From: a phage | NCBI GenBank assembly: GCA_021683455.1 | Contig: GCA_021683455.1_3051.1 | DNA: 64,000 nt | Strand: one strand, 5' to 3' | Shown: piece after piece, positions 1 to 64,000 of the stretch | Layout of the letters: each line of letters starts with the position of its first letter | How positions within the stretch are numbered: the stretch's first letter is position 1 | The notes under the pieces: generated by a model | What the model was told of the DNA's origin: nothing | What the model saw: only the letters and a program-made list of their open reading frames with translations | Database searches by the model: none | Translations under genes and position numbers: made by a program

Positions 1-70
1 GATAGGATAATATATTATAAAGGGTAGAAACTAAATGATGCCTAGAGAGGCCTGGAAAGGCCTAGATACC

Positions 71-101
71 AAAAAGCCCCAACCTTTTGGTCGGGACTAA
101 G
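71..101 (-). terminator. Minus-strand hairpin plus T-run after the CTS-protein gene; near-identical copy at 626..656
   Basis: Reverse complement reads cccgacc-AAAA-ggttggg followed by gcttttt; the ~31-nt element recurs at 626..656. Confidence 0.55.
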
Positions 102-105
102 AATG

Positions 106-579
106 TTATTTGATTTGTTTAGCAGACCAAATGCGGTCTTTAATAATTTTTTGGATGTCTTCAACATACTCTAGGTCATGAGCATGTGGGTTATCTTTAA
201 AGCTATGAGCACGAGCTAGCTTTTGGCCTTCAGTTTTGATTACTAAAAGCTCTTTAAGGATAGCTTCATATTTGGAGATAATTCCTTTAACGATATTTTT
301 TTCTTGTGCGACTTTAGGATCTGCTTTAGGAGCAGGTTTACCCGAAGCCTTTGCAAAAGCAGCGCCAGTAGCAACTAAACTTTTCCAGGCCATACTAACT
401 GCATTTCCCGTAAATCCTTCCGCTTTCATGTCGCGTGCGAACTGAAATCGCGATTCATCAGAAGCATCTTTGTAAGAATATTTACCCGCTGCAATGGCTG
501 CTTTTGCGACAGCTTGAATTTCGGTGCTAGATGCTTCATTTAACACCGCTTCATTTAAAAATTGAGTATATGATTTCAT
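106..579 (-). CDS. Internal head protein-like protein with N-terminal capsid targeting sequence (157 aa)
   Basis: N-terminus MKSYTQFLNE resembles the T4 IP capsid targeting sequence (IPI here starts MKTYQEF) with an L-x-E prohead-protease site; AGGAAA SD; late promoter upstream. Confidence 0.6.
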   Translation of the reverse strand: MKSYTQFLNEAVLNEASSTEIQAVAKAAIAAGKYSYKDASDESRFQFARDMKAEGFTGNAVSMAWKSLVATGAAFAKASGKPAPKADPKVAQEKNIVKGIISKYEAILKELLVIKTEGQKLARAHSFKDNPHAHDLEYVEDIQKIIKDRIWSAKQIK

Positions 580-615
580 CTTATTTCCTGTTTTAATTCG
601 TGGTTTTAATATACT

Positions 616-623
616 TATTTATA
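616..623 (-). promoter_or_regulatory. T4-type late promoter TATAAATA upstream of the CTS-protein gene
   Basis: Minus strand reads TATAAATA about 35 nt upstream of the start codon at 579. Confidence 0.5.
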
Positions 624-625
624 CT

Positions 626-656
626 AAAAAGCCCCAACCTTTCGGTCGGGGCTAAG
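626..656 (-). terminator. Minus-strand intrinsic terminator closing the tRNA/stable-RNA transcription unit
   Basis: Reverse complement gccccgacc-GAAA-ggttggggc followed by TTTTT. Confidence 0.6.
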
Positions 657-969
657 CCTTGCGGCAACCTTGTCGGGGTTCCACCTGCTAAGGCAAGTGT
701 TTGTACGAAACGCCGGGATTCGAACCCGGTTATTAAGCAGTTGACGCTACTCAATATTTTTAAAAGGCCATATCTCGACCATATCCGAACGTTCCGTCAA
801 AAACGCTACTCGGTTTACGGCAAAGATATTTCCTCGAATCGATAATTCGGTGCGCCGTTTCTGCTGTGATATAAGGGGACATTAACAAAACATAAAGATT
901 TATTAATGCCAGTCCTTAAACAGGGAACATCAGTCCGACGACTTGCCGGTAGCGACCCGGCTTCTTGTC
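657..969 (-). ncRNA. Stable RNA region downstream of tRNA-Arg with a tRNA-like 3' domain; cf. T4 species 1/2 RNAs (rnaC/rnaD)
   Basis: No credible ORF; T-arm-like ccgggTTCGAATcccgg at about 712..728 with a pairing 7-bp acceptor-like stem (cggaacg/cgtttcg); position matches T4 stable RNAs. Confidence 0.4.
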
Positions 970-1045
970 TGGTCGAGGCAGTAGGGATCGAACCTACGAC
1001 CTAGGACTTAGAAGGTCCTTGCTCTTCCTTCTGAGCTATGCCTCG
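970..1045 (-). tRNA. tRNA-Arg (anticodon TCT)
   Basis: Hand-folded cloverleaf on minus strand: acceptor CGAGGCA/TGCCTCG, anticodon loop CTTCTAA, T-arm GGTTCGATCC, encoded CCA. Confidence 0.8.
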
Positions 1046-1049
1046 GATT

Positions 1050-1124
1050 TGGCGGACGTGATAGGATTCGAACCTATAACCAATCGCTTAACAGGCGATC
1101 GCTCTGCCATTGAGCTACACATCC
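1050..1124 (-). tRNA. tRNA-Asn candidate (anticodon GTT)
   Basis: Acceptor GGATGTG/CACGTCC (one G-U), D-arm GCTC..GAGC, anticodon stem ATCGC/GCGAT with loop CTGTTAA, T-arm GGTTCGAATCC, CCA. Confidence 0.7.
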
Positions 1125-1128
1125 AAAT

Positions 1129-1215
1129 TGGTGGGGAGTGATGGAGTCGAACCACCCGAGTCGCAATGACAATGGATTTACAGTCCACACCGCTACCTCT
1201 ACGGGATAACTCCCC
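1129..1215 (-). tRNA. tRNA-Tyr candidate (anticodon GTA), long variable arm
   Basis: Acceptor GGGGAGT/ACTCCCC, anticodon loop CTGTAAA, long extra arm, T-arm GGTTCGACTCC, CCA; D-arm fold is imperfect. Confidence 0.6.
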
Positions 1216-1221
1216 TTAATT

Positions 1222-1296
1222 TGGTGGCCCTGGGTGGAATTGAACCACCATCTGGCGATTATGAGTCGCTTGCTTGAACCTTCCAGCTACAGGGCC
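1222..1296 (-). tRNA. tRNA-Ile (anticodon CAT, as in the T4 AUA-reading tRNA-Ile) or Met
   Basis: Acceptor GGCCCTG/CAGGGCC, anticodon loop CTCATAA, T-arm GGTTCAATTCC, CCA. Confidence 0.7.
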
Positions 1297-1297
1297 T

Positions 1298-1373
1298 TGG
1301 TGCTGATTGACGGAATCGAACCGCCGACCTTCTCATTACAAGTGAGTTGCTCTACCTACTGAGCTAAATCAGC
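1298..1373 (-). tRNA. tRNA-Thr (anticodon TGT)
   Basis: Acceptor GCTGATT/AATCAGC, D-arm TAGCTCAGTAGGTAGAGC, anticodon loop CTTGTAA, T-arm GGTTCGATTCC, CCA. Confidence 0.8.
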
Positions 1374-1378
1374 AAAAC

Positions 1379-1468
1379 TGGCGGAGGCGGTAGGATTTGA
1401 ACCTATGAGTCGCCGGAGCGACTGCCGGTTTTCAAGACCGGTGCATTAAACCACTCTGCCACGCCTCC
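1379..1468 (-). tRNA. tRNA-Ser (anticodon TGA), long variable arm
   Basis: Acceptor GGAGGCG/CGCCTCC, anticodon loop CTTGAAA, long variable arm, T-arm GGTTCAAATCC, CCA. Confidence 0.8.
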
Positions 1469-1474
1469 AAATAT

Positions 1475-2125
1475 TTATATATTGTTAATTTGATTTAGAA
1501 TTCTTTTTGCTTGAGTATGACTTACGCCAATATGCTTAGCATATTTAGATAATTCACCACGCTTAGAAAAATCATATAATTTAGAAATTTCTATTCTTCT
1601 TTTTCTTTCATCCGCAGAAACTTTTGCTTCGTTTGCTTTTGCTATTTTACGTTTAGCTTCTTGAGAATGAGTTTTACCAGCAAAGCCGTTCTTCATTAAT
1701 CCATTTGAAGACCATCCTTTTAATTTTCCGTTAGAATGTGCCTTTTTAACACCCAATGAAATTAATTCGCGTTGCTGATCTGTCATAGGATAATTATTTA
1801 TATGATCCCATCCACCTTCACCTCCAAGTTTTAAATTATACACATCTGGTCTATTTAAAAACTCTTCTGTGACAATATTTTTCTCGGCTTCAAGCATAGA
1901 TTCTTTATCGTCAAAATACTCTAATATTTCTTTAGAAAAATTTTCTATACCATATTTATCTTGGGCTCTTTTTAATAATTTACCAGAACCCATATATCCA
2001 TCATCTAAATTTTCGGTAGAATGCACACCAATATAAATTTTATTATTAATTTTATTTGTTATTTTATAAAGATAAAAATGCATATCAGTCCCTAATAAAG
2101 AACTGAGCGTCTCACGACGAGTCAT
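1475..2125 (-). mobile_element. segB: GIY-YIG homing endonuclease SegB, inserted inside the tRNA cluster (216 aa)
   Basis: N-terminal GIY-YIG module (FYLYKITNKINNKIYIGVHST..GYMGSG); sits between the two tRNA subclusters as T4 segB does. Confidence 0.8.
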
Positions 2126-2129
2126 AAAT

Positions 2130-2203
<74 letters not shown>

Positions 2204-2208
2204 AAATT

Positions 2209-2295
2209 TGGTGCGAGAAGTGGGACTCGAACCCACAAGGAAATCATTCCGCAGCATTTTAAGTGCTGTGCCTTTACCAATTTGACCATTCTCGC
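2209..2295 (-). tRNA. tRNA-Leu (anticodon TAA), long variable arm
   Basis: Acceptor GCGAGAA/TTCTCGC, anticodon loop CTTAAAA, long variable arm, T-arm GGGTTCGAGTCCC, CCA. Confidence 0.8.
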
Positions 2296-2296
2296 G

Positions 2297-2369
2297 CTGG
2301 GAATAAAGGACTCGAACCTTTGCATCTAGCAGTCAAAGTGCTATGCCTTACCAACTTGGCTAATTCCCA
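2297..2369 (-). tRNA. tRNA-Gln (anticodon TTG), no encoded CCA
   Basis: Acceptor TGGGAAT/ATTCCCA, anticodon stem TAGCA/TGCTA with loop CTTTGAC, T-arm AGGTTCGAGTCCT. Confidence 0.75.
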
Positions 2370-2435
2370 ATTATTAACAAAGGCTCTCAAATAAGAGCCC
2401 TTGATGATAGAGGGTATTAATCAGTGCGGTATGAG

Positions 2436-2465
2436 TTAATAATAACAAATAATTCTTAAAGCATA
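2436..2465 (-). promoter_or_regulatory. T4 middle (MotA-dependent) promoter candidate driving the tRNA cluster
   Basis: Minus strand reads aaTGCTTTAagaattatttgTTATTATtaa: MotA-box-like TGCTTTA about 12 nt from a TAnnnT -10; exact 30-nt copy upstream of gene 31 at 63521..63550. Confidence 0.5.
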
Positions 2466-2466
2466 T

Positions 2467-2754
2467 TTACCATTTATGATAATACATATTTACGATGCAG
2501 TCAAGACCCAAAGGATTCTTGAAAATATCATATTCAAGAGGACCTTTTTCTGTTTCAATAAAGAAATCAAAATTTACTGTATTAAATTTACGATCTTCCT
2601 TCACTAATTTAACTTGAGAAGATGAACGGTCAACATAAACCTTTTCAACTTCAAAACATGTTAAAACGCCATAATCATCAATCAAGGCTTTAGCCGCGTC
2701 TTGATCATATTTATATCCATTTTCAATGGATGATACTTTCGCATAAAGAATCAT
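2467..2754 (-). CDS. Hypothetical protein (95 aa)
   Basis: ORF in the early-gene direction, tightly packed with neighbours; no motif recognised. Confidence 0.6.
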   Translation of the reverse strand: MILYAKVSSIENGYKYDQDAAKALIDDYGVLTCFEVEKVYVDRSSSQVKLVKEDRKFNTVNFDFFIETEKGPLEYDIFKNPLGLDCIVNMYYHKW

Positions 2755-2756
2755 TA

Positions 2757-3161
2757 TTAACCTTTATCAACAATAGTATGTGTATGGGCATTTACGATTT
2801 GCCACCAGTCAAAACTATCGCCAAATCGTTTTGATTTATTGTCTTCAATAATTTGGCGTAATTCATCTTCTGTTTCAGCATACGCAATCAAATCATCATA
2901 TCCACCGCAAGGATAGTAATTATCGCCTGCGAACAAAAGAAAATTTACTTTAGATGGGTCTACATAATAATGCTCTTTAGGATATTTAGTTCCTTTCCAA
3001 TCAGTTACTTCAACATAACGATAAGAAAATCCATTTTTACTTTCAACCCAACTCCACGCTTCAAAAGGAGTATTAAAAACTCTATCAGGTATTAAATTAC
3101 CTTCAAAATGAGAAGGATTTGCATAATCCCCAGCATAAACATAATATTCGTTAATATTCAT
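2757..3161 (-). CDS. Hypothetical protein (134 aa)
   Basis: ORF abutting neighbours at both ends; no motif recognised. Confidence 0.65.
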   Translation of the reverse strand: MNINEYYVYAGDYANPSHFEGNLIPDRVFNTPFEAWSWVESKNGFSYRYVEVTDWKGTKYPKEHYYVDPSKVNFLLFAGDNYYPCGGYDDLIAYAETEDELRQIIEDNKSKRFGDSFDWWQIVNAHTHTIVDKG

Positions 3162-3347
3162 TTATTCACCTTTAGAAATTTTATCCATAACAATAGCGAT
3201 TAAACCAATTAAAAATGCTACTACAAGTGAAAAAACATTTTCTGCTGTAGTCAATAATCCGCATATAAATCCAACAAACATTGAAAAACTAAAAGCGGAA
3301 GCAGAAATTGCAATAGCAACATTTCGAATTAATTCACAACGTTTCAT
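3162..3347 (-). CDS. Small hydrophobic membrane protein (61 aa)
   Basis: Two predicted hydrophobic helices; SD GAGGAGAA upstream; early promoter immediately upstream. Confidence 0.55.
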   Translation of the reverse strand: MKRCELIRNVAIAISASAFSFSMFVGFICGLLTTAENVFSLVVAFLIGLIAIVMDKISKGE

Positions 3348-3369
3348 TTTATTCTCCTCAGTAGTTGAT

Positions 3370-3415
3370 AGGGTAATAGTATCACAACTAAAACCCTATG
3401 TAAACAACTTTGTGA
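3370..3415 (-). promoter_or_regulatory. T4 early-type promoter (copy 1 of 3)
   Basis: Minus strand AT-rich UP element, -35 GTTTAC, about 18-nt spacer, -10 TACTAT; shares the aaacaactttgtgaaat core with copies at 3735..3780 and 62245..62300. Confidence 0.55.
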
Positions 3416-3423
3416 AATATTTA

Positions 3424-3708
3424 TTACAAAAGATTTTTAGCAATAATTTTAAGCTGAGCTACTGAAATATGCTTGGCTTTAAACAAAGCAGTTTCTTCAG
3501 CAGGGGAGATAACGATTGTAGCACCATCTTTCTTAGCGGACCATCCATCACCCAGGTAAACAGTACCTTTGACTTCTTCGCCATCAACCAGGCTAATCAT
3601 CGGTTTACCTTCACGTCCTTTGTTTGCTTTAATAACTTCAGAAGTAAGGGTCGCTTCAGTCAAAGTAGAAGCGTTAGTGGTTGAAGTGAATTCTTGATAA
3701 GTTTTCAT
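3424..3708 (-). CDS. ipI: Internal head protein I (IPI), injected with the DNA (94 aa)
   Basis: Starts MKTYQEF (capsid targeting sequence); 94 aa versus T4 IPI 95 aa; sits next to 57B as in T4. Confidence 0.75.
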   Translation of the reverse strand: MKTYQEFTSTTNASTLTEATLTSEVIKANKGREGKPMISLVDGEEVKGTVYLGDGWSAKKDGATIVISPAEETALFKAKHISVAQLKIIAKNLL

Positions 3709-3734
3709 TTTATTTTCCTAATTAATTTTGATGA

Positions 3735-3780
3735 GGTAATAGTATCACTACCTCATCAGCATGTAAACAACTTTGTGAAA
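3735..3780 (-). promoter_or_regulatory. T4 early-type promoter upstream of ipI (copy 2 of 3)
   Basis: -35 GTTTAC and -10 TACTAT on minus strand; -10 lies inside the inverted repeat gatgaggta/tacctcatc. Confidence 0.55.
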
Positions 3781-4477
<697 letters not shown>

Positions 4478-4478
<1 letters not shown>

Positions 4479-5191
4479 TATAGTACCTTTAGTGTATTTT
4501 TAATTTTAGAAAAAAGTTCTTCAAGAGAACCATCGTTTGTAATTACTAAATCGCCATCACGAATTGGCAATCCAGCTTCTGTAATATGAGTATCATTGGA
4601 TTTTTGACCAGGACGAACTACATGAATTACTGTAGCACCCATCGCCCTAGCCGCATCCATTTCATGATCTTGACGGGTATCAGGAACGATATAATAATCA
4701 TAACCTGAGTTAAATTTATCAAGATAATCTAAAGCAAATAATTTTACCCAATACATGCGGTCGAAGTTATTAACAATCAAATCCGTACCTAGGGCTTGCA
4801 TCAGACGACGGACTGACCATTGATCTTCAATATTATTTATAACGTCAGCAATCTTGTTAAATGCTACGAAATTAACTGCGTCATCAAAAACAAACACACC
4901 TTTAATTGGGCTTTTACTATTAAGATAGCAAAATGCTTGTTCCATAATCGTAATTACTTCTAATTTAGTCAGATTTAAATTAGTCTCACGATCATAGTCA
5001 ATTCCTTCAAACTCTTTACGAGTTAAGCAAGGATAGTCAGTGTTTGCTGCAAATACTCCCCATGCATAAGCCAATGCATCCTTAATAGGACCAGCAAGTT
5101 GATATTTAACTGCAGAATAATTGCTCATGATAAAATCAGCAGTAGTATCTTTTCCACTACGCTTTACACCGCTTAAAAAGATTAGTTTCAT
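4478..5191 (-). CDS. 1: gp1, deoxynucleoside monophosphate kinase
   Basis: P-loop GVKRSGKDT; likely start at MKLIFLSG (track ORF extends to 5230); synteny 57A-1-3-2-4. Confidence 0.85.
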
Positions 5192-5240
5192 GTGTTTCTC
5201 CTCAAATTTAATTAAGATTATAACACACAAAACTGAAGCA

Positions 5241-5771
5241 TTAAACTTCTGCTATAATTTTTCCATCTTTTTCTACTTGAAAATAGGTGTAAGGAATCGT
5301 TGCAGTACATACTAAGGCCGGGTCTGAATCTTCCGTGTAGCTAAATTCTACTTCAGATAGGTCAGAAACCCAAGGCTTATAAAAATTTATTGACATCACG
5401 ATTTCAGTTTTGCTATTATCTAAGATGTAAAGCGTAATGTATTCAGGACCTGTTTTTTGGGCAGTATTTTCGCCTGTAAGATAGTTACTAGTTCCTAGCA
5501 TCCATTCATACATTCCTATCCATGACTTAAGTTCTTCATCAACTATAAATCTCACAATGAGTGGATCATACTCAAATGTAACACCTGGACGTTGTGCTCG
5601 GCCCAGTCCAAACGGCCCAGTCACGGTATCAGTAACAGGTATTCTAATTCCTGGAATAGGAACTGACTGAGCATTTAAAGTAAAAGCAGATGTAGTATTA
5701 CTATGCGGTATTGATACTACAAAGTTAGTTGTATTTGCTTGGTTAAAAATTTGTTGCAGAGCTTGCGACAT
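5241..5771 (-). CDS. 3: gp3, tail sheath stabiliser / tail completion protein
   Basis: Internal Met at MSQALQQ gives 176 aa as in T4 gp3 (track ORF extends to 5852); synteny. Confidence 0.8.
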   Translation of the reverse strand: MSQALQQIFNQANTTNFVVSIPHSNTTSAFTLNAQSVPIPGIRIPVTDTVTGPFGLGRAQRPGVTFEYDPLIVRFIVDEELKSWIGMYEWMLGTSNYLTGENTAQKTGPEYITLYILDNSKTEIVMSINFYKPWVSDLSEVEFSYTEDSDPALVCTATIPYTYFQVEKDGKIIAEV

Positions 5772-5877
5772 ATATTCCTCATAATGCTTTATAACTGTTG
5801 GTGGTATAATGGGTCTAAGTCCCTTCCATTCAATTCCATTTAGAACAAACAATAGAAAAGAATGGAAGATAATAGAA

Positions 5878-6702
5878 TTAAATATTTGACCAGACTTTGT
5901 TTGCAGAGAAACGTTTTCCTTTTGAAACGAACTGCTGAAGTGGCATCAACACAACGTTCGCCCAGTCTTTCGGGGCGATTTCAGCAAGGCTACCCATAAT
6001 ATTACCGGGTATATATGCCTTAATCATTTGGTCTGCACCTCTAAATCCTTTCACTTGACTCCAATCAATTTTTAATTTCGTTTTATTAGTAATAGTAGGT
6101 GTATTTGAATATTGCTTTAAAAGCTCTTCTAGAAATTGCTGACGAGCTTTAGGTGGAATATAGTGCAAGTTCAATCCGTACATTAAGTTATGCTTACCTA
6201 AACCAAGGTAAATTATCAAAGGAAATTTATCCCAGTAAGGAAGAGCTTCCTTGTGTTTAGCATCATAAGCAAAAGCATATATTCGTCCCGGCTGCGGGCG
6301 AACAACTTTATGTCCTTTTACTTGCTTAATAGTTTCAGCAAACCATTTTCTGGTTTTATTATTAATTGCTGCACCTTCATTACGAATTTTATCGCGCAAT
6401 GTTTGTCTGAATGAATTTATCATAAGCAGTTGTCTTTCTTGCTTATTGAGTTTATTCATTGGTTTTGATTCAAGCTTTTGAATCTTTTCAGCTGTTTTAA
6501 TTCCTGAAGCATATTTTGACATTGCCGAAGTAAATGTAGAATATTTAATTCCTTTTTCTTCGGCAAATTGCTTTCCTGTCATTCCTTTTGCTTTGGCCTT
6601 TTTATATTCAAGACCTATCTGAATCCATTTCTTTTCGTTTAATGATTGCTTAACCTTTGGAACTTGGGGTGTGCTTTCATTAATTATTTGAAAAATAGCC
6701 AT
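5878..6702 (-). CDS. 2: gp2, DNA end protector protein (274 aa)
   Basis: Size identical to T4 gp2; basic protein; synteny. Confidence 0.85.
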
Positions 6703-7154
6703 TATGCCCCCTTAAAGCCAAGAGCTCGTAATCCATCTTCTGTTAGAATTCTAAATTTTATTCCACGCTTTTCAGCTAAAGCTTGCGCTGCTTTCCATTT
6801 ATCGGTGTTAACAGAATATGTATAAATTTCATTCATAAATCTTTTCTTCGCTGCAGTCGTTAGATGTGCTGGTTTAACTGGTGGTTGTGTTTCTTTTTTA
6901 GGCTTTATTTCAATAAAAAATTCTTGTCCAGAAGAATCTTTCATCCAAATATCCATGAAGTATCTACGTTTTTTCCCTTCTGCATTACAAAAATAAGGAA
7001 TTACTGCTGTTTCACTACCCCATGCAATAATTTCTGGATTTTTATCTAACCATTCAAAAAAGAATTTTTCCCAATTTGATCTATACGTAATTTTTTTAGG
7101 GTCACCTCTATATTTTGATATATTTTTAGGAACCCATTTTCCAGAATATGCCAT
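6702..7154 (-). CDS. 4: gp4, head completion protein (150 aa)
   Basis: Size identical to T4 gp4; synteny; late promoter upstream. Confidence 0.85.
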
Positions 7155-7165
7155 TGGATTCTCCT

Positions 7166-7188
7166 TATAAATAGATAATATATTTATA
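7166..7188. promoter_or_regulatory. Divergent overlapping late promoters (TATAAATA on each strand) for gene 53 and gene 4
   Basis: Plus-strand TATAAATA at 7166..7173; minus-strand TATAAATA encoded by tatttata at 7181..7188. Confidence 0.6.
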
Positions 7189-7201
7189 AACAGGAGGGCC
7201 C

Positions 7202-7792
7202 ATGCTCTTTACATTTTTTGATCCGATTGAATATGCGGCCAAAACGGTGAATAAAAACGCGCCGACTATTCCTATGACAGATATTTTTAGAAACTATAAA
7301 GACTATTTCAAACGTGCTCTTGCGGGATACCGCTTACGTACTTATTATATTAAAGGTTCACCACGCCCGGAAGAATTAGCAAATACTATATATGGAAATC
7401 CACAGTTGTATTGGGTTTTATTGATGTGTAATGATAATTATGATCCATATTATGGATGGATTACTTCACAAGAAGCTGCTTATCAAGCATCTATACAAAA
7501 ATACAAAAACGTAGGTGGAGACCAAATAGTATATCATGTAAATGAGAACGGTGAAAAATTTTATAATTTAGTATCATACGATGATAATCCATATGTTTGG
7601 TATGACAAAGGTGATAAAGCTAGAAAATATCCTCAATATGAAGGAGCACTTGCTGCGGTCGATACGTATGAAGCTGCTGTTCTTGAAAATGAAAAACTTC
7701 GTCAAATAAAAATAATAGCAAAATCAGACATCAATTCATTTATGAACGACCTTATACGTATAATGGAGAAATCTTATGGAAATGATAAGTAA
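7202..7792 (+). CDS. 53: gp53, baseplate wedge subunit (196 aa)
   Basis: Size identical to T4 gp53; immediately precedes gene 5. Confidence 0.85.
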   Translation: MLFTFFDPIEYAAKTVNKNAPTIPMTDIFRNYKDYFKRALAGYRLRTYYIKGSPRPEELANTIYGNPQLYWVLLMCNDNYDPYYGWITSQEAAYQASIQKYKNVGGDQIVYHVNENGEKFYNLVSYDDNPYVWYDKGDKARKYPQYEGALAAVDTYEAAVLENEKLRQIKIIAKSDINSFMNDLIRIMEKSYGNDK

Positions 7793-9503
7793 TAACCTTA
7801 ATTGGTTTGTTGGTGTTGTTGAAGATAGAATGGACCCATTAAAATTAGGTCGTGTTCGTGTTCGTGTGGTTGGTCTGCATCCACCACAAAGAGCACAAGG
7901 TGATGTAATGGGTATTCCAACTGAAAAATTACCATGGATGTCAGTTATTCAACCTATAACTTCTGCAGCAATGTCAGGAATTGGAGGTTCTGTTACTGGA
8001 CCGGTAGAAGGAACTAGAGTTTATGGTCATTTTTTGGACAAATGGAAAACTAACGGAATTGTCCTTGGCACGTATGGTGGAATAGTTCGCGAAAAACCGA
8101 ATAGACTTGAAGGATTTTCTGACCCAACTGGGCAGTATCCTAGACGTTTAGGAAATGATACTAACGTACTAAACCAAGGCGGAGAAGTAGGATATGATTC
8201 GTCTTCTAACGTTATCCAAGATAGTAACTTAGACACCGCAATAAATCCCGATGATAGACCACTATCAGAGATTCCAACTGATGATAATCCAAATATGTCA
8301 ATGGCTGAAATGCTTCGCCGTGATGAAGGATTAAGACTAAAAGTTTATTGGGATACTGAAGGATATCCGACAATTGGTATTGGTCATCTTATCATGAAGC
8401 AGCCAGTTCGTGATATGGCTCAAATTAATAAAGTTTTATCAAAACAAGTTGGTCGTGAAATTACTGGAAACCCAGGTTCTATTACAATGGAAGAAGCGAC
8501 GACTTTATTTGAGCGTGATTTGGCTGATATGCAACGTGACATTAAATCACATTCTAAAGTAGGACCAGTCTGGCAAGCAGTTAATCGTTCTCGTCAAATG
8601 GCGTTAGAAAATATGGCATTCCAAATGGGCGTTGGTGGCGTAGCTAAATTTAACACAATGTTAACTGCTATGTTAGCAGGAGATTGGGAAAAAGCATATA
8701 AAGCTGGTCGCGATTCATTGTGGTATCAACAAACAAAAGGCCGTGCATCCCGTGTTACCATGATTATTCTTACGGGGAATTTGGAATCATACGGTATTGA
8801 AGTGAAAACTCCAGCTAGGTCTTTGTCAGCAATGGCTGCTACTGTAGCGAAGTCTTCTGACCCGGCTGACCCTCCTATTCCGAATGATTCAAGAATTTTA
8901 TTCAAAGAACCAGTTTCTTCATATAAAGGCGAATATCCTTATGTGCATACAATGGAAACTGAAAGTGGACATATTCAGGAATTTGATGATACCCCTGGGC
9001 AAGAACGATATAGATTAGTTCATCCAACTGGAACTTATGAAGAAGTATCACCGTCAGGGAGAAGAACAAGAAAAACTGTTGATAATTTGTATGATATAAC
9101 AAATGCTGATGGTAATTTTTTGGTAGCTGGCGATAAAAAGACTAACGTCGGTGGATCAGAAATTTATTACAACATGGATAATCGTCTTCACCAAATAGAT
9201 GGAAGCAATACGATATTTGTGCGTGGAGATGAAACTAAGACAGTTGAAGGTAATGGAACTATCCTAGTTAAAGGTAATGTTACTATTGTAGTTGAAGGTA
9301 ATGCTGACATTACAGTTAAAGGAGATGCTACCACTTTAGTTGAAGGAAATCAAACTAATACAGTAAATGGAAATCTTTCTTGGAAAGTTGCTGGGACAGT
9401 TGATTGGGACGTTGGTGGTGATTGGACAGAAAAAATGGCATCTATGAGTTCTATTTCATCTGGTCAATACACAATTGATGGATCGAGGATTGACATTGGC
9501 TAA
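7776..9503 (+). CDS. 5: gp5, baseplate hub subunit and tail lysozyme (cell-puncturing device, 575 aa)
   Basis: N-terminus MEMISNNLNWFVGVVEDRMDPLKLGRVRVRV matches my recall of T4 gp5; internal lysozyme domain; C-terminal VxGxxxxx beta-helix repeats. Confidence 0.95.
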   Translation: MEMISNNLNWFVGVVEDRMDPLKLGRVRVRVVGLHPPQRAQGDVMGIPTEKLPWMSVIQPITSAAMSGIGGSVTGPVEGTRVYGHFLDKWKTNGIVLGTYGGIVREKPNRLEGFSDPTGQYPRRLGNDTNVLNQGGEVGYDSSSNVIQDSNLDTAINPDDRPLSEIPTDDNPNMSMAEMLRRDEGLRLKVYWDTEGYPTIGIGHLIMKQPVRDMAQINKVLSKQVGREITGNPGSITMEEATTLFERDLADMQRDIKSHSKVGPVWQAVNRSRQMALENMAFQMGVGGVAKFNTMLTAMLAGDWEKAYKAGRDSLWYQQTKGRASRVTMIILTGNLESYGIEVKTPARSLSAMAATVAKSSDPADPPIPNDSRILFKEPVSSYKGEYPYVHTMETESGHIQEFDDTPGQERYRLVHPTGTYEEVSPSGRRTRKTVDNLYDITNADGNFLVAGDKKTNVGGSEIYYNMDNRLHQIDGSNTIFVRGDETKTVEGNGTILVKGNVTIVVEGNADITVKGDATTLVEGNQTNTVNGNLSWKVAGTVDWDVGGDWTEKMASMSSISSGQYTIDGSRIDIG

Positions 9504-10032
9504 TATACTTCCAATGAGCGCTGATTTAGGAGAATCCATGGAAGGTTCTTCTATCGACGTCACCTTTACCGCTCAATTAGAAACAGGTGAAACGTTAGTA
9601 TCTATAAATATAACTAGTTACGAAGAAACTCCTGGGGTTTTAGTAGAAGAAAATCGCTTATACGGAACATATGAATCTGTGTTTGGATTTGGAAATGACG
9701 CGTTGAAATATCGTTTAGGTGATGAATTTAAAACTGCTGCTTCATGGGAAGAACTTCCTACTGATTCTGACACTCAGTTGTATTTGTGGAAAGCTCCTCA
9801 GAATCTCCAGAAGACATTCACTTACGAAGTAACATTAATATATGACTACCAAGAACAAAGTGAATCTGGAGGTTCTGGCAGTAATTCTAGGTCATCTTCT
9901 GATACTACTGAACCAACAGATCCTCCTGCTCCAGTAAGAAAAACTCTAGTTAAAAATTATACTAAAACTATAGTTGGAAATTGGAGTCGTTGGGCTAATA
10001 AATTAAGAAGCTATGTGTATGAGAGGCCATAG
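9478..10032 (+). CDS. 5.1: gp5.1-like baseplate-associated hypothetical protein
   Basis: ORF between 5 and 5.4; track start at 9475 is TTG, ATG at 9478; overlaps the 3' end of gene 5. Confidence 0.6.
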   Translation: MDRGLTLANILPMSADLGESMEGSSIDVTFTAQLETGETLVSINITSYEETPGVLVEENRLYGTYESVFGFGNDALKYRLGDEFKTAASWEELPTDSDTQLYLWKAPQNLQKTFTYEVTLIYDYQEQSESGGSGSNSRSSSDTTEPTDPPAPVRKTLVKNYTKTIVGNWSRWANKLRSYVYERP

Positions 10033-10326
10033 ATGTCAGGATTAAGTTATGATAAATGTGTTACTGCTGGTCATGAAGCATGGCCTCCAACAGTTGTGAA
10101 TGCTACACAAAGTAAAGTATTCACTGGAGGAATTGCTGTTCTAATAGCAGGCGATCCAATTACAGAACATACAGAAATCAAAAAGCCATATGAAACACAT
10201 GGCGGAGTGACACAACCTAGAACTTCTAAGGTATATGTCACAGGAAAGAAAGCTGTTCAAATGGCTGATTCAATATCATGTGGTGATACTGTGGCTCAGG
10301 CATCATCTAAAGTATTCATTAAATAG
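10033..10326 (+). CDS. 5.4: gp5.4, PAAR-repeat spike tip protein (97 aa)
   Basis: 97 aa as T4 gp5.4; position between 5 and 6. Confidence 0.75.
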
Positions 10327-10334
10327 GATTTAAA

Positions 10335-12317
10335 ATGGCAAATACCCCTGTAAATTATCAATTAACAAGAACAGCAAATGCTATTCCCGAGATATTCGTC
10401 GGGGGTACGTTTGCTGAAATAAAACAAAACCTCATTGAATGGCTTAATGGCCAAAATGAATTTTTGGATTATGATTTTGAAGGCTCAAGATTAAACGTTC
10501 TGTGCGACCTTTTAGCTTATAATACATTGTACATTCAGCAGTTTGGTAATGCTGCTGTGTATGAAAGCTTTATGCGTACTGCTAACTTACGTAGTTCGGT
10601 AGTTCAAGCGGCACAAGATAATGGATATTTACCTACTTCAAAATCAGCTGCTCAAACTGAAATTATGCTAACTTGTACAGATGCATTGAATAGAAATTAC
10701 ATTACTATTCCTCGCGGTACTCGCTTTTTAGCATATGCAAAGGATACTTCTGTTAATCCATATAACTTCGTTTCTACCGAAGACGTTATTGCTATTCGTG
10801 ATAAAAATAACCAATATTTTCCACGATTAAAATTAGCCCAGGGACGTATAGTAAGAACTGAAATCATTTATGATAAATTAACACCTATTATCATTTATGA
10901 CAAAAACATAGATAGAAACCAAGTTAAACTATACGTTGATGGAGCAGAATGGATTAACTGGACAAGAAAGTCAATGGTTCATGCTGGTTCTACATCAACA
11001 ATTTACTACATGCGTGAAACTATTGATGGAAACACTGAATTCTATTTTGGCGAAGGTGAAATTTCTGTTAATGCGGCAGAAGGAGCTCTAACTGCTAACT
11101 ATATTGGAGGTCTTAAACCTACCCAGAACTCTACTATTGTTATTGAGTACATCAGTACTAACGGTGCAGATGCGAATGGTGCAGTCGGATTTTCATACGC
11201 AGATACATTAACAAATATAACTGTCATCAATATTAACGAAAATCCAAATGATGACCCAGATTTTGTTGGGGCCGATGGCGGTGGCGATCCAGAAGATATT
11301 GAGCGTATTCGCGAATTGGGTACTATTAAACGCGAAACCCAGCAACGCTGCGTAACTGCGACCGACTATGATACATTCGTTTCAGAGAGATTTGGTTCTA
11401 TTATTCAAGCTGTTCAGACTTTCACTGATTCTACTAAACCTGGGTATGCATTTATTGCTGCTAAACCTAAATCAGGACTATATTTAACTACTGTGCAACG
11501 TGAAGATATTAAAAATTATCTCAAAGACTATAATTTAGCGCCTATTACACCGTCAATTATTTCTCCTAATTATCTTTTTATTAAGACTAATTTAAAAGTC
11601 ACATATGCTTTAAATAAACTACAAGAATCCGAACAGTGGCTTGAAGGTCAAATAATTGATAAAATTGATCGCTATTATACCGAAGATGTAGAAATTTTTA
11701 ACTCATCTTTTGCCAAGTCTAAGATGTTAACTTACGTAGATGATGCAGATCATTCTATCATTGGTTCATCAGCGACTATTCAAATTGTTCGTGAAGTACA
11801 AAACTTCTATAAAACGCCTGAAGCAGGTATTAAATACAATAATCAAATAAAAGATCGTTCTATGGAATCTAATACGTTTTCATTTAATTCTGGACGAAAG
11901 GTTGTAAATCCTGATACTGGTTTAGAAGAAGATGTATTATATGACGTTCGTATAGTATCAACAGACCGAGATTCTAAAGGAATTGGTAAAGTTATTATTG
12001 GTCCATTTGTTTCTGGCGATGTTACAGAAAATGAAAACATTCAGCCGTATACGGGCAACGATTTTAACAAATTAGCAAATTCTGATGGACGCGACAAATA
12101 CTATGTTATCGGTGAAATAAATTATCCAGCTGACATGATTTATTGGAATATCGCTAAAATTAATTTAACATCTGAAAAATTTGAAGTTCAGACTATTGAA
12201 TTATATTCTGACCCAACCGATGATGTTATCTTTACTCGCGATGGTTCACTGATTGTATTTGAAAATGACTTACGTCCACAATACTTAACTATCGATTTGG
12301 AGCCTATATCACAATGA
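10335..12317 (+). CDS. 6: gp6, baseplate wedge subunit (660 aa)
   Basis: Size identical to T4 gp6; synteny. Confidence 0.9.
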   Translation: MANTPVNYQLTRTANAIPEIFVGGTFAEIKQNLIEWLNGQNEFLDYDFEGSRLNVLCDLLAYNTLYIQQFGNAAVYESFMRTANLRSSVVQAAQDNGYLPTSKSAAQTEIMLTCTDALNRNYITIPRGTRFLAYAKDTSVNPYNFVSTEDVIAIRDKNNQYFPRLKLAQGRIVRTEIIYDKLTPIIIYDKNIDRNQVKLYVDGAEWINWTRKSMVHAGSTSTIYYMRETIDGNTEFYFGEGEISVNAAEGALTANYIGGLKPTQNSTIVIEYISTNGADANGAVGFSYADTLTNITVININENPNDDPDFVGADGGGDPEDIERIRELGTIKRETQQRCVTATDYDTFVSERFGSIIQAVQTFTDSTKPGYAFIAAKPKSGLYLTTVQREDIKNYLKDYNLAPITPSIISPNYLFIKTNLKVTYALNKLQESEQWLEGQIIDKIDRYYTEDVEIFNSSFAKSKMLTYVDDADHSIIGSSATIQIVREVQNFYKTPEAGIKYNNQIKDRSMESNTFSFNSGRKVVNPDTGLEEDVLYDVRIVSTDRDSKGIGKVIIGPFVSGDVTENENIQPYTGNDFNKLANSDGRDKYYVIGEINYPADMIYWNIAKINLTSEKFEVQTIELYSDPTDDVIFTRDGSLIVFENDLRPQYLTIDLEPISQ

Positions 12318-15300
12318 CAGTAAAAGCACCTTCAGTCACTAGTCTCAGAATTTCCAAGTTATCCGCTAATCAGGTGCAAGTACGCTGGGATGACGTTGGT
12401 GCTAATTTCTACTACTTTGTAGAAATCGCTGAGACAAAATCAAACTCGGGAAAAAATCTCCCGAGTAATCAATATCGTTGGATTAATTTAGGATATACAG
12501 CAAATAATAGTTTCTTTTTTGATGATGCTGATCCACTGACATCATATGTTATTAGAGTAGCTACAGCTGCGCAAGATTTTGAGCAGTCTGATTGGATTTA
12601 TACCGAAGAGTTTGAAACTTTTGCTACAAATGCTTATACATTTCAAAACATGATTGAAATGCAATTAGCCAATAAATTCATTCAGGAAAAATTTACTCTT
12701 AATAATTCTGATTATGTTAATTTCAATAATGACACAATAATGGCTGCGTTGATGAATGAATCATTTCAGTTCAGCCCATCGTATGCTGATGTCTCATCAA
12801 TCAGTAATTTTATTATTGGTGAAAACGAGTATCATGAAATACAAGGTTCTATTCAGCAAGTATGTAAGGATATTAACCGAGTTTATTTGATGGAATCAGA
12901 AGGGATTCTATATCTTTTTGAGCGTTATCAACCCGTAGTTAAAGTATCCAATGATAAAGGACAAACCTGGAAAGCTGTAAAGCTCTTCAATGACCGTGTA
13001 GGATATCCTTTATCTAAGACTGTATATTACCAATCTGCAAACACAACATACGTTCTAGGATACGATAAGATTTTCTATGGCCGTAAATCGACTGACGTTA
13101 GATGGTCAGCAGATGATGTCAGATTCAGTTCACAGGATATAACATTTGCTAAATTAGGAGACCAACTTCATTTAGGATTCGATGTTGAAATCTTCGCTAC
13201 TTATGCGACTTTACCAGCGAATGTATATCGTATAGCTGAAGCCATTACTTGTACGGATGATTATATCTATGTTGTTGCCAGAGATAAAGTTAGATATATA
13301 AAAACGAGTAATGCACCTATAGATTCTGACCCGTTATCACCAACATACTCGGAAAGACTTTTTGAACCTGATACAATGACTATAACTGGAAATCCTAAAG
13401 CTGTATGCTATAAAATGGATTCTATTGGTGATAAAGTTTTTGCTCTTATTATTGGTGAAGTTGAAACATTAAATGCTAATCCTAGAACATCAAAAATAAT
13501 TGATTCCGCTGATAAAGGAATATATGTTTTAAATCATGACGAAAAAACATGGAAAAGAGTTTTTGGTAACACTGAAGAAGAAAGAAGACGTATTCAACCT
13601 GGATATGCGAATATGTCAACTGATGGTAAATTAGTTTCTCTGTCTTCGAGTAATTTTAAATTTTTAAGTGATAACATTGTTAATGACCTTGAAACTGCAG
13701 CGAAATATCAGTTAATCGGTGCTGTTAAATATGAATTTCCTCGCGAATGGTTAGCTGATAAACATTATCATATGATGGCGTTTATAGCGGATGAAAAATC
13801 TGATTGGGAGACTTTTACTCCTCAACCGATGAAATACTACGCAGAACCGTTCTTTAATTGGTCTAAAAAATCTAACACTCGTTGTTGGATAAACAACTCT
13901 GATAAAGCTGTAGTAGTTTATGCTGATTTAAAATACACTAAAGTTATAGAAAATATTCCGGAAACATCACCAGATAGATTAGTTCATGAATACTGGGATG
14001 ATGGCGATTGCACTATAGTAATGCCAAACGTTAAATTCACGGGATTTAAAAAATATGCGTCTGGGATGCTTTTTTATAAATCTTCTGGTGAAATAATTTC
14101 TTACTATGATTTTAACTATCGTGTGAGAGATACGGTTGAAATAATTTGGAAGCCAACTGGAATATTTTTAAAAGCATTTTTACAAAACCAAGAGCGCGAA
14201 ACTCCTTGGTCACCAGAAGAAGAACGTGGATTAGCTGACCCTGATTTAAGACCATTGATTGGCACAATGATGCCTGATTCTTATTTGTTACAAGATTCTA
14301 ATTTTGAGGCATTTTGTGAAGCATATATTCAATATCTTTCTGACGGATATGGAACTCAGTATAACAATTTACGAAATTTAATTCGTAACCAATATCCGCG
14401 AGAAGAGCATGCGTGGGAATATTTATGGTCAGAAATATATAAAAGAAACATTTATTTAAATGCTGACAAACGCGATGCTGTTGCAAGATTTTTTGAATCA
14501 CGTAGTTATGATTTTTATTCTACTAAAGGAATTGAAGCATCATATAAATTTCTTTTTAAAGTTCTTTATAATGAAGAAGTTGAAATTGAAATTGAATCGG
14601 GAGCAGGTACTGAATATGATGTAATCATTCAATCTGATTCTCTTACAGAAGATTTAGTAGGACAAACTATCTATACTGCAACTGGAAGATGTAATGTTAC
14701 TTATATAGAAAGAAGCTATTCTAATGGTAAATTGCAATGGACTGTGACTATACATAATCTTTTGGGGCGGTTAATAGCAGGGCAAGAAGTTAAAGCAGAA
14801 AGACTTCCGGGCTTTGAAGGTGAAATTATTCGTGGGGTTAAAGGAAAAGATTTGCTTCAAAATAATATAGACTATATTAATAGAAGTAGATCATATTATG
14901 TAATGAAAATTAAATCCAATTTACCTTCTTCTCGTTGGAAATCTGACGTTATTCGTTTTGTTCATCCAGTAGGATTTGGATTTATAGCAATTACACTTTT
15001 AACGATGTTTATTAATGTTGGTTTAACTCTTAAACACACAGAGACTATAATTAATAAATACAAAAACTATAAATGGGATTCTGGATTGCCTACTGAATAT
15101 GCTGATAGAGTAGCTAAATTGACTCCAACTGGTGAAATTGAGCATGATTCGGTAACAGGCGAAGCAATTTATGAGCCTGGCCCAATGGCTGGTGTAGAAT
15201 ATCCTCTTCCTGATGACTATAATGCTGAAAATAACAATTCAATATTTCAAGGTCAATTGCCGTCTGAACGACGTAAATTAATGAGTCCTTTATTTGATGC

Positions 15301-15412
15301 ATCTGGAACAACATTTGCGCAATTTAGAGATTTAGTTAATAAACGTCTAAAAGACAATATAGGAAATCCAAGAGACCCTGAAAATCCAACACAGGTTAAA
15401 ATAGATGAATGA
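12314..15412 (+). CDS. 7: gp7, baseplate wedge initiator (1032 aa)
   Basis: Size identical to T4 gp7; synteny. Confidence 0.9.
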   Translation: MTVKAPSVTSLRISKLSANQVQVRWDDVGANFYYFVEIAETKSNSGKNLPSNQYRWINLGYTANNSFFFDDADPLTSYVIRVATAAQDFEQSDWIYTEEFETFATNAYTFQNMIEMQLANKFIQEKFTLNNSDYVNFNNDTIMAALMNESFQFSPSYADVSSISNFIIGENEYHEIQGSIQQVCKDINRVYLMESEGILYLFERYQPVVKVSNDKGQTWKAVKLFNDRVGYPLSKTVYYQSANTTYVLGYDKIFYGRKSTDVRWSADDVRFSSQDITFAKLGDQLHLGFDVEIFATYATLPANVYRIAEAITCTDDYIYVVARDKVRYIKTSNAPIDSDPLSPTYSERLFEPDTMTITGNPKAVCYKMDSIGDKVFALIIGEVETLNANPRTSKIIDSADKGIYVLNHDEKTWKRVFGNTEEERRRIQPGYANMSTDGKLVSLSSSNFKFLSDNIVNDLETAAKYQLIGAVKYEFPREWLADKHYHMMAFIADEKSDWETFTPQPMKYYAEPFFNWSKKSNTRCWINNSDKAVVVYADLKYTKVIENIPETSPDRLVHEYWDDGDCTIVMPNVKFTGFKKYASGMLFYKSSGEIISYYDFNYRVRDTVEIIWKPTGIFLKAFLQNQERETPWSPEEERGLADPDLRPLIGTMMPDSYLLQDSNFEAFCEAYIQYLSDGYGTQYNNLRNLIRNQYPREEHAWEYLWSEIYKRNIYLNADKRDAVARFFESRSYDFYSTKGIEASYKFLFKVLYNEEVEIEIESGAGTEYDVIIQSDSLTEDLVGQTIYTATGRCNVTYIERSYSNGKLQWTVTIHNLLGRLIAGQEVKAERLPGFEGEIIRGVKGKDLLQNNIDYINRSRSYYVMKIKSNLPSSRWKSDVIRFVHPVGFGFIAITLLTMFINVGLTLKHTETIINKYKNYKWDSGLPTEYADRVAKLTPTGEIEHDSVTGEAIYEPGPMAGVEYPLPDDYNAENNNSIFQGQLPSERRKLMSPLFDASGTTFAQFRDLVNKRLKDNIGNPRDPENPTQVKIDE

Positions 15413-16409
15413 TTCAAGTGTTATCTATCGTGCGATAGTTACTTCAAAATTTAGAACAGAAAAAATGTTGAATTTTTATAATTCAATTGGAAGTGGTCCG
15501 GATAAAAACACTATCTTTATCACATTTGGAAGATCAGAACCATGGTCATCAAATGAAAATGAGGTGGGCTTTGCCCCACCTTATCCTACCGATTCTGTAT
15601 TAGGTGTAACTGACATGTGGACTCATATGATGGGAACAGTAAAAGTTCTTCCATCTATGCTTGATGCAGTTATTCCTCGTCGAGATTGGGGAGATACTAG
15701 ATATCCGGATCCATACACATTTAGAATTAATGATATTGTAGTGTGCAACTCAGCTCCTTACAACGCTACTGAATCAGGCGCGGGATGGTTAGTGTATCGC
15801 TGTTTAGATGTTCCTGATACTGGAATGTGCTCAATAGCATCTTTAACTAATAAGGATGAATGCCTTAAATTAGGTGGAAAATGGACTCCTTCTGCTAGGT
15901 CAATGACTCCTCCTGAAGGCCGAGGAGATGCTGAAGGAACAATTGAACCCGGCGATGGATATGTATGGGAATATCTTTTTGAGATTCCGCCTGATGTATC
16001 TATAAATAGATGCACGAATGAGTATATTGTAGTTCCTTGGCCTGAGGAATTAAAAGAAGACCCGACTAGATGGGGGTATGAAGATAATCTCACTTGGCAG
16101 CAAGATGATTTTGGGTTAATTTATCGTGTTAAAGCTAATACAATTCGTTTTAAAGCATATTTAGATTCAGTTTATTTTCCTGAAGCTGCATTGCCGGGAA
16201 ATAAAGGATTTAGACAAATATCGATAATTACAAATCCTCTTGAAGCTAAAGTTCATCCAAATGATCCAAACGTTAAAGCTGAAAAGGATTATTATGATCC
16301 GGAAGATTTAATGAGGCATTCGGGCGAAATGATTTATATGGAAAATAGGCCACCTATTATTATGGCAATGGATCAGACAGAAGAAATCAATATTCTGTTT
16401 ACATTTTAA
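15405..16409 (+). CDS. 8: gp8, baseplate wedge subunit (334 aa)
   Basis: Size identical to T4 gp8; synteny. Confidence 0.9.
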   Translation: MNDSSVIYRAIVTSKFRTEKMLNFYNSIGSGPDKNTIFITFGRSEPWSSNENEVGFAPPYPTDSVLGVTDMWTHMMGTVKVLPSMLDAVIPRRDWGDTRYPDPYTFRINDIVVCNSAPYNATESGAGWLVYRCLDVPDTGMCSIASLTNKDECLKLGGKWTPSARSMTPPEGRGDAEGTIEPGDGYVWEYLFEIPPDVSINRCTNEYIVVPWPEELKEDPTRWGYEDNLTWQQDDFGLIYRVKANTIRFKAYLDSVYFPEAALPGNKGFRQISIITNPLEAKVHPNDPNVKAEKDYYDPEDLMRHSGEMIYMENRPPIIMAMDQTEEINILFTF

Positions 16410-16415
16410 ATTAAG

Positions 16416-16439
16416 GGAGCCCATGGGCTCCCTTTTTCT
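16416..16439 (+). terminator. Intrinsic terminator after gene 8
   Basis: Perfect hairpin gggagccc/gggctccc followed by TTTTT. Confidence 0.6.
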
Positions 16440-16440
16440 T

Positions 16441-16448
16441 TATAAATA
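16441..16448 (+). promoter_or_regulatory. Late promoter TATAAATA for gene 9
   Basis: TATAAATA about 25 nt upstream of the gene 9 ATG. Confidence 0.6.
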
Positions 16449-16472
16449 CTATAAACTCATAAGGAAACCGCT

Positions 16473-17339
16473 ATGTTCATTCAAGAACCAAAGAAATTGA
16501 TTGATACCGGCGAAATTGGTAACGCTTCTACTGGTGATATCTTATTCGACGGTGGTAATAAAATTAATAGTGATTTTAACGCAATTTATAACGCGTTTGG
16601 CGATCAACGTAAAATGGCAGTAGCAAATGGCACTGGAGCAGATGGTCAAATTATCCATGCTACTGGATATTATCAAAAACACTCTATTGCAGAGTATGCA
16701 ACTCCAGTAAAAGTTGGCACTAGGCATGATATTGATACCTCTACTGTAGGTGTTAAAGTTATCATTGAAAGAGGCGAACTTGGCGACTGCGTTGAATTTA
16801 TTAACTCAAATGGATCAATATCAGTTACTAATCCTTTAACGATTCAAGCTATTGATTCAATTAAAGGCGTTTCAGGTAATTTAGTAGTAACTAGTCCATA
16901 TAGTAAAGTTACCTTACGTTGTATTTCATCTGATAATTCTACGTCGGTTTGGAATTATTCTATTGAAAGTATGTTTGGTCAAAAGGAATCACCTGCTGAA
17001 GGTACATGGAATATTTCTACATCTGGATCAGTTGACATTCCACTATTTCATCGCACTGAATACAATATGGCTAAATTGCTAGTTACGTGCCAATCAGTAG
17101 ATGGAAGAAAAATTAAAACAGCAGAAATAAATATTCTTGTGGATACTGTTAATTCAGAGGTCATTTCTTCTGAATATGCTGTCATGCGAGTTGGGAATGA
17201 AACCGAAGAAGACGAAATCGCTAATATTGCATTTAGTATTAAAGAAAATTACGTAACGGCGACTATAAGTTCTTCAACTGTCGGCATGAGAGCAGCAGTT
17301 AAAGTTATCGCTACGCAGAAAATCGGGGTGGCTCAATAA
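16473..17339 (+). CDS. 9: gp9, baseplate wedge / long tail fibre socket (288 aa)
   Basis: Size identical to T4 gp9; synteny. Confidence 0.9.
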   Translation: MFIQEPKKLIDTGEIGNASTGDILFDGGNKINSDFNAIYNAFGDQRKMAVANGTGADGQIIHATGYYQKHSIAEYATPVKVGTRHDIDTSTVGVKVIIERGELGDCVEFINSNGSISVTNPLTIQAIDSIKGVSGNLVVTSPYSKVTLRCISSDNSTSVWNYSIESMFGQKESPAEGTWNISTSGSVDIPLFHRTEYNMAKLLVTCQSVDGRKIKTAEINILVDTVNSEVISSEYAVMRVGNETEEDEIANIAFSIKENYVTATISSSTVGMRAAVKVIATQKIGVAQ

Positions 17340-19144
17340 TGAAACAAAATATTAATATCGGTAATGTTGTAGATGATGGTACCGGTGACTACCTGCGTAA
17401 AGGTGGTATAAAAATAAATGAAAACTTTGATGAGCTTTATTATGAACTTGGTGATGGTAATGTTCCATATTCAGCCGGTGCCTGGAAAACTTATAATGCT
17501 TCATCTGGGCAAACATTAAAAGCTGAATGGGGAAAATCATACGCTATTAATACTTCGTCTGGAAGAGTAACACTGCAACTTCCTAAAGGAACTGTTAATG
17601 ATTATAATAAAGTAATTAGAGCTAGGGATGTATTTGCAACATGGAATGTTAATCCAGTTACTTTAGTAGCCGCTTCTGGTGATACTATCAAAGGTTCATC
17701 ATCATCGGTTGAAATTAACGTTCAATTTAGTGATTTAGAGCTAGTTTATTGCGCTCCGGGTCGTTGGGAATATGTCAAAAATAAACAAATTGACAAAATT
17801 ATTAGTTCAGACATTAGCAATGTAGCTCGTAAAGAATTTTTAGTCGAAGTTCAAGGACAAACAGACTTTTTAGATATTTTCCGTGGAACTAGTTATAATG
17901 TTAATAACATCAGAGTAAAACACCGCGGTAATGAATTGTATTACGGCGATGTTTTTAGCGAAAACAGTGACTTTGGCTCTCCAGGGGAAAATGAAGGAGA
18001 ATTGGTTCCTCTTGATGGATTTAATATTAGATTAAGACAGCCTTGTAATATTGGTGACACTGTTCAAATTGAAACATTTATGGACGGTGTATCGCAGTGG
18101 AGAAGTTCATACACAAGACGTCAAATAAAAGTATTAGATTCAAAATTAACATCAAAAACTTCTTTGGAAGGAAGTATTTACGTTACTGATTTATCGACAA
18201 TGAAATCAATTCCATTCTCCGCATTTGGATTAATTCCAGGAGAACCTATTAATCCTAATTCTCTTGAAGTTCGTTTTAATGGAATTTTACAACAACAAGC
18301 TGGAACAGCCGGATATCCTCTGTTTTTATGTGAAGGCGCTAATTCAGATACACAAGAAGGATGTATATCTCTTGGTGGTGAATGGAAAGAATCAAACACA
18401 GATTATTCTATAGAATATGAAGATGGAAAACCGATCAGTCTTTTATTTGATAGAAAATTTGAATCAGGTGATATAATCGTTATAACATGGTTCAATAATG
18501 ATTTAGGAACTCTTTTGGAAAAAGATGACATCATTGAATTAACTGATGAACGCTATGTTAGCAAAGGATCATCTACTGAAGTTACTGGTGATGTAGCCTT
18601 AACTGATTTTGATAAAATCGGTTGGCCAAATGTTGAAAAAGTTGATTCTTATACTAGAACATATAATTCAATATCATCTATTTTCGATAGCATTTATCCC
18701 ATTGGTTCAATTTATGAAAATGCTATAAACCCAAATAATCCGGTGACTTATATGGGGTTTGGTTCATGGAAATTATTTGGTAAAGGACAAGTTTTAGTAG
18801 GATGGAATGATGATGTTACGGATCCAAACTTTGCATTAAACAACAATGATTTAGATTCTAGCGGAAATCCTTCACATACTGCTGGTGGAACAGTTGGAAC
18901 AACATCAGTGACACTTGAGAACGCAAATCTTCCTGCGACTAAAACTGATGAAAAAGTTTTAATTGAAGATGAAAACGGATCAGTTATTATTGGAGGTTGT
19001 CAATATGACCCAGACGAAACTGGTCCTATATATACAAAATATCGTGAAGACTACGCAACAACAAACTCTTCACATACTCCTCCTGCTAATATTAGTAATA
19101 TTCAACCGTCTATTACTGTATACCGTTGGATAAGGATTGCATAA
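17339..19144 (+). CDS. 10: gp10, baseplate wedge subunit and tail pin (601 aa)
   Basis: T4 gp10 is 602 aa; synteny. Confidence 0.9.
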
Positions 19145-19803
19145 TGAGTTTACTTAATAATAAAGCGGGAGTTATTTCCCGCTTAGCAGATTTTCTTGGT
19201 TTTAGAACTAAGAAAAATGATATTTCGGTTATGAATAATCAGCCAGTAGGTGCTGTAACAATTTCACAAATAGCAAAAGGTTTTTATGACCCAAATGTAG
19301 AATCTGCTATCAATGATGTTAGAAATATGGCAGAGCAACAGGTTGGAGCTGTATTAGTTAATATAAGTGGCGTATCTCCTACTGGCGTGCAGCAAACAGA
19401 CTATTGGTCATTTGAAGGAACTGTTACTGATACTTCAGCCAAACCAGGTGACCCAGTTATTGTTAATATGTTTGGCATTCCTGTTAAAGCTACTAATGGA
19501 ATGACTTCAATCGAATTTACCAGTGCCGTTAGAACAGCTCTGCAGGAAATGGTTGCAAAATTTATTGCAATTGATTCATTTGAAGACCATCCTACCATAG
19601 GAAATAAAATACAAGTTAAGTATTTAGATAACCAAGAACATATCTTAGAACAATACTCTGATAAAGGAATTACTTTCAAACAGGAAATAATTTCTCCTTC
19701 TAAACCTGGGTATGGAACTTGGCAATTATTAGGTGCGCAAACTGTTACGCTAGATAGTCACACCCAACCTACAGTATTTTATTATTTTGAGAGAATAGCA
19801 TGA
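19144..19803 (+). CDS. 11: gp11, baseplate wedge / short tail fibre attachment
   Basis: Start at MSLLNNKAG in an ATAATG overlap with the gene 10 stop gives 219 aa as in T4 gp11 (track ORF starts at 19126). Confidence 0.85.
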
Positions 19804-21350
19804 GTAACAATACATATCAGCACGTATCAAATGAATCAAAATACGTTAAATTCGATCCTGCAGGATCGAATTTTCCTGACACTGTCACGACAGTGCAGTC
19901 AGCATTATCAAAAATAAGTAATATCGGCGTAAATGGTATTCCTGATGCAACTATGGAAGTTAAAGGAATAGCAATGATTGCATCGGAGCAAGAGGTTTTA
20001 GATGGAACTAATAATTCTAAAATCGTTACACCAGCTACATTAGCAACAAGATTATTGTATCCAAATGCTACTGAAACTAAATATGGATTAACACGCTATT
20101 CAACAAATGAAGAAACTTTAGAAGGCTCAGATAATAATTCATCAATAACGCCACAAAAACTGAAATACCATACTGACGATGTATTCCAAAATAGGTATTC
20201 ATCTGAATCATCAAATGGAGTTATTAAAATATCATCTACTCCTGCGGCTTTGGCTGGAGTTGATGATACTACGGCGATGACTCCGTTGAAAACCCAAAAA
20301 CTCGCAATAAAATTAATTTCGCAAATAGCTCCTTCAGAAGACACAGCATCAGAATCTGTTAGAGGTGTAGTTCAGTTATCAACTGTCGCTCAAACTCGTC
20401 AAGGAACTCTCCGCGAAGGATATGCAATTTCTCCGTATACCTTTATGAATTCTGTTGCAACACAAGAATATAAGGGTGTTATACGTTTAGGAACACAATC
20501 AGAAATTAACAGTAATTTGGGAGATGTTGCAGTAACAGGTGAAACATTAAATGGTCGAGGAGCTACCGGTTCTATGCGTGGGGTAGTAAAATTAACGACG
20601 CAAGCCGGTATTGCCCCTGAAGGTGATAGCTCTGGAGCATTAGCATGGAACGCAGATGTAATTAATACTCGCGGTGGACAAACTATTAATGGTTCTTTAA
20701 ATTTAGATCATTTAACAGCAAATGGAATTTGGTCGCGCGGCGGAATGTGGAAAAATGGCGATCAACCTGTTGCCACTGAAAGATATGCGTCCGAAAGGGT
20801 TCCAGTTGGAACTATTATGATGTTTGCTGGAGATTCAGCTCCTCCTGGTTGGATTATGTGCCACGGCGGAACCGTGTCAGGAGATCAATATCCTGATTAT
20901 AGAAACACGGTTGGAACAAGATTTGGTGGTGATTGGAATAACCCTGGCATTCCTGATATGCGAGGTCTTTTCGTCAGAGGAGCTGGCACGGGCGGTCATA
21001 TTTTAAATCAACGAGGGCAAGATGGTTACGGGAAGGATAGACTTGGTGTAGGATGTGACGGAATGCATGTTGGCGGTGTTCAAGCACAACAGATGTCATA
21101 CCATAAACATGCTGGCGGTTGGGGAGAATACCAAAGACATGAAGCTCCATTTGGCGCGTCTGTTTATCAAGGATATCTTGGAACTAGAAAATATGCCGAC
21201 TGGGATAATGCTTCATACTTCACTAATGATGGATTTGAATTAGGTGGACCGAGAGATGCCCTTGGTACACTTAATCGTGAAGGATTAATTGGTTATGAAA
21301 CTAGACCATGGAATATATCATTAAACTATATTATTAAAATTCATTACTAA
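19800..21350 (+). CDS. 12: gp12, short tail fibre (516 aa)
   Basis: Synteny and size (T4 gp12 is 527 aa). Confidence 0.85.
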
Positions 21351-22817
<1,467 letters not shown>

Positions 22818-22848
22818 CATGGGGCCGCAAGGCCCTAAAGGATTTTAA

Positions 22849-24550
<1,702 letters not shown>

Positions 24551-24591
24551 TAAATATTATAAACTAATTAAAGCCCAGATTAGGAGAAATC

Positions 24592-27732
<3,141 letters not shown>

Positions 27733-27760
27733 TATTAAAGCATATTAAAGAGGATTAAAA

Positions 27761-29740
27761 ATGACTTTATTATCTCCGGGCATTGAGCTCAAAGAAACTA
27801 CGGTTCAAAGCACCGTGGTTAATAACTCTACTGGTACAGCAGCTTTGGCCGGTAAATTCCAGTGGGGTCCTGCTTTTCAGATTAAACAGGTTACAAATGA
27901 AGTAGATTTAGTTAATACTTTTGGTCAACCAACCGCTGAAACTGCTGACTATTTTATGTCTGCGATGAATTTCTTGCAGTACGGAAATGACTTACGAGTA
28001 GTTCGTGCTGTTGATAGAGATACCGCTAAAAACTCATCGCCAATTGCTGGTAATATTGAATACACAATTTCTACCCCAGGTAGTAACTATGCAGTTGGAG
28101 ATAAAATCACGGTCAAATATGTTTCAGATGATATTGAAACTGAAGGTAAAATTACTGAAGTAGACGCAGATGGAAAAATTAAGAAAATTAATATTCCTAC
28201 TGCAAAAATTATTGCTAAAGCTAAAGAAGTTGGCGAATACCCAGCATTAGGTTCTAACTGGACTGCAGAAATTTCTTCATCTTCTTCCGGTTTAGCTGCA
28301 GTAATAACTCTTGGAAAAATTATTACTGATTCCGGTATTTTATTAGCTGAAATCGAGAGCGCTGAAACTGCTATGACAGCAGTTGATTTTCAGGCAAATC
28401 TTGAAAAATATGGAATTCCAGGAGTAGTAGCTCTCTATCCAGGCGAATTAGGCGATAAAATTGAAATTGAAATCGTATCTAAAGCTGACTATGCGAAAGG
28501 CGCTTCTGCATTACTCCCAATTTATCCAGGTGGTGGTACTCGTGCATCTACTGCTAAAGCGGTGTTTGGATATGGACCACAAACTGATTCACAGTACGCT
28601 ATTATAGTTCGTCGTAATGATGCTATTGTTCAAAGCGTTGTTCTTTCAACTAAGCGTGGCGAAAAAGATATTTACGATAGTAACATCTATATCGATGACT
28701 TTTTCGCAAAAGGCGGCTCAGAATATATTTTTGCAACTGCACAAAATTGGCCAGAAGGCTTCTCTGGAATTTTAACTCTGTCTGGTGGATTATCATCAAA
28801 TGCTGAAGTAACAGCAGGAGATTTGATGGAAGCTTGGGACTTCTTTGCTGACCGTGAATCTGTTGACGTTCAACTGTTTATTGCGGGTTCTTGTGCTGGT
28901 GAATCTTTAGAAACAGCATCTACTGTCCAAAAACATGTTGTTTCAATCGGGGATGCTCGTCAAGATTGCTTAGTATTGTGCTCACCACCACGTGAAACTG
29001 TAGTTGGAATTCCTGTAACTCGCGCTGTTGACAACTTAGTCAACTGGAGAACTGCAACAGGTTCATACACTGATAATAACTTTAATATCAGTTCAACATA
29101 TGCAGCAATTGATGGTAACTACAAATATCAGTATGACAAATATAATGATGTGAATCGTTGGGTTCCATTAGCAGCTGATATTGCTGGTTTATGCGCAAGA
29201 ACTGATAACGTATCTCAGACTTGGATGTCTCCAGCTGGTTATAATCGTGGCCAGATTCTTAACGTTATTAAACTTGCTATTGAAACTCGCCAAGCTCAGC
29301 GCGACCGTTTATACCAAGAAGCTATTAACCCAGTAACTGGTACAGGTGGCGATGGTTACGTATTGTATGGTGATAAAACAGCTACTTCTGTTCCTTCTCC
29401 ATTTGATCGTATTAACGTTCGTCGTCTGTTTAATATGTTGAAAACGAATATCGGACGTAGTTCAAAATATCGTTTGTTCGAATTAAACAATGCGTTTACT
29501 CGTTCATCATTCCGCACAGAAACTGCCCAGTACTTACAGGGAATTAAAGCTCTCGGTGGAATTTATGAATATCGTGTAGTTTGCGATACAACAAATAACA
29601 CTCCGTCAGTAATTGATAGAAATGAGTTTGTTGCAACATTCTACATCCAACCGGCTCGTAGTATAAATTATATCCAACTTAATTTCGTCGCAACTGCTAC
29701 TGGTGCAGATTTCGATGAGTTAACTGGTCTTGCAGGTTAA
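27761..29740 (+). CDS. 18: gp18, contractile tail sheath protein (659 aa)
   Basis: Size identical to T4 gp18; synteny. Confidence 0.95.
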   Translation: MTLLSPGIELKETTVQSTVVNNSTGTAALAGKFQWGPAFQIKQVTNEVDLVNTFGQPTAETADYFMSAMNFLQYGNDLRVVRAVDRDTAKNSSPIAGNIEYTISTPGSNYAVGDKITVKYVSDDIETEGKITEVDADGKIKKINIPTAKIIAKAKEVGEYPALGSNWTAEISSSSSGLAAVITLGKIITDSGILLAEIESAETAMTAVDFQANLEKYGIPGVVALYPGELGDKIEIEIVSKADYAKGASALLPIYPGGGTRASTAKAVFGYGPQTDSQYAIIVRRNDAIVQSVVLSTKRGEKDIYDSNIYIDDFFAKGGSEYIFATAQNWPEGFSGILTLSGGLSSNAEVTAGDLMEAWDFFADRESVDVQLFIAGSCAGESLETASTVQKHVVSIGDARQDCLVLCSPPRETVVGIPVTRAVDNLVNWRTATGSYTDNNFNISSTYAAIDGNYKYQYDKYNDVNRWVPLAADIAGLCARTDNVSQTWMSPAGYNRGQILNVIKLAIETRQAQRDRLYQEAINPVTGTGGDGYVLYGDKTATSVPSPFDRINVRRLFNMLKTNIGRSSKYRLFELNNAFTRSSFRTETAQYLQGIKALGGIYEYRVVCDTTNNTPSVIDRNEFVATFYIQPARSINYIQLNFVATATGADFDELTGLAG

Positions 29741-30385
29741 TTGATTATGGGGCTTCGGCCCCTATTCTCGAGGAAACAAGTGATTATTTCTAAGTTTGTT
29801 ACAATAAAACCAAGAAATCATTCAAAAATGTGGTCGACAATTCTGGGATATAAAGTATCATATCATGATACAGTATCTGTTCCAATAGAATTAATGCCAA
29901 AGAATAGTAATAAAATAGTTGACGCTAAATGTGATTTGTGTGGTACTAAATTTAGTAGAAGCATTCAACTTTTAAATAGAACACCCACACATGCGTGTAG
30001 AAAATGTAGCATTAAACAAGTTGCTATTAAAAATTCGGAAGTTCAATCTGGAATAAGCAGACCATGGCAAAGAGGTGATAAACATCCTCGATGGACTGGC
30101 AAAAGAAAAGAGTTTGCATTATATGCTAGTAGAGTTCATTCTATAACTAAGTCAGCTAAAATAAGAAAAATCTGGTCAAAATGGCCAAATGCTGATAAAA
30201 TAGGAGTGTGTGGCGTAGAAGGTGCTTACCAACTCGATCATAAAGTATCTATCAAATATGGATTTGATAATTTAATTCCGCCGGAAATTATAGCAAGCGT
30301 AAAAAATTTAGAAATAATCACTTGGGAATCTAACCGAGAAAAGTCAAAAAGAAATAGCGTAGATCTTTGGGATTTACTAGAATGA
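29741..30385 (+). mobile_element. Free-standing HNH homing endonuclease inserted between genes 18 and 19
   Basis: N-terminal Cys-rich motif (CDLCGTKF..CRKC); C-terminal HNH-like motif (QLDHKVSIKYGF..NLEIITWESNREK); track ORF start spans the terminator hairpin, so the real start is probably near 29780 (GTG with GAGG SD) or 29828 (ATG). Confidence 0.7.
29749..29762 (+). terminator. Stable UUCG-tetraloop hairpin after gene 18 (attenuator or RNA stability element)
   Basis: GGGGC-TTCG-GCCCC perfect stem-loop just after the gene 18 stop; weak T-run. Confidence 0.45.
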
Positions 30386-30470
30386 TTCTAAAGGCCTGTT
30401 TCGGCAGGCCATATAAATACACTATATCCTTAATTCTTTAATTCTATATGCCCTAGGTTAAACATAGGGA

Positions 30471-30478
30471 TATAAATA
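30471..30478 (+). promoter_or_regulatory. Late promoter TATAAATA for gene 19
   Basis: TATAAATA 15 nt upstream of the gene 19 ATG. Confidence 0.6.
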
Positions 30479-30492
30479 CTACAGAGGCTAAT

Positions 30493-30984
30493 ATGTTTGT
30501 AGATGATGTAACACGAGCGTTTGAATCTGGTGATTTTGCTCGACCTAACTTATTCCAAGTAGAAATTTCTTATCTTGGACAAAATTTTACGTTCCAATGT
30601 AAAGCCACTGCTTTACCAGCTGGTATTGTAGAAAAAATTCCAGTCGGATTTATGAACCGTAAAATTAACGTGGCAGGCGATCGTACATTCGATGACTGGA
30701 CTGTTACAGTAATGAACGATGAAGCTCATGATGCTCGCCAGAAGTTTGTTGATTGGCAAAGCATTGCCGCAGGACAAGGAAACGAAATTACTGGTGGAAA
30801 ACCTGCAGAGTATAAAAAGAGCGCTATTGTTCGTCAATATGCTCGTGATGCTAAAACAGTAACAAAAGAAATTGAAATTAAAGGTCTGTGGCCTACTAAC
30901 GTGGGTGAACTTCAATTAGATTGGGATTCAAACAATGAAATCCAAACCTTTGAAGTAACTCTTGCTCTCGATTATTGGGAATAA
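30493..30984 (+). CDS. 19: gp19, tail tube protein (163 aa)
   Basis: Size identical to T4 gp19; synteny. Confidence 0.95.
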   Translation: MFVDDVTRAFESGDFARPNLFQVEISYLGQNFTFQCKATALPAGIVEKIPVGFMNRKINVAGDRTFDDWTVTVMNDEAHDARQKFVDWQSIAAGQGNEITGGKPAEYKKSAIVRQYARDAKTVTKEIEIKGLWPTNVGELQLDWDSNNEIQTFEVTLALDYWE

Positions 30985-31016
30985 AATGAATGGGGAGAAA
31001 TCCCCATCCTGCTTAA

Positions 31017-32641
<1,625 letters not shown>

Positions 32642-32642
<1 letters not shown>

Positions 32643-32878
32643 TGGAAGGTTTAATTGAAGCTATTAAATCAAACGACCTCGTAGCCGCTCGTAAATTATT
32701 TGCTGAAGCCATGGCTGCAAGAACGACTGATTTAATCAAAGAAGAAAAAATCACTATCGCTCGTAATTTCTTAATTGAGGGTGAAGAACCTGATGACGAG
32801 GATGACGACGAAGATAGCGATGATGATAAAGACGACAAAAAAGACAAAGACTCTGACGAAGACGAGGATGATGAATAA
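32642..32878 (+). CDS. 67: gp67, prohead core protein with acidic C-terminal tail
   Basis: Small protein with a poly-Asp/Glu tail between 20 and 68, as T4 gp67. Confidence 0.85.
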
Positions 32879-33303
32879 TGATTCTAATCCCTGAAACTCA
32901 TGAATTAGTTCTCGAGAATGTCGAAGCACTTATTCCTGAAGCACAGGGTCGCTTTGACGAGTTGTCTTCTGCTTTAAATAAAGACGATATAAATAAAATT
33001 ATCGAGAATATGCTTGATGATGAAACTGATTTAGCGGTTGCATTAGCTTCTATTAATGAAAATATGCCGTTAAATGAATTTATCGTTAAACATGTTTCTG
33101 CCCGTGGTGAAATTACTCGCACTAAAGATCGCAAAACCCGCGAACGTAATGCATTTCAAACTACCGGGTTGTCTAAAGCAAAACGTAGACAAATTGCTCG
33201 TAAAGCTACCAAAACGAAGATTGCCAATCCAGCAGGTCAATCTCGTGCTCAGCGTAAGCGTAAAAAAGCTCTTAAACGCCGTAAAGCATTAGGATTAAGC
33301 TAA
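32878..33303 (+). CDS. 68: gp68, prohead core protein (141 aa)
   Basis: Size identical to T4 gp68; synteny. Confidence 0.85.
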
Positions 33304-33941
33304 TGAATGAACCCCAATTGCTAATTGAAACTTGGGGTCAACCTGGCGAAATTATTGATGGTGTGCCAATGCTTGAATCCCATGATGGGAAAGACTTAGG
33401 TTTAAAACCTGGTTTATACATCGAAGGAATATTCATGCAAGCAGAAGTCGTCAATAGAAATAAACGTCTTTATCCAAAACGTATATTAGAAAAAGCGGTA
33501 AAAGACTATATTAATGAGCAAGTTTTAACTAAACAAGCTCTCGGAGAATTAAATCATCCTCCACGCGCTAATGTTGACCCAATGCAAGCCGCTATCATTA
33601 TAGAAGATATGTGGTGGAAAGGAAATGACGTATACGGACGAGCTCGTGTTATTGAAGGTGACCACGGTCCTGGAGATAAATTAGCAGCTAATATTCGTGC
33701 CGGATGGATTCCAGGAGTTTCTTCTCGTGGATTAGGTTCATTGACTGACACAAATAAAGGTTATCGTATCGTAAACGAAGGATTCAAATTAACTGTAGGT
33801 GTTGATGCAGTATGGGGTCCAAGTGCTCCAGATGCATGGGTAACTCCTAAGGAAATTACCGAATCACAGACGGCGGAAGCCGATACAAGTGCCGATGACG
33901 CCTATATGGCTCTCGCAGAGGCCATGAAAAAAGCGTTATAA
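33303..33941 (+). CDS. 21: gp21, prohead core scaffold protease (212 aa)
   Basis: Size identical to T4 gp21; synteny 68-21-22-23. Confidence 0.9.
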   Translation: MNEPQLLIETWGQPGEIIDGVPMLESHDGKDLGLKPGLYIEGIFMQAEVVNRNKRLYPKRILEKAVKDYINEQVLTKQALGELNHPPRANVDPMQAAIIIEDMWWKGNDVYGRARVIEGDHGPGDKLAANIRAGWIPGVSSRGLGSLTDTNKGYRIVNEGFKLTVGVDAVWGPSAPDAWVTPKEITESQTAEADTSADDAYMALAEAMKKAL

Positions 33942-33944
33942 ATA
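33937..33944 (+). promoter_or_regulatory. Late promoter TATAAATA for gene 22
   Basis: TATAAATA about 28 nt upstream of the gene 22 ATG. Confidence 0.55.
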
Positions 33945-33971
33945 TTATTATCTAAACAACAGGACTACAAA

Positions 33972-34781
33972 ATGCTTAAAGAACAACTGATTGCCGAAGC
34001 GCAGAAAATTGATGCTTCCGTTGCTCTTGATAGTATTTTCGAATCAGTTAATATTTCTCCGGAAGCAAAAGAAACTTTCGGCACTGTATTCGAAGCTACC
34101 GTCAAGCAGCACGCCGTTAAATTAGCTGAATCTCATATCGCTAAAATTGCTGAAAAAGCAGAAGAAGAAGTAGAAAAAAATAAAGAAGAAGCAGAAGAAA
34201 AAGCTGAGAAGAAAATCGCTGAGCAAGCTTCTAAATTCCTTGACCATCTTGCAAAAGAATGGCTCACTGAAAATAAATTAGCAGTAGATAAAGGCATCAA
34301 AGCCGAACTGTTTGAATCCATGCTTGGTGGATTGAAAGAGCTCTTCGTTGAACACAACGTTGTTGTTCCAGAAGAATCAGTTGATGTTGTAGCTGAAATG
34401 GAAGAAGAACTGCAAGAACATAAAGAAGAATCAGCTCGTCTGTTCGAAGAACTCAATAAGCGTGACGCATATATCAATTATGTGCAGCGTGAAGTGGCAT
34501 TGAGCGAAAGTACTAAAGATCTGACTGAGTCTCAAAAAGAAAAAGTCTCTGCTCTGGTCGAAGGTATTGATTATTCAGATGCATTCTCAAGCAAATTGAG
34601 TGCCATCGTAGAAATGGTGAAGAAATCTAATAAAGATGAAAGCACTATTACTGAGAGTATAAATACTCCTGATACTGAAGCAGCCGGACTGAATTTCGTC
34701 ACTGAAGCTGTAGAAGATAAATCTGCGCAAGGTGCAGAAGATATTGTAAGTGTATATGCGAAAGTCGCATCTCGTTTCTAA
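33972..34781 (+). CDS. 22: gp22, prohead core scaffold protein (269 aa)
   Basis: Highly charged alpha-helical protein; size identical to T4 gp22. Confidence 0.9.
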   Translation: MLKEQLIAEAQKIDASVALDSIFESVNISPEAKETFGTVFEATVKQHAVKLAESHIAKIAEKAEEEVEKNKEEAEEKAEKKIAEQASKFLDHLAKEWLTENKLAVDKGIKAELFESMLGGLKELFVEHNVVVPEESVDVVAEMEEELQEHKEESARLFEELNKRDAYINYVQREVALSESTKDLTESQKEKVSALVEGIDYSDAFSSKLSAIVEMVKKSNKDESTITESINTPDTEAAGLNFVTEAVEDKSAQGAEDIVSVYAKVASRF

Positions 34782-34799
34782 TTTTAAAGGTTAACACAA

Positions 34800-36365
34800 A
34801 TGACTATCAAAACTAAAGCTGAACTTTTGAACAAATGGAAGCCATTACTGGAAGGTGAAGGTTTACCGGAAATTGCTAATAGCAAACAAGCGATTATCGC
34901 TAAAATCTTTGAAAACCAGGAAAAAGATTTCCAGACAGCTCCGGAATATAAAGACGAAAAAATTGCTCAGGCATTCGGTTCTTTCTTAACAGAAGCTGAA
35001 ATCGGTGGTGACCACGGTTACAATGCTACCAACATCGCTGCAGGTCAGACTTCTGGCGCAGTAACTCAGATTGGCCCAGCTGTTATGGGTATGGTACGTC
35101 GTGCTATTCCTAACCTGATTGCTTTCGATATTTGCGGTGTTCAGCCGATGAACAGCCCGACTGGTCAGGTATTCGCACTTCGTGCGGTATATGGTAAAGA
35201 CCCAATCGCTTCCGGCGCTAAAGAAGCATTCCACCCAATGTATGGTCCAGATGCAATGTTCTCTGGTCAGGGTGCTGCTAAGAAATTCGCTGCTTTGAAA
35301 GCAAGTGATACTCTTGAAGTTGGAACTATTTACACCCACTTCTTCCAGGACACTGGTACTGTGTATCTGCAAGCTACAGAAGCTAAACAAATTGATTCAG
35401 GCGCATCTGACGCAGCTAAATTAGATGCTGAAATTAAGAAACAAATGGAAGCAGGTGTACTGGTAGAAATCGCTGAAGGTATGGCTACTTCTATCGCTGA
35501 ACTCCAGGAAGGTTTTAACGGTTCTACCGATAACCCATGGAATGAAATGGGCTTCCGTATCGATAAGCAAGTTATCGAAGCTAAATCTCGTCAGCTGAAA
35601 GCTGCTTACTCTATTGAATTAGCACAAGACCTCCGCGCTGTTCATGGTATGGATGCTGATGCTGAACTGTCTGGTATTCTGGCTACCGAAATTATGCTGG
35701 AAATCAACCGCGAAGTTGTTGATTGGATTAACTACTCCGCTCAGGTTGGTAAATCTGGTATGACCCTGACTCCGGGTTCTAAAGCTGGTGTATTCGACTT
35801 CCAGGACCCAATCGATATTCGTGGTGCTCGCTGGGCGGGTGAATCCTTTAAAGCTCTGTTGTTCCAGATTGACAAAGAAGCAGTTGAAATTGCTCGTCAA
35901 ACCGGTCGTGGTGAAGGTAACTTCATTATCGCTTCCCGTAACGTAGTTAACGTTCTGGCTTCAGTTGATACCGGCATTTCTTATGCTGCACAAGGTCTGG
36001 CTACCGGCTTTAACACTGATACTACCAAGTCAGTATTTGCTGGTGTTCTGGGTGGTAAATACCGTGTATATATCGACCAGTATGCTAAACAGGATTATTT
36101 CACTGTAGGTTATAAAGGTCCGAACGAAATGGATGCTGGTATTTACTACGCTCCATATGTAGCTCTGACTCCACTGCGTGGTTCTGATCCGAAGAACTTC
36201 CAACCGGTAATGGGGTTCAAAACTCGTTACGGTATCGGTATCAACCCATTTGCAGAATCCGCTGCTCAGGCTCCGGCTTCTCGCATTCAGAGTGGTATGC
36301 CTTCTATCCTGAACAGCCTTGGTAAGAACGCTTACTTCCGCCGTGTATATGTTAAAGGTATCTAA
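34800..36365 (+). CDS. 23: gp23, major capsid protein precursor (521 aa)
   Basis: N-terminus MTIKTKAELLNKWKPLLEGEGLPEIANSKQAIIAKIFENQ matches my recall of T4 gp23; 521 aa. Confidence 0.97.
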   Translation: MTIKTKAELLNKWKPLLEGEGLPEIANSKQAIIAKIFENQEKDFQTAPEYKDEKIAQAFGSFLTEAEIGGDHGYNATNIAAGQTSGAVTQIGPAVMGMVRRAIPNLIAFDICGVQPMNSPTGQVFALRAVYGKDPIASGAKEAFHPMYGPDAMFSGQGAAKKFAALKASDTLEVGTIYTHFFQDTGTVYLQATEAKQIDSGASDAAKLDAEIKKQMEAGVLVEIAEGMATSIAELQEGFNGSTDNPWNEMGFRIDKQVIEAKSRQLKAAYSIELAQDLRAVHGMDADAELSGILATEIMLEINREVVDWINYSAQVGKSGMTLTPGSKAGVFDFQDPIDIRGARWAGESFKALLFQIDKEAVEIARQTGRGEGNFIIASRNVVNVLASVDTGISYAAQGLATGFNTDTTKSVFAGVLGGKYRVYIDQYAKQDYFTVGYKGPNEMDAGIYYAPYVALTPLRGSDPKNFQPVMGFKTRYGIGINPFAESAAQAPASRIQSGMPSILNSLGKNAYFRRVYVKGI

Positions 36366-36380
36366 TCTTTGACGATTTAA

Positions 36381-36399
36381 GGGACCTTCGGGTCCCTTT
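36381..36399 (+). terminator. Intrinsic terminator after gene 23
   Basis: gggacc-TTCG-ggtccc hairpin followed by a T-run. Confidence 0.6.
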
Positions 36400-36413
36400 A
36401 GTTGTTTTTATGG

Positions 36414-36421
36414 TATAAATA
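36414..36421 (+). promoter_or_regulatory. Late promoter TATAAATA for gene 24
   Basis: TATAAATA about 28 nt upstream of the gene 24 ATG. Confidence 0.6.
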
Positions 36422-36448
36422 AATCATATAAACTGAAAGGAAAGCGCA

Positions 36449-37732
36449 ATGGCTAAAATCAACGAACTTCTGCGCGAATCAACCACAACGAATAGCAACT
36501 CAATCGGTCGCCCAAATCTCGTTGCTTTGACTCGCGCTACCACTAAATTAATATATTCTGACATTGTAGCAACGCAAAGAACTAATCAACCTGTTGCTGC
36601 TTTTTATGGTATCAAATACCTTAACCCAGACAACGAATTTACATTTAAAACTGGTGCTACTTATGCTGGCGAAGCTGGATATGTAGACCGAGAAAAAATC
36701 ACAGAATTAACAGAAGAGTCTAAATTAACTCTCAATAAAGGCGATTTATTCAAATATAATAATATCGTTTATAAAGTATTAGAAGATACACCATTTGCTG
36801 ATATTGAAGAAAGTGATTTAGAATTAGCTCTTCAGATTGCAATTGTTCTTTTAAAGGTTCGTCTATTTTCTGACGCAGCGTCAACAAGCAAATTTGAAAG
36901 CTCTGATAGTGAAATTGCGGATGCTAGATTCCAGATTAATAAATGGCAAACCGCAGTTAAATCTCGTAAACTTAAAACTGGTATCACGGTTGAATTAGCA
37001 CAAGATTTAGAAGCAAATGGATTCGATGCTCCTAATTTCTTAGAAGATTTGCTTGCAACTGAAATGGCAGATGAAATCAATAAAGATATTCTGCAGTCTT
37101 TGATTACAGTATCAAAACGTTATAAAGTTACAGGAATTACTGATACTGGATTCATTGATTTGAGTTATGCATCTGCACCTGAAGCTGGTCGTTCATTATA
37201 CCGAATGGTATGCGAAATGGTTTCGCATATCCAAAAAGAATCAACTTATACAGCAACGTTCTGTGTTGCTTCTGCTCGTGCCGCTGCGATTCTTGCTGCA
37301 TCTGGTTGGTTAAAACATAAACCAGAAGATGACAAGTATCTTTCACAAAATGCCTATGGGTTCTTAGCTAATGGTTTACCGCTTTATTGCGATACTAACA
37401 GCCCATTAGATTATGTAATCGTTGGCGTAGTAGAAAATATCGGTGAAAAAGAAATTGTTGGATCAATTTTCTATGCTCCGTATACAGAAGGTCTCGACTT
37501 AGATGACCCTGAACATGTAGGTGCATTTAAAGTTGTGGTTGATCCAGAAAGCTTACAACCGTCTATCGGTTTATTAGTTAGATATGCTTTATCTGCAAAT
37601 CCTTACACCGTAGCAAAAGATGAAAAAGAAGCAAGAGTAATTGATGGTGGAGACATGGATAAAATGGCGGGTCGTTCAGATTTGTCCGTTTTATTAGGTG
37701 TTAAGCTACCAAAAATTATCATTGATGAATAA
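36449..37732 (+). CDS. 24: gp24, capsid vertex protein (427 aa)
   Basis: Size identical to T4 gp24; gp23 paralog position. Confidence 0.95.
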   Translation: MAKINELLRESTTTNSNSIGRPNLVALTRATTKLIYSDIVATQRTNQPVAAFYGIKYLNPDNEFTFKTGATYAGEAGYVDREKITELTEESKLTLNKGDLFKYNNIVYKVLEDTPFADIEESDLELALQIAIVLLKVRLFSDAASTSKFESSDSEIADARFQINKWQTAVKSRKLKTGITVELAQDLEANGFDAPNFLEDLLATEMADEINKDILQSLITVSKRYKVTGITDTGFIDLSYASAPEAGRSLYRMVCEMVSHIQKESTYTATFCVASARAAAILAASGWLKHKPEDDKYLSQNAYGFLANGLPLYCDTNSPLDYVIVGVVENIGEKEIVGSIFYAPYTEGLDLDDPEHVGAFKVVVDPESLQPSIGLLVRYALSANPYTVAKDEKEARVIDGGDMDKMAGRSDLSVLLGVKLPKIIIDE

Positions 37733-37738
37733 AACAAA

Positions 37739-37759
37739 GGGACCGAAAGGTCCCTTTTT
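37739..37759. terminator. Bidirectional terminator between convergent gene 24 and rnlB
   Basis: gggacc-GAAA-ggtccc hairpin flanked by A-run and T-run. Confidence 0.6.
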
Positions 37760-37761
37760 AT

Positions 37762-38766
37762 TTAGCTCACCAACTCAATCCAAGCCGGACGAAGTACATC
37801 TTGTACCATTTTAACTAATTCCTTTTTAACCAAAGAAGGATTATCTGCTTGAGTTAGAGCAATACCTTCACGAGAAGTTTCTTCCAAAATATCTTGGACA
37901 GTTAGCCCCATCACCTTTCCAAAATCCTTTGGACCAATTTCGCCAATTTTAGAAATAACGTTATTTACTCGGTTCAGTGTAACGTAACAAGCTAAAATTC
38001 CCACCAATTTGTTATCAGCTTCTGACAATTCAACTTTAGCTTTAATAGGCTTATCAGACTTTTTCTTTTCACTAAATTTAGAATTCTTGCATTTGATGGC
38101 TACACGATTGCGATTAGGCAGCCAAGAAGGATAACAAGGTTTCAATACATATCCTTCAGCGGTAAATACTTCGCCTTTGGCTTCGGCATTCCAAACGCAT
38201 TTATTTGCATCAACTAATCCAGCATGGTCTACTGTAAAATTATAATCTTGGATGACAGAATCTAAATCATTTGGCAATTTAATAAGCTCTTCAAATTTAC
38301 CGCGACCTAAAAGTGGAGCGATTTTAAACCCAAATGAATTACAGAATGATTCCATCATATAATCATCGACATAAGTCACATCACCACTTTCTGTAGTGAC
38401 AATAATGTCAAATACATAAAAATCTTTATCACCATAATCAACATTCTTCTGAATGCCAGGTCCAGCGAATTCGCCAAAGACTTGATAAGATACAACCGCT
38501 GAAGTTTCCATAATATCTTGTACTGCTTTAATGGAATCAGCGTAATTTTTTAGAATAATTTCATACCCAAAGAAATCTTCAGCAGGAAGAATCGGTCCAG
38601 TACGTTTAGCGCAAGTTACTTTATCACGCTCAATAATCAATGAGAAATTTGTGCCGTGAATCTTTTCACGAGCTACCCATTCGCCGCCAGTCAATCCCAA
38701 GCTATAAAGTTTTTCAATAAATTTAGAGTTGTAATGATTTTCAAGACTGCTATACTTTTTAAACAT
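37762..38766 (-). CDS. rnlB: RNA ligase 2 (Rnl2, 334 aa)
   Basis: Nucleotidyltransferase lysine motif KIHGTN; 334 aa as T4 Rnl2; synteny after gene 24. Confidence 0.9.
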
Positions 38767-38775
38767 AATTAATCC

Positions 38776-39054
38776 TCAAAATGTAATTTCTAACCAATCA
38801 CCATCACGCTGATCACTATTGACTTTAAAATTAAATCCTTCTTTTCTCAGCCAATCACCAATTTCTTCAGTAATCAATTTATCACGAGCAGTACAATAAT
38901 AACTAAAATATGTTTTACCTTGTTCAGCTGCTTTATTAGCAAGTTCTGAAAAATCTTTAATAAAACACTCTAGCTTAAACTGTTTACTTTTTAATGCTTT
39001 TTCACGTAATTGATTAGCAAAAGATTCATTTTCATAAAGATCATACTGTTCCAT
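38776..39054 (-). CDS. Hypothetical protein (92 aa), T4 24.2-like by position
   Basis: ORF between rnlB and hoc. Confidence 0.6.
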   Translation of the reverse strand: MEQYDLYENESFANQLREKALKSKQFKLECFIKDFSELANKAAEQGKTYFSYYCTARDKLITEEIGDWLRKEGFNFKVNSDQRDGDWLEITF

Positions 39055-39057
39055 TTT

Positions 39058-39255
39058 TCACCTTTTATTAATGTGTCTTTTTCTATAGACAACTTTTTCT
39101 CGAGTCTCAAATTTATTCTTTGCAGTCATAGCTCGAGCCCATAATACAGCCACTTCTTTCGCCTGTAAGTTTAATTCACGAGCAATTTCAATGAATGACT
39201 TTCCAGACTCATGAAGTGTAAACACCACAACTTCAGTTCTCATAATCAATCTCAT
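39058..39255 (-). CDS. Hypothetical protein (65 aa), T4 24.3-like by position
   Basis: Small basic ORF between rnlB and hoc. Confidence 0.5.
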   Translation of the reverse strand: MRLIMRTEVVVFTLHESGKSFIEIARELNLQAKEVAVLWARAMTAKNKFETREKVVYRKRHINKR

Positions 39256-39324
39256 GTTATCGAGTTGGTGCCATTATATACATCATTTTCTGATCGTGTT
39301 TTGGATGCTTTCAAAATGAAAAAA

Positions 39325-39345
39325 GGGCCGAAGCCCCTTTCGATT
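39325..39345 (-). terminator. Intrinsic terminator after hoc (minus strand)
   Basis: Minus strand GC hairpin (ggggc-ttcg-gccc) followed by TTTTTTC. Confidence 0.55.
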
Positions 39346-40762
39346 ATGGATAAGTATAGATGATACCAGTTTCTAAAGCAGTTTTATGGATGATGTATCC
39401 ATTACGTGATTCTTGAACATCAACTTCTGGATAATCTTTCATCATCTTCTGAAGCGTATAACGATGCAAGTAGTACTTACTATCTGGATCATCAGTTTTC
39501 CAATCTTTACCTTCTTCTGTCATTTTTTGGATTTCATCCATAACCCACCAACCGCACCAGATGTAAGCTGAAGTACGGTGTGGAAGAGGATGAACATAAG
39601 GCAATTCACCTTCTGGTTCCGGAGCAACTTTATCAGTTACCTGAACTTGACCCGTCGTTTTAACTGTTTTGCTATCATAATCAGTAGCAGTAACAGTTGC
39701 CGTAACTTCAATAGTTTGACTTCCAATAGATGAGGTATCAACGGTATATACATTAGTTGACCCTTCTGCAGGAGAAGAATCTTTCTTCCATGAATATTCA
39801 ATTTGCGCTTCTTCTGGAGCACCAGTGACATTAGCGGTAAATGTAGCTGAAGCATCTTGCTGAACGTTAATAGAAGGAGGAGTCAATGTAACCTGTGGAT
39901 TCATTGTCTTCTTATTAACTGTTAATGATACTTCATTAGAAGTAACTTCCTTTTCATTGTAATTTTCTGCTGTTACTTGGGCTACGCATTTAATTCTTTT
40001 TACTCCACTTGTAGTTGGAGTATAGCTAAATGTAGAGTTAGTTTCTCCACCAACTTGAGAATCATCTACATACCATTTATATGTAGCAGACGCTCCATCA
40101 GGTTGAGAAGCTAAGGCAGCAGTAAATTGAACTGGGGTTCCAATTACTCCTGCTGGAGGACTATTAGGAGTTACTGCCAAAGTAGTTGTCTGTGTCTTTT
40201 TATTAACAGTCAGTGATACTTCATTCGAAGTAACGGTTTTTTCATCATAATTTGTCGCGGTTACTTGAGCTACACACTTGATTTTTTTAACTCCGCTGGC
40301 GGCAGGAGTGTAATTAAATGTAGCAGAAGTCGCTTCGTCTACAGGAGAATCGTCAACGTACCATTGATACGTAGCAGATGCACCTGATGGCTGCGAAGCT
40401 AAGGCAGCAGTAAATTTAACAGCTGTTCCGATTACTCCAGCAGCGGGACTATTGGGAGTTACTGCCAATGTAGTTGTCTGAGTTTTATTTTTAACCGTTA
40501 TAGTAGTTGATGCTTGAGCTGTTTCAGGACTACTATCTGCAACTTGGTTTGTTGCAACTACCTTAATAGTCTTTTGACCGGCAGGTCCTTTTAACGTATA
40601 ATCAAAAGTTGCAGACGTTTCTTCCTGCGGTGCATCGTCAACAGTCCAAGCATAGGTAATAGGTCCATCTCCAGTTTGACCACTGGGCGTAGCAGTAAAC
40701 TGCTGAGTCTGATCTATAACTCCAGCAGGTGTTTTAGGAGTTATATCAACTGTAAAAGCCAT
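39344..40762 (-). CDS. hoc: Hoc, highly immunogenic outer capsid protein with an extra tandem Ig-like domain (472 aa)
   Basis: Ig-like repeat modules; two adjacent ~96-aa modules near-identical (NKKTQTTTLAVTPNSP..); T4 Hoc is 376 aa. Confidence 0.85.
   Translation of the reverse strand: MAFTVDITPKTPAGVIDQTQQFTATPSGQTGDGPITYAWTVDDAPQEETSATFDYTLKGPAGQKTIKVVATNQVADSSPETAQASTTITVKNKTQTTTLAVTPNSPAAGVIGTAVKFTAALASQPSGASATYQWYVDDSPVDEATSATFNYTPAASGVKKIKCVAQVTATNYDEKTVTSNEVSLTVNKKTQTTTLAVTPNSPPAGVIGTPVQFTAALASQPDGASATYKWYVDDSQVGGETNSTFSYTPTTSGVKRIKCVAQVTAENYNEKEVTSNEVSLTVNKKTMNPQVTLTPPSINVQQDASATFTANVTGAPEEAQIEYSWKKDSSPAEGSTNVYTVDTSSIGSQTIEVTATVTATDYDSKTVKTTGQVQVTDKVAPEPEGELPYVHPLPHRTSAYIWCGWWVMDEIQKMTEEGKDWKTDDPDSKYYLHRYTLQKMMKDYPEVDVQESRNGYIIHKTALETGIIYTYP
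39910..40485 (-). repeat. Tandem direct duplication (~2 x 288 bp) inside hoc encoding duplicated Ig-like domains
   Basis: Protein residues ~93..188 and ~189..284 are near-identical; the DNA copies are visibly similar. Confidence 0.7.
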
Positions 40763-40771
40763 ATGTTATCC

Positions 40772-41452
40772 TTATTTTAATGTTACGAAAGAAGAATTGC
40801 GTGTTTCACGAATTAAAACTGATCCGTCGCGATTAATGTAATAAATTAAGCTAAACAAAGTTTGGTGTGCTGACGCGTGTTCAAAACTAGTTGGATGAGA
40901 TTTCCAATCAGGAGTTTCAGCGATCCATTGATAAATCCACCAAGGAACCGTACAGAATCCTGGATTTTTCCCCAATAATTGAAGATTCGGGCTAAAGTTT
41001 TCCGGAAGAGTAAATACAGACGGCTTTTCAGATTCAATAATCTCAGCTACAGCTTGTTCAAACTTTTCTTCAACAAAAGGAGTGTCTTCAATCAAAACGT
41101 CAGTATTTTCAGGAATTTTATCCGTTTCTACCACTTCAATTTTAATATCAGATTTAACTGGAGAATCAATCAGAAGTGCTGCTTCTGGATTAACTTCTTC
41201 ATCGTCATATTTTAATCCCTCTGCAGCATCAGCAGCATCAATTAAGTCTTTAATAGATAACCCATCAGTCTCTGGCATAGGTTCACTAGCGAGCTTCTGG
41301 AGGGCTTCTTCAATATCAACAACGATATTATCAAAAGATTTATTCTTTTTGACCTTTATACCAAACTGTTCAGCGTATTCAGCTAATTTAGCTTTAGCTT
41401 CTTTATTATCATCAAGAGCCTTCAGCTCTGCAATATAATCTTTATCTATCAT
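40772..41452 (-). CDS. inh: Inh (hoc.1), inhibitor of prohead protease gp21 (226 aa)
   Basis: Position between hoc and segE/uvsW; size consistent with T4 Inh. Confidence 0.7.
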   Translation of the reverse strand: MIDKDYIAELKALDDNKEAKAKLAEYAEQFGIKVKKNKSFDNIVVDIEEALQKLASEPMPETDGLSIKDLIDAADAAEGLKYDDEEVNPEAALLIDSPVKSDIKIEVVETDKIPENTDVLIEDTPFVEEKFEQAVAEIIESEKPSVFTLPENFSPNLQLLGKNPGFCTVPWWIYQWIAETPDWKSHPTSFEHASAHQTLFSLIYYINRDGSVLIRETRNSSFVTLK

Positions 41453-41501
41453 AATATTTCCTCAGTATAAATATAGATATATTTATTACTCGGAAAATAG
41501 T

Positions 41502-42119
41502 ATGTACCACTTTGTATATGAAACAACAAATCTAATAAATGGTAAAAAGTATATAGGAAAACACTCTACTGATGACTTGAATGATGGTTACCTTGGTTCC
41601 GGTAAGGCAATTCAGCAGGCTATAAAGAAATATGGTGAAAACAATTTCTCTAGAACAATACTAAAAGAGTTTAAAACTTCTGAAGAAGCGTACATGTATG
41701 AAGAAGAAATTATAACTCCTGAACTAATAAAAAGCAAAAATTATTATAATATGAAACCTGGTGGAATTGGTGGAATTGTTATGACTACAGAGGTTATAAC
41801 AAAGATGAAAGAATCTTCCGCTAAAAGATTTGAAAACTCACCAGGCACGGTATTAGGTAAAACTTGTTACACTAATGGAACTAAAAATATTTTTATTAAA
41901 CCTGGAGAACTTGTTCCAGAAGGATTTGTAAAAGGGATGGTTCATCCTAATAGAAAGTCCAGAAAAGGATGTAAAGTCAAACCGACTACCACAGGAACTT
42001 TTTGGGTCAATAATGGCGCAATAAATAAATTAATACAACCAGACGGTATTATTCCCGACGGATTTATTAAAGGTCGTCTCATGAAAAGAGATTCTAAAGG
42101 CAAATTTAGTAAGGCATAA
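41502..42119 (+). mobile_element. segE: GIY-YIG homing endonuclease SegE (205 aa)
   Basis: GIY-YIG module (HFVYETTNLINGKKYIGKHS..GYLGSG); location between inh and uvsW as T4 segE. Confidence 0.8.
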
Positions 42120-42121
42120 TT

Positions 42122-43630
42122 ATGGATATTAAAGTACATTTTCACGACTTCAGTCATGTACGCATCGATTGTGAAGAGAGCACGTTCCACGAATTAAGAG
42201 ATTTCTTTTCGTTTGAGGCCGATGGATATAGATTTAACCCTCGCTTCAGATATGGCAACTGGGATGGACGAATCCGTCTTTTAGATTATAATCGCCTTCT
42301 TCCATTCGGCTTAGTCGGGCAAATTAAAAAGTTCTGTGATAACTTTGGCTATAAAGCCTGGATTGACCCACAAATTAACGAAAAAGAAGAATTATCAAGA
42401 AAAGATTTTGATGAATGGCTTTCTAAATTAGAAATCTATTCAGGAAATAAAAGAATTGAACCACACTGGTATCAAAAAGATGCAGTGTTCGAAGGATTAG
42501 TTAATCGTCGTAGAATTCTTAATCTTCCAACATCTGCAGGTAAATCTTTAATTCAGGCTCTGCTTGCGCGATATTATTTGGAAAATTATGAAGGTAAAAT
42601 TCTTATCATTGTTCCAACAACTGCTCTAACAACTCAGATGGCTGATGATTTCGTTGACTATCGTTTATTCAGTCATGCAATGATAAAGAAAATCGGTGGT
42701 GGAGCATCAAAAGATGATAAATATAAAAATGATGCACCAGTCGTTGTTGGTACATGGCAAACTGTAGTAAAACAACCAAAAGAATGGTTCTCACAGTTTG
42801 GAATGATGATGAATGATGAATGTCATCTTGCTACAGGAAAAAGTATTTCATCTATCATATCAGGTTTAAATAACTGTATGTTCAAATTTGGTCTATCTGG
42901 TTCATTACGTGATGGCAAAGCCAATATCATGCAGTATGTTGGAATGTTTGGCGAAATATTTAAGCCAGTAACGACTTCTAAGTTAATGGAAGATGGACAA
43001 GTAACTGAGCTAAAAATTAATAGTATTTTTCTTCGTTATCCTGATGAGTTCACTACTAAATTAAAGGGAAAAACTTACCAAGAAGAAATAAAAATTATTA
43101 CGGGGCTTAGTAAAAGAAATAAATGGATCGCTAAATTAGCTATTAAGCTTGCGCAAAAAGATGAAAACGCTTTTGTCATGTTTAAACATGTATCGCACGG
43201 TAAAGCTATTTTCGATTTAATTAAAAATGAATACGATAAAGTTTATTACGTATCAGGGGAAGTTGATACCGAAACCCGCAATATAATGAAAACCTTAGCT
43301 GAAAATGGTAAAGGAATAATTATAGTAGCTAGTTATGGTGTATTTTCTACTGGTATTTCAGTTAAAAATCTGCATCACGTTGTTTTAGCGCACGGTGTTA
43401 AATCAAAAATCATTGTATTACAAACAATCGGTCGTGTATTACGTAAGCATGGTTCTAAGACAATAGCAACTGTCTGGGACCTCATAGATGACGCGGGCGT
43501 AGTTTCTAAATCAAAAACATCTTCTAAAAAATACTCGCATTTAAACTATCTTTTAAAACATGGACTTGATCGTATTCAGCGTTATGCTGATGAAAAGTTT
43601 AATTATGTGATGAAAGAGGTTAAACTTTGA
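42122..43630 (+). CDS. uvsW: UvsW, DNA/RNA helicase (branch migration, 502 aa)
   Basis: Walker A TSAGKSL and DECH box (MNDECH); size as T4 UvsW. Confidence 0.9.
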   Translation: MDIKVHFHDFSHVRIDCEESTFHELRDFFSFEADGYRFNPRFRYGNWDGRIRLLDYNRLLPFGLVGQIKKFCDNFGYKAWIDPQINEKEELSRKDFDEWLSKLEIYSGNKRIEPHWYQKDAVFEGLVNRRRILNLPTSAGKSLIQALLARYYLENYEGKILIIVPTTALTTQMADDFVDYRLFSHAMIKKIGGGASKDDKYKNDAPVVVGTWQTVVKQPKEWFSQFGMMMNDECHLATGKSISSIISGLNNCMFKFGLSGSLRDGKANIMQYVGMFGEIFKPVTTSKLMEDGQVTELKINSIFLRYPDEFTTKLKGKTYQEEIKIITGLSKRNKWIAKLAIKLAQKDENAFVMFKHVSHGKAIFDLIKNEYDKVYYVSGEVDTETRNIMKTLAENGKGIIIVASYGVFSTGISVKNLHHVVLAHGVKSKIIVLQTIGRVLRKHGSKTIATVWDLIDDAGVVSKSKTSSKKYSHLNYLLKHGLDRIQRYADEKFNYVMKEVKL

Positions 43631-44319
43631 ATTATAAATTAATATATGATAATTTAATTAATAGAGCCCAGAATCGGGCTCGCCTTAATGGATACACTGA
43701 AACACATCATATAATTCCTAGATGTATGGGTGGTACAAATGATAAGTGTAATTTAGTAGAACTAACGGCTGAAGAACATTTTATAGCCCATAAACTTTTA
43801 GCTAAAATTCATCCAAACCATTACGGTATAATTAAAGCTGTTATATGTATGGGGATGAATTCAAATACTCATGAAAGACATGTTAATAAATCTTACGCAT
43901 GGGAACGTCGTAAAATGGCAGAACTTCAATCCGGCGAAGGTAATCCATTTTACGGAAAACACCATACGGAAGAACATAAACAATATATGTCAAAACTCAT
44001 GAAAAGTCGTCCAATTACATGGGGAAATAAAATTAGTAAAACTAAAAGAATGAACCCAACGAAATGGACTGAAGAAGCTAAAAGATTACATTCAATCAAT
44101 CAATCGGGTAAAAATAACGGCATGTATGGAAGGAAACATTCTGCTAAATCTATTCAGAAAATTAAAGATAACATGCCAGATAATTCAGGAGCTAATAACC
44201 CAGCTGCTAAACCTATAGAAGTAAATGGTGTTAAATATAAATGTATGAAAGATGCTTCTAAAGCTACTGGATTATCAATGTACAAACTAAGAATACTTAG
44301 AAAAACAGTTAATTTATAA
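43627..44319 (+). mobile_element. Free-standing HNH homing endonuclease with NUMOD-like repeats, inserted after uvsW (230 aa)
   Basis: HNH motif ETHHIIPRCMGGTNDKCNLVELTAEEH; repeats NPFYGKHHTEEHK and NGMYGRKHSAKS; TTG start with AAGAGG SD overlapping the uvsW stop. Confidence 0.75.
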
Positions 44320-44332
44320 GGGCTTCGGCCCT

Positions 44333-44578
44333 TTGGAGAAAAAGATGTTACTAGAATTTAAACAATTTCTTTATGAAGCTTCTATTGATGAATTTATGGG
44401 TAAAATTGCCTCTTGTCAAACATTAGAAGGTTTAGAAGAACTTGAAGCTTATTATAAGAAAAGAGTCAAAGAAACTGAATTAAAAGATACTGATGACATC
44501 TCTGTGAGAGATGCTTTGGCAGGAAAAAGAGCTGAATTAGAAGATTCAGACGATGATGAAGTAGAAGAAAGCTTTTAA
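44333..44578 (+). CDS. uvsW.1: UvsW.1-like small acidic protein (81 aa)
   Basis: Small acidic ORF downstream of uvsW; position matches T4 uvsW.1. Confidence 0.55.
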   Translation: MEKKMLLEFKQFLYEASIDEFMGKIASCQTLEGLEELEAYYKKRVKETELKDTDDISVRDALAGKRAELEDSDDDEVEESF

Positions 44579-44633
44579 ATTAAAAAAGGCCCAACCGAAA
44601 AGGAAGGGCCAAAACTATAGACTAAAGGTCACA

Positions 44634-44801
44634 CTATAGCAAAAGTTGTGTTTCATTTAATTGTTCTTCCGAACTTTCTGAAACTGGTAGTTCTTTAATG
44701 TAATTATAGCAAGGCCCAGGATGTACAGGACCTTTGTCTGTTTCAACAACCAATGCAGAATCGATTGGAGTTTTACAGACAACACAAATCTTATCTGACA
44801 T
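44634..44801 (-). CDS. Small ORF (55 aa) with three Cys, uvsY.-1 position; below the track's length cut-off
   Basis: ATG preceded by GAGGAG SD; reads MSDKICVVCKTP.. to TAG; in operon position upstream of uvsY. Confidence 0.4.
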   Translation of the reverse strand: MSDKICVVCKTPIDSALVVETDKGPVHPGPCYNYIKELPVSESSEEQLNETQLLL

Positions 44802-44924
44802 GATTGTCTCCTCTGAATTATATATCTATTTATAACCCCATCTTAAAGCGCATTTCTTGTACACGCTTTAAACATGCTTCCATTTCTGCTAAAAGTCTAA
44901 ATACTTCTTTATAATTTGTCATAT

Positions 44925-45152
44925 TTACCCCATATCTCTCATATGCATATCAATGCCCATATCTTTAGAATAAAAATATTCATCAAGATATCCGGCAAAT
45001 TTTCCTTTAATATAAAGGACATCTTCACCACACGGGTGGTCGGCCAGGATACGAATATCCTGACGCTTAAGATTATGCTTTTTCATTAAGAATTGAATTT
45101 CCGTTTCAAATTCTTCTTCATAATTAAAAGCATCATCAATGCTATATCTCAT
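44925..45152 (-). CDS. Hypothetical protein (75 aa), uvsY.-2 position
   Basis: ORF abutting the uvsY start. Confidence 0.55.
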   Translation of the reverse strand: MRYSIDDAFNYEEEFETEIQFLMKKHNLKRQDIRILADHPCGEDVLYIKGKFAGYLDEYFYSKDMGIDMHMRDMG

Positions 45153-45565
45153 TATTTTCCAGCCTCAAATGCTCGCATGTCTTGAATATGCTTAATAGCA
45201 AATCCACGTGATTTAATAGCATCAAGAGCTCCGCTACAGAAATCCAATAAAATCCCCCAATATTGTAACGAGGTATCAACCTTTAAAACATCCTTATCAG
45301 CTGATAGAACTGTTTTCATTTCTGATTTCTCGTAACGATCCATACTAAATTCATCACCATCTCCTCGTCCCGAGTAGTAATCTAATTTAGCTTTAAGAGC
45401 AACTTTTTTCTGTGCTTCAATTCTAAGCATTTCCTTTTTAATACTTGAATGCTTATTAAGCCATTTACTATATAACATCACATTATTAGCTGCTTCATAC
45501 TGTAATTTAGTCGAATCTATAAACACATCTTTCTTCAATTCTTCTTGAAGATCTTCTAATCTCAT
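45152..45565 (-). CDS. uvsY: UvsY, recombination mediator protein (137 aa)
   Basis: 137 aa as T4 UvsY; begins MRLEDLQEELKKDV; synteny. Confidence 0.9.
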   Translation of the reverse strand: MRLEDLQEELKKDVFIDSTKLQYEAANNVMLYSKWLNKHSSIKKEMLRIEAQKKVALKAKLDYYSGRGDGDEFSMDRYEKSEMKTVLSADKDVLKVDTSLQYWGILLDFCSGALDAIKSRGFAIKHIQDMRAFEAGK

Positions 45566-45631
45566 ATTGTTCTCTATTCAATTGTTATTGGATGGACTTA
45601 GATTCATTATACCACGTTTTAACGTGAAGCA

Positions 45632-46030
45632 TTATACCCTATTACTGGAAGCCAGTTGCAGTTTTATCTGCTCAATATCATCAGGGTTATCGATGACTGA
45701 AAAGCGTATTTCTACTATCAGAGTATAATCATCATAAACGGGTATCACATTAACTGCTAATTTATCAATACGTGGCTCATAGTTTCTTACTGCGCTTTCA
45801 ATGTTACGCTCAACCGTGTCAGCAGTAAGAGGAGTCATATTCTCAAAAAGTTGGTCAGATAAATCACATCCAAATTCAGGGTCAAACGGTCTTGAACCTT
45901 TTCTTGTTGTAATAATTCCTAAAAGACTATTTTTAATTGACCTTAATCCAAGTGATCTTGAAACGTCTTTGTTCCAATCCATTTTCATCTCTGGGTCAAT
46001 ATCAGAATAAAGCTTATTAATATTTGCCAT
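45632..46030 (-). CDS. 25: gp25, baseplate wedge subunit (132 aa)
   Basis: Size identical to T4 gp25; synteny 25-26 divergent from 51. Confidence 0.9.
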   Translation of the reverse strand: MANINKLYSDIDPEMKMDWNKDVSRSLGLRSIKNSLLGIITTRKGSRPFDPEFGCDLSDQLFENMTPLTADTVERNIESAVRNYEPRIDKLAVNVIPVYDDYTLIVEIRFSVIDNPDDIEQIKLQLASSNRV

Positions 46031-46656
46031 TACAATAGCTCAAAGAATTCTTTGAGTCCTCTTATTACATGAGCGTGAGTTTTTCCACACTCTGGACATT
46101 TAATTGGAACAGCCAAATAAACAGTAGGCTTTAAAAGCATATCTTTTATAGCTACAATATCTGACTCTGTGATGATAGAATATAAATCTTCCAATTCTTT
46201 TTCATTTAAGTCTTCAACTGGAATGCTTTCCCCGTTAGCGTGAATCGTTTCTATACATGATACTATCATGTGGGCTATATTTTTATCATCAAAAATTTTA
46301 GGGTAATGGAATTTAATTTTAATGTCACCCAGTGTATACCAGAGGTCTTCTGGTGCATCTATTTGTGTATGTAATAGATTTATATGGGTTGGTATTTCAG
46401 TTCCACAGGTGCACTTCCAGGAGTTTTCGTGATTAACTTCACCAAGAGAATGTGCCCATAAATGAATCAATAATAGTTCTGATTCTTGGCGGTTTAAATC
46501 TTTTGCATTTGTACAGTCTTTGATTAGCTTTTTAACAATTGCTTCTACAGAACCATTATTTTTGGCAGTAATAAGTTCTAGATATTCTTTAAGCGTGAAT
46601 GCGCGACAATTGATTATTTTAGAACCAACTCTCACATCAAATTTGTATTCATACAT
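46030..46656 (-). CDS. 26: gp26, baseplate hub subunit (208 aa)
   Basis: Size identical to T4 gp26; synteny. Confidence 0.85.
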
Positions 46657-46681
46657 ATTTAGCTCCTTTATTTATCATATT

Positions 46682-46689
46682 TATAAATA
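46682..46689 (+). promoter_or_regulatory. Late promoter TATAAATA for gene 51 in the divergent 26/51 intergenic region
   Basis: TATAAATA about 18 nt upstream of the gene 51 ATG. Confidence 0.55.
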
Positions 46690-46706
46690 GAATAAAAGGA
46701 GCATCT

Positions 46707-47459
46707 ATGGCAAACATTATTCGTTGTAAATTACCAGATGGTGTTCATCGTTTTAAACCATTTACGGTAGAAGATTATCGAGATTTTTTGTTAGTTCGAA
46801 ACGATATAGAACATCGGTCACCACAAGAACAAAAAGAAGTAATTGCTGATTTAATTGCTGATTATTTTGGAGACTATCCAAAGACTTGGCAACCATTTAT
46901 ATTTTTGCAGGTATTTGTAGGTTCAATAGGTAAAACTAAAGTACCAGTCACATTTGTATGTCCAAAATGTAAAAAAGAAAAGACAATTCCATTTGAAATA
47001 TATCAAAAAGAATTAAAGGAACCTATTTTTGATGTAGCTAATGTTAAAATTAAATTAAATTTTCCTTCTGAGTTTTATGAAAATAAAGCAAAGATGATTA
47101 CTGAAAATATTCATTCTGTTCAAGTAGATGAAATGTGGTATGATTGGAAGGAAATTAGTGAATCAAGTCAAATAGAACTTGTTGACGCCATCGAGATAGA
47201 AACATTAGAAAAAATTCTCGATGCAATGAATCCTATTAATTTAACATTGCACATGTCGTGTTGTGATAAGTACATTAAAAAATACACTGATATAGTAGAT
47301 GTGTTTAAGCTATTAGTTAATCCAGATGAGATATTTACTTTTTATCAAATTAATCACACGCTTGTAAAAAGTAATTATAGCTTAAATTCAATAATGAAAA
47401 TGATTCCTGCCGAGCGCGGATTCGTATTAAAACTGATTGAGAAGGATAAACATCAATGA
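46707..47459 (+). CDS. 51: gp51, baseplate hub assembly catalyst (250 aa)
   Basis: Size as T4 gp51 (249 aa); synteny. Confidence 0.85.
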
Positions 47460-48628
47460 GTATGTTACAACGTCCTGGATATCCAAATCTCAGCGTTAAA
47501 TTATTTGAGAGTTATGACGCTTGGAGTAATAATAGATTTGTTGAATTAGCTGCTACTATTACCACATTAACTATGCGTGACTCTCTTTATGGTCGAAATG
47601 AAGGAATGCTGCAGTTTTATGATTCTAAAAACATCCATACAAAAATGGATGGAAATGAAATAATTCAGATTTCTGTAGCTAATGCAAACGATATTAATAA
47701 TGTTAAAACACGAATTTATGGATGCAAGCATTTTTCCGTGTCAGTAGATTCAAAAGGCGATAACATCATTGCTATTGAATTGGGAACTATTCATTCTATA
47801 GAAAATCTTAAATTTGGTAGACCATTTTTCCCTGATGCCGGTGAATCTATAAAGGAAATGCTTGGCGTAATTTATCAAGATCGTACATTATTAACTCCAG
47901 CGATAAATGCTATTAATGCTTATGTTCCTGATATTCCATGGACTAGCACATTTGAAAACTATTTGTCATATGTAAGAGAAGTTGCTCTAGCGGTAGGAAG
48001 CGATAAGTTCGTATTTGTATGGCAAGACATCATGGGAGTTAACATGATGGACTATGATATGATGATAAATCAAGAACCATATCCAATGATTGTAGGTGAG
48101 CCAACTTTAATAGGTCAATTCGTCCAAGAATTGAAATATCCATTAGCATATGATTTTGTTTGGTTGACTAAATCAAACCCGCATAAACGCGATCCAATGA
48201 AAAATGCTACTATCTATGCTCATTCATTTTTAGATTCTTCATTACCAATGATTACTACAGGAAAGGGTGAAAACTCTATTGTAGTGTCAAGGTCAGGTGC
48301 TTATTCTGAAATGACTTATAGAAATGGATATGAAGAAGCTATTCGTCTTCAGACTATGGCGCAGTATGATGGTTACGCTAAATGTTCTACTGTCGGTAAT
48401 TTTAACTTGACTCCCGGCGTTAAAATTATTTTTAATGATAGTAAAAACCAATTTAAAACAGAATTTTACGTTGATGAAGTTATTCACGAATTATCAAATA
48501 ATAATTCCGTAACTCATCTTTATATGTTCACTAATGCAACGAAACTGGAAACAATCGACCCAGTTAAGGTTAAAAATGAATTTAAAACTGATACTACCAC
48601 TGAAGAAAGTAGTTCTTCCGATAAGTAA
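47456..48628 (+). CDS. 27: gp27, baseplate hub subunit (390 aa)
   Basis: Size as T4 gp27 (391 aa); synteny. Confidence 0.9.
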
Positions 48629-49109
48629 TAAAGAAGTTTCTATTCCTAAAATGGGTCTTAAACATTATAACATTTTAAAAGATGTTAAAGGTCCTGATGA
48701 AAATTTAAAACTTCTTATTGATTCTATTTGTCCGAATTTATCACCGGCAGAAGTTGATTTCGTTTCCATTCATTTGCTAGAATTTAATGGAAAGATTAAA
48801 TCTCGTAAAGAAATAGATGGTTATACTTATGATATTAATGACGTTTATGTATGCCAAAGATTGGAATTTCAATACCAAGGAAATACATTTTATTTTAGAC
48901 CTCCTGGAAAATTTGAACAATTTTTAACTGTAAGCGATATGTTATCCAAATGCTTGCTTAAGGTCAATGATGAAGTTAAAGAAATTAATTTTCTTGAGAT
49001 GCCAGCATTTGTTTTAAAATGGGCAAATGATATTTCTACAACTTTAGCAATTCCTGGCCCTAATGGTCCAATAACCGGAATTGGCAATATTATTGGATTA
49101 TTTGAATGA
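48576..49109 (+). CDS. 28: gp28, baseplate hub distal subunit
   Basis: Start at the internal Met MNLKLIL gives 177 aa as T4 gp28; overlaps the gene 27 end by about 53 nt (track ORF starts at 48534). Confidence 0.8.
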
Positions 49110-50878
49110 AAAAGCCACAAGAAATGCAAACGATGCGTAGAAAAGTTATTTCAGATAATAAACCAACACAGGACGCGGCTAAATCCGCTTCTAATACTTT
49201 ATCTGGTCTTAATGACATTTCTACAAAATTAGATGATGCTCAAGCTGCTTCTGAATTAATAGCTCAGACTGTTGAAGAAAAATCAAATGAAATAGTTGGA
49301 GCAATTGATAACGTTGAAAGCGCAGTAAGTGATACTACTGCCGGTTCTGAGTTAATTGCTGAAACTGTTGAAATTGGAAACAATATTAATAAAGAAATCG
49401 GTGAATCGCTCGGAAGCAAATTAGATAAATTAACAAGTTTACTGGAACAAAAAATTCAGACAGCTGGAATTCAGCAAACTGGAACGAGTTTAGCAGTAGT
49501 CGAAAATGCTATTCCTGTTAAAGTCGTCGAGGATGATACAGCTGAATCTGTGGGTCCTTTATTACCGGCTCCTGAAGCAGTTAATAATGATCCTGATGCT
49601 GATTTTTTCCCTACCCCTCAGCCAATTGAACCAAAACAAGAGTCTCCAGAAGAGAAGCAAAAAAGAGACGCATTTAACTTAAAAATATCTAATGCATTAG
49701 ATAAATTAACAAAGACAGTTGATTTCGGATTTAAGAAATCTATTTCAATTACTGATAAAATATCTAGTATGCTATTTAAGTATACCGTCAGTGCTGCTAT
49801 TGAAGCTGCTAAAATGGTTGCATTGATAATGGCTGTTGTTATTGGAATAGACCTGCTGATGGTTCATTTTAAATACTGGTCAGATAAATTTTCAAAAGCC
49901 TGGGATTTATTTGGTACTGATTTTACTAAATTCTCTAGCGAAACCGGAACATGGGGTCCTTTATTACAAAGCATCTTTGATTCTATTGATAAAATTAAAC
50001 AACTTTGGGAAGCTGGAGATTGGGGCGGATTAACAGCAGCTATTGTTGAAGGGCTTGGAAGTGTTCTTTATAATTTAGGAGAGCTTATTCAATTAGGTAT
50101 GGCTAAATTATCTGCAGCAATTCTTCGAGTTATTCCTGGCATGAAGGATACTGCTGATGAAGTAGAAGGAAGAGCATTAGAAAATTTTCAAAATTCTACT
50201 GGAGCATCTCTTAATAAAGAAGACCAAGAAAAAGTAGCAAATTATCAAGATAAACGAATGAATGATGATCTTGGCCCAATAGCAAAAGGATTAGACAAAA
50301 TTGCGAATTGGAAAACTCGTGCATCTAACTGGATTCGTGGTGTAGATAATAAAGAAGCATTGACTACTGACGAAGAACGTGCAGCAGAAGAAGAAAAATT
50401 AAAACAACTTTCACCGGAAGAAAGAAAAAATGCTTTAATGAAAGCTAATGAAGCTCGTGCTGCGATGATTCGTTTTGAAAAATACGCTGATTCAGCTGAT
50501 ATGAGCAAAGACTCAACGGTTAAATCAGTTGAATCTGCCTATGAAGACCTTAAAAAACGGATGGATGACCCGGATTTAAATAATTCACCGGCGGTTAAAA
50601 AAGAACTTGCTGCTAGATTTTCTAAAATTGATGCTACTTATCAAGAGCTCAAGAAAAATCAGCCTAATGCCAAACCTGAAACTTCTGCTAAATCGCCAGA
50701 AGCGAAACAGGTCCAGGTGATTGAAAAGAACAAAGCACAACAAGCTCCTGTTCAACAAGCATCTCCTTCAATCAATAATACTAATAATGTTATTAAGAAA
50801 AATACTGTCGTTCATAATATGACACCTGTCACAAGCACAACTGCTCCTGGTGTATTTGGTGCGACGGGAGTTAATTAA
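49106..50878 (+). CDS. 29: gp29, baseplate hub subunit / tail length determinator (590 aa)
   Basis: Size identical to T4 gp29; synteny. Confidence 0.9.
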   Translation: MKKPQEMQTMRRKVISDNKPTQDAAKSASNTLSGLNDISTKLDDAQAASELIAQTVEEKSNEIVGAIDNVESAVSDTTAGSELIAETVEIGNNINKEIGESLGSKLDKLTSLLEQKIQTAGIQQTGTSLAVVENAIPVKVVEDDTAESVGPLLPAPEAVNNDPDADFFPTPQPIEPKQESPEEKQKRDAFNLKISNALDKLTKTVDFGFKKSISITDKISSMLFKYTVSAAIEAAKMVALIMAVVIGIDLLMVHFKYWSDKFSKAWDLFGTDFTKFSSETGTWGPLLQSIFDSIDKIKQLWEAGDWGGLTAAIVEGLGSVLYNLGELIQLGMAKLSAAILRVIPGMKDTADEVEGRALENFQNSTGASLNKEDQEKVANYQDKRMNDDLGPIAKGLDKIANWKTRASNWIRGVDNKEALTTDEERAAEEEKLKQLSPEERKNALMKANEARAAMIRFEKYADSADMSKDSTVKSVESAYEDLKKRMDDPDLNNSPAVKKELAARFSKIDATYQELKKNQPNAKPETSAKSPEAKQVQVIEKNKAQQAPVQQASPSINNTNNVIKKNTVVHNMTPVTSTTAPGVFGATGVN

Positions 50879-50886
50879 GGAATAAT

Positions 50887-51981
50887 ATGGCAATTGTTAA
50901 AGAAATAACTGCTGATTTAATTAAAAAGTCCGGTGAAACAATTTCAGCCGGACAGAGTACTAAATCAGAAGTAGGAACTAAAACATACACAGCCCAGTTT
51001 CCAACTGGGCGTGCTAGTGGTAATGACACTACAGGGGACTTCCAGGTAACAGATCTATATAAGAATGGATTATTATTTACTGCATACAATATGTCATCTA
51101 GGGATTCTGGAAGTCTTAGAACGATGAGATCTAACTACTCTTCTTCATCTTCGAGTATTTTACGTACAGCCAGAAACACTATCAGTAATACAGTATCAAA
51201 ACTATCAAATGGACTAATATCAGATAATAATTCAGGAACAATAAGTAAAGTTCCTGTTGCAAATATTCTTTTACCTAGATCTAAATCTGACGTCGATACG
51301 TCATCACATAGATTTAATGATGTTCAAGATAGTCTTATTACAAAAGGCGGAGGTACTGCTACTGGTGTGCTAAGTAATATGGCTTCAACTGCAGTATTTG
51401 GTGCGCTTGAAAGTATAACACAAGGAATAATGGCTGATAATAATGAACAGATCTATACAACAGCTAGAAGTATGTATGGCGGTGCTGAAAATAGAACAAA
51501 AGTGTTCACCTGGGATTTGACTCCACGCTCAACAGAAGATTTAATGGCTATTATTAATATCTATCAGTATTTTAACTATTTTTCTTACGGTGAAACTGGT
51601 AAATCTCAATATGCTGCTGAAATAAAAGGATATTTAGATGAGTGGTATCGTTCTACATTTATTGAACCATTAACGCCAGAAGACGCGATTAAAAACAAGA
51701 CGTTATTTGAAAAAATGACATCGAGTTTAACGAACGTTCTTGTAGTTTCAAACCCGACAATTTGGATGGTGAAAAACTTTGGTGCAACTTCTAAATTTGA
51801 TGGAAAGACTGAAGTATTCGGTCCATGCCAAATACAGAGTATTAGATTTGATAAAACACCAAATGGTAACTTTAATGGATTAGCTATTGCTCCTAACCTT
51901 CCAAGTTCTTTTACACTCGAGATTACTATGAGAGAGATTATTACGTTAAACCGTGCTTCTTTATATACGGGGACTTTCTAA
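50887..51981 (+). CDS. 48: gp48, baseplate tail tube cap (364 aa)
   Basis: Size identical to T4 gp48; synteny. Confidence 0.9.
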   Translation: MAIVKEITADLIKKSGETISAGQSTKSEVGTKTYTAQFPTGRASGNDTTGDFQVTDLYKNGLLFTAYNMSSRDSGSLRTMRSNYSSSSSSILRTARNTISNTVSKLSNGLISDNNSGTISKVPVANILLPRSKSDVDTSSHRFNDVQDSLITKGGGTATGVLSNMASTAVFGALESITQGIMADNNEQIYTTARSMYGGAENRTKVFTWDLTPRSTEDLMAIINIYQYFNYFSYGETGKSQYAAEIKGYLDEWYRSTFIEPLTPEDAIKNKTLFEKMTSSLTNVLVVSNPTIWMVKNFGATSKFDGKTEVFGPCQIQSIRFDKTPNGNFNGLAIAPNLPSSFTLEITMREIITLNRASLYTGTF

Positions 51982-52946
51982 TGTATTCTTTAGAGGAATT
52001 TAATAATCAAGCAATAAACGCAGACTTCCAACGTAATAATATGTTCAGCTGTGTTTTTGCTACAACTCCATCAACTAAAAGCTCATCGTTAATAAGCTCA
52101 ATTAGTAACTTTGCTTATAATAACTTGGGTCTAAATTCAGATTGGTTGGGATTAACTCAAGGTGATATTAATCAGGGAATTACCACGCTAATTACCGCTG
52201 GCACACAAAAACTAATAAGAAAATCGGGAGTCAGTAAATATCTTATTGGCGCTATGAGTCAGCGTACTGTTCAGAGTTTATTAGGCTCATTTACAGTTGG
52301 TACATATTTAATTGACTTCTTTAACATGGCATATAACTCATCTGGATTGATGATATATTCTGTAAAAATGCCAGAGAATAGATTATCCTATGAAACTGAC
52401 TGGAACTATAATTCTCCTAATATTCGTATAACTGGAAGAGAATTAGACCCTTTGGTTATTTCATTCAGAATGGATTCAGAAGCTTGTAACTATCGTGCAA
52501 TGCAAGACTGGGTTAACGCTGTTCAAGACCCAGTAACTGGATTGCGTGCTTTACCGCAAGATGTCGAGGCAGATATTCAGGTTAATCTTCATTCTCGCAA
52601 TGGATTACCTCATACTGCGGTGATGTTCACTGGATGCATTCCAATATCAGTGAGCGCTCCTGAGTTATCATATGATGGAGATAACCAAATAACTACATTT
52701 GACGTTACTTTTGCGTATAGAGTGATGCAGGCTGGAGCAGTTGATAGACAAGCTGCCCTTGAATGGCTTGAATCTGCTACTATAAATGGTATTCAAAGCG
52801 TTCTCGGAAATAGTGGAGGTGTTACTGGACTATCTAATTCGCTTTCACGACTTAGTAGATTAGGGGGAACTGCAGGAAGCATTTCAAATATTAATACTAT
52901 GACAGGAATTGTCAATTCGCAAAGTAAAATATTAGGAGCAATATAA
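51981..52946 (+). CDS. 54: gp54, baseplate tail tube initiator (321 aa)
   Basis: Size as T4 gp54 (320 aa); synteny. Confidence 0.9.
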   Translation: MYSLEEFNNQAINADFQRNNMFSCVFATTPSTKSSSLISSISNFAYNNLGLNSDWLGLTQGDINQGITTLITAGTQKLIRKSGVSKYLIGAMSQRTVQSLLGSFTVGTYLIDFFNMAYNSSGLMIYSVKMPENRLSYETDWNYNSPNIRITGRELDPLVISFRMDSEACNYRAMQDWVNAVQDPVTGLRALPQDVEADIQVNLHSRNGLPHTAVMFTGCIPISVSAPELSYDGDNQITTFDVTFAYRVMQAGAVDRQAALEWLESATINGIQSVLGNSGGVTGLSNSLSRLSRLGGTAGSISNINTMTGIVNSQSKILGAI

Positions 52947-52951
52947 CAATG

Positions 52952-52978
52952 GGGACCGAAAGGTCCCCATATTTTTAT
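52952..52978. terminator. Bidirectional terminator between gene 54 and the alt operon
   Basis: ggggacc-GAAA-ggtcccc hairpin with flanking T-run. Confidence 0.6.
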
Positions 52979-53265
52979 TTACGGAATGAAATAAAAGCAG
53001 CAACTGAAGAAACAGAGGTTTCTTCAATATAAACCTCAATTTTTACCGGAGCTTCTGACTCAAATTTACCTGTTACTACACCTTGGAAAATACTTTCAGT
53101 CTGTTCTGGCTTTGAAAAATTTTCAGAAGGAAAAATTCCAAACTTTTTATCGGTTCCGAAAATTTTAATAAATTCATCATAAACTGCTTCATTGAAAGCG
53201 TTATCAGCGGGAATAACGCCCTCAACGACGAGTTCTTGACCTAAAAAGCGCAAAGAAGATTTCAT
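52975..53265 (-). CDS. Hypothetical protein (96 aa) downstream of alt
   Basis: ORF in alt-operon orientation; no motif recognised. Confidence 0.55.
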   Translation of the reverse strand: MKSSLRFLGQELVVEGVIPADNAFNEAVYDEFIKIFGTDKKFGIFPSENFSKPEQTESIFQGVVTGKFESEAPVKIEVYIEETSVSSVAAFISFRK

Positions 53266-53325
53266 TTTGTGTTCCTCATGTTATGTCAGTAAAACTACTA
53301 TAACACAATACGAGGGACTTGTAAA

Positions 53326-55383
53326 CTACATTTTGAACTTTTTAGACATTCCGTTGATGTTAACCAAAGAAGCTAAGATTTGAGAAACTTCGCTTTCCTC
53401 TTCTTTTGATTCTTCTACAAGGAATTGATTAAATCTAGCCATTGGACGAACTTCTCCGGTTTCCATCAAATGGTCACCATCATATACCGATTCCTCTAAT
53501 TGTTCAGAAGGAGGAACAATCGTGCCTTCAATTAGATACTTATTATAAGCGGTTTCTTTCATCATGTACGTACTTACTTTATTAATCTTCAGTAAAATTC
53601 CACGTGGTAGAATAACTTCAGCTTCTGATGGAAATCCTGATAAATGACCTGGAACGATAACTTTGATTCGCTCAGCTCCTTTAATTACCATACCCACGCT
53701 AGTTTCAGCATCTTCATTAGCATATGTAGAATGACTACCCATATGCATCAAATCTTCTGCATCAACAGAACCTTCTCCTTCGCCAGAAAATACTGCGCCG
53801 GAATCATCTAGAGCCATATAGTTTTTACCATGCTCACCGAAGATATTTGGTTTAAGCGATGTGGATACGAAGTTCTTGAAATAGAACATTTTATTTTCAA
53901 TGTTATGACGCAAAGTTTTAAAGGTAACTTCTTGTCCACGGTAAAGTGTAGTTCCTGGAGGAAGAACTGAACCTTTAGCGAATGCAGAATCAAGCGTCTC
54001 AATATGTTTAATAGCTCGTTCCATATATTCTTCACGGGTAGAATCTGGTTTACCTAAAAGGAATGAGTTCATTTCAACATATGAATCTGCACAATAATCT
54101 TCAATTACATCAGATTCAGCCTGAGTTAATCCTTTTGGAGTTACTTCAGTACTTGCATATTCATATGCCTGAGCGGCAGATTCATCAATTAATTTATAAA
54201 TTCCATTCATTACAAATTGAATAATAGCTGTCTTTTCATCTGGTGTAGCTTTAGAACCTTTAACTAAATCATTGATAATTTTCTTAATAACATCAAAACT
54301 ATTAGAAATATTAATGTCAGCAAGATCGCTTAAAATTTTATCAGTTTTATAATCAAAGAATTCTTTATTCTTTAAATATTCTTGAGAACCTTGATATGTT
54401 ATATCGCTCTGCAACTTGATAGATGGATCACGTAAACGTGCATGGGCTAATGCAATATGATTTCGGAAACTTTCTAGTTCATAATCGTTAGATTTAAAAC
54501 GAGAAGCACTTCTCATACCACCGATAGCTCCTTTGCTAAAGTTTGAACCAATCTGGATAACCCCGGAGTTCATTGGTCCTTCTGCTTTATACACCGGAAC
54601 TTTAGATTCAAACTCTTGATATTTCTTAGCAGCGAAGCTATCGCCTTGAAGCGAAGCATCGACAGTAGAATATTGAGCTTGTGCTGCTAATCGACGACTA
54701 ATTTTAGTTTTCTGAATAACAGCTTGATCCGTACGCTTATCATTTTCTAAAGCAATAGAAGCAGCAACTGCGACAGCTTTAGGAACAGCATTACCTGTTT
54801 TAACATCTACATAAACATCACCGACCTTCGATTCAACTTTTGTGAATAGCTCTGTTGAAATAGGAGGTACACCTGGAATGTCTTCTAAATTGGCATTTTT
54901 ACGGTAAACCATAATATATGCATATTTCTTATCATAGTCCCAGATTTCCTTTAAAAGAACATATCGACCTGCTCCTTTAGTACGTACTAAGCGGTCAGCA
55001 ATAACTTGCATTTGACGAGCTGCGCCATTTGTTTTACTTTTTAGTACGCGGAATAGGCATGCATCAATTTTATACTGTTTCATTGTTTGAAGAGCAGTAT
55101 CAAAAACAGCATTAATGACGCCAATTGGATTTCCACCCAAGTTTTTAAGCTTAACTAACGATAATTTCTCGTTGACACCTATCATTACGATATGCATCAT
55201 TTTGTCGCCTGGCTTAACGTTTTTATTCGTATCACCACCAGAGGTGTATGTACAAAATCTAAATCCAGGAAGCACGCTTTCTTCACCGGCTTGAATAGCA
55301 AAAATTTGAGGTATTTTATGCTTAGGATTTAAGTTAACAACCGGCGCCGAAGCGCCGTCAAATAATTCTGTAATAAGTTCCAT
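53326..55383 (-). CDS. alt: Alt-family mono-ADP-ribosyltransferase, paralog A (685 aa)
   Basis: R-S-E catalytic signature (LYRGQ, FVSTSL, EAEVILPRG); N-terminus MELITELFD shared with the upstream paralog; T4 Alt is 682 aa. Confidence 0.85.
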   Translation of the reverse strand: MELITELFDGASAPVVNLNPKHKIPQIFAIQAGEESVLPGFRFCTYTSGGDTNKNVKPGDKMMHIVMIGVNEKLSLVKLKNLGGNPIGVINAVFDTALQTMKQYKIDACLFRVLKSKTNGAARQMQVIADRLVRTKGAGRYVLLKEIWDYDKKYAYIMVYRKNANLEDIPGVPPISTELFTKVESKVGDVYVDVKTGNAVPKAVAVAASIALENDKRTDQAVIQKTKISRRLAAQAQYSTVDASLQGDSFAAKKYQEFESKVPVYKAEGPMNSGVIQIGSNFSKGAIGGMRSASRFKSNDYELESFRNHIALAHARLRDPSIKLQSDITYQGSQEYLKNKEFFDYKTDKILSDLADINISNSFDVIKKIINDLVKGSKATPDEKTAIIQFVMNGIYKLIDESAAQAYEYASTEVTPKGLTQAESDVIEDYCADSYVEMNSFLLGKPDSTREEYMERAIKHIETLDSAFAKGSVLPPGTTLYRGQEVTFKTLRHNIENKMFYFKNFVSTSLKPNIFGEHGKNYMALDDSGAVFSGEGEGSVDAEDLMHMGSHSTYANEDAETSVGMVIKGAERIKVIVPGHLSGFPSEAEVILPRGILLKINKVSTYMMKETAYNKYLIEGTIVPPSEQLEESVYDGDHLMETGEVRPMARFNQFLVEESKEEESEVSQILASLVNINGMSKKFKM

Positions 55384-55386
55384 GAT

Positions 55387-57483
55387 TTATCCTTGAACGA
55401 ACTTGTAAGGCATGTTTGCAATATCTATGCAAGACGCAATAATTCCAAGAGATGATTCTACTTTTTGTTTAACATTTGATGAAACAAATGATGCAAAGTC
55501 AACTCTGTCTTCTATTTCAATATCACCTGTCATTGCAACTACTTCACCAGTTTCCATTAGACGGTCTCCGTCATAGATTATCGATTCGGTGAGCTCTTCC
55601 GTGGTCATAACTTCAGCTTGAATGAGTTTTGTATTATTAGATGTTGTTCCGTCATTATTAGAAGCATCAGTTATTTTATTAACTTTGACCATCAATCCAC
55701 GCGGTAGAATAACTTCAGCTTCTGTTGCTATTCCGAGACTTCCTGGATATACAACATTAACTTTATGAGCTCCATCAATTGCCCATCCTATTTGAACTTT
55801 AACGTATTCAGGATTTTCTTTATACGCTCTTATTTCGTTTGGATTAATAGTTATTCCTTCTTCATTTTTATCAACTGTTAATTCATTGCGAGCTTCTGGT
55901 TCTAAAAGACCAATACCAGCATGTGTGATTCCAAAACGTCCAAAAATGATAGGAGTTAAAGAAGTAGATACAAAATTTCTGAAGTAGAACACTTTATTTT
56001 TAACTAACGCTTCATATATAGGAGCAGTCATACTTTGAGCACGATAAACTGTAATGCCTTCTGGTATACGGTCACCATTTTCAAAAGCTGAATCTAAGTT
56101 ATTTATAGCAGATTCAATTTCTTTTTCATTCATTACATCATATCGTTCTGGATTGTAACGACCTAAAAGAAGATTATTGATGTCAGTATATCCTGAACCG
56201 CAATATTCTCTAATGCCACGCTTTTGTGATGGAGTATATTTAGAACCATCGCGTGCAATAGTAATATCAATCATTGGACCAGCACCAATTCCAGAAAAAC
56301 TGTAAATCATTCGTTTGAGGAATTTAGTTTTTGCTGCGTTCCAGGAATTTTTAGTTATTTCTTCCCAGACTTCATCTGATTGTCCTTTACGATTTTTATT
56401 ATGATTAGCAAGCCATTTATCTTTATAATCTTCAAAGAATTGATTTACAGCTGCTGCGTATTTCTCTAAACATTTTATTGAAGTAGTTGGTTCATTTTTA
56501 ATTGCATTAAAAATTACTTCTTTAATTTTTTCTGAAACTTCACCGACTTGACTCATTGGAAAGAATTTATAATCATAGTGAAGTTCATCTGCCGTTCCTT
56601 CAGCAATAATTTTTGCTGCCTTTGTTTTAGAAGCTAATGAATTAATTCCAATTTTCATTTCTTCTGCTTCGGGAATTAAAGGTGCAGTAGCTGGTTTATT
56701 AAAATTGGCTGCTGTAGATTCATACTTCTGGAATAATTCACTTTCAAATCTAGAAGATTCCAATGACTGACTTTGTGCAATTGCTCTACGGGAAATTTTA
56801 ACTTTAACGATTACAGCTTGGTCAGAACGTTTATCATTTTCTTGTGCAATAGATGCTGCAATTGCCTCATTTTTAGTTACTTGAGCTCCAGTATCTTTAT
56901 TGATATAAACATCACCGACCTTCGATTCAACTTTAGTAAAGAGCTCTGTACTAATTTCCGGAACTCCTGGAATGTCTTCTAGTGATACATTTTTGCGATG
57001 TATAAGAATATATGCATACTTTTTATCGTAATCCCAGAGTTCCTTAAGAAGGACGTATCTGCCACCTGAACGACTACGGATAAGTCTATCAGCAATAAGT
57101 TGAATTTGTCGAGCTTGACCGGCGGTTTTAGACTTAAGAATACGAAGCATGCAGGCATCAATTTTATATTGACGCATTGTTTGCATTGCAACAGTAAAAA
57201 CTGAATTGATATAATTAATCGGGCTTGGACCAAGACCTTTTAATTTAGCAATTGAACCTTTAGCAGTTAATGTAAAAGGAACAATATGCATCATTTTATC
57301 GCCCATCTTTAAATCGCGATTAGTATCACCTCCAGATGTATATGTACATAAACGAAAGCCTGGCTGTTCAATTGCATCATCAACATGAACTGAAAAAATT
57401 TGCGGTATTTTCTTCTTTGGATTTAAGTTTGTAATCGGAAGAGTAGTATCTTCGTCAAATAATTCTGTAATAAGTTCCATCAT
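55387..57483 (-). CDS. alt: Alt-family mono-ADP-ribosyltransferase, paralog B (698 aa)
   Basis: Same N-terminal (residues ~1..230) and C-terminal ART modules (VYRAQ, FVSTSL, EAEVILPRG) as paralog A; central ~250 residues diverged. Confidence 0.85.
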   Translation of the reverse strand: MMELITELFDEDTTLPITNLNPKKKIPQIFSVHVDDAIEQPGFRLCTYTSGGDTNRDLKMGDKMMHIVPFTLTAKGSIAKLKGLGPSPINYINSVFTVAMQTMRQYKIDACMLRILKSKTAGQARQIQLIADRLIRSRSGGRYVLLKELWDYDKKYAYILIHRKNVSLEDIPGVPEISTELFTKVESKVGDVYINKDTGAQVTKNEAIAASIAQENDKRSDQAVIVKVKISRRAIAQSQSLESSRFESELFQKYESTAANFNKPATAPLIPEAEEMKIGINSLASKTKAAKIIAEGTADELHYDYKFFPMSQVGEVSEKIKEVIFNAIKNEPTTSIKCLEKYAAAVNQFFEDYKDKWLANHNKNRKGQSDEVWEEITKNSWNAAKTKFLKRMIYSFSGIGAGPMIDITIARDGSKYTPSQKRGIREYCGSGYTDINNLLLGRYNPERYDVMNEKEIESAINNLDSAFENGDRIPEGITVYRAQSMTAPIYEALVKNKVFYFRNFVSTSLTPIIFGRFGITHAGIGLLEPEARNELTVDKNEEGITINPNEIRAYKENPEYVKVQIGWAIDGAHKVNVVYPGSLGIATEAEVILPRGLMVKVNKITDASNNDGTTSNNTKLIQAEVMTTEELTESIIYDGDRLMETGEVVAMTGDIEIEDRVDFASFVSSNVKQKVESSLGIIASCIDIANMPYKFVQG

Positions 57484-57503
57484 ATCCTCTCTAGTGTTTA
57501 TTC

Positions 57504-57511
57504 TATTTATA
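57504..57511 (-). promoter_or_regulatory. Late promoter TATAAATA for the alt operon
   Basis: Minus-strand TATAAATA about 20 nt upstream of the paralog B start; fits late synthesis of head-packaged Alt. Confidence 0.55.
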
Positions 57512-57532
57512 AAATTAAAGGCCCGAAGGCCT

Positions 57533-57721
57533 TTAATAATCTATTGGTAAGAGAGTACGATATATTTCAAACTTTGGACCTTTTTCATAAGCATCAAAAG
57601 TTTCTGTGAATTTATTATAAGCATATGCATCTATAAATTCGAGAATGACTTGTGATACAGAAGTAGAAACATCTCCACCTTCTTTTTGAGCAATGACAAT
57701 TGTTTCTAAGTAAGCTTTCAT
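57533..57721 (-). CDS. Hypothetical protein (62 aa) between ligase and alt
   Basis: Small ORF overlapping the ligase stop by 4 nt. Confidence 0.45.
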   Translation of the reverse strand: MKAYLETIVIAQKEGGDVSTSVSQVILEFIDAYAYNKFTETFDAYEKGPKFEIYRTLLPIDY

Positions 57722-59181
57722 AGACCAGTTACCTCATGAAAATCACCAAATACATCCTCGAATGTATTAGCTTTAGTTTTATCTTCACGTAAACGAATTG
57801 CAATTGGAAGAAATAGCTTAACGTAATCAGTACGTCCATCTAATTTTACCCAGCCGTTGCATTCGCACTCTAGAATTTTTCCAATATAATAATTTTGGTT
57901 TTCCATAATGCGAGTACGGTCAAGTTCATGCGATTTTACGCCGGCTTTATCTTTTAAGCCTGAACCAGCATTTACTTTAATTTTTCCACACTCTGATTCA
58001 AGAATGAAACCACCTGCTTTAGTAGGGTCTTTACGGTGAGGATAAATTCCTACAATTTTTAAATCAACATCAATTACTTCTTTAAATTTATAAAGATTTT
58101 TTGAACGAGCATTTTCCCATAATCCATCGATATTTTTGAGAATAATACCTTCAAGACCTTGGTCAATATACTTTTTGTAAATTACCTTAGCTTCATCTAG
58201 GTTATTTACTATCTGGTTTTCAATTAAAATTACTTTATCATAGCCTGATGTCATTTGTTCTAGTTTAGAAAAACGTACATCATATTTTAAACGAAACGCC
58301 GGAAGACCGTATATTTCTACCAACGGAACATAATCCCAGACCTGAAACTTCATGCATTGAGCTTCTTTTTCTGAAATAGTTCCCTTTAAAGATTTATTAG
58401 CGATTCCATTAGAAGTAGTACGTGATTCAGCTACTTCGGCGAATTCTTTAGCTTTACTAATTTCAGGATAAGCATCAAAAAGAAAATCTAGGCCTTCTGG
58501 CTCCTTTTCAACTTGCTCATGGTATACCAATTCGCCATCAATTAACACACCTTCTGGATGAATCTGGCGAGCTTCTGCAGTCATTTTGATTAACTCTTCC
58601 TTGAGAAGATCTAATCCTAGATATTCATTACCAGCTCGTGATAAAAGACGAACATCATCTAATTCATCACCTCTGACTTCAGCAAAGCACCGAGCTCCAT
58701 CAGCTTTTAATTGGGCAAAGGCTGGAAATTTGATATTCTTATTAATGCCTTTTTCATCATAAGAACTTGCCAGCATTTGAGGTTGTTCAGGAATTAAACC
58801 TGGCCAAACTTTGTTTGCAATAGATACTGATGCACCGCATTCAAGGTCTCGCATCATCACCCGACGCAAAACTTCAACATCATCTTTTTTACCGTCAGTA
58901 ATATATCCAGTTAATTCCTCAATTGCCGCATTTCCAGTCAATTTCCGAGTAGCTAATGTGAATTCAATGAAGTCAAGCATATCGGTAAGAGTCAACATTC
59001 CAAAACTCTGGGTAGCAATACCAGGTTTAGGCCATTTCTTGATATAATACTGTAACCCACGAGAATAAGTCAGACGATATACTCGTTTGAGCAATTCATT
59101 ATCTTTATTCTTTTCAAGAATTGCTTGCTTTTGCTTAGTTGAACCAATAGATGCTATTTCATTCAGAATTTTAAGAATCAT
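57718..59181 (-). CDS. 30: gp30, ATP-dependent DNA ligase (487 aa)
   Basis: Adenylation motif KADGAR; 487 aa identical in length to T4 DNA ligase. Confidence 0.95.
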   Translation of the reverse strand: MILKILNEIASIGSTKQKQAILEKNKDNELLKRVYRLTYSRGLQYYIKKWPKPGIATQSFGMLTLTDMLDFIEFTLATRKLTGNAAIEELTGYITDGKKDDVEVLRRVMMRDLECGASVSIANKVWPGLIPEQPQMLASSYDEKGINKNIKFPAFAQLKADGARCFAEVRGDELDDVRLLSRAGNEYLGLDLLKEELIKMTAEARQIHPEGVLIDGELVYHEQVEKEPEGLDFLFDAYPEISKAKEFAEVAESRTTSNGIANKSLKGTISEKEAQCMKFQVWDYVPLVEIYGLPAFRLKYDVRFSKLEQMTSGYDKVILIENQIVNNLDEAKVIYKKYIDQGLEGIILKNIDGLWENARSKNLYKFKEVIDVDLKIVGIYPHRKDPTKAGGFILESECGKIKVNAGSGLKDKAGVKSHELDRTRIMENQNYYIGKILECECNGWVKLDGRTDYVKLFLPIAIRLREDKTKANTFEDVFGDFHEVTGL

Positions 59182-59447
59182 TGTTCATCCTTTAGAGTTT
59201 GGTTTACAGCTCTATTATAAATCAATTCATCATTAAGCTCAGTCAAAGACCTGTGGTACGTGGTTCTAACTTTATTTCCTTGCATCCAGTGCTTGACGTA
59301 AATGAAACCTTGCTCTACACATTTTTTAAAAATTCGTTCGTCTTTTTGAGCTCGGAATTCTGGATTGCATCTAAAAAATTGATTTACGTGACCGTAATCA
59401 CGTGTAGTATTACCTTCATTTTCATAAATAGTATGAACAACAAACAT
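59178..59447 (-). CDS. Hypothetical protein (89 aa), 30.1 position
   Basis: ORF overlapping the ligase start; translationally coupled. Confidence 0.6.
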   Translation of the reverse strand: MFVVHTIYENEGNTTRDYGHVNQFFRCNPEFRAQKDERIFKKCVEQGFIYVKHWMQGNKVRTTYHRSLTELNDELIYNRAVNQTLKDEQ

Positions 59448-60289
59448 TAGAATGCTCCTTGTAAAATATTATCACCACTAGTAGGTCTATTATACAAATA
59501 CTCTATGCCACCAGGTTTAATATAGTTCCATGTATGAAATGGATGCACATGATATGGATGTGTATAATATGGATGGTATGGATTTAATCCAGGAGTTCTC
59601 CAGGTAGTATTCCAACGAAAAGAATCGTTTTTAATCATCTTTTCAATTACATCTTTTATAGCTTTTTCACTATCAAAACTTTCTTTATTTTCATTCGATG
59701 GAAAAAGCTTATTCTCTACATCATTCCATGTATAAACTCGCTGTGCAGTTTTTGGAATACTGTCACGCTCCCCTCGAGCCATCCAATAAACAGGAACATT
59801 TAATATTTCACTCGCGTGATCGCAGTGGTGAGCGAGATCGTCAATATAACAAATTACGTTATATTTCTCTTTTGCCTTTTTGAACAACTCTTCTTTTGAA
59901 GAATCATGACCACACATCAATACTTCTGAGAAGGCACCAGGAAAAAGAGCATTCAAATTAAATTGACGATTCAGCAGAGCGTCAATAGAATCACCCAATG
60001 CTGTAACAGCTACAAAATTATAATCTTCTTTTAATTTGTTAATTACACACAGGGCATCTTTATATGGAGACAAGTAACGAATAAAATCTGAACGATTGTA
60101 TTTTTCAATTAACTTGACGCCAAGTTCTTCATCGCAATTAAAGAGCTTACCAGGAGAAATAAATTTTTCGTCCTGAATCATTTTTAAAATATGTTCTAAT
60201 GGAAGATTATATTTTTGGGCAAAATAAGGAAGACCTGATTGCCAGCTTAAACATACACCATCAATATCAGTCAAAATAGTAGGCTTCAT
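59447..60289 (-). CDS. HAD-superfamily phosphatase/nucleotidase-like protein with His/Pro/Tyr-rich C-terminus (280 aa)
   Basis: HAD motif I ILTDIDGV, motif II-like AVTALG, motif IV CYIDD; C-terminal HPYHPYYTHPYHVHPFH. Confidence 0.65.
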   Translation of the reverse strand: MKPTILTDIDGVCLSWQSGLPYFAQKYNLPLEHILKMIQDEKFISPGKLFNCDEELGVKLIEKYNRSDFIRYLSPYKDALCVINKLKEDYNFVAVTALGDSIDALLNRQFNLNALFPGAFSEVLMCGHDSSKEELFKKAKEKYNVICYIDDLAHHCDHASEILNVPVYWMARGERDSIPKTAQRVYTWNDVENKLFPSNENKESFDSEKAIKDVIEKMIKNDSFRWNTTWRTPGLNPYHPYYTHPYHVHPFHTWNYIKPGGIEYLYNRPTSGDNILQGAF

Positions 60290-60750
60290 AGAGAGTCTCT
60301 TAATAGGTTTAACACATCAATAAATTCAGCTTCGGTTAGTATTGTATCATCTTTTGTTAGACCGCTGGCCATGCTGTGCTTCAAAACTTTTCCTTTCGAG
60401 GCTTGTAATGCATCACGAAACCCTTTATTTTGGATCGCGGCTTCAAAATATGCATTTGTGTATAATTCTTTCCACGCTGGAGAGTATCTTGAAAACGGAA
60501 CTCCGAGCCAGAAGAGGGTCCCACGGTCCTGAGCTCTAGCATAAGACCTTCCAGCTTGTTGGGCGGCAAGCCCGGATAACCCAAATACACGACGTTGCTG
60601 TTCAACATTTTTCACCTTACATCCTTGGAGAAATCCTTCAAGACCTCCGAATTGAATACCATCCATGACAAAAGGCCATTGGGCGAAATTACTTAATGCA
60701 CATGATGGCCATTTAAAATTGCTTCTAATCTCTAACTCAGACATTTTCAA
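60286..60750 (-). CDS. NADAR (YbiA/DUF1768-like) domain protein (154 aa)
   Basis: LSNFAQWP..DG segment resembles the conserved FSNFA.WP..DG core of E. coli YbiA as I recall it; 4-nt overlap with the HAD gene. Confidence 0.55.
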   Translation of the reverse strand: MKMSELEIRSNFKWPSCALSNFAQWPFVMDGIQFGGLEGFLQGCKVKNVEQQRRVFGLSGLAAQQAGRSYARAQDRGTLFWLGVPFSRYSPAWKELYTNAYFEAAIQNKGFRDALQASKGKVLKHSMASGLTKDDTILTEAEFIDVLNLLRDSL

Positions 60751-60943
60751 TACTTATAATTTCAACATCAGCCCAATGACCATAGCAAGGAAGACGAAAC
60801 TCAACTGGCCAGTCACTACCCTTTTCTAGTATAATAGACTTGACTTGTGGTTCTTCATGCTCGTCAGTATATGGATTTTTATCTGTTACTTTATATGTGA
60901 CCTTAATGTACTGAATTCCAAAAATCTTATTAATTATATTCAT
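60737..60943 (-). CDS. Hypothetical protein (68 aa)
   Basis: Overlapping, coupled small ORF in the early cluster. Confidence 0.5.
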   Translation of the reverse strand: MNIINKIFGIQYIKVTYKVTDKNPYTDEHEEPQVKSIILEKGSDWPVEFRLPCYGHWADVEIISIENV

Positions 60944-61137
60944 ACTAATTCCTTTAATCCGTAAATAGGAGATAATTCATCACCCATACGAAGGTCTTCA
61001 TTTCCATCTACCCAGGAAACAATATAAGCCTCTTTTATTTGAATACCACTCCATTTAAATGGAGGTAGAACCTTAGAAATTAATCCAGGTATACCAACTC
61101 CCTTTAATTCAACAGTTTGACCTAAAAAGAATTTCAT
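60940..61137 (-). CDS. Hypothetical protein (65 aa)
   Basis: Overlapping, coupled small ORF in the early cluster. Confidence 0.5.
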   Translation of the reverse strand: MKFFLGQTVELKGVGIPGLISKVLPPFKWSGIQIKEAYIVSWVDGNEDLRMGDELSPIYGLKELV

Positions 61138-61423
61138 TAGAACCTCATCTGAAAACCATGTGATTTAACATTACCGCCGCCAATATCAGAAATGTTAATT
61201 TCACGCGCAATTGAAGGGTCAATGTCAATTTCACCATTAAGTTTAGCGATAGCTAAAGTATCACGCCCATTTACTGTACGGAATTCTAAAGGACAAACCA
61301 CATCAACATAATTTTTAATCGATTCACTAGTAGGTTGCAAATGAGCAGGAAGGTCTTTAGGCGCCTTAGAGAAAACCACTTCACAAAAATTTTTGCGGGT
61401 GTCAAAATAAGTAGTCATAAACA
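61137..61423 (-). CDS. Hypothetical protein (~95 aa; track ORF extends to 61475 from a TTG)
   Basis: Probable ATG start near 61423 with GAGGA SD; hairpin aggggc-TGAA-gcccct at 61441..61456 in the intercistronic gap. Confidence 0.55.
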
Positions 61424-61464
61424 TAATATTTTCCTCAGTAAGGGGCTGAAGCCCCTCATTTATT

Positions 61465-61830
61465 TTAAATATCAAATTCGTTAAGAACTACATCAAAGAT
61501 TGCTTCAAGATGCTCAGGTTTAGCTCTATTACTCAGAATATGACGAATCCAAGTTTTAACCAGAAGCTTACGATTAACGCCATTCCAGCAAGGATGAGTC
61601 CCTAAATCACGTTGACGAAAATCATCATCTAAAGCGATTTTAAAATTTGAACCTTCCATTGTGATTGAAACCGTGATGCCATTTTCAAATCGCATATAAA
61701 CGTAGTTAGGAGTCATATACTGTTCAATTTCGCATACTGAACCATTTTGATGTTTCCAAAGGCAAATAGTATCAATAGAACCTGCAATACCATTAGAAAC
61801 ATATTTACGTTCAAAGTTGATGTAGTTCAT
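61465..61830 (-). CDS. Hypothetical protein (121 aa)
   Basis: ORF in the early cluster; no motif recognised. Confidence 0.6.
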   Translation of the reverse strand: MNYINFERKYVSNGIAGSIDTICLWKHQNGSVCEIEQYMTPNYVYMRFENGITVSITMEGSNFKIALDDDFRQRDLGTHPCWNGVNRKLLVKTWIRHILSNRAKPEHLEAIFDVVLNEFDI

Positions 61831-61898
61831 TTTTATTCTCCGAGATGTTTAATTGCGGTACAGGTATATAATATCATATCCTGTACCAAAGTAAACAA

Positions 61899-62231
61899 TT
61901 ATTTTACTACTTTCCAGTACTTCATGTCAAGTTTACCAACTTTTTTCATCTTCTCAATTAAGCGTTCGGCACGTTGGCGAGCTGTAACATAATACCATTC
62001 ACCTAATTCATTTTGTTCAATTTTTCCAACGATTACTGTATTCAATTCATAAATCCAACCAGTAAAGAAATTATGAACTTGAATTGTAAAGGTGAAATCT
62101 GTTCCCATACCTTCTGTTGTTTCTACTTCAATAATATCACCTTCAACTGCCATTAAGAACCACATAGTTTCATCATATTTACCATTGAAGCATTTAGTTT
62201 TAACTGCAGCGTTCAGATTAATCGTTTTCAT
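61899..62231 (-). CDS. Hypothetical protein (110 aa)
   Basis: ORF with early promoter copy 3 immediately upstream. Confidence 0.6.
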   Translation of the reverse strand: MKTINLNAAVKTKCFNGKYDETMWFLMAVEGDIIEVETTEGMGTDFTFTIQVHNFFTGWIYELNTVIVGKIEQNELGEWYYVTARQRAERLIEKMKKVGKLDMKYWKVVK

Positions 62232-62244
62232 TTTATTCTCCTTT

Positions 62245-62300
62245 GTTTGTGTAAGATAATACTATCACAAAGGAACCATTACTGTAAACAACTTTATGCA
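62245..62300 (-). promoter_or_regulatory. T4 early-type promoter (copy 3 of 3)
   Basis: Minus-strand -35 GTTTAC and -10 TAGTAT; shares the aaacaactttatgcaat/taatactatcac core with the two ipI-region copies. Confidence 0.5.
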
Positions 62301-62319
62301 ATCTTTGGAAAATAAAAAA

Positions 62320-62337
62320 GGACTCCCGAAGGAGTCC
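62320..62337 (-). terminator. Intrinsic terminator (minus strand) after the basic 72-aa ORF
   Basis: Minus strand ggactcc-TTCG-ggagtcc followed by TTTTTTATTTT. Confidence 0.6.
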
Positions 62338-62342
62338 TCAAC

Positions 62343-62561
62343 TTATGCTTTCTGCTTACCAAAACGAGAAGCATCATCTCGAAGAACCGCACGTGCTCGG
62401 CGCATGATCTTCTCAACAGTTTGATTGATACGAGAGTTCGACCCACGCTTGTAGCCAGCGCGTTTAGAATCACCAACTTTCTTTTCAACTGCTTTCTTTG
62501 CTTTAGCTTGTTTTGCCATTATAAATTCTCTTTTAAATGAAAATGCAGGACTTATTGGCAT
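62343..62561 (-). CDS. Small highly basic protein (72 aa from track; 58 aa from MAKQAKAKK)
   Basis: Lys/Arg-rich ORF followed by a strong terminator. Confidence 0.5.
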   Translation of the reverse strand: MPISPAFSFKREFIMAKQAKAKKAVEKKVGDSKRAGYKRGSNSRINQTVEKIMRRARAVLRDDASRFGKQKA

Positions 62562-62764
62562 TGCCTGCGCAAGCCCTCAAGGGGAACATAGGTTTTTGGA
62601 TATTTAACGACCAGGATAACCATAAACCCGTCATCATTCACATTCAAGAGGTACACCGTAAAACTGCCGGGGTCTTAAAACTATAATGATTCGCAAATCA
62701 TTAATCAGACAGTTCGACGGCTCCTCGATTTTAGCTCACACTAAGGCAGTGAATCTCCAATAAA

Positions 62765-63013
62765 TTACTTCAATGTTACCACAAAGTGACGAACTGCTTT
62801 TCGTGCAGCAGAAGCCAGAGGCTTGGCATATTTAAGTTCATCTTTTTCCTGAAGCTCAGCAGCTAATGCAGTTTGAGCAGGATTCAGATGTTTGAAATAA
62901 CGCAGGATTTCAAGAGCTTCGGCTTCAACATCAATAGATGCGCCATAGTTTTCGTGACCATTATTCCATGCGTTTCGTTGCAGTTCAAGAGCGTGTTGTA
63001 ATTGTTTAATCAT
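62765..63013 (-). CDS. rIII: rIII-like lysis-inhibition accessory protein candidate (82 aa)
   Basis: 82 aa, the same length as T4 RIII, immediately downstream of gene 31; assigned by size and position only. Confidence 0.45.
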   Translation of the reverse strand: MIKQLQHALELQRNAWNNGHENYGASIDVEAEALEILRYFKHLNPAQTALAAELQEKDELKYAKPLASAARKAVRHFVVTLK

Positions 63014-63161
63014 TTAAAAAATTCTCGTTAGAGATTAAAACTCGGTAGTCACGTTCTTCTGAATTTCATCTTCTTTCGACAGATCTCTCAGTTGTAGACT
63101 ACCACGTAGAATTGTTCGGGTAACTTATTATTCCGACACCCAATTCATATTATTATTTATA

Positions 63162-63497
63162 TCACTTATAAAGACATGGAATAGCTTTATAGTGGCAAGT
63201 GACGAATTTTTGTTTAATTTCTTTTGGCTGCTTAAGACCCAGAGCTACAAAAGGATGCGGAACATTTCGAATTTGACCAACTGGAAGAGAAGTCAAATCA
63301 CCAACTTCGCAGAAACCTTCAGGAACATCAGGACCGACAGAGTGAACTACACACAGTTCAGGAACTTCACCTTGAACACGTTTACCGATAATAAGTCCTG
63401 ATTCTGTAACTTCTTCATCACCGGCTTGTGCAGGTTCAGAAACTAAAATAACATATTCACCGACAGCACGAATTGGCAGCTGTTGTACTTCAGACAT
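63162..63497 (-). CDS. 31: gp31, GroES-like co-chaperonin for capsid protein folding (111 aa)
   Basis: [26 protein letters not shown].. matches my recall of T4 gp31; 111 aa. Confidence 0.9.
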
Positions 63498-63520
63498 CGT
63501 TTTTCCTTTTTTGTTAACAG

Positions 63521-63550
63521 ATGAATTAATAATAACAAATAATTCTTAAA
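63521..63550 (-). promoter_or_regulatory. T4 middle (MotA-dependent) promoter candidate for gene 31
   Basis: Exact 30-nt copy of the element at 2436..2465: MotA-box-like TGCTTTA plus TAnnnT -10, about 25 nt upstream of the gene 31 start. Confidence 0.5.
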
Positions 63551-63554
63551 GCAT

Positions 63555-63863
63555 TTATTTACCAATAAATTGGAGTAAATGCTCAACTTTCATACCATTA
63601 ACAGAAATCAATTTGTCAATAGAAAAACCTCGCCAAGCGCCAAGTTCAATATCAAATACTGGAATCATGTCAGTAGATTCTTTCCGAGTAGATTCAGTCA
63701 ATTTACCGGTTTGCATGGTTGGCATAAAGTCTGCATCACGAGTACCTTTCATAGTACGAATAGTACCATCAGACTTTTCAAAAACTACGTTTGAAACACC
63801 CATGGACAATTTAGTTTTCAAAATTTCGCGAATTGCTACTTTCTGCTCAGTTGTCAGTTTCAT
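63555..63863 (-). CDS. Hypothetical protein (102 aa) upstream of gene 31
   Basis: ORF in the same orientation; position of T4 31.1. Confidence 0.55.
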   Translation of the reverse strand: MKLTTEQKVAIREILKTKLSMGVSNVVFEKSDGTIRTMKGTRDADFMPTMQTGKLTESTRKESTDMIPVFDIELGAWRGFSIDKLISVNGMKVEHLLQFIGK

Positions 63864-64000
63864 TTATTTACCTATTACAGTTTTAATATGAGTTGTTCCA
63901 CGTTCTTTAAGGGTGGAAAGCAATTTTTGGCATTTTTCTAAATCAGATTTCCAACTATATGGTCTATCAATACAAACCCATTCTGACTTATAATACTGCT

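Follow-up and report, generated by a model that had tools for sequence, protein, structure and literature searches.

When T-even phages share a host cell, free-standing homing endonuclease genes influence which markers prevail, and they also give rise to recombination boundaries in the phage genomes. The best characterised relative of the gene described here is T4 MobE, a free-standing HNH homing endonuclease encoded between nrdA and nrdB that nicks nrdB, and whose gene contains an internal terminator shown experimentally (Wilson & Edgell 2009, PMC2790892); this mobE precedent for the hairpin described below is also found in PMC2988022. A different T4 enzyme, the free-standing GIY-YIG endonuclease SegE, is encoded between inh and uvsW and has uvsW as its target (PMC2988022, Table 1). 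I-TevI and I-HmuI share NUMOD3 and a C-terminal helix-turn-helix with the protein studied here as building blocks, but I-TevI carries a GIY-YIG catalytic domain where the present protein has HNH, and there is no intron here. Composite arrangements have a precedent as well, in that T4 MobA and the gene 60 bypass element reportedly constitute a composite mobile cassette.

We analysed a window of 64,000 nucleotides of phage DNA (GenBank assembly GCA_021683455.1), in which an ORF overlapping the 3′ end of the helicase gene uvsW is predicted to be a free-standing MobE-family HNH homing endonuclease gene (HEG; Table 1). Elements of this kind are ordinary and already annotated, and the uvsW-tail HEG is shared with phage T6; existing annotations of its carriers mostly read "homing endonuclease". 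The new details concern its placement: insertion inside uvsW at codon 498/499, a substitute uvsW tail brought by the insert, and an ORF ended by the native uvsW tail and its hairpin.

Table 1. Positions of features at the uvsW locus and of further endonuclease candidates in the window.
Feature	Position	Strand	Basis or remark
segB-like gene	1475-2125	-	GIY-YIG protein
18/19 insert ORF	29741-30385		phrog_5104 (unknown function); weak homing-endonuclease match, E 1.4e-4
TATAAATA, consensus of T4 late promoters, 5′ of segE	41466-41473	+	pattern search
segE	41502-42119		GIY-YIG protein; same host gene uvsW, 5′ side
uvsW helicase gene, 502 aa, 3′ end invaded	42122-43630	+	UvsW_N, E 8e-44; ResIII, DEAD, Helicase_C
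HEG-linked divergent uvsW 3′ tract, gene positions 1374-1509	43495-43630	+	fixed differences
Substitute uvsW tail ATGAAAGAGGTTAAACTTTGA (MKEVKL-stop)	43610-43630	+	holds GAGG, TTG start, TGA stop
Endonuclease ORF (predicted)	43627-44319	+	230 aa, TTG start
HNH nuclease domain, aa 1-62	43627-43812	+	47-sequence alignment, MobE N-terminus, AF2
GC-rich hairpin GAGCCC-agaatc-GGGCTC in 5′ coding region	43664-43681	+	putative counterpart of mobE terminator
NUMOD3 motif 1, aa 94-122	43906-43992	+	PF07460, best stretch
NUMOD3-like motif 2, about aa 157-181 (bounds approximate)	44095-44169	+	second Pfam stretch
C-terminal I-TevI-like helix-turn-helix DNA-binding module, aa 193-228	44203-44310	+	
Native T4-type uvsW tail AAAACAGTTAATTTATAA (KTVNL-stop)	44302-44319	+	right border of insert
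Ancestral GGGC-UUCG-GCCC hairpin GGGCTTCGGCCC	44320-44331	+	backbone, outside insert
uvsW.1, 77 aa, ATG at 44345, GGAG at 44335-38	44345-44578	+	Pfam UvsW-1, E 5.8e-29

Homology to MobE covers both the nuclease domain and NUMOD3. T4 MobE is the closest relative by BLASTP (E 6e-34; 42% identity over 181 aa), the first 63 residues being roughly 75% identical as read off the printed alignment, and mobE DNA is 72% identical over ORF nucleotides 2-188; the C-terminal halves diverge, and the present protein ends in an I-TevI-like helix-turn-helix. Taken alone, the protein scores below the gathering cut-off of PF01844 (HNH; 16.2 bits, E 0.012, versus 21.4), which T4 MobE clears with 24.6 bits. The HNH domain proposed in the first-pass annotation nevertheless holds at the level of the family, because the protein matches PHROG 655 'homing endonuclease' (E 4e-60) as well as MobE, 33 of 47 homologues match PF01844 (E up to 0.01), and the family profile matches the HNH regions of McrA (E 0.003) and Cas8-HNH. 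Across the 47-sequence alignment, H28, N42, H51, H55, C33, P31 and G36 are invariant and H27 nearly so. A confident AF2 model (pLDDT 87.9 overall, at least 94 over residues 1-70) places two strands (25-28, 43-46) ahead of a helix (48-61), each with pLDDT about 96, and the catalytic motif His-(His)...Asn...His falls on this beta-hairpin and helix, as in the beta-beta-alpha-metal HNH superfamily.

The remainder of the protein is modular, with NUMOD3 followed by the C-terminal helix-turn-helix. The two repeats noticed in the first-pass annotation correspond to two stretches of Pfam NUMOD3 (PF07460, E 7.6e-14), and of the two profiles named there NUMOD was recovered while a Pfam search of the protein returned no HNH_3 match. 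The second stretch aligns to the I-TevI DNA-binding domain from residue 39 onward, and the family profile matches that domain with E 3.7e-9. Six homologues match I-HmuI_NUMOD-like; I-HmuI itself gave no match.

Comparison with HEG-less phages allowed us to place the insertion precisely. uvsW encodes a protein 97.8% identical in amino-acid sequence to T4 UvsW, and 689 bp are inserted within it, five codons ahead of the stop. The insert brings its own uvsW tail, KEVKL-stop, thereby creating a GAGG Shine-Dalgarno sequence, and this substitute tail is homologous to the native overlap of uvsW stop and uvsW.1 ATG, AGAGAGGTTAAATTATGA, in a HEG-less relative of Proteus-phage type, as judged by sequence. 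At the other border, the native tail KTVNL-stop has become the end of the endonuclease ORF, which takes its final five codons and its stop from it. Elsewhere, too, the ORF ends in its own host's tail: MKQVDL-stop in Dhakavirus, KEVKL-stop in PM2 and NL-stop in Klebsiella phages. The flank to the right (44302-44834) is 98.3% identical to T4 and includes the displaced downstream neighbour uvsW.1. It had originally been proposed that the gene lies between uvsW and a uvsW.1-like ORF, that these two are adjacent in T4 and that a hairpin follows the endonuclease. Adjacency was confirmed in T4 and other relatives, and the junction is the right one, but the insertion falls inside uvsW and not strictly between the genes; the hairpin is present but is not a feature of the insert, as it directly follows the uvsW stop in HEG-less phages.

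The start codon proposed at the outset, a TTG overlapping the uvsW stop, stood up to comparison. TTG (43627-29) and the uvsW TGA (43628-30) overlap as TTGA, with the Shine-Dalgarno GAGG (43616-19) 7 nt upstream. A TAA lies two codons before the TTG in the endonuclease frame, and the earliest in-frame ATG is codon 34; because that ATG comes after the invariant Y3 and Y23 and after H27/H28, a complete HNH domain is obtained from the TTG only. The overlap with the uvsW TGA is 4 nt in all seven orthologues, with TTG, GTG or ATG as start at the same codon, and this constant overlap with a varying start codon therefore supports the TTG start. The ATG of T4 MobE aligns to the same TTG, and the Shine-Dalgarno is kept in some but not all orthologues. 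These comparative data argue for use of the TTG and for translational coupling to uvsW, and the occurrence of ATG, GTG and TTG at one coupled start offers a clean natural series for the study of low-expression control. Separately, an 11-bp AU-rich stem (43594-43604 with 43618-43628) partly hides both the Shine-Dalgarno and the TTG; we give it little weight because orthologues retain it only in part, and HEG-less T4 has part of it too.

The HEG occupies the uvsW site in 49 of 751 matching phage records, including T6, Yersinia phage PST and G2540-3, and is absent from T4 and 12 other loci; T2-type phages and most relatives likewise lack it. Aligning the junction across relatives, as originally suggested, recovered orthologues at the same uvsW|uvsW.1 site in five further T4-like genera or groups (Dhakavirus, Klebsiella phages, Bragavirus, Gualtarvirus and Karamvirus), with Karamvirus EnC07 joining the same HNH domain to an unrelated C-terminal half at this site. 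The ORF is sporadic, absent from T4 and starts here with a codon other than ATG; it is not a universal ATG-started gene, and therefore neither of the outcomes named as telling against the first-pass annotation (no HNH domain in profile searches, or an ATG-started ORF at this site in T4 and all relatives) was found. Endonuclease copies are under strong purifying selection, with dN/dS of 0.05-0.07 among Tequatrovirus copies (20-22 synonymous versus 5-6 non-synonymous changes) and 0.09-0.36 between genera, and the ORF is full length in all ten aligned copies (five Tequatrovirus and five orthologues). A free-standing, apparently promoterless gene set against conserved genes and sporadically distributed, as indicated by the Rfam scan, the late-promoter search and the 49 of 751 records, matches the definition of a MobE-type element.

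Immediately upstream of the ORF, the 3′ end of uvsW is itself unusual. Over 136 bp it carries 38 fixed differences from HEG-less T4-type alleles, about 28% divergence across all carriers read; identity of this tract to HEG-less alleles is 0.78-0.83, versus 0.92 or higher in the part of uvsW that precedes gene position 1300. The tract is contiguous with the HEG in all 49 HEG-positive records. In three genera, including Dhakavirus and the Klebsiella phages, flank divergence is confined to the left side, with the right flank 98-99% identical. This polarity differs from that of mobE, where the target lies downstream of the endonuclease gene; the presumed target also differs, being at nrdA/nrdB there and the uvsW 3′ end here. 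These patterns single out the tract as a candidate region for the endonuclease target and for immunity polymorphisms, although it could instead be hitch-hiked donor DNA; none of the sequences compared exceeded 75% identity to it as a possible donor. We also considered a conserved uvsW patch, KSAN(T/A)KKKYV, altered in six of seven HEG-positive genomes, as the target site, and rejected it as proof because HEG-less Proteus-type phages (by sequence) natively have KSKN(S/T) and the HEG-positive Klebsiella phage Roth16 retains SANA. No difference marking a target site was common to the four HEG-positive/HEG-negative pairs compared across genera.

A similar pattern is seen at the opposite end of the same host gene. 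segE is likewise sporadic and linked to a divergent uvsW end, the first 200 nt of uvsW being 72-87% identical between segE-positive and segE-negative phages. SegE differs in belonging to the unrelated GIY-YIG family and in starting with ATG, and it segregates independently of the HNH gene, all four combinations of presence and absence being seen. uvsW would thus be flanked by two independent selfish nucleases, SegE 5′ and the HNH enzyme 3′, each with its own divergent allele end.

A transcript running through segE, uvsW, the HEG and uvsW.1 could start from the late-promoter consensus TATAAATA ahead of segE, a candidate because it is the sole exact + strand match upstream of uvsW and the HEG; no further exact copy occurs on the + strand between 41474 and 44578. 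Scans for sigma-70 promoters and terminators returned fewer matches than shuffled sequences and nothing relevant on the + strand. Within the ORF, the early GC-rich hairpin corresponds in position to the mobE internal terminator, and by analogy with T4 it may act in the same way. Each of the nine members from T4-like phages has a stable hairpin at ORF nucleotides 21-75 (z -2.3 to -5.1); the stems are unrelated in sequence. No U-tract follows the present hairpin, and the terminator scan did not call it on the + strand; its stem is unrelated to that of mobE. MobE otherwise resembles the present gene in NUMOD3, an early-ORF GC-rich hairpin and sporadic distribution, and differs in its ATG start. 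The hairpin does not characterise the HNH family as a whole, an idea that we rejected: among 74 non-redundant metagenomic relatives, this part of the ORF showed no more structure than the remainder, so the feature is confined to the nine members from T4-like phages.

We consider it likely, with a probability of roughly 0.8, that the locus is a functional free-standing HEG of the MobE lineage, combining HNH, two NUMOD3 motifs and an I-TevI-like helix-turn-helix. The gene, predicted to lack a promoter of its own, would share a transcript with uvsW that probably starts at the late promoter at 41466. Its translation would be weak and would depend on ribosomes that finish uvsW at the TGA and begin again on the overlapping TTG, aided by the GAGG of the substitute tail; its transcripts may be attenuated at the 43664-43681 hairpin, as in T4 mobE. 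During mixed infection, the enzyme would nick or cut the HEG-less uvsW 3′ end of a competitor, and recombinational repair would then transfer to the recipient both the HEG and the divergent uvsW 3′ tract, which is presumably resistant to cleavage.

Several features of this gene could also be read as decay. A remnant comparable to I-TevIII in T4 would be inactive or unexpressed, and the TTG in place of ATG, the subthreshold PF01844 match and a truncated 146-aa product in UniRef from at least one record (UFV-AREG1) would all fit. Such a remnant is unlikely, as the ten aligned copies are intact and highly constrained, the catalytic H/N/H residues are invariant among the 47 homologues, and non-ATG starts recur at the coupled position in independent lineages, which looks like regulation, not decay. 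Strong purifying selection and the tight coupling to a recombination helicase operon would, on the other hand, also suit a domesticated nuclease that is not mainly selfish and that, for example, excludes or degrades competitor or host DNA or aids UvsW/UvsW.1 recombination, and homing endonucleases are known to spread flanking sequences among related phages (PMC2988022). With no more than about 6.5% of related genomes carrying it, the HEG is dispensable; the C-terminal exchange in EnC07 is typical of selfish endonuclease shuffling, and both the build of the junction and the restriction of flank divergence to one side bear the mark of homing, making domestication somewhat less probable even than decay.

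An association with an intron or intein is very improbable, despite the label 'group I intron endonuclease' in G2540-3, G28 and G8 and the NUMOD3 and I-TevI-like modules shared with intron-encoded enzymes. Searching 41300-45300 against Rfam with E values up to 1 returned no group I or II intron and one chance miRNA match only; HEG-less phages encode uvsW and uvsW.1 as two distinct ORFs, and the endonuclease ORF has coding sequence as its left neighbour and the native tail at its right end, so that it does not lie within a self-splicing intron as a group I intron-encoded endonuclease would.

An extension of the free-standing HEG model, held tentatively at a little under even odds, is that the mobile unit is a composite cassette in which the recoded uvsW 3′ end of about 136 bp, the 5-codon substitute tail and the HEG are all linked parts. 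Its left end would be a captured ancestral coupling signal between uvsW stop and uvsW.1 start, GAGGTTAAAYTNTGA, through which the endonuclease would take over the uvsW.1 translation-initiation site; its right end would fuse in frame to the native uvsW tail of the recipient genus and restore the uvsW.1 signals. The recoded tract would serve as the immunity determinant against self-cleavage, and the family-specific early-ORF hairpin, its stem free to vary, as a built-in attenuator. As in the MobA cassette, an HNH gene would travel with an altered piece of a host gene, with host function preserved and protection from self-cleavage presumed; here the piece is the recoded 3′ end and short tail, there is no bypass element, and the protective role is putative. 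If this composite arrangement is real, its features together would allow a single endonuclease lineage to establish itself at this one junction across six or more T4-like genera or groups.

The uvsW-tail HEG would be the sixth Mob-type HNH endonuclease of the T-even repertoire and alters no general concept. Its predicted target encodes a helicase of late recombination and the replication switch. Its carrier T6 is a classical laboratory phage; like MobE, the gene is present in T6 and, unlike MobE, it is absent from T4. A full-text literature search returned no study of an endonuclease at uvsW/uvsW.1, and the literature searched held no activity, cleavage-site or inheritance data for the present protein. 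Four free-standing endonuclease genes had initially been counted in the window, with this one as the second HNH enzyme; the segB-like gene and segE stand as GIY-YIG proteins, but the 18/19 ORF did not score as an endonuclease. The window as a whole is a Tequatrovirus mosaic, identical to no record and matched best at 96-97% over 25 kb.

The endonuclease gene lies within the 3′ end of uvsW. Junction alignment shows that in phages lacking the gene uvsW ends in ATGAAA-ACAGTTAATTTATAA (KTVNL*) with the GGGCTTCGGCCC hairpin behind it, and that homology between the window and T4 breaks off after ATGAAA (43615) and restarts at AAAACAGTTAATTTATAA (44302). The gene therefore occupies a 689-bp insert within uvsW, five codons ahead of its stop; the first-pass annotation had the junction right but placed the ORF between uvsW and uvsW.1. 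The left end of the insert supplies a substitute tail, GAGGTTAAACTTTGA (EVKL*), which leaves uvsW at 502 aa and generates both a GAGG and a TTGA overlap, and the endonuclease gene now takes its final five codons (…RKTVNL*) and its 3′ end from the native tail and stop codon together with the hairpin. The hairpin previously noted after the ORF is thus real but belongs to the ancestral backbone, since it also follows native uvsW in phages without the insert.

In the window, uvsW ends ATG AAA GAG GTT AAA CTT TGA, with the endonuclease TTG (43627-29) one base before the TGA (43628-30) and GAGG (43616-19) 7 nt 5′ of the TTG, confirming the earlier call of a 230-aa ORF that opens with TTG and overlaps the uvsW stop. 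With an in-frame TAA two codons upstream and no further in-frame ATG before codon 34, within the HNH motif, only TTG yields the conserved N-terminus, in which Y3, Y23 and H28 are invariant and H27 nearly so across a 47-homologue alignment.

Coordinates of endonuclease-related and neighbouring features in the window
Feature	Position	Strand	Details
segB-like GIY-YIG gene, chimeric	1475-2125	-	83% identity to T4 SegB only at residues 19-117
18/19 insert ORF, 214 aa	29741-30385	+	TTG start abutting gene 18 stop
segE	41502-42119		linked to a distinct allele at the uvsW 5′ end (200 nt)
Endonuclease ORF, 230 aa	43627..44319	+	TTG start; ORF listing
Early-ORF hairpin	43664-81		GAGCCC-agaatc-GGGCTC
Hairpin GGGCTTCGGCCC	44320-31		directly 3′ of endonuclease ORF; sequence reading
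uvsW.1	ATG at 44345	+	downstream of GGGCTTCGGCCC hairpin; Pfam UvsW-1, E 6e-29

Pfam identified NUMOD3 in two stretches of the protein (E 7.6e-14), a weak I-TevI DNA-binding match for the single sequence, and an HNH match below threshold (16.2 bits vs 21.4). T4 MobE, the best characterised relative (42% identity over 181 aa, E 6e-34), has its initiator Met aligned to the window TTG and is ~75% identical over the N-terminal 63 residues, as counted by eye on the printed alignment. H28, P31, C33, G36, N42, E50, H51 and H55 are invariant across the protein and 46 database homologues, and 33/47 aligned family sequences match Pfam HNH. With the family profile, matches extend to the I-TevI DNA-binding domain (E 3.7e-9) and to the HNH segments of McrA and Cas8-HNH, and the protein itself matches PHROG 655 ‘homing endonuclease’ (E 4e-60). 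The AlphaFold model has high confidence (pLDDT 87.9), with the expected two strands and helix at residues 25-61; fold searches with the whole model were noisy, with the I-TevI DNA-binding domain ranked first. Together, the profile, homology and model results give an HNH, NUMOD3, NUMOD3, helix-turn-helix architecture, in keeping with the HNH motif and two repeats first read from the sequence, with the HNH assigned through MobE homology and the invariant family residues. We class the protein as a Mob-type homing endonuclease of modular build. Existing ‘group I intron endonuclease’ labels on the gene are wrong, as no intron or other Rfam family was found in 41300-45300.

The carrier design recurs in other lineages, each with its own host’s tail: in Dhakavirus ESCO10 and UP19 uvsW ends KEVQI* and the endonuclease ends in the tail native to that genus, …MKQVDL*; in Proteus phage PM2 KEVKL* is duplicated at both ends; and in Klebsiella phages uvsW ends KTVNL* and the endonuclease …NL*. 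A relative without the gene (L064), which by our sequence reading groups with Proteus phages, natively carries AGAGAGGTTAAATTATGA, in which the uvsW stop overlaps the uvsW.1 ATG. This segment matches the window endonuclease initiation region at 15/18 positions. It seems that a copy of the signal coupling uvsW to uvsW.1 was captured and now serves the endonuclease, its ATG having become TTG.

Related arrangements were seen elsewhere. At the same junction, Karamvirus EnC07 (L022, 2156-2950) encodes a 264-aa protein with a TTG start, a TTGA stop overlap and the same HNH N-domain, with no NUMOD3 detected by Pfam in its C-terminal half, a case of domain shuffling at one insertion site. PM2 (L020, 1-2153) has, besides the HNH gene at the uvsW 3′ end, an 876-nt ORF of unknown function that divides uvsW itself into two CDSs labelled ‘DNA helicase’. 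A more distant T4-like contig (L050, IMG/VR 650627005_000001) carries at 2053-2220 an ORF whose N-terminal HNH domain is the same (44% identity over 56 aa) and whose ATG start overlaps the uvsW TAA (TAATG); tblastn detected no uvsW.1 downstream of it.

Tequatrovirus copies of the gene differ at 20-22 synonymous and 5-6 non-synonymous positions (dN/dS 0.05-0.07; 0.09-0.36 between genera), and every compared ORF is intact, which speaks for a functional protein and against a relic. Upstream on the + strand, an exact late-promoter consensus occurs only at 41466, before segE, so the gene looks promoterless, as is T4 mobE (PMC2790892, PMC2988022). mobE likewise overlaps the stop of its preceding gene, nrdA (PMC2988022). 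The start codon sits 4 nt into the uvsW TGA in 7/7 orthologues, whereas the codon itself varies: TTG in Tequatrovirus, Dhakavirus and Karamvirus, GTG in PM2, and ATG in Klebsiella phage Roth16 and Morganella phage Rgz1. This fixed geometry with a drifting codon gives good comparative support to termination-reinitiation coupling and the TTG start, whereby ribosomes ending at the uvsW stop would reinitiate at the endonuclease TTG.

All nine family members from T4-like phages, T4 mobE among them, have a GC-rich hairpin at ORF nt 21-75 (z -2.3 to -5.1), with unrelated stem sequences and encoded amino acids; it is absent from the wider endonuclease family. The mobE hairpin is an experimentally shown internal terminator (PMC2790892), but that of the window lacks a U-tract and may not act in this way.

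We compared flanks between five carrier and three non-carrier Tequatrovirus sequences. All 38 fixed differences in uvsW fall at gene positions 1374-1509 (window 43495-43630). Carriers and non-carriers draw on one polymorphism pool upstream of position 1300. Downstream, the segment 44302-44834, which begins at the native tail and runs past uvsW.1, shares 98.3% identity with T4. The divergent tract is contiguous with the endonuclease gene in 49/49 carriers, and no high-identity copy without the gene was present among the matches listed. One-sided divergence was seen in two further genera: Dhakavirus uvsW drops to 0.68-0.84 identity from ~nt 1300, and Klebsiella Roth16 and Roth01, mostly 96-100% identical, fall to 68-88% over the final 150 nt of uvsW, with uvsW.1 at 99%. 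By analogy with SegE, we infer that the enzyme’s target would lie within the last 140-200 bp of uninterrupted uvsW or straddle the site of insertion, and that immunity may come from the divergent tract. A KSAN-to-KSKT change is striking but not diagnostic as a target mark.

SegE, whose documented target gene is uvsW (PMC2988022), is associated with similar divergence, but at the opposite end: the first 200 nt of uvsW (42122-42320) differ by 13-28% (72-87% identity) between phages with segE (the window, T4, T6) and without it (L004-L007). The two nuclease genes segregate independently, with all four combinations found. A selfish nuclease thus flanks uvsW on either side, linked in each case to a divergent form of the adjacent gene end.

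In T4, uvsW directly adjoins uvsW.1 with no endonuclease gene between, as the first-pass annotation had noted. The T4 RefSeq record (NC_000866, 4160-4200 of our locus) fuses both into a single 587-aa CDS because of a known sequencing error, with AATTTAATAAGCTTCGGCCC where other phages have AATTTATAAGGGCTTCGGCCC; resequenced T4 is reported to have AATTTATAAGGGCTTCGGCCC, and the fused CDS can mislead junction comparisons. The insert is covered by 49/751 phage records matching the 2-kb region, including T6, Yersinia phage PST, G2540-3, HY03, ACG-C40 and pSe_SNUABM_01, most annotating a ‘homing endonuclease’ with identical coordinates and TTG start. The window is a Tequatrovirus mosaic with no identical record. 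None of the 15 endonuclease genes that a 2010 review of mobile elements in T4 lists is at this junction (PMC2988022), and we found no discussion of one there in the literature searched. The gene is an annotated but uncharacterised member of the MobE family of free-standing HNH homing endonucleases, at a site that the T4 literature searched does not cover; the original observation is confirmed and its interpretation supported. Tail replacement, one-sided flank divergence, multi-genus site fidelity and the early-ORF hairpin are useful details, and the gene is an attractive test case for T6 x T4 crosses.

Of four free-standing endonucleases originally counted, the segB-like gene and segE, both GIY-YIG, and the uvsW-end gene stand, whereas the 18/19 ORF has only a weak match to a homing-endonuclease PHROG (E 1.4e-4), no significant Pfam nuclease domain, and a match to phrog_5104 of unknown function (E 4e-82). 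Its 644-bp insert between genes 18 and 19 is absent from T4. The segB-like gene is divergent outside SegB residues 19-117. Of the T4 genes, segC together with 5.3 (10029-10033) and segD (23-24 gap of 61 bp, 36376-36437) are missing from the window. An insert of ~100 bp between uvsY.-2 and uvsY.-1 (44834-44936, minus strand), present in G2540-3 and not in T4 or T6, encodes a 30-aa ORF (MTNYKEVFRLLAEMEACLKRVQEMRFKMGL); ESCO10 and UP19 have 99-nt CDSs annotated at the equivalent place, alike in length and position. Finally, 53345-56674 (alt and alt.-1 to alt.-3) is rearranged or divergent relative to T4, the blastn map showing gaps of ~1.5 kb and 1 kb and one 75%-identity segment.

Follow-up and report, generated by a model that had tools for sequence, protein, structure and literature searches.

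The window, i.e., the whole stretch of phage DNA that was analyzed (64,000 nucleotides), carries a minus-strand ORF at positions 44634..44801. The ORF was recovered by listing reading frames of at least 25 aa and runs for 55 codons from an ATG to a TAG (44634..44636), with the translation MSDKICVVCKTPIDSALVVETDKGPVHPGPCYNYIKELPVSESSEEQLNETQLLL. A Shine-Dalgarno (SD) sequence, GAGGAG, is located on the minus strand at 44808..44813, and the 6-nt spacer ACAATC separates it from the ATG. The ORF is absent from the ORF track because it is shorter than 60 aa, the default floor of the ORF lister. An initial annotation of the window had described a 55-aa minus-strand ORF with a strong GAGGAG SD and three Cys residues (CVVC..C) that was missing from the track through a cut-off of about 60 aa. 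Each of these observations was correct, with the SD, read along the transcript, at 44813..44808 and 6 nt ahead of the ATG, and the Cys residues at positions 6, 9, and 31.

On the plus strand, the T4 gene uvsW (42122..43630; recognized from the ORF listing and Pfam/PHROG matches) is followed by a 230-aa ORF (43627..44319) and by uvsW.1 (44333..44578; Pfam UvsW-1, E=6e-29), which is the convergent neighbour of the 55-aa ORF. On the minus strand, the 55-aa ORF is preceded by a 30-aa ORF (44830..44922), by a 75-aa ORF (44925..45152) that is the ortholog of uvsY.-1 (phrog_1541, E=2e-46; so annotated in PP01 and T4), and by uvsY (45152..45565), which encodes the recombination mediator. T4 genes 25, 26, and 51 are also found near the ORF in the window. 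The 55-aa ORF had been placed upstream of uvsY, in the position of T4 uvsY.-1. Neither placement held: uvsY is the upstream gene in the same transcription direction, so that the ORF is downstream of it, and the ORF corresponds to uvsY.-2, the uvsY.-1 position being taken by the 75-aa ORF.

The translated ORF is identical at 55/55 aa to bacteriophage T4 uvsY.-2 (NP_049797.1; UniProt Q00778, Y11A_BPT4), and its DNA is identical at 168/168 nt to T4 positions 114496..114663, with flanks that are likewise identical. The Pfam family PF10886 (DUF2685) matched with 119 bits against a cut-off of 25 (E=9.3e-35) in a full-length alignment of ORF residues 3-55 to profile positions 1-55. The PHROG search returned phrog_1043 (E=3.9e-31) and phrog_26998 only; phrog_1541 was not among the matches. 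T4 UvsY.-1 (NP_049798.1; PHROG 1541) is similar in being encoded by a small same-strand ORF downstream of uvsY, but it is unrelated to UvsY.-2, having 75 aa, one Cys, and no CxxC, and occurring in 12/50 of the related loci described below compared with 50/50 for UvsY.-2. The equivalent ORF is labelled uvsY.-2 in the T4 reference, PP01, AR1, Acj9, and wV7 records, and a 1.3-kb query around the ORF matched 751 phage records, 498 of them at ≥95% identity. By these comparisons, the ORF is, as near to certainty as such matches allow, both a real gene and the sequence-identical ortholog of T4 uvsY.-2. The gene is already known: T4 and hundreds of relatives carry it as an annotated gene, and it has its own Pfam family. 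The novelty implied by the initial annotation therefore does not hold. New here is the suggestion that this known gene encodes a CCHC knuckle and a C-terminal docking peptide.

Searches of other resources added little. No match for UvsY.-2 was obtained from NCBIfam or from PADLOC, whose library consists of defence, not anti-defence, proteins. The single-sequence PDB search gave chance or low-complexity matches alone (lysostaphin repeats, Mlc), and the BFVD fold search gave only uncharacterized members of the protein's own family. Literature searches by the DUF2685 name and by accession-type identifiers returned nothing relevant; uvsY.-2 was found named in the text of only two papers.

The gene is the last of a minus-strand unit with the order 26-25-uvsY-uvsY.-1-(30-aa ORF)-uvsY.-2, and the gene order around it matches that of T4 and PP01. 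Between the window and T4, there is no difference in the sequence, length, SD, late-promoter motif, or terminator of uvsY.-2, and in both it is placed between uvsY.-1 and the convergent uvsW/uvsW.1. T4 differs in lacking two insertions found in the window, namely, a segment of ~95 bp with the 30-aa ORF between uvsY.-1 and uvsY.-2, and a homing endonuclease ORF between uvsW and uvsW.1. Fifty related loci with uvsY.-2 were compared, including those of Krischvirus, Schizotequatrovirus, Tulanevirus, and Acinetobacter phages. The gene is the last on its strand in all 50 loci. It is convergent with uvsW in 49/50, the exception being a truncated contig, and it is accompanied by genes 25/26 in 48/50, by adjacent uvsY in 45/50, by uvsW.1 in 44/50, and by uvsY.-1 in 12/50. 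In two Schizotequatrovirus-type loci (L004 and L050), uvsY and uvsW adjoin uvsY.-2, and genes 25/26 are not adjacent.

The 30-aa ORF in the ~95-bp segment has the translation MTNYKEVFRLLAEMEACLKRVQEMRFKMGL and corresponds to hypothetical protein PP01_190 of phage PP01 (phrog_12503, E=8e-9). Besides the window, it was present in only 2 of the 50 related loci, and its segment is missing from T4.

Signals for transcription and translation were located on both sides of the gene. The octamer TATAAATA, a perfect match to the T4 late-promoter consensus, is found on the minus strand at 44827..44834. Its distance to the ATG is 25 nt here and 23 nt in T4, where the motif is the same. From established T4 knowledge, we take this motif to be a putative late promoter here. 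It occurs 25 times in the window compared with 9.7 expected matches. A perfect copy precedes uvsY.-2 in just 16 of the 50 related contexts; in other genera, transcription presumably reaches the gene by read-through from promoters farther upstream. An SD-like core precedes the gene in 49/50 contexts, often as the near-identical GGAGACAATC-ATG, and the string GGAGACAAT is kept in 32/50. Downstream of the stop codon, an intrinsic terminator for the uvsY.-2 transcript was identified on the minus strand at 44582..44610, consisting of a GGCCC-N13-GGGCC hairpin (44610..44588) followed by U6 (44587..44582). The hairpin folds as RNA with -19.8 kcal/mol (z=-4.7) and is oriented for the uvsY.-2 transcript, since its plus-strand side is followed by AAAAC. 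A consensus terminator scan missed it because the loop is longer than 8 nt; in the wV7 record, the corresponding position on this strand is annotated as a rho-independent terminator.

The initiation string GGAGACAAT(C)-ATG (window 44802..44813, minus strand) is almost unchanged in those 32 contexts, which span genera between which the ORF is saturated at its synonymous sites. That the spacer is conserved along with the SD may point to an additional constraint on these nucleotides, e.g., translational control or RNA structure.

The distribution of the gene was determined using tblastn, by which 1,252 phage records were found to encode UvsY.-2. The hosts of these phages include Escherichia, Klebsiella, Shigella, Acinetobacter, Vibrio, Aeromonas, and others. 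For comparison, gp32 is encoded in 2,406 records, cyanophages included, and UvsY.-2 is therefore quasi-core in Straboviridae but not present in all T4-like phages. It is among the few wholly uncharacterized T4 genes to be retained in essentially every T4-like phage other than the cyanophages. An exhaustive profile search gave 58 cluster representatives at 50% identity, nearly all of 51-66 aa. Among 40 distinct coding sequences from the 50 loci, the median dN/dS was 0.17 (264 pairs), and the window and one related locus (L012) differ in uvsY.-2 by 13 synonymous and 4 nonsynonymous substitutions. Judged from these codon comparisons, uvsY.-2 is under purifying selection. In many of the 50 loci, UvsY.-2 is better conserved than its neighbours UvsY, gp25, gp26, or UvsW.

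Published T4 datasets show that the protein is made and that its loss is felt. In a time-resolved T4 proteome, Q00778 was undetected early and reached ~1e9 LFQ late, and it was classed as "middle RNA, late protein" (PMC9697503 supplements). UvsW has the same late appearance and a similar abundance in this proteome, and gp25, gp26, and gp51 also have late protein kinetics (PMC9697503). In a CRISPRi-ART screen, dCas13d guides directed at the uvsY.-2 ribosome-binding site gave a "Semi-Fit" score, and the knock-down was complemented in trans by sfGFP-linker-UvsY.-2; knock-downs of uvsW, uvsY, and uvsY.-1 were scored "Not Fit" in the same screen (PMC11879866). uvsY.-2 is thus a genuine gene: conserved, selected, translated, late-accumulating, and with a measurable fitness effect. 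The initial annotation had proposed conservation of the frame in relatives and a signal of translation as checks, and both came out in its favour, the first through the 1,252 phage records and purifying selection and the second through the SD in 49/50 contexts and the detection of the protein by mass spectrometry in T4.

Several database entries for longer forms of the protein were set aside. A 126-aa "fusion" (P0030, phrog_26998) looks like upstream read-in or a frame error, not a domain fusion, and the longer forms P0001, P0003, P0019, P0025, and P0026 are likewise probably upstream read-ins or frame errors and uninformative. P0003, recorded as [quoted passage not shown] shares 98% identity with T4 UvsY.-2. 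Its source is almost certainly DNA of a T4-like phage that contaminated a bacterial assembly, and not a bacterial homolog.

The N-terminal part of the protein was examined in an alignment of 53 diverse UvsY.-2 members that are 36-72% identical to the query. Residues C6, C9, G29, C31, and E42 are invariant, and K10, G24, V26, and H27 are conserved in at least 90% of members. The resulting ligand pattern is C-x2-C-K-x16-18-H-x-G-x-C, and the query has the spacing CxxC-x17-H-x3-C of a CCHC site; all four ligands of a single-zinc CCHC site are therefore conserved at knuckle spacing throughout the 53-sequence alignment. AlphaFold2 run on the family alignment gave a mean pLDDT of 78.7. Block-mean pLDDT was ~82-89 over residues 1-38, where a knuckle, short beta strands, and a helix at residues 30-37 were predicted, and confidence was low (pLDDT 56-66) over residues 40-55. 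The top fold matches of the model were nearly all zinc fingers, mostly treble-clef, with scores below significance, and included the LIM first finger, eL24, YacG, C1, FYVE, HIT, and CsfB (weak). The family profile gave one marginal match in the PDB, the Vps39 C-terminal zinc finger (6ze9, E=0.003). Residues 1-38 are thus likely, on the basis of the model, to form a treble-clef knuckle/beta-hairpin/short helix unit around one CCHC zinc site (C6, C9, H27, and C31). The earlier suggestion of a small metal-binding protein was based on the three Cys residues, which proved invariant; it had overlooked the near-invariant H27, and the predicted zinc knuckle agrees with it, while metal binding itself is something that we infer from these features.

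Known single-zinc fingers offer a comparison. The LIM first finger, eL24/TRASH, YacG, HIT, and C1 have in common with UvsY.-2 the spacing C-x2-C-x17-H-x3-C and the predicted knuckle, hairpin, and short helix. This likeness to single-zinc treble-clef fingers would be one of fold class, by analogy, and would not make UvsY.-2 a member of these families. A LIM domain needs two fingers, whereas UvsY.-2 has ligands for one. Membership of the LIM family (PF00412) was accordingly rejected, as only one finger's ligands are present and Pfam gives DUF2685 alone down to E=1.

The remainder of the protein is an acidic tail. All UvsY.-2 members are acidic, with net charges of -2 to -9 (mean -5.7), and K10 is the sole strongly conserved basic residue of the family; the protein should be a poor binder of nucleic acid for these two reasons. 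All members end with the motif [LV]-x-E-[TVI]-x-L-L-[LMI], 0-2 residues from the C-terminus; ahead of it come a conserved (S/T)-E-(S/N) and a run of acidic residues. Such a fixed position at the C-terminus suggests a docking peptide. The UvsY.-2 tail was considered as a sliding-clamp motif, on the lines of E. coli beta "QL[SD]LF" or the aromatic gp45-binding tails of T4 gp43, gp33, and gp55, and was rejected as one, as Q52 is not conserved and family tails are almost devoid of aromatic residues.

Some likeness was seen to the T4 gp32 A-domain tail and the E. coli SSB-Ct. T4 gp32 ends with SSSSADDTDLDDLLNDL and UvsY.-2 with SESSEEQLNETQLLL. As in these tails, UvsY.-2 has a Ser-rich and then acidic stretch, with a terminal Leu-Leu. 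The registers of the motifs differ, however, being [DE]-L-[DN]-x-L-L in gp32 and L-x-E-[TV]-x-L-L in UvsY.-2, and UvsY.-2 is without the OB fold of the ssDNA-binding proteins. Membership of the gp32-type docking tails was not accepted, since the composition and the terminal LL are common to both but the motif register is not. According to a passage in PMC10391720, which cites Perumal et al. 2013, UvsW, gp59, and gp41 need the gp32 acidic C-tail for interaction.

The gp32 tails compared were those of T4, AB-Navy1, PC-Liy1, GomatiRiver_11, G2494, KpF2, and S-RIM12 (L051-L057). The C-terminal pattern [DE]-L-[DN]-x-L-L-x(0-2)-[LM] was found in 5 of the 6 Straboviridae genera examined; in the Vibrio gp32 tail, a longer extension comes after the core motif. 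The gp32 of cyanophage S-RIM12 lacks the terminal motif, and this cyanophage also lacks UvsY.-2. In the published Dda-gp32 structure, gp32 residues 248-270 are involved, not the terminal motif.

The overall best explanation of the locus, with a probability of about 0.6, is that this gene, T4 uvsY.-2, encodes a small acidic zinc-finger protein that serves as a protein-binding adaptor. Going by its conserved sequence features, UvsY.-2 probably acts as an adaptor or regulator through the finger and the C-terminal peptide. In this mechanism, the zinc finger and the disordered acidic tail would bind another protein, not nucleic acid, and the partner would come from the late DNA recombination/replication machinery, with UvsW/UvsW.1, UvsY, and other proteins that bind acidic tails as candidates. 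That UvsY.-2 has its partner in this machinery, whose genes surround its own, is a tentative proposal with less than even odds. It is based on the association of uvsY.-2 with uvsW (49/50), uvsW.1 (44/50), and uvsY (45/50), including in the Schizotequatrovirus loci, and on the late kinetics and abundance common to UvsW and UvsY.-2. Against it, the linkage to uvsW is convergent, and the two genes are therefore not co-transcribed; neighbourhood is also weak evidence because T4-like synteny is conserved in general. A role purely as a cofactor for UvsW or UvsY does not explain the phenotype, as knock-downs of these two were "Not Fit" and that of uvsY.-2 "Semi-Fit."

In a more specific form of the adaptor model, the tail would imitate gp32, with its Leu-Leu peptide docking on the UvsW helicase, or on gp59/gp41, and, once docked, UvsY.-2 would modulate the late transition to recombination-dependent replication. 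Drawn by analogy to gp32, such docking on UvsW, gp59, or gp41 is a speculative and improbable version of the model. If it were true, UvsY.-2 would be a previously unrecognized quasi-core part of the T4 recombination machinery. As a product of the scan, the ORF is of low value, being an annotated T4 gene hidden by the 60-aa floor of the track; the gene itself is mildly interesting for its conservation, its late synthesis, and its complementable fitness effect.

Among the alternatives to a protein-binding adaptor, a host-directed inhibitor or counter-defence protein survives best, though it is rather unlikely. Such a protein would block a host protein, as YacG does gyrase and CsfB a sigma factor, or would neutralize a defence system. 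Small acidic phage proteins are often inhibitors, YacG and CsfB are among the weak fold matches of UvsY.-2, and the uvsY.-2 knock-down has a stronger phenotype than the uvsW or uvsY knock-downs. Counter-defence genes are usually variable, accessory, and early; uvsY.-2, however, is a quasi-core gene with strict synteny and strong purifying selection in phages of Escherichia, Klebsiella, Acinetobacter, Aeromonas, and Vibrio, and its product accumulates late. In the publication on the fitness screen, uvsY.-2 is named as one of the uncharacterized genes that may indicate "host-encoded defense system inhibition" (PMC11879866).

A late morphogenesis factor that helps the hub/wedge proteins of the baseplate (gp25, gp26, and gp51) to assemble, as a cofactor or a small chaperone, would account for the location of uvsY.-2 on the same strand and downstream of 26-25 in 48/50 loci, for its own late-promoter consensus in T4-type phages, and for late kinetics like those of gp25, gp26, and gp51. 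Retention of uvsY.-2 with uvsY and uvsW in L004 and L050, where 25/26 are not adjacent, argues against this role, as does the presence of the non-structural uvsY between uvsY.-2 and gene 25 in most genomes, and the role is considered quite unlikely.

Zinc fingers often bind nucleic acids, and the UvsY.-2 finger could in principle regulate the transcription or translation of neighbouring genes. This was judged very improbable, given that every family member is acidic (-2 to -9) with one strongly conserved basic residue (K10), leaving UvsY.-2 without a basic surface for a polyanion. This AT-rich DNA contains many overlapping chance ORFs of 25-57 aa, but that the uvsY.-2 frame is one of them and not a gene is refuted by the Pfam match (E=9e-35), the dN/dS of 0.17, the detection by mass spectrometry, and the fitness effect complemented in trans.

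Some further features of the neighbourhood were recorded. The TTG start of the 230-aa ORF overlaps the uvsW stop, and the ORF has an N-terminal HNH-like motif, NUMOD3 motifs (PF07460, E=8e-14), and a weak match to TIGR01453 (group I intron endonuclease). These motifs mark it as a free-standing homing endonuclease, one that the T4 reference does not have. At this site, it was found in only 4 of the 50 related loci, of which two carry near-identical copies and two are Acinetobacter-phage loci. The latter represent one genome (Acj9), with 43% identity and a similar place. In T4 (NC_000866, 112677..114440; L002), uvsW is one 587-aa CDS with a sequence-discrepancy note; the window and most relatives have a 502-aa UvsW and a separate UvsW.1 of about 77-81 aa. 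Among the hub proteins, gp26 (46030..46656, minus strand) has paired Cys residues (C-T-C-G ... C-P-E-C-G), and gp51 (46707..47459, plus strand) has C-P-K-C-K-K; both are zinc-ribbon-like by eye.

Follow-up and report, generated by a model that had tools for sequence, protein, structure and literature searches.

Two tandem Alt-type ADP-ribosyltransferase genes with different central regions at the alt locus of a T4-like phage

Organisation of the alt locus

The window, i.e. the complete stretch of 64,000 nucleotides of phage DNA that was analysed, contains two intact and adjacent Alt-type open reading frames (ORFs) on the minus strand (Table 1), of 685 aa (paralogue A) and 697 or 698 aa (paralogue B). 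The genes are flanked by gene 30/alt.1 on one side and by alt.-3/gene 54 on the other, their strand being opposite to that of genes 48-54, and the gap of 3 nt between them contains nothing else. The two proteins are paralogous (BLASTP E 2e-162), both open with MELITELFD, and phrog_802 (Alt-like RNA polymerase ADP-ribosyltransferase) covers residues 1-685 of A (E 6e-256) and 1-696 of B (E 2e-271). An earlier note, made from the sequence alone, had described two tandem full-length Alt-type ORFs 3 nt apart; the ORFs, the gap, BLASTP, phrog_802 and Pfam family PF03496 all agree with this, and support both copies as intact Alt-family ADP-ribosyltransferases (ARTs). Translation of B probably starts at the second ATG (57480, 697 aa), since T4, RB51 and T6 are annotated in this way and the spacing of the GAGG Shine-Dalgarno sequence fits better. 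The downstream neighbour alt.-3 has its own early-type promoter (GTTTACA-17-TATAGT, 53297-53325) and is conserved whatever the type of alt cassette upstream.

Table 1. Features of the alt locus in the window
Feature	Position	Strand	Basis
Hairpin AAAGGCC-TTCG-GGCCTTT immediately upstream of the late promoter, overlapping the stop codon of alt.1	57517..57534	-	Direct reading
T4-type late promoter TATAAATA upstream of B (alt)	57504..57511	-	Direct reading and motif search
Paralogue B, alt orthologue, 697 aa (698 aa from first ATG, 57483)	55387..57480	-	ORF; phrog_802; alt in RB51 and T6 records
B N-terminal propeptide MELITE, gp21 site ITE-6	57463..57480	-	Identical to T4 Alt; motif scan
B N-terminal alpha/beta domain (Alt-N), residues 7-238, proposed head-loading module	56767..57462	-	AF2 pLDDT 70-90
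B variable middle, residues 239-405: short disordered linker, then helical bundle	56266..56766	-	AF2 model
B ART domain, residues 406-632: R480, S505-T-S, E587-A-E589; ends at gp21 site LTE-632	55585..56265	-	PF03496 E 6.1e-38
B C-terminal propeptide, 65 aa, acidic, pI 4.2, and stop codon	55387..55584	-	Aligns with T4 Alt C-propeptide
Paralogue A, full-length alt.-2, 685 aa	53326..55383	-	ORF; phrog_802; alt.-2 in RB51, RB14 and T6 records
A N-terminal propeptide MELITE, gp21 motif ITE-6	55366..55383	-	Alignment and motif scan
A N-terminal alpha/beta domain, residues 7-238	54670..55365	-	68% identity to B; same AF2 topology as B
A variable middle, residues 239-405: disordered linker ~239-272, then helical bundle 273-413	54169..54669	-	AF2 model
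A ART domain, residues 406-631: R482, S507-T-S, E587-A-E589; ends at LEE-631	53491..54168	-	PF03496 E 5.5e-20
A putative C-terminal propeptide, 54 aa, pI 4.75, and stop codon	53326..53490	-	Cleavage predicted from motif
Segment of A absent from T4, 1.69 kb, flanked by the 9-nt direct repeat CTAAAAAGT	53346..55035	-	blastn of T4 locus vs window; junction sequences
alt.-3, 96 aa, DUF5498, downstream neighbour outside the ART pair	52975..53265	-	Pfam PF17602 E 1e-61

The hairpin is likely a terminator or RNA-stability element for the transcript of the upstream gene 30/alt.1. Its core, AAGGCCTTCGGGCCTTT, is invariant in all 5 aligned phages, including fDHCT2, which belongs to a different genus. 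The block of hairpin, TATAAATA and ribosome-binding site is kept in T4, T6 and fFiEco06, and the promoter reads CATAAATA in fDHCT2. T4 alt has been identified experimentally as a late gene (PMC9697503), which together with this conservation bears out the earlier proposal of one shared late promoter. That promoter had been described as the only one; it stands, but a second TATAAATA is present on the coding strand within B (56100-56107), over codons A-I-N-N. This is probably a chance match, since a synonymous change removes it in phage BF15 and T4-type alleles do not contain it. No conserved promoter belongs to A itself, and late expression of A would follow from its presumed co-transcription with B.

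Domain structure of the two proteins

As the earlier note had claimed, the N-terminal part is common to both proteins: residues 1-238 are 68% identical between A and B. Processing signals had also been expected there, and ITE-6 and the N domain are indeed kept in both copies, as is a C-terminal gp21 motif. For homologues, precomputed annotation lists the Alt N-terminal domain PF26846. In T4 Alt, gp21 cuts at ITE-6 and LTE-619, as mapped by mass spectrometry, which removes a 63-aa C-propeptide and leaves a protein of 68.2 kDa (PMC5694885); the site mapping used here gives the same 68.2 kDa for T4 Alt. In A and B the motif scan predicted gp21 sites at aligned positions: the proteins have ITE-6 in common, followed towards the C-terminus by LEE-631 (A) or LTE-632 (B). 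The C-terminal site of A thus aligns with LTE-619 of T4 but reads LEE, and the C-tails of A and B are only about 40% identical.

Both proteins scored above the gathering cut-off of PF03496 (23.4 bits), A with 72 and B with 130.6 bits, and the catalytic arginine is present in YR482 (A) and YR480 (B). The catalytic core had been described as shared. This holds for the R-S-E motifs, but the domains themselves are poorly preserved, being only about 34% identical outside the motifs. The intact motifs suggest that both proteins are enzymatically active. The same catalytic family, with the R, S-T-S and E-x-E motifs, includes the R-S-E ARTs of the VIP2, C3, iota and CDTa type (PF03496); a sequence search of the PDB gave CDTa as the sole match (E 0.39). 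In contrast to these toxins, A and B have no binary-toxin adaptor domain, and their delivery would be through the phage head.

Between the N and ART domains the two sequences could not be aligned. The middles (~165 residues, 239-405) gave no BLAST match to each other, and HHalign of the A middle against the B/T4-type middle gave a probability of 1.3%. The central regions called unrelated in the earlier note therefore remain so after gapped and profile-profile alignment, but they extend over ~165 and not ~250 residues. Both are predicted by AF2 as helical bundles, similar in size and helix count, and in view of this likeness they could be very diverged homologues with overlapping function. Among deposited phages, 402 records contained an intact A middle (identity of at least 90%) and 320 a B-type middle (at least 80%). 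Across the Alt family as a whole, 40 groups of middles could be distinguished that have no BLAST links between them.

Relation to T4 alt, alt.-1 and alt.-2

B is the positional orthologue of T4 Alt (gpAlt, NP_049811, 682 aa), with which it has the hairpin, late promoter, ribosome-binding site, ITE-6 and LTE sites and ART family in common. The N domains are 99% identical (97-100% at the nucleotide level) and the C-tails 94% (C-propeptide 89-100% at the nucleotide level). However, residues ~260-620 of B represent another allele: dS is about 1.0-1.3 there vs about 0.1 in the flanks. The middles are about 30% identical and the ART domains about 62% (a difference of about 38%), so that the biochemistry of T4 Alt is not simply transferable even to B.

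In T4, alt.-1 and alt.-2 match residues 1-56 and 62-117 of A with an identity of 89-90%. Two deletions disrupt the T4 copy: one of 1 nt in a run of A, which shifts the reading frame, and one of 1,690 bp between 9-nt repeats, CTAAAAAGT. Judged from this comparison, A is the intact form of a gene of which T4 retains no more than the fragments alt.-1 and alt.-2, described in the T4 RefSeq note as an old duplication of alt; the proviso of the earlier note, that one copy may match an annotated alt-adjacent ORF, was well founded. The novelty that it implied does not hold, and its own condition for refutation, namely that the second ORF proves to be a known gene, is largely fulfilled by the annotation. 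The GenBank records of RB14, RB51 and T6 name the gene alt.-2 (a 685-aa ORF in RB51 and T6), the fFiEco06 RefSeq note agrees, and the RefSeq label reads "Alt-like RNA polymerase ADP-ribosyltransferase (x2)". Most T4 relatives normally have two intact Alt copies, which are annotated as such; T4 departs from this because its second copy was destroyed by a deletion.

The T4 deletion junction was found in 91 phage records, while A is carried by about 400 deposited phage genomes. A appears to be dispensable on common hosts, since T4 does well without it and these 91 genomes share the deletion. In the window the gene is nevertheless intact and under selection. Compared with T6, RB51, fFiEco06 and BF15, dN/dS was 0.03-0.04 across A and 0.03-0.06 in its ART segment, indicating strong purifying selection (23-30 synonymous vs 3.5-5 non-synonymous changes in the ART segment), and the reading frame was intact in all 4 of these phages from which it was extracted.

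Alt arrays in related phages

Alt paralogues have been reported in other T4-like phages, namely ORF187c/188c of 44RR and ORF183c of RB49 (Nolan 2006, PMC1524935). They were also described in a 2026 genome paper on phage 6phi13, in which functional divergence and a wider target range were already proposed (PMC13600099). In 44RR, RB49, 6phi13 and fDHCT2, tandem Alt-family genes are present at the same locus as A and B. These arrays differ in copy number, from one to three, and each lineage has N domains of its own (41-45% identity across genera). Phage fDHCT2 has three tandem alt genes, 3 nt apart, of which the first carries cargo of the B type and the last cargo of the A type; A resembles fDHCT2 alt_1 and B resembles alt_3. 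The ART domain of B is 94% identical to that of alt_3 (87-93% at the nucleotide level), whereas N-domain identity across genera is 45%.

Nucleotide identity and dS shift sharply at codons ~240-260 and ~619. The earlier note had proposed a swapped middle with both ends kept; the conserved ends are confirmed as the N domain and the C-propeptide, but the ART domain varies jointly with the middle. In natural recombinants (P0003-P0006), cargo of the A type is joined to N domains that show a gradation towards the B type, which suggests that the N domains are interchangeable.

Function of the pair

The pair is probably a standard T-even alt array, i.e. two co-transcribed late genes for head-packaged, injected mono-ADP-ribosyltransferases with different specificities. 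Late in infection, both genes would be transcribed from TATAAATA upstream of B, and a separate AAGGA ribosome-binding site, overlapping the end of B, would serve for translation of A. Each protein is built of four parts: a 6-residue propeptide with an alpha/beta N domain of ~230 residues, a linker with a helical middle (~130-165 residues), a VIP2/C3-type R-S-E ART and an acidic C-propeptide (54-65 residues). Both would be loaded into the prohead core through the conserved N and C ends, and trimmed by the prohead protease gp21 at ITE-6 and at LxE about residue 631/632 to mature enzymes of ~69 and 70 kDa. In the next infection they would be injected with the DNA, as is T4 Alt, which is present in about 40 copies per virion (PMC9958956, PMC9026906), and would ADP-ribosylate host macromolecules. 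The unrelated middles and the ~34%-identical ART domains would give A and B different substrate sets, and distinct host targets, which the earlier note had also suggested, may be expected on this basis.

For A, packaging and cleavage are predicted from the processing motifs and the conserved ends. It is unlikely that A is made late but stays out of the head, either acting in the producing cell like ModA and ModB or having an assembly or regulatory role for Alt. The LEE motif and the diverged C-tail are compatible with such a role, and our literature search found no proteomic or biochemical paper on Alt.-2, nor direct evidence from any phage that it is packaged in the virion, cleaved or active. 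However, A has the same MELITELFD N-terminus as B, an N domain of high identity, an aligned LxE site and, as the recombinants suggest, an N domain that can be exchanged for that of B. ModA and ModB do not have the Alt N domain.

We think it very improbable that the second copy only raises the injected amount, with both proteins doing the job of T4 Alt (alteration of RNA polymerase's alpha subunit and of other known Alt substrates). The common architecture, promoter and processing motifs, the similar predicted bundles and the loss of one copy in T4 at no obvious cost would fit such redundancy. Duplicates kept for dosage would, however, be expected to be similar or homogenised over their whole length and not in the N domain alone, whereas here no homology is detectable between the middles, and the ART domains have strongly diverged. 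Moreover, A-type and B-type cargo stay distinct across genera (fDHCT2 alt_1 and alt_3), and each copy is under purifying selection. That A has lost its catalytic activity or is decaying towards the T4 state can hardly be believed: the gene can be lost, as in T4 and the 91 records, and A has a Pfam score below that of B (72 vs 131 bits), but its R, S-T-S and E-x-E motifs are intact, dN/dS in the ART segment is low, the frame is open in every phage extracted and the middle is intact in 402 records.

The alt locus as a possible effector cassette system

Beyond the array of two presumably injected enzymes, the comparison across phages may point to a wider organisation, a proposal to which we give even chances. 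The alt locus of T-even phages would be a polymorphic cassette system for injected effectors, in which a loading N domain, constant within a lineage, and a cleavable C-propeptide flank middle/ART "warheads". These would be swapped, across genera as well, and stacked in arrays of up to three genes, with a 3' boundary of recombination that coincides with the C-terminal cleavage site of gp21. We found no published description of the alt locus as a cassette system in the literature searched. The Alt N domain is also present on proteins that have no ART domain, and since the same domain carries non-ART cargo in other phages, Alt-N may serve more generally as an adaptor by which injected proteins are loaded.

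A working analogy is provided by polymorphic toxins and by the MuF-fused polyvalent effectors of phages (PMC5512222, PMC9503650), which likewise combine a conserved delivery module with rapidly exchanged enzymatic warheads. The alt locus differs from these in that the delivery module is Alt-N and not MuF or Rhs, and in that a conserved cleavable C-propeptide flanks the cassette. A cognate immunity gene was not found beside A or B: the 3-nt gap is empty, and the next gene, alt.-3, is independent of cassette type. The T4 internal proteins IPI-IPIII are also comparable: like Alt, they are late products that enter the prohead core, are cut by gp21 after L/I-x-E and are injected with the DNA, and they are highly polymorphic among T-even phages (PMC9026906). 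They have only a capsid targeting sequence (CTS) of 10-19 residues, whereas Alt has a 6-residue propeptide, a folded N domain of ~230 residues and a C-terminal propeptide. If the cassette reading is correct, the effector repertoire of these phages, beyond Alt alone, would be tuned to the strain or the defence content of the host.

The alt gene pair

Two adjacent open reading frames, here called A (685 aa) and B (698 aa from its first ATG), were found by ORF calling just as the earlier note had described them, with 3 nt between the stop codon of B and the ATG of A. The annotations of T4, RB51 and T6 begin at the second ATG (position 57480, giving 697 aa), which is most likely the start of B as well. 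The gene order is that of T4: genes 48 and 54, followed on the other strand by alt.-3, the two ADP-ribosyltransferase (ART) genes, alt.1 and gene 30 (DNA ligase). The features of the locus are listed in the table.

Features of the alt locus and of related loci used for comparison
Feature	Coordinates	Strand	Remarks
Hairpin ATGGGGACC-GAAA-GGTCCCCAT	52949-52970		perfect 9-bp stem; terminator-like on both strands; between convergent genes 54 and alt.-3
alt.-3 with its own T4 early-type promoter	52975-53325	minus	96 aa, DUF5498; GTTTACA-17 nt-TATAGT, upstream TG
ORF A	53326-55383	minus	685 aa
9-nt repeat CTAAAAAGT, two copies	53337-53345 and 55036-55044		T4 locus (L001) 4105-4113; from T4-window junction comparison
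Part of A missing from T4	53346-55035		1,690 bp
ORF B	55387-57483	minus	698 aa from first ATG
Late promoter motif TATAAATA inside B	56100-56107		within codons A-I-N-N
Late promoter motif TATAAATA upstream of B	57504-57511	minus	21 nt upstream of first ATG of B
Hairpin AAAGGCC-TTCG-GGCCTTT	57517-57534	minus	overlaps alt.1 stop codon; directly before late promoter
alt.1	57533-57721	minus	62 aa; PF24647 'Phage blade protein', E 1.7e-29
Three tandem alt genes of phage fDHCT2 (OR427838)	L003 5215-11475		other lineage; genes each 3 nt apart

BLASTP aligned A and B with 41% identity (E 2e-162). By windowed identity in a three-way alignment, residues 1-238 were 68% identical, which bears out the proposal of a common N-terminal stretch of about 230 residues, and residues 239-405 were at background (approximately 20%, with many gaps). 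The ART region (approximately residues 406-625) had about 34% identity, in which the catalytic motifs stood out as islands, and the C-terminal tail about 40%. The earlier note had claimed a preserved catalytic core and an unrelated centre of about 250 residues. The R-S-E motifs that it quoted were all found (YR482, S507-T-S and E587-A-E589 in A; YR480, S505-T-S and E587-A-E589 in B), but the ART domain is weakly conserved outside them; the centre indeed has no alignable similarity, but is about 165 residues long. Both proteins matched PF03496 (ADPrib_exo_Tox) in Pfam well over threshold, and both carry every feature of Alt-family membership that can be tested in a sequence. Judged by their sequences, A and B belong to the R-S-E ART clade. 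The sole match in a sequence search of the PDB was CDTa (E 0.39), and NCBIfam contained no model for either protein.

The middle regions of A and B gave no BLASTP match to each other. HHalign returned a probability of 1.3% for the A-type profile against the B/T4-type profile, and of 89.5% for the A-type profile against a third group. As the profile-profile comparison also gives no alignment, the possibility that the central regions would align once gaps were allowed was rejected. AlphaFold2 models of residues 1-420 (mean pLDDT 76 for A and 80 for B) were built on shallow alignments of 18-21 sequences, because large protein searches with short queries added nothing (1 match for the A-type middle profile, 3 for B residues 228-467). 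In both models, approximately 10 disordered residues are followed by an alpha/beta domain up to residue 238 or so (pLDDT 70-90), a low-confidence linker (240-272 in A, 239-247 in B) and a bundle of 7-8 helices reaching the start of the ART domain (pLDDT 80-92); the two middles are alike in size and helix count.

Distribution of the pair and loss of A in T4

A 4.8-kb query spanning the pair matched 543 records in the phage collection, of which 334 covered at least 80% of the query at 90-98% identity. The matched records are Tequatrovirus phages of Escherichia, Shigella, Yersinia, Citrobacter and Salmonella, and RefSeq labels the pair 'Alt-like RNA polymerase ADP-ribosyltransferase (x2)'. B is the alt orthologue, since its N-terminal domain and C-terminal tail are 99% and 94% identical to those of T4 Alt. 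A corresponds to sequence that T4 has largely lost. Residues 1-56 and 62-117 of A align at 89-90% identity with the T4 products alt.-1 (61 aa) and alt.-2 (67 aa), respectively, which according to the T4 RefSeq record 'reflect an old duplication of the first part of gene alt'. Alignment of the T4 locus to the window showed that most of A is missing from T4 exactly between the two copies of CTAAAAAGT, and that the frameshift between alt.-1 and alt.-2 is a separate 1-nt deletion in a run of A nucleotides. The 685-aa ORF is named 'alt.-2' in the GenBank records of RB51 and RB14, the T6 record mentions an 'apparent insertion in alt.-2; also similar to alt', and the RefSeq note of fFiEco06 states the relation to T4 Alt.-1 and Alt.-2. 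The second ORF, which the earlier note allowed might correspond to an annotated alt-adjacent ORF, is thus an annotated gene of which T4 keeps remnants.

In the phage collection, 402 records (including T6, RB7, RB14, RB51 and RB68) carried the middle of A at no less than 90% identity, and only 91 the T4 deletion junction; therefore, the intact pair is the common state and T4 the exception. As the junction is common to 91 deposited genomes, it reflects either a shared ancestral event or recurrent slippage.

A middle region 97.6% identical to that of A occurs in PV654520.1, a 142-kb record named 'Pseudomonas phage vB_PSGBLB0006', and two Alt-like fragments (P0235 and P0236) are assigned to Enterococcus faecalis in NCBI. 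Both host labels look like contamination or mislabelled T4-like coliphage sequence.

Expression and neighbouring genes

The T4-type late promoter motif TATAAATA was confirmed upstream of B on the coding strand. This motif, the hairpin before it and the ribosome binding site are base-for-base the same in T4, T6 and fFiEco06 and recognisable in fDHCT2, a phage of a different genus; the hairpin core is invariant in all four, while its flanks diverge. The hairpin was absent from the output of the terminator scan, and its candidate roles are that of a terminator or of an RNA-processing or stability element. T4 alt is a late gene, with transcripts and protein that follow gp33, gp45 and gp55 (PMC9697503).

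The motif upstream of B had been taken as the only promoter, but a second copy of TATAAATA lies inside B. It is absent from T4-type alleles and removed by a synonymous change in BF15, and is therefore best read as chance; lacking conservation, it was rejected as a late promoter belonging to A. No conserved late promoter of its own was found for A, the scan of the coding strand gave no terminator-like site between B and A, and an AAGGA overlaps the final codons of B. Given these three observations, the simplest reading would be that A is co-transcribed with B from the alt late promoter.

The promoter of alt.-3 starts at the base that directly follows the TAG stop of A, with its TTTACA hexamer from position 53325. 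T4 escapes the CmdTAC defence system by mutations that extend Alt.-3 at its C-terminus (PMC11618068). The alt array thus precedes a gene of a separate temporal class that is tied to counter-defence. The hairpin between gene 54 and alt.-3 is probably a bidirectional terminator. At the other side of the pair, the alt.1 reading frame shares 4 nt with the end of gene 30.

Processing signals

T4 Alt is trimmed at both ends by the prohead protease gp21, as determined by mass spectrometry (Ali et al. 2017, PMC5694885; reviewed in PMC9026906), with cuts after ITE-6 and LTE-619 that yield a mature protein of 68.2 kDa (PMC5694885). The coordinates used here give the published mass for T4 Alt. At the aligned positions A has ITE-6 and LEE-631 and B has ITE-6 and LTE-632, with predicted mature proteins of 69.1 and 70.1 kDa, respectively; A and B therefore retain every known processing signal of the head-packaged Alt. 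The C-terminal propeptides are acidic (pI 4.2-4.75). The literature searched contained no proteomic or biochemical study of Alt.-2, nor of virions with two Alt proteins; a single ART was detected in one study of a Klebsiella T4-like virion.

Exchange of alleles at the locus

Compared with T4 alt, B is 97-100% identical at the nucleotide level over codons 1-240, 40-60% across the middle and 50-80% across the ART domain, and returns to 89-100% from approximately codon 619, the C-terminal gp21 site. Correspondingly, dS rises from about 0.1 in the flanks to about 1.0-1.3 between them. By this comparison, B is a different allele from T4 alt in its middle and ART domain (together the cargo). In fFiEco06 and PM123, A occurs together with a T4-type Alt, a combination by which alleles at the locus are seen to reassort.

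Phage fDHCT2 has three alt genes. The first carries B-type cargo, with an ART domain 94% identical to that of B (87-93% in nucleotides) and an N domain only 45% identical, which implies that the catalytic module has recently passed between genera. A-type cargo is found in the last gene (identity 44-48% for the middle and 51-58% for the ART domain), and the middle gene is of a third type. N-domain identities are 66-88% among the fDHCT2 genes, 68% for the pair in the window and 41-45% across the two phages; in this comparison the N domains group by genome and the cargo by type. Four database proteins (P0003-P0006) match A at 98-100% identity in the middle, ART domain and tail, and have N domains that change stepwise from A-like to B-like (from 92/75% to 70/97% identity to A/B). 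These are natural chimeras, which argue for recombination or gene conversion between the N-domain sequences of the tandem genes. Across 66 full-length family representatives the middle was 120-196 residues long and fell into 40 groups unlinked by BLAST. Taken together, the allele jump, the reassortment, the fDHCT2 array, the clustering, the chimeras and the diversity of middles suggest that the N domain and C-terminal propeptide are constant 'handles' flanking exchangeable middle/ART cassettes.

The N domain also occurs apart from an ART domain. Three proteins of 485-1142 aa (P0201, P0216 and P0226) matched phrog_802 only at profile positions of approximately 5-220 (E 1e-29 to 1e-36) and had no ART; their other 300-900 residues had no Pfam or PHROG match, and the Pfam scan thus gave no identifiable cargo domain. 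A Foldseek search of BFVD brought up phage proteins that open with the N-domain fold and bear the annotations deaminase, Zeta toxin or ParB-like (E 1e-4 to 1e-3), and the sequences of many family members begin with L-x-E and then h-F-D, as in MKPLFE|IFD and MTEFQLNE|VFD. These findings suggest a general head-loading adaptor. We give about an even chance to cassette-like evolution of the locus combined with such a role for Alt-N, which was described in no paper found in the literature searched.

Function of the two proteins

The explanation that we consider probable is that both proteins are made late, loaded into the head, trimmed by gp21 and injected as mono-ADP-ribosyltransferases with different substrate sets. 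After late synthesis of both, the conserved ends would load A and B into the prohead core, where gp21 would trim them; in the next infection both would be injected and act on substrate sets that differ, set by the unrelated middles and divergent ART domains. The sequence-level steps were observed directly; that A is packaged, cleaved and active, and that A and B have distinct targets, we infer.

That A instead stays unpackaged and works within the producing cell is unlikely, as it retains the N domain and both cleavage motifs. Simple dosage redundancy is less likely still: the cargo is deeply diverged between A and B, and each type of cargo is conserved across genera. In Nei-Gojobori estimates of A against T6, RB51, fFiEco06 and BF15, 67-100 synonymous differences stood against 10-16 non-synonymous ones, and dN/dS was 0.03-0.04; all four segments (N domain, middle, ART domain and tail) had similarly low values. 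By this measure A is a protein under strong constraint and no decaying duplicate; on these values and the intact motifs, the idea of a pseudogene was rejected. Loss of catalysis in A is very improbable, given the intact R-S-E motifs and a dN/dS of 0.03-0.06 in the ART segment.

Significance

The tandem pair is real and was correctly described in outline. Hundreds of genomes already have it annotated, the T4 RefSeq note explains it, and published work has voiced the same hypothesis. Paralogues of alt, including a full-length one in phage 44RR, were reported by Nolan et al. 2006 (PMC1524935). A 2026 genome paper describes 'two paralogous Alt-like proteins' of 43% identity and proposes an expanded target range (PMC13600099); both the observation and the idea are those of the earlier note.

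Knowledge of injected phage ADP-ribosyltransferases comes nearly all from T4, which lost the second gene. Therefore most of its relatives inject, or at least encode, an enzyme that is uncharacterised; the gene's absence from T4 is also why little attention has gone to what Alt.-2 does. The conserved ends of Alt may be of use to load foreign proteins into heads. Should A and B act on different host proteins or defence systems, differences in host range and host takeover would be explained in part by the alt array, a point that concerns therapeutic T4-like phages.

What the first reader, a model, noticed from the sequence alone, without database searches (positions are those of the whole stretch)
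59447..60750. Translationally coupled HAD phosphatase and NADAR (YbiA-like) pair next to DNA ligase
The 280-aa ORF carries HAD motifs (DIDGV, YIDD) and an unusual His/Pro/Tyr-rich tail (HPYHPYYTHPYHVHPFH). The next ORF overlaps it by 4 nt and has an LSNFAQWP..DG core like YbiA/NADAR proteins. NADAR enzymes have been reported to hydrolyse N-glycosidic bonds, including reversal of guanine ADP-ribosylation on DNA by DarT-type toxins. Sitting in the early anti-host region beside two Alt ARTs, the pair could be a nucleotide or ADP-ribose clean-up module, for example countering DarT-like defence or limiting self-damage from phage ARTs. That function is inference.
Basis: partly seen in the sequence, partly recalled or inferred. 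Interest (0 to 1): 0.6.

Follow-up and report, generated by a model that had tools for sequence, protein, structure and literature searches.

The report
T4 AdfN NADAR beside HAD phosphatase
These are the T4-type phage genes 30.3 and 30.2: the first is AdfN, a published enzyme that strips ADP-ribose off phage DNA to defeat the bacterial DarTG1 defence, and the second is an uncharacterised nucleotidase-like phosphatase that shows no sign of working with it.

Summary
The sequence observation is correct. The window comes from a Tequatrovirus (T4-like phage). The two ORFs are gp30.2 (280 aa) and gp30.3 (152 aa from its ATG), joined by an ATGA overlap.

gp30.3 is 98% identical to T4 AdfN. It has the NADAR fold and the catalytic E36, K43 and H123. 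AdfN is already published as an ADP-ribosylglycohydrolase for guanine-ADP-ribosylated DNA that is necessary and sufficient against DarTG1.

gp30.2 is a true C1-capped HAD phosphatase with all four motifs invariant. Its nearest characterised relatives are the 5'(3')-deoxyribonucleotidases (NT5C).

The idea that the two genes form a functional module is not supported:
- In published T4 transposon sequencing, 30.2 insertions are neutral under DarTG1 (log2FC -0.12), while 30.3 insertions are lost (-7.25).
- Start/stop overlaps occur at about half of the local gene junctions.
- AdfN abuts 30.2 in only 18 of 77 related loci, whereas DNA ligase follows 30.2 within 700 nt in 64 of 77.

The substrate and role of gp30.2 remain unknown. 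Overall interest is low.

The parts
60286..60744 (-). Gene 30.3 (adfN), 152 aa from the ATG. NADAR-family DNA ADP-ribosylglycohydrolase and anti-DarTG1 factor. An in-frame TTG at 60750 would add two residues.
   Evidence: Pfam PF08010 Phage_30_3, E = 4.9e-70. 149 of 152 residues identical to T4 gp30.3. AF2 pLDDT 93.5. The top three PDB Foldseek hits are YbiA 2b3w, NADAR 8bau and NADAR 8bat. Function from PMC11825919 and PMC11125620.
60616..60639 (-). Codons for AdfN catalytic residues E36 (60637-60639) and K43 (60616-60618).
   Evidence: Codons checked. Both are invariant in 59 homologues. E36A and K43A abolish T4 AdfN function.
60376..60378 (-). Codon for H123, the phage-type third catalytic residue in the last strand. 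It is Glu in YbiA-type and Asp in DarT-associated NADARs.
   Evidence: Invariant in alignment A2. The His signature of phage NADARs is described in PMC11125620.
60286..60289 (-). ATGA overlap of the 30.3 stop and the 30.2 start.
   Evidence: The same junction occurs in T4. It is one link in a chain of overlapping junctions running 30.6 to alt.1.
59705..60289 (-). Gene 30.2, residues 1-195: HAD Rossmann-like core plus an alpha-helical C1 cap (roughly residues 14-75). Predicted NT5C-like nucleotide phosphatase.
60254..60268 (-). HAD motif I, D8-I-D10-G-V12: nucleophile Asp and the Asp+2 general acid/base.
   Evidence: D8, D10 and G11 are invariant. D8 and D10 are invariant across 128 diverse members.
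60002..60004 (-). HAD motif II, T96.
   Evidence: At least 90% conserved.
59894..59896 (-). HAD motif III, K132.
   Evidence: Invariant in all alignments.
59837..59842 (-). HAD motif IV, D150-D151 (Mg2+ ligands, within YIDD).
   Evidence: At least 90% conserved in A1 and invariant in A3.
59450..59704 (-). Gene 30.2, residues 196-280: variable, mostly disordered tail rich in Pro, Asn, Tyr and His, ending in the recurring motif GIEYLYNRPT (residues 261-270).
   Evidence: pLDDT below 50 for residues 225-233, 240-262 and 268-280. The tail is absent from roughly 200-aa homologues. The GIEYL..PT motif recurs in homologues down to about 50% identity, two of them from named Klebsiella- and Citrobacter-phage records. 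T4 tail shown.
59178..59447 (-). Gene 30.1 (DUF3045). Its start overlaps the 30.2 stop by 1 nt (TAATG). Context only.
   Evidence: Pfam PF11243, E = 2.9e-64. Junction read.
57718..59181 (-). Gene 30, ATP-dependent DNA ligase: the neighbour most consistently linked to 30.2 across T4-like phages. Context only.
   Evidence: The ligase starts within 700 nt downstream of 30.2 in 64 of 77 loci.

Best explanation
These are two adjacent but functionally independent early genes of a T4-like phage.

Gene 30.3 is AdfN, a single-domain NADAR enzyme. It hydrolyses the N-glycosidic bond between ADP-ribose and guanine in phage DNA. This undoes modification by the host DarT1 toxin and lets replication proceed. 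That function is shown experimentally for the 98%-identical T4 protein and is inferred here by identity.

Gene 30.2 is a Mg2+-dependent HAD phosphatase with an alpha-helical C1 cap. It belongs to a divergent, mostly phage-borne branch related to the 5'(3')-deoxyribonucleotidases (NT5C). It most likely dephosphorylates a (deoxy)nucleoside monophosphate or a similar small phosphomonoester through an aspartyl-phosphate intermediate on D8, with D10 as acid/base. The fold and catalytic residues are shown; the substrate class is inferred; the physiological role is unknown.

The ATGA overlap reflects the tight gene packing of this co-oriented T4 early region, not a dedicated two-enzyme pathway.
For: AdfN:
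- PF08010 hit, E = 4.9e-70, and 149/152 identity to T4 gp30.3.
- AF2 pLDDT 93.5. The only confident PDB fold matches are three NADAR structures.
- The profile hits YbiA (E = 0.0055). 7 of 59 homologues also hit Pfam NADAR.
- E36, K43 and H123 are invariant.
- Published genetics and biochemistry and Tn-seq (log2FC -7.25 under DarTG1).

gp30.2:
- The four HAD motifs are conserved.
- Among PDB sequences, the family profiles pick out deoxyribonucleotidases first: 2jao E = 0.02, 3bwv E = 2.4e-7 over the full length and mdN about 1e-3.
- NT5C is the commonest Pfam hit among family members, 49 of 128.

Independence:
- 30.2 insertions are neutral under DarTG1, in M9 medium and in the host comparison tabulated as Data S9 (by the table's index, K-12 versus clinical isolate CFE299), and 30.2 is non-essential.
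- Overlapping junctions are the local norm.
- The adjacency is not conserved.
Against: - The window's gp30.2 itself has no Pfam hit at E <= 0.1. The NT5C link rests on profiles and on other family members.
- AdfN abuts or lies just upstream of 30.2 in several distant lineages.
- The AdfN authors propose that T-even phages encode another factor needed for full AdfN activity. A subtle or redundant contribution of gp30.2 is not excluded by pooled Tn-seq in one host with one DarTG1 construct.
- The strong 30.2-ligase linkage is unexplained by a simple nucleotide-pool role.
Confidence: 0.8

Rival explanations
1. gp30.3 and gp30.2 form a translationally coupled two-enzyme module. AdfN releases ADP-ribose from DNA, and the HAD phosphatase processes the released ADP-ribose or nucleotide product, or is the extra factor that gives AdfN full activity in T-even infections.
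For: - ATGA overlap.
- AdfN directly abuts 30.2 in 18 loci from several lineages. Whenever AdfN is found within 4 kb, it is upstream on the same strand (36 of 36 loci).
- The AdfN paper says T-even phages likely encode another factor required for full activity.
Against: - T4 Tn-seq under DarTG1: 30.2 log2FC -0.12, p = 0.61, 71 sites, against 30.3 at -7.25.
- 15 of 28 local junctions overlap.
- In 41 of 77 loci, 30.2 has no AdfN within 4 kb. PG7 and STML-198 carry both genes tens of kb apart.
- gp30.2's nearest relatives are dNMP phosphatases, not ADP-ribose enzymes.
Confidence: 0.05
2. gp30.2 is a partner of the DNA ligase. It would be a DNA-end 3'-phosphatase or a repair-linked nucleotide phosphatase that prepares or supports ligation, analogous to the phosphatase modules of PNKP or LigD.
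For: - The ligase starts within 700 nt downstream of 30.2 in 64 of 77 loci and within 100 nt in 22, often with overlapping stop and start. This holds in very divergent T4-like phages, while the other 30.x genes come and go.
- A rare fusion (P0284) joins a Pol-beta-like nucleotidyltransferase (phrog_24943) to a gp30.2-type HAD. The same two genes are neighbours, with the ligase nearby, in L078.
- One GenBank record labels a feature under the match 'polynucleotide kinase'.
- Weak hits to PNKP-type HAD models.
Against: - The predicted alpha-helical cap inserted after motif I is typical of small-molecule HAD enzymes. Polynucleotide phosphatases such as T4 Pnkp are capless (established knowledge of HAD cap classes).
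- T4 already encodes PseT, a 3'-phosphatase.
- Synteny in T4-like genomes can be inherited without any functional link, and the 77 loci are phylogenetically related.
- 30.2 is dispensable whereas the ligase is essential.
Confidence: 0.12
3. gp30.2 is a conditional counter-defence or nucleotide-pool enzyme. By dephosphorylating particular dNMPs produced when the phage degrades host DNA, it would remove nucleotide signals or substrates that bacterial immune systems sense.
For: - NT5C-like family assignment.
- The gene is conserved in about 1,440 phage records yet is non-essential and neutral in every T4 Tn-seq comparison read here, which is the usual profile of conditional anti-defence genes.
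- dNMP-derived triggers and a role for a phage dNMP monophosphatase (T5-like Dmp) in defence outcomes are documented.
Against: - There is no direct evidence.
- No depletion of 30.2 insertions in the host comparison tabulated as Data S9.
- T2 is restricted by the m6-dAMP-sensing system while closely related T4 is not, and the authors point to the DNA mimic Arn.
- A general dNMP phosphatase would work against T4's own nucleotide salvage.
Confidence: 0.1

Closest known systems
T4 AdfN (gp30.3), anti-DarT factor NADAR (Nat Commun 2025, PMC11825919)
   Same: Same gene at the same map position. 149 of 152 residues are identical, the length is the same, and E36, K43, H123 and the C-terminal helix that RB69 loses by frameshift are all present.
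   Different: Three conservative substitutions (K11R, V53I, M125I). The activity of this exact variant has not been tested.
DarG1-type NADAR antitoxins (Geobacter lovleyi NADAR, 8bat) and Phytophthora NADAR (8bau)
   Same: Same fold (Foldseek probability at least 0.99), the same Glu/Lys catalytic pair, and the same reaction, removal of ADP-ribose from guanine in DNA.
   Different: AdfN lacks the N-terminal extension of DarT-associated NADARs and has His where they have Asp. It is an orphan enzyme with no cognate toxin and works best in T-even infections.
E. coli YbiA (2b3w), founding NADAR/DUF1768 member
   Same: Best structural match (TM 0.69/0.63, E = 2.8e-5). The SNFA...DG...E..Q..K motif aligns.
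   Different: About 16% identity. YbiA-type proteins carry Glu in the last strand, and the AdfN paper describes them as housekeeping enzymes with a role in riboflavin metabolism rather than anti-phage defence. The window's protein does not reach the Pfam NADAR model directly.
5'(3')-deoxyribonucleotidases, Pfam NT5C (human and mouse cdN and mdN; S. epidermidis 3bwv)
   Same: HAD core plus helical cap, with a DxDGV motif I. These are the best sequence-profile matches in the PDB (3bwv E = 2.4e-7 over the full length) and the commonest Pfam hit in the family. In the alignment to cdN, conserved W16, F43 and Y64 line up with F18, F44 and Y65 of cdN. I recall those as nucleoside-contacting aromatics, but this was not verified here.
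   Different: About 15-20% identity. The window's protein has no direct Pfam NT5C hit. It carries a family-specific invariant R108 and N111 and, in many members, a long disordered C-terminal tail. No substrate is known.
T4 PseT (Pnkp) 3'-phosphatase domain
   Different: Pnkp is capless and acts on polynucleotide ends. gp30.2 has a roughly 60-residue helical cap and aligns with Pnkp over only about 125 core residues.
Phage T5 Dmp, dNMP monophosphatase
   Same: A phage-encoded enzyme that dephosphorylates dNMPs early in infection. It is a possible functional analogue.
   Different: No relationship to gp30.2 was tested. From memory, Dmp is an HD-domain enzyme and not a HAD enzyme.

Membership tests
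gp30.3 / AdfN family (Pfam PF08010 Phage_30_3) | Significant full-length match to the family model and orthology to T4 gene 30.3 | tested here: met
   E = 4.9e-70, 234 bits against a cutoff of 36, covering model positions 1-138. 98% identity to T4 gp30.3 in the same gene order.
NADAR superfamily | [quoted passage not shown] | tested here: met
   AF2 model with pLDDT 93.5. The top three Foldseek PDB hits are the three NADAR structures, each with probability at least 0.99. Every other hit has probability 0.07 or less.
NADAR superfamily | Catalytic Glu and Lys in the E-x(2)-[FL]-Q-x(2)-K segment | tested here: met
   E36 and K43 are present and invariant in 59 homologues. Mutating either abolishes T4 AdfN function.
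NADAR superfamily | Charged or polar catalytic residue in the last strand (Glu in YbiA type, Asp in the DarT-linked type, His in the phage type) | tested here: met
   H123 is invariant. The His signature is described in PMC11125620.
NADAR superfamily | Direct match to Pfam NADAR (PF08719) | tested here: not met
   The window's protein hits only PF08010 at E <= 0.1. 7 of 59 homologues hit PF08719, best E = 1.5e-7. The family profile hits YbiA at E = 0.0055. The link is therefore transitive and structural.
NADAR superfamily | Hydrolysis of guanine-linked ADP-ribose on DNA | not testable with these tools
   Published for the T4 protein in vitro and in vivo. Inferred here from 98% identity.
HAD superfamily phosphatases | Four catalytic motifs: DxDx(T/V), a Ser/Thr, a Lys, and an acidic DD pair | tested here: met
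   D8-I-D10-G-V, T96, K132 and D150-D151. They are invariant or at least 90% conserved. D8, D10 and K132 are invariant across 128 diverse members.
HAD superfamily phosphatases | Rossmann-like core fold | tested here: met
NT5C 5'(3')-deoxyribonucleotidase family (PF06941) | Significant match to the family model or to its solved members | tested here: inconclusive
   No Pfam hit for the window's protein. 11 of 55 close homologues and 49 of 128 broad-family members hit NT5C, best E = 4.2e-10. The broad profile hits 3bwv at E = 2.4e-7 and mdN at about 1e-3. This indicates a divergent sister branch rather than a proven member.
NT5C 5'(3')-deoxyribonucleotidase family (PF06941) | Phosphatase activity on 5'- or 3'-dNMPs | not testable with these tools
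   No biochemical data were found for gp30.2. A full-text search for 'gp30.2' returned no papers.
Polynucleotide 3'-phosphatases (PNKP / T4 Pnkp type HAD) | Capless (C0) HAD core with an open active site that accepts a nucleic-acid end | tested here: not met
   The model has four helices (H16-26, H32-40, H46-49, H54-65) inserted right after motif I, which is a C1 cap. T4 Pnkp aligns over only about 125 core residues.
Two-gene functional module (AdfN plus HAD) | Conserved adjacency across lineages | tested here: not met
   AdfN abuts 30.2 in 18 of 77 loci and lies within 4 kb in 36 of 77. Both genes are about equally widespread (1,440 and 1,511 phage records) but are far apart in PG7 and STML-198.
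Two-gene functional module (AdfN plus HAD) | Shared phenotype under the relevant selection (DarTG1) | tested here: not met

The most novel reading that the evidence does not exclude
gp30.2 is neither a housekeeping enzyme nor AdfN's partner. It would be a conditionally important nucleotide phosphatase, conserved across T4-like phages and kept next to the DNA ligase. Its real job would be either to erase dNMP-type danger signals or substrates used by nucleotide-sensing bacterial immunity, or to support ligase-dependent repair. Its variable tail with the GIEYL..PT motif would dock it to a replication or repair partner.
Probability: 0.15. Interest if true: 0.55.

Novelty: already known. Interest (0 to 1): 0.2.

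Why it matters
The central biological claim, a phage NADAR that reverses DarT-type DNA ADP-ribosylation, is correct. It was published in 2023-2025 for this very gene, so the finding adds nothing new there.

What remains open is gp30.2. It is a catalytically intact, NT5C-like HAD phosphatase found in about 1,440 sequenced T4-like phages and almost always placed just upstream of the DNA ligase. It has no known substrate and showed no phenotype in the T4 Tn-seq comparisons read here. Identifying its substrate would fill one of the roughly 100 remaining functional gaps in the T4 genome. It could also connect to the emerging theme of nucleotide-pool warfare between phages and bacteria. That prospect is speculative.

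Tried and rejected
- Direct Pfam, NCBIfam and PDB sequence searches with the window's gp30.2 gave nothing significant. Progress needed family profiles and structure prediction.
- Pfam gave nothing for the partners in the rare fusion proteins. PHROGs identified only the Pol-beta-like partner of P0284. A PDB sequence search with that partner found nothing.
- The promoter and terminator scan was uninformative: 22 promoter-like sites against 21 expected by chance.
- I tried to verify the nucleoside-binding roles of cdN/mdN aromatic residues in the literature library. The relevant papers are not held, so that point rests on memory and is flagged as such.
- I considered whether gp30.2 is the 'other factor' that the AdfN authors propose, and rejected it on the Tn-seq data.
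- I considered a pseudo-enzyme or scaffold role, and rejected it because all catalytic residues are invariant.
- Searches for 'gp30.2', and for 30.1, 30.2 and 30.3 together with bacteriophage T4, found no functional study of 30.2.
Full report
**Identity of the region.** The window is from a T4-like phage of the genus Tequatrovirus. The stretch 59100-61000 is 97% identical to Shigella phage Sf23 and related phages such as RB51, RB14 and T4, and matches 679 phage records. On the minus strand the gene order matches T4: two alt paralogs, alt.1, 30 (DNA ligase), 30.1, 30.2, 30.3, 30.4 and so on through 30.7, 30.8, rIII and 31. The finding's two ORFs are therefore gp30.2 (59447-60289, 280 aa; 278 aa in T4) and gp30.3.

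**Check of the observation.**
- Both ORFs, the ATGA overlap (60286-60289), the DIDGV and YIDD motifs and the LSNFAQWP..DG core are present as described.
- The gp30.3 start annotated in T4 is the ATG at 60744, giving 152 aa. The TTG at 60750 lies two codons upstream.
- Gene 30.1 lies between 30.2 and the ligase.
- The 'two Alt ARTs' are real: 685-aa and 698-aa paralogs, 41% identical.

**gp30.3 is AdfN, a known NADAR enzyme.**
- The protein matches Pfam PF08010 (Bacteriophage protein GP30.3) at E = 4.9e-70, but does not hit the NADAR model directly.
- It is linked to NADAR in four ways. First, 7 of 59 homologues also hit PF08719. Second, the family profile hits E. coli YbiA. Third, a confident AlphaFold model (pLDDT 93.5) has three top PDB matches, and all are NADAR structures: YbiA 2b3w, Phytophthora NADAR 8bau and Geobacter NADAR 8bat. 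No other credible hit exists. Fourth, E36, K43 and H123 are invariant.
- The literature settles the function. T4 gp30.3 was renamed AdfN (anti-DarT factor NADAR). It is necessary and sufficient for resistance to DarTG1, needs E36 and K43, and removes ADP-ribose from DarT1-modified DNA in vitro. RB69 is DarTG1-sensitive because a frameshift truncates its copy.
- An independent study showed that the T4 enzyme reverses guanine but not thymine ADP-ribosylation, and described the phage-type His.
- The window's protein differs from T4 AdfN at three conservative positions and is full-length.

**gp30.2 is an NT5C-like HAD phosphatase of unknown substrate.**
- The window's protein has no Pfam or NCBIfam hit and belongs to PHROG 420, 'unknown function'.
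- In an alignment of 55 homologues, motif I (D8, D10, G11) and motif III (K132) are invariant, and motif II (T96) and motif IV (D150-D151) at least 90% conserved. W16, S18, R108 and N111 are also invariant.
- The AlphaFold model is confident for residues 1-190. It shows a Rossmann-like core with a four-helix insertion directly after motif I, which is a C1 cap. The tail is mostly disordered.
- Sequence profiles are more specific. The only HAD enzymes in the PDB reached by the close-family profiles are cytosolic 5'(3')-deoxyribonucleotidases.
- An exhaustive search finds 1,536 cluster representatives at E <= 0.001. A profile of 128 diverse members hits the S. epidermidis putative 5'(3')-deoxyribonucleotidase 3bwv over its full length at E = 2.4e-7, then yeast pyrimidine nucleotidase SSM1 and human mdN.
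- 49 of those 128 members hit Pfam NT5C, more than any other family.
- The most likely chemistry is Mg2+-dependent hydrolysis of a nucleoside monophosphate-like phosphomonoester through an aspartyl-phosphate on D8. The substrate itself is inferred, not shown.

**Are the two genes a module?** Three lines of evidence say no.
- Genetics. In the T4 transposon-sequencing study (bioRxiv 10.1101/2025.11.20.689424, Extended Data Table 6), 30.2 is non-essential, with insertions at 72 of 72 TA sites. In the control-versus-DarTG1 comparison (sheet identity confirmed), 30.3 has log2FC -7.25 (adjusted p = 0) while 30.2 has -0.12 (p = 0.61, 71 sites).
- Because 30.2 lies downstream of 30.3, these insertions test gp30.2 itself without any polar effect on AdfN. 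30.2 is also neutral in LB versus M9 (-0.10) and in the host comparison tabulated as Data S9 (-0.21), which the table's index lists as K-12 versus clinical isolate CFE299.
- Gene packing. In the T4 record, 15 of 28 same-strand junctions from pseT.3 to alt.-3 overlap, and 9 are 4-nt overlaps. Every junction from 30.6 to alt.1 overlaps. The ATGA between 30.3 and 30.2 is therefore not distinctive.
- Synteny. Among 77 related viral loci with a 30.2 ORF, AdfN lies within 4 kb in 36 and abuts 30.2 in 18. The ligase starts within 700 nt downstream of 30.2 in 64 and within 100 nt in 22.
- Both genes are about equally widespread: 1,440 and 1,511 phage records, in the same host genera. In Enterobacter phage PG7 and Salmonella phage STML-198 they lie tens of kb apart.
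- Caveat: the loci are phylogenetically related, so these counts are not independent events.

**Residual leads on gp30.2.**
- Its persistent position next to the ligase stands out. So does a rare fusion of a gp30.2-type HAD to a Pol-beta-like nucleotidyltransferase (P0284). The same two genes are neighbours in locus L078, where a ligase and an AdfN-like NADAR also lie nearby. These hint at a role in nucleic-acid metabolism.
- The C1 cap and the NT5C affinity argue against direct action on DNA ends, and T4 already has the PseT 3'-phosphatase.
- The tail is absent from about half the family. Where present it ends in a recurring GIEYL..PT motif, which could be a docking peptide.
- Recent work shows that dNMPs released by phage nucleases can trigger immunity, and that a phage dNMP monophosphatase affects defence outcomes. 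A conditional counter-defence role is conceivable but untested.
- No paper in the library discusses gp30.2 function.

**Verdict.** The NADAR and anti-DarT reading is right but already known (AdfN). The HAD assignment is right and is refined here to NT5C-like. The 'coupled pair' idea is contradicted by published genetics and by comparative genomics. Novelty: already known. Interest: low (0.2). The only open question is the substrate and role of gp30.2.

Noticed in passing
window 53326-55383 (-) and 55387-57483 (-): Two full-length Alt ADP-ribosyltransferase paralogs sit in tandem (685 and 698 aa, 41% identical). The similarity is strongest in the N-terminal 240 residues and the C-terminal catalytic region. 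T4 itself has one alt gene plus the alt.-1 and alt.-2 remnants of a duplication.
   Followed up: partly
window 60737-60943 (-), gene 30.4: In the published T4 Tn-seq under DarTG1, gene 30.4, which lies directly upstream of adfN and overlaps it by 8 nt, is also significantly depleted (log2FC -1.79, adjusted p = 0.014). This may be a polar effect on adfN. Alternatively, 30.4 could be the extra factor that the AdfN authors suspect. The 68-aa protein has no Pfam hit.
   Followed up: no
P0284 (591 aa); L078 5336-6394 and 4001-4591: A rare fusion protein joins a Pol-beta-like nucleotidyltransferase (phrog_24943 'DNA polymerase', FGDLDIII motif) to a gp30.2-type HAD domain. In locus L078 the same two genes are separate neighbours, with a DNA ligase at 1928-3334. 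The NTase family occurs in only 28 phage records.
   Followed up: partly
L078 37-498: In a distant group of phage contigs of about 167-183 kb where the ligase lies upstream of the HAD gene, an AdfN-like protein (phrog_652, E = 3.6e-41; motif LSNFAYSPF...SIEGYW) sits about 3.5 kb upstream of the HAD. The HMM built from close AdfN homologues missed it. The count of 36 of 77 loci with AdfN within 4 kb is therefore a lower bound.
   Followed up: partly
window 59450-59704 (-), gp30.2 residues 196-280: The tail varies even between T4 (NPYNPYHPYQTHPFQTW) and this phage (NPYHPYYTHPYHVHPFHTW), as if short NPY/HPY units expand and contract. The terminal GIEYLYNRPT..QGAF segment is conserved.
   Followed up: partly
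window 60381-60608 (-): A 75-aa ORF lies in another frame inside adfN. It corresponds to the ORF annotated in T4 as 30.3', 'internal translation in a different reading frame'. Whether it is expressed was not examined.
   Followed up: no
window 57533-57721 (-), alt.1: The 62-aa ORF whose start overlaps the ligase stop matches Pfam PF24647 'Phage blade protein' (E = 1.7e-29).
   Followed up: no
P0267 (365 aa): Another rare fusion has a gp30.2-type HAD at the N-terminus followed by about 150 residues containing an NGRHRT motif that resembles ParB/sulfiredoxin-type domains. This was judged by eye only, and no Pfam hit was found.
   Followed up: no
L041 4603-5064 and L059 5316-5714: In Aeromonas-type T4-like phages of about 220-235 kb, a small 'hydrolase' gene (phrog_3668; the two copies share an AGIQ(L/A)AHA motif) is inserted between 30.2 and the ligase.
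   Followed up: no

Follow-up and report, generated by a model that had tools for sequence, protein, structure and literature searches.

Transcription and RNA processing in the T4 region considered here are said to be the subject of a dedicated study, by Truncaite and co-workers in 2006, and extra-stable C(UUCG)G and GNRA tetraloop hairpins reportedly occur in T4 intercistronic regions, as described by Tuerk and co-workers in 1988. T4 omics places each of the five T4 genes 30.4 to 30.8 (NP_049818-NP_049822) in the early class, for RNA as well as for protein (PMC9697503 supplements). In a CRISPRi-ART screen of T4, 30.4, 30.5, 30.7 and 30.8 are scored Not Fit and 30.6 Semi-Fit; knockdown thus carries no fitness cost for the first four, and a marginal one for 30.6.

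The 30.5 protein is alone among the five in having a reported activity. It co-purifies with the host polyphosphate kinase (Ppk), which is a report of binding and not of an effect on Ppk activity, and it activates the defence protein bNACHT11; in the absence of bNACHT11, deletion of 30.5 leaves the phage titre unaffected (bioRxiv 10.1101/2024.12.17.629029). T2 gp6 and T2 gp57 likewise bind host kinases, CoaA and GlpK respectively, and trigger bNACHT11 (bioRxiv 10.1101/2024.12.17.629029). These three are small, early, non-essential proteins without a known fold family. Their sequences are unrelated, and of the five T4 proteins only 30.5 has so far been placed in the set.

The RegB/S1 target of T4 early mRNAs is an 11-nt sequence, GGAGRAYARAA, with the optimum GGAGAAUAAAA, situated in a single-stranded translation initiation region (TIR) (Durand et al., 2006, PMC1702504). 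GGAA sites are very poorly cut by RegB (PMC1702504). A further paper (PMC9409239, citing Truncaite et al., 2006) uses the T4 30.7 Shine-Dalgarno (SD) sequence as a known substrate for RegB cleavage. Promoter/stem-loop cassettes (PeSLs; Arbiol et al., 2010, PMC2839356; Comeau et al., 2014, PMC4122927) have in the T4/PST group the promoter consensus TTTACW N17 TAYWAT and a stem-loop of the form AGNA-loop-TCNT, and shuffling of genes has been proposed to occur at such junctions (PMC2839356, PMC4122927).

The window analysed here is a stretch of phage DNA of 64,000 nucleotides (64 kb). The preliminary description had listed five ORFs of 68, 65, about 95, 121 and 110 aa close to its end and proposed that they be compared with T4 30.4 to 30.9. 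All five are present:

60737..60943, minus strand: 30.4 ortholog, 68 aa, acidic (pI 4.95)
60940..61137, minus strand: 30.5 ortholog, 65 aa
61137..61424, minus strand: 30.6 ortholog, 95 aa, with its ATG at 61424
61465..61830, minus strand: 30.7 ortholog, 121 aa
61899..62231, minus strand: 30.8 ortholog, 110 aa

The comparison identifies them by sequence as orthologs of T4 30.4, 30.5, 30.6, 30.7 and 30.8, genes that are already catalogued. The 30.4 protein is 92.6% identical to NP_049818 and matches phrog_2042 (E=3e-34); 30.5 is identical at 65/65 residues (100%) to NP_049819, the protein assayed in T4, and matches phrog_1690; 30.6 is 96.8% identical to NP_049820 and matches phrog_2153 (E=1e-50); 30.7 is 98.3% identical to NP_049821, and 30.8 is 97.3% identical to NP_049822. 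The last two also match their Pfam families over the full length. Residues 1-120 of 30.7 cover positions 1-118 of 118 in PF06919, the T4 gp30.7 family (E=1.8e-52, 176.5 bits, curated cut-off 27), and residues 1-110 of 30.8 cover positions 1-124 of 124 in PF06019, the T4 gp30.8 family (E=6e-58, 194.5 bits, curated cut-off 25).

The genes have the order, strand and lengths of their T4 counterparts, with the same overlaps at the junctions and the same signals between genes, and as in T4 NC_000866 they lie between 30.3 (a Pfam PF08010 match) and 30.9/rIII/31. The locus differs from T4 by point differences only. In 30.4 these are clustered, the five differing residues all falling within residues 35-44, and synonymous divergence is uneven, varying from gene to gene in a mosaic fashion (pS 0.02-0.28). 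The label of early genes, which had been given to these ORFs from the DNA alone, is borne out for all five by the T4 omics classes (PMC9697503). Since the five genes are near-identical to long-annotated T4 early genes, the finding is an ordinary one, and as a discovery it carries little weight. What keeps it of interest is the lack of an assigned function for four early proteins that are conserved and expressed in the best-studied lytic phage, together with the recent link of their neighbour 30.5 to a host kinase and an NLR-type immune sensor.

A layout of overlapping or abutting stop and start codons had been described for the whole string. This is correct for the run 30.6-30.5-30.4-30.3, to which overlapping genes are limited, and not for the two upstream junctions. 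The 30.6 stop and 30.5 start overlap by 1 nt (TAATG), the 30.5 stop and 30.4 start by 4 nt (ATGA), and the 30.4 stop and 30.3 start by 8 nt (ATGTCTGA). The gap between 30.8 and 30.7 is 68 nt and that between 30.7 and 30.6 is 40 nt, and both hold regulatory signals. In the mechanical ORF list 30.6 is extended to a TTG start, giving 112 aa; this version runs through the hairpin discussed below, and such a start is unlikely. The ATG of the 95-residue version has its own SD:

61436-61429, minus strand: SD of 30.6, GAGGAAAA

The signals upstream of 30.7 and 30.8 are as follows:

61831..61841, minus strand: translation initiation region of 30.7, an exact optimal RegB/S1 site, GGAGAAUAAAA
61857..61895, minus strand: PeSL-type cassette before 30.7, with promoter-like boxes within a stem-loop
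61895-61890 and 61873-61868, minus strand: promoter-like site of 30.7, TTTACT, 16-nt spacer, TATTAT
61887-61880 and 61864-61857, minus strand: stem-loop of the 30.7 cassette, GGTACAGG / CCTGTACC
62231..62241, minus strand: translation initiation region of 30.8, a second exact RegB/S1-type site, GGAGAAUAAAA
62259..62339, minus strand: terminator and putative promoter cassette (PeSL type) in the 30.9/30.8 gap
62339-62309 (hairpin 62339-62318), minus strand: 30.9/30.8 terminator, GAGGACUCC-UUCG-GGAGUCCUU plus a U run
62288-62283 and 62264-62259, minus strand: promoter-like site of 30.8, TTTACA, 18-nt spacer, TAGTAT

The 30.9/30.8 and 30.8/30.7 gaps resemble PeSLs in holding a promoter-like site of the TTTACW...TAYWAT type and a stem-loop that precedes the -10 box or overlaps it, in ending at the 3' side with an SD and ATG, and in their placement in a region of varying gene content. 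A stable stem-loop lies upstream of the promoter boxes of 30.8 and overlaps those of 30.7, where the hairpin 61887-61857 overlaps the -10 box (fold -20 kcal/mol, z=-4.1 to -4.4) and is conserved across lineages. The stems of the 30.9/30.8 terminator covary across lineages. In other lineages the flanked ORFs are inserted or replaced, both between 30.8 and 30.7 and after 30.7, as expected of the PeSL location. These candidate cassettes depart from the PeSL consensus in their spacers, which are 18 and 16 nt and not 17. But for that spacer, the 30.9/30.8 cassette agrees with the T4/PST consensus in its stem-loop (AGNA-loop-TCNT) and in its promoter boxes. The promoter-like sites are consensus matches, of which the window has no excess (12, against 10.6 in shuffles); the boxes TTTACA-18-TAGTAT and TTTACT-16-TATTAT are conserved across lineages. 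They may well serve as promoters in this phage.

Both TIRs carry the exact 11-nt RegB/S1 optimum, a pattern with three occurrences in the 64-kb window where 0.11 would be expected. In transcripts from the proximal promoters the two sites are predicted to be unstructured, and RegB probably acts on both messages. The 30.6 TIR, GAGGAAAA, is unlike these targets in that it contains GGAA, and because such sites are very poorly cut, the coupled 30.6-30.3 block should escape RegB.

The other gap contains the GC hairpin that had been picked out by eye, exactly as described:

61440..61457, minus strand: GC-rich tetraloop hairpin, mRNA GAGGGGC-UUCA-GCCCCUU

Its core, AGGGGC-TGAA-GCCCCT at 61441-61456, lies inside the 40-nt 30.7/30.6 gap, 7 nt past the 30.7 stop codon and 3 nt ahead of the 30.6 SD, and its local fold has a free energy of -18.1 kcal/mol (z=-3.5). 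It is found in 21/21 related loci, in each case between the 30.7 stop and the SD of the next gene, and the spacing to the SD is fixed at 3-8 nt across lineages. The stems in the 21 loci are AGGGGC, GGAGGC, GGGAGC or AGGGCC, and the loops UUCG, UUCA, UUUG or GAAA. Compensatory changes are seen in 5/6 stem pairs and 94% of cells are paired, a result reached by 0/500 shuffles. On this pattern of substitution, the hairpin is a conserved RNA-type element under structural selection, and the role in processing or translation suggested for it in the preliminary description, which remains putative, fits with that selection on the stem. It belongs to the common class of T4 tetraloop hairpins, of which the window has 16 where about two are expected, and it has their build, a GC stem closed by four loop bases, which read UUCG, UUCA, UUUG or GAAA depending on the lineage. 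The loop is UUCA both here and in T4, whereas most relatives have the canonical UUCG. An Rfam scan gave sub-threshold chance matches and nothing else. Having no promoter, the hairpin is not a PeSL.

The hairpin might instead terminate or attenuate transcription, either of sense transcripts leaving 30.7 or of antisense late-strand transcripts. A terminator scan does flag the plus strand as terminator-like (AGGGGCTGAAGCCCCT then CATTTATTTT), and similar PeSL stem-loops lower read-through in reporter assays (PMC4122927, PMC2839356), so that by analogy some attenuation may occur. On the mRNA strand, however, the stem continues with UUACUGAGGAAAA, no lineage has more than 2-3 U there, and the hairpin is not a canonical terminator. 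The antisense version was dropped because conservation does not extend to the T-rich tract of the other strand, which in locus L019, for example, reads AAATTT. The conserved feature is the fixed place 3-8 nt upstream of the SD, and we regard termination or attenuation as unlikely. Most likely, the hairpin would act as a structural divider within the mRNA, blocking exonucleolytic decay and insulating the 30.6 ribosome-binding site from upstream structure.

The genes themselves have been compared across lineages. With dN/dS values of 0.05-0.25 (measured against one diverged relative), the five ORFs are by this measure real genes under purifying selection, beyond chance. A homolog of each is encoded in 721-1042 phage genomes. 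Word-indexed searches identified 6-20 close relatives per protein, and an exhaustive search for 30.8 gave 22 clusters; P0059 and P0061 were discarded as spurious 30.8 homologs, being giant proteins with multiple short matches and unrelated domains. The 30.5, 30.7 and 30.8 genes are kept in every lineage sampled, and between several T4-like genera their products share 40-55% identity (dN/dS 0.05-0.14). T4-like phages have 30.6 in the position that follows the hairpin. Other genera have unrelated ORFans there (148-204 aa), and carry additional ORFs between 30.8 and 30.7 as well. The ORFs present in other lineages in place of these genes, or in addition to them, have no Pfam match.

Such changes in gene content at the junctions, together with the mosaic synonymous divergence from T4, would be expected if the small ORFs were for the most part selfish passengers of mobile regulatory cassettes, maintained through recombination and not through any benefit to the phage. 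The repeated promoter/stem-loop and hairpin/SD junctions would then be the recombination sites, and shuffling of exactly this kind has been proposed in the PeSL literature (PMC2839356, PMC4122927). We consider this very improbable, in view of the strong purifying selection on all five genes and the retention of three of them throughout the lineages sampled; in addition, knockdown of 30.6 is marginally costly and 30.5 binds a specific host enzyme.

The five proteins are small (7-14 kDa) and hydrophilic (GRAVY -0.34 to +0.19). No motif had been recognised in them by eye, and the searches agree: Pfam, PHROGs, NCBIfam and PADLOC scans of all five return only self-named families or families of unknown function, with no enzyme family, and PDB searches using the five sequences and profiles of 30.6, 30.7 and 30.8 give nothing at E below 0.08. 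Structure prediction, which had been suggested as a way forward along with remote homology, was carried out with AF2 for 30.7 and 30.8. The 30.7 model (pLDDT 73) has seven strands and two helices, and Foldseek finds no fold match for it in the PDB (best E 0.2). A possible role for 30.7 in metal binding was abandoned, since diverged homologs have other residues in place of its cysteines. For 30.8 the model is a confident one (pLDDT 93.9, pTM 0.82), and again Foldseek finds no match in the PDB (best E=0.2); a BFVD search yields proteins of its own family and further uncharacterised phage proteins, and nothing else. Weak matches of 30.8 to SSB/OB-fold proteins, with TM about 0.2 and rmsd above 10 Å, were dismissed as noise. 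A confident predicted structure without a known fold relative makes 30.8 of interest in its own right.

The preliminary description had considered the string typical of host takeover or anti-defence genes. The refuting case that it set out holds by half: each of the five ORFs has its ortholog in T4, and knockdown shows four of them to be dispensable, but 30.5 acts on the host. From its identity with the T4 protein, the 30.5 of this phage is predicted to bind Ppk and to activate bNACHT11. The takeover half of the suggestion is supported for 30.5, and is unproven for the other four. As to the anti-defence half, no such activity is known or detectable by homology in any of the five: PADLOC, NCBIfam, Pfam and PDB searches, and Foldseek for 30.7 and 30.8, reveal no similarity to anti-defence or defence families.

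It could still be proposed that some of the five proteins, or all, are dedicated inhibitors of bacterial immune systems that laboratory E. coli lacks; this would account for their dispensability in that host. They are early, small and non-essential, they sit in a variable region adjoining 30.3 (the putative NADAR gene of the preliminary description, a Pfam PF08010 match), 30.4 has a hypervariable surface-like patch, and 30.5 is sensed by a defence protein, as many counter-defence or takeover proteins are. Against this, family and PDB searches, and fold searches for 30.7 and 30.8, show no similarity to any characterised protein; the one partner on record is an enzyme of metabolism, Ppk, and the effect of 30.5 on immunity is to trigger it rather than to block it. 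Moreover, the identity of 40-55% across genera and low dN/dS (0.05-0.14) of 30.7, 30.8 and 30.5 are more in keeping with host targets that are conserved than with immune targets that change fast. A dedicated anti-defence role therefore seems doubtful.

The interpretation that we favour, and think reasonably probable, is that the locus comprises two RegB-limited PeSL early cassettes, a hairpin divider and a coupled 30.6-30.3 run, with products that bind host proteins. The region is the 30.4-30.8 part of the variable block of early genes that separates the DNA ligase gene (30) from rIII/31 in T4-like phages, and would form three expression units: the 30.8 cassette, the 30.7 cassette, and the coupled run 30.6-30.5-30.4-30.3. 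In the first two, 30.8 and 30.7 would each have their own host sigma-70-type promoter wrapped in a stem-loop, and a ribosome-binding site doubling as a RegB/S1 site. This combination would give a burst of synthesis in the first minutes, which RegB would then end. After 30.7 would come the stable tetraloop hairpin and then the RegB-poor, translationally coupled 30.6-30.5-30.4-30.3.

The five products would be small soluble cytoplasmic proteins without an enzyme motif, each binding an individual host protein stoichiometrically early in infection, as 30.5 does with polyphosphate kinase. By this analogy, stoichiometric binding of host proteins is the most likely mode of action; for 30.4, 30.6, 30.7 and 30.8 we infer it by extrapolation from one neighbour and from small T4 early proteins generally. 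Their functions would be adaptive, yet dispensable on laboratory hosts.

More tentatively, 30.4, 30.6, 30.7 and 30.8 might each bind a different host enzyme through folds outside the PDB, with the hairpin joint serving as a site of gene swapping. The confident 30.8 model matches nothing solved. If this possibility were true, the phage would have an early battery of metabolic or immune-modulating binders that are also able to trigger NLR-like sensors. The four proteins are tractable targets for pull-down or AlphaFold-multimer screens. Under the same tentative reading, the joint after 30.7, consisting of the tetraloop hairpin plus GAGGAAA, would be a promoter-less counterpart of a PeSL at which unrelated genes are swapped.

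The preliminary description had proposed a comparison with T4, and the five small early ORFs pair one-to-one with T4 genes 30.4 to 30.8. Their coordinates and sizes, as described there, match the ORF list on the minus strand.

Genes 30.4 to 30.8, with protein identity to T4 and the number of phage records holding a homolog (tblastn against 50,697 phage records)
60737-60943, minus strand: 30.4, 68 aa, 92.6% identity, 721 records
60940-61137, minus strand: 30.5, 65 aa, 100% identity, 853 records
61137-61424, minus strand: 30.6, 95 aa from ATG, 96.8% identity, 860 records
61465-61830, minus strand: 30.7, 121 aa, 98.3% identity, 995 records
61899-62231, minus strand: 30.8, 110 aa, 97.3% identity, 1042 records

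Matches to the 1495-bp stretch occur in 716 phage records, nearly all of them Escherichia/Shigella T4-like phages, and the best full-length ones have 97.5% identity. The genes are syntenic with the T4 genome, lying between 30.3 on one side and 30.9, rIII and 31 on the other. For T4, a transcriptome and proteome time course (PMC9697503, supplementary files 4 and 6) puts all five in its 'early-RNA_early-Protein' class. Some start sites differ between gene calls. The mechanical ORF list starts 30.6 at a TTG (112 aa), and some public calls in relatives (P0033, P0034, P0039) extend it upstream as MEASASFEEN... or MGRKPLEEN.... The extended calls read through a hairpin and the Shine-Dalgarno sequence (61425-61475, minus), and are probably mis-calls. 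The neighbouring 30.3 (60286-60750, minus) is listed with a TTG start two codons upstream of the T4-annotated ATG; its sole Pfam match is PF08010 (Phage_30_3) and a PDB sequence search gave nothing at E < 0.01, so that the NADAR label of the preliminary description was not borne out.

The region is organised as three expression units, not as a single string. The overlapping layout described previously holds for 30.6/30.5 (TAATG), 30.5/30.4 (ATGA) and 30.4/30.3 (ATGTCTGA), and these stop/start overlaps link 30.6, 30.5, 30.4 and 30.3 into the third unit. It does not hold for 30.8 and 30.7, the two largest ORFs, which are set off by gaps of 68 nt and 40 nt with signals of their own.

Signals around 30.8 and 30.7
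62339-62309, minus strand: terminator of textbook form, GAGGACUCC-UUCG-GGAGUCCUU plus a U run, 3' of the 30.9 stop
62288-62259, minus strand: promoter-like site of 30.8, TTTACA, 18-nt spacer, TAGTAT, between the terminator and 30.8
61895-61868, minus strand: promoter-like site of 30.7, TTTACT, 16-nt spacer, TATTAT, between 30.8 and 30.7
61887-61857, minus strand: stem-loop of 30.7, GGTACAGG/CCTGTACC, in which the promoter-like site is embedded

The 30.7 stem-loop folds at about -20 kcal/mol (z=-4.1 to -4.4). The features in the 30.9/30.8 and 30.8/30.7 gaps are kept in all lineages sampled, and the terminator stems covary. Judged by sequence, both cassettes resemble the published architecture of the promoter-early stem-loop (PeSL) cassettes of T4-type phages. 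In the T4/PST group these carry an early promoter, TTTACW N17 TAYWAT, with a stem-loop that precedes the promoter boxes, lies between them or overlaps them, and a Shine-Dalgarno sequence and ATG at the 3' end; they sit in hyperplastic regions, and a role in modular gene shuffling has been proposed (PMC4122927; PMC2839356). The spacers here, of 18 nt (30.8) and 16 nt (30.7), differ from the N17 consensus.

The ribosome-binding sites of 30.7 and 30.8 are both exactly GGAGAAUAAAA, the 11-nt optimum target of the T4 endoribonuclease RegB acting with ribosomal protein S1 (Durand et al., PMC1702504). The optimal pattern occurs three times in the 64-kb window, where 0.11 copies are expected; the third copy, GGAGAATAAAA at 3347-3357 (minus), probably marks another early-gene ribosome-binding site. 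T4 30.7 mRNA serves as a standard RegB substrate in PMC9409239, which cites Truncaite et al. 2006 for this. The ribosome-binding site of 30.6 is GAGGAAAA and contains GGAA, which RegB cuts very poorly according to Durand et al. (PMC1702504). Expression of 30.8 and 30.7 would be a brief pulse that RegB ends by inactivating them, and the coupled 30.6-30.3 run would be spared.

A further control is predicted at the 30.8 Shine-Dalgarno sequence, ACAAAGGAG (62246-62238, minus), which in read-through transcripts may pair with UUCCUUUGU in the promoter spacer (62275-62267, minus). Transcripts from the proximal promoter do not contain this 5' arm and are predicted to be unstructured at the site. In other lineages an equivalent pairing is predicted from complementary sequences that differ from these, such as CUCCGUUGUAUG/CAUACAACGGAG before 30.7; among the related loci compared, it is predicted at L007 and L018 for 30.8 and at L015-L022 for 30.7. 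The predicted arrangement resembles the known control of the T4 gene e type. The window's own 30.8 hairpin has z=-1.6, which is not significant by itself.

The GC hairpin reported earlier, AGGGGC-TGAA-GCCCCT, is present at 61441-61456, within the 40 nt that separate the 121-aa ORF from the 95-aa ORF. On the mRNA strand it reads GAGGGGC-UUCA-GCCCCUU, beginning 7 nt past the 30.7 stop codon and ending 3 nt ahead of the 30.6 Shine-Dalgarno sequence. Each of the 21 related loci (IMG/VR) has a GC-rich tetraloop hairpin in the equivalent position, with a GAGGAAA Shine-Dalgarno sequence 3-8 nt downstream of it (the copy in L020 has one mismatched stem pair), and even genera in which a gene other than 30.6 comes next keep it. 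The stems differ by lineage (AGGGGC, GGAGGC, GGGAGC, AGGGCC, AGGGC), as do the loops (UUCG in the majority, also UUCA, UUUG and GAAA). An ungapped alignment of the 14 distinct versions has 94% of its cells paired, and in five of the six pairs both sides have changed; none of 500 shuffles does as well, and shifting the register leaves 0 or 1 such pair. Selection therefore acts on the structure of the hairpin.

The lack of a U run makes it less likely that this hairpin is a terminator or attenuator: the mRNA strand has no more than 2-3 U after the stem, and the opposite strand's T-rich tract is not conserved. The hairpin is not a canonical terminator. It is also not unusual in its setting. A first-order Markov model predicts about 2 perfect GC-rich tetraloop hairpins in the window, and 16 are present (for example 22822-22835, 29749-29762, 36379-36398, 44318-44333 and 52949-52970), their loops mostly TTCG, CGAA or GAAA. 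Some are followed by T runs, as terminators are, and several stand directly before a Shine-Dalgarno sequence, some with a start codon as well. The best reading is that the 30.7/30.6 hairpin would act in the mRNA as a block to exonucleolytic decay and as an insulator of the ribosome-binding site that follows.

Judged by their names, the phages with homologs are almost all phages of Enterobacterales, with some of Aeromonas. Among the sampled loci, distant genera keep 30.8, 30.7 and 30.5 at 36-56% identity and have no 30.6, 30.4 or 30.3. In L006 and L015-L022 the slot 3' of the hairpin is occupied by unrelated ORFans of 148-204 aa in place of 30.6, with no Pfam match, and L015-L022 have extra ORFs between 30.8 and 30.7, each preceded by a tetraloop hairpin and GAGGAAA. 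The hairpin/Shine-Dalgarno joint may therefore be a junction for gene swapping. Distant 30.6 homologs occur elsewhere in Klebsiella/Pantoea phages, two of the three preceded by a tetraloop hairpin. Synonymous divergence from T4 (pS) is 0.02 for 30.5, 0.05 for 30.8 and 0.21-0.28 for 30.4, 30.6 and 30.7, and this mosaic between adjacent genes suggests recent recombination in gene-sized blocks.

At 7-14 kDa the five proteins are small; they are also hydrophilic (GRAVY -0.34 to +0.19) and have a pI of 5-6.6. Pfam matches are limited to the self-named families PF06919 (30.7) and PF06019 (30.8), and all five fall in unknown-function families of PHROGs. Remote homology, the check recommended at the outset, gave no credible match in sequence and profile searches of the PDB, nor any in NCBIfam and PADLOC scans. 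An AlphaFold2 model of 30.7, made from an alignment of 13 sequences, is moderately confident (pLDDT 73, pTM 0.60), with seven strands and then two helices, and Foldseek against the PDB gives no match (best E=0.2, TM < 0.3). An exhaustive HMMER search with 30.8 against 1.84 billion cluster representatives returned only 22 clusters, essentially all single-domain proteins of 105-142 aa. The model from 18 of these is confident (pLDDT 93.9, pTM 0.82), and predicts a beta-rich body, a long hairpin at residues 24-54 and a C-terminal helix. No PDB entry matches it significantly (best E=0.2, TM about 0.2), and its BFVD matches are confined to its own family and further uncharacterised proteins of phages. 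The genes, PeSL cassettes, RegB site on 30.7 and hairpin class have all been annotated or described already; this predicted fold, confident and unmatched among solved structures, is modestly new. Fragments of the 30.7 and 30.8 families are joined to the 30.3 family or an SH3_3 domain in P0011, P0023 and P0024. The source contigs of these proteins are short, and the combinations are probably artefacts of frameshift or recombination.

Function data for T4 30.5 come from a 2024-2026 preprint of the Whiteley and Corbett laboratories (10.1101/2024.12.17.629029). Co-expression of T4 30.5 with the NLR-related defence protein bNACHT11 strongly reduces colony formation, and T4 evades bNACHT11 once 30.5 and two other activators are deleted; in the absence of bNACHT11 the deletions left titre and plaque morphology unchanged. 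Host polyphosphate kinase co-purifies with tagged T4 30.5, as confirmed by reciprocal co-immunoprecipitation. In a genome-wide CRISPRi-ART knockdown (PMC11879866, supplementary files 1 and 15), T4 30.4, 30.5, 30.7 and 30.8 are 'Not Fit' and 30.6 is 'Semi-Fit' (0.72, p=0.067), a score it shares with four other T4 genes whose function is purely unknown.

The idea that these ORFs are largely selfish cassette cargo is weakened by the 30.5 results and by strong purifying selection: dN/dS against the diverged relative L009 is 0.25 (30.4), 0.14 (30.5), 0.06 (30.6), 0.05 (30.7) and 0.08 (30.8), values which are rough because dS is near saturation in four of the five genes. Selection of this kind also marks the five ORFs as real genes. 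It is possible, though less likely, that some or all of the five proteins are dedicated anti-defence inhibitors. The best-supported account is that the five would be small, dispensable proteins made in an early burst, whose mode of action is to bind host proteins, their expression probably shaped by PeSL cassettes, RegB sites, the structural hairpin and translational coupling. Such binding has been demonstrated for T4 30.5, and for 30.4, 30.6, 30.7 and 30.8 we infer it.

It is worth adding that all five differences between 30.4 and its T4 counterpart lie at residues 35-44 (KSIILEKGSD against ESIILERDPN; 60812-60841, minus). This patch is part of the middle section, about residues 23-49, that varies most across other lineages; the C-terminal YGHWADVEIIS motif is nearly invariant. 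The flanking 30.9 ortholog (62343-62519, minus; 58 aa, no family annotation) is 100% identical to T4 and extremely basic, with a pI of 11.4 and Lys or Arg at 19 of its 58 residues, a composition which suggests that it may bind nucleic acid or the ribosome.
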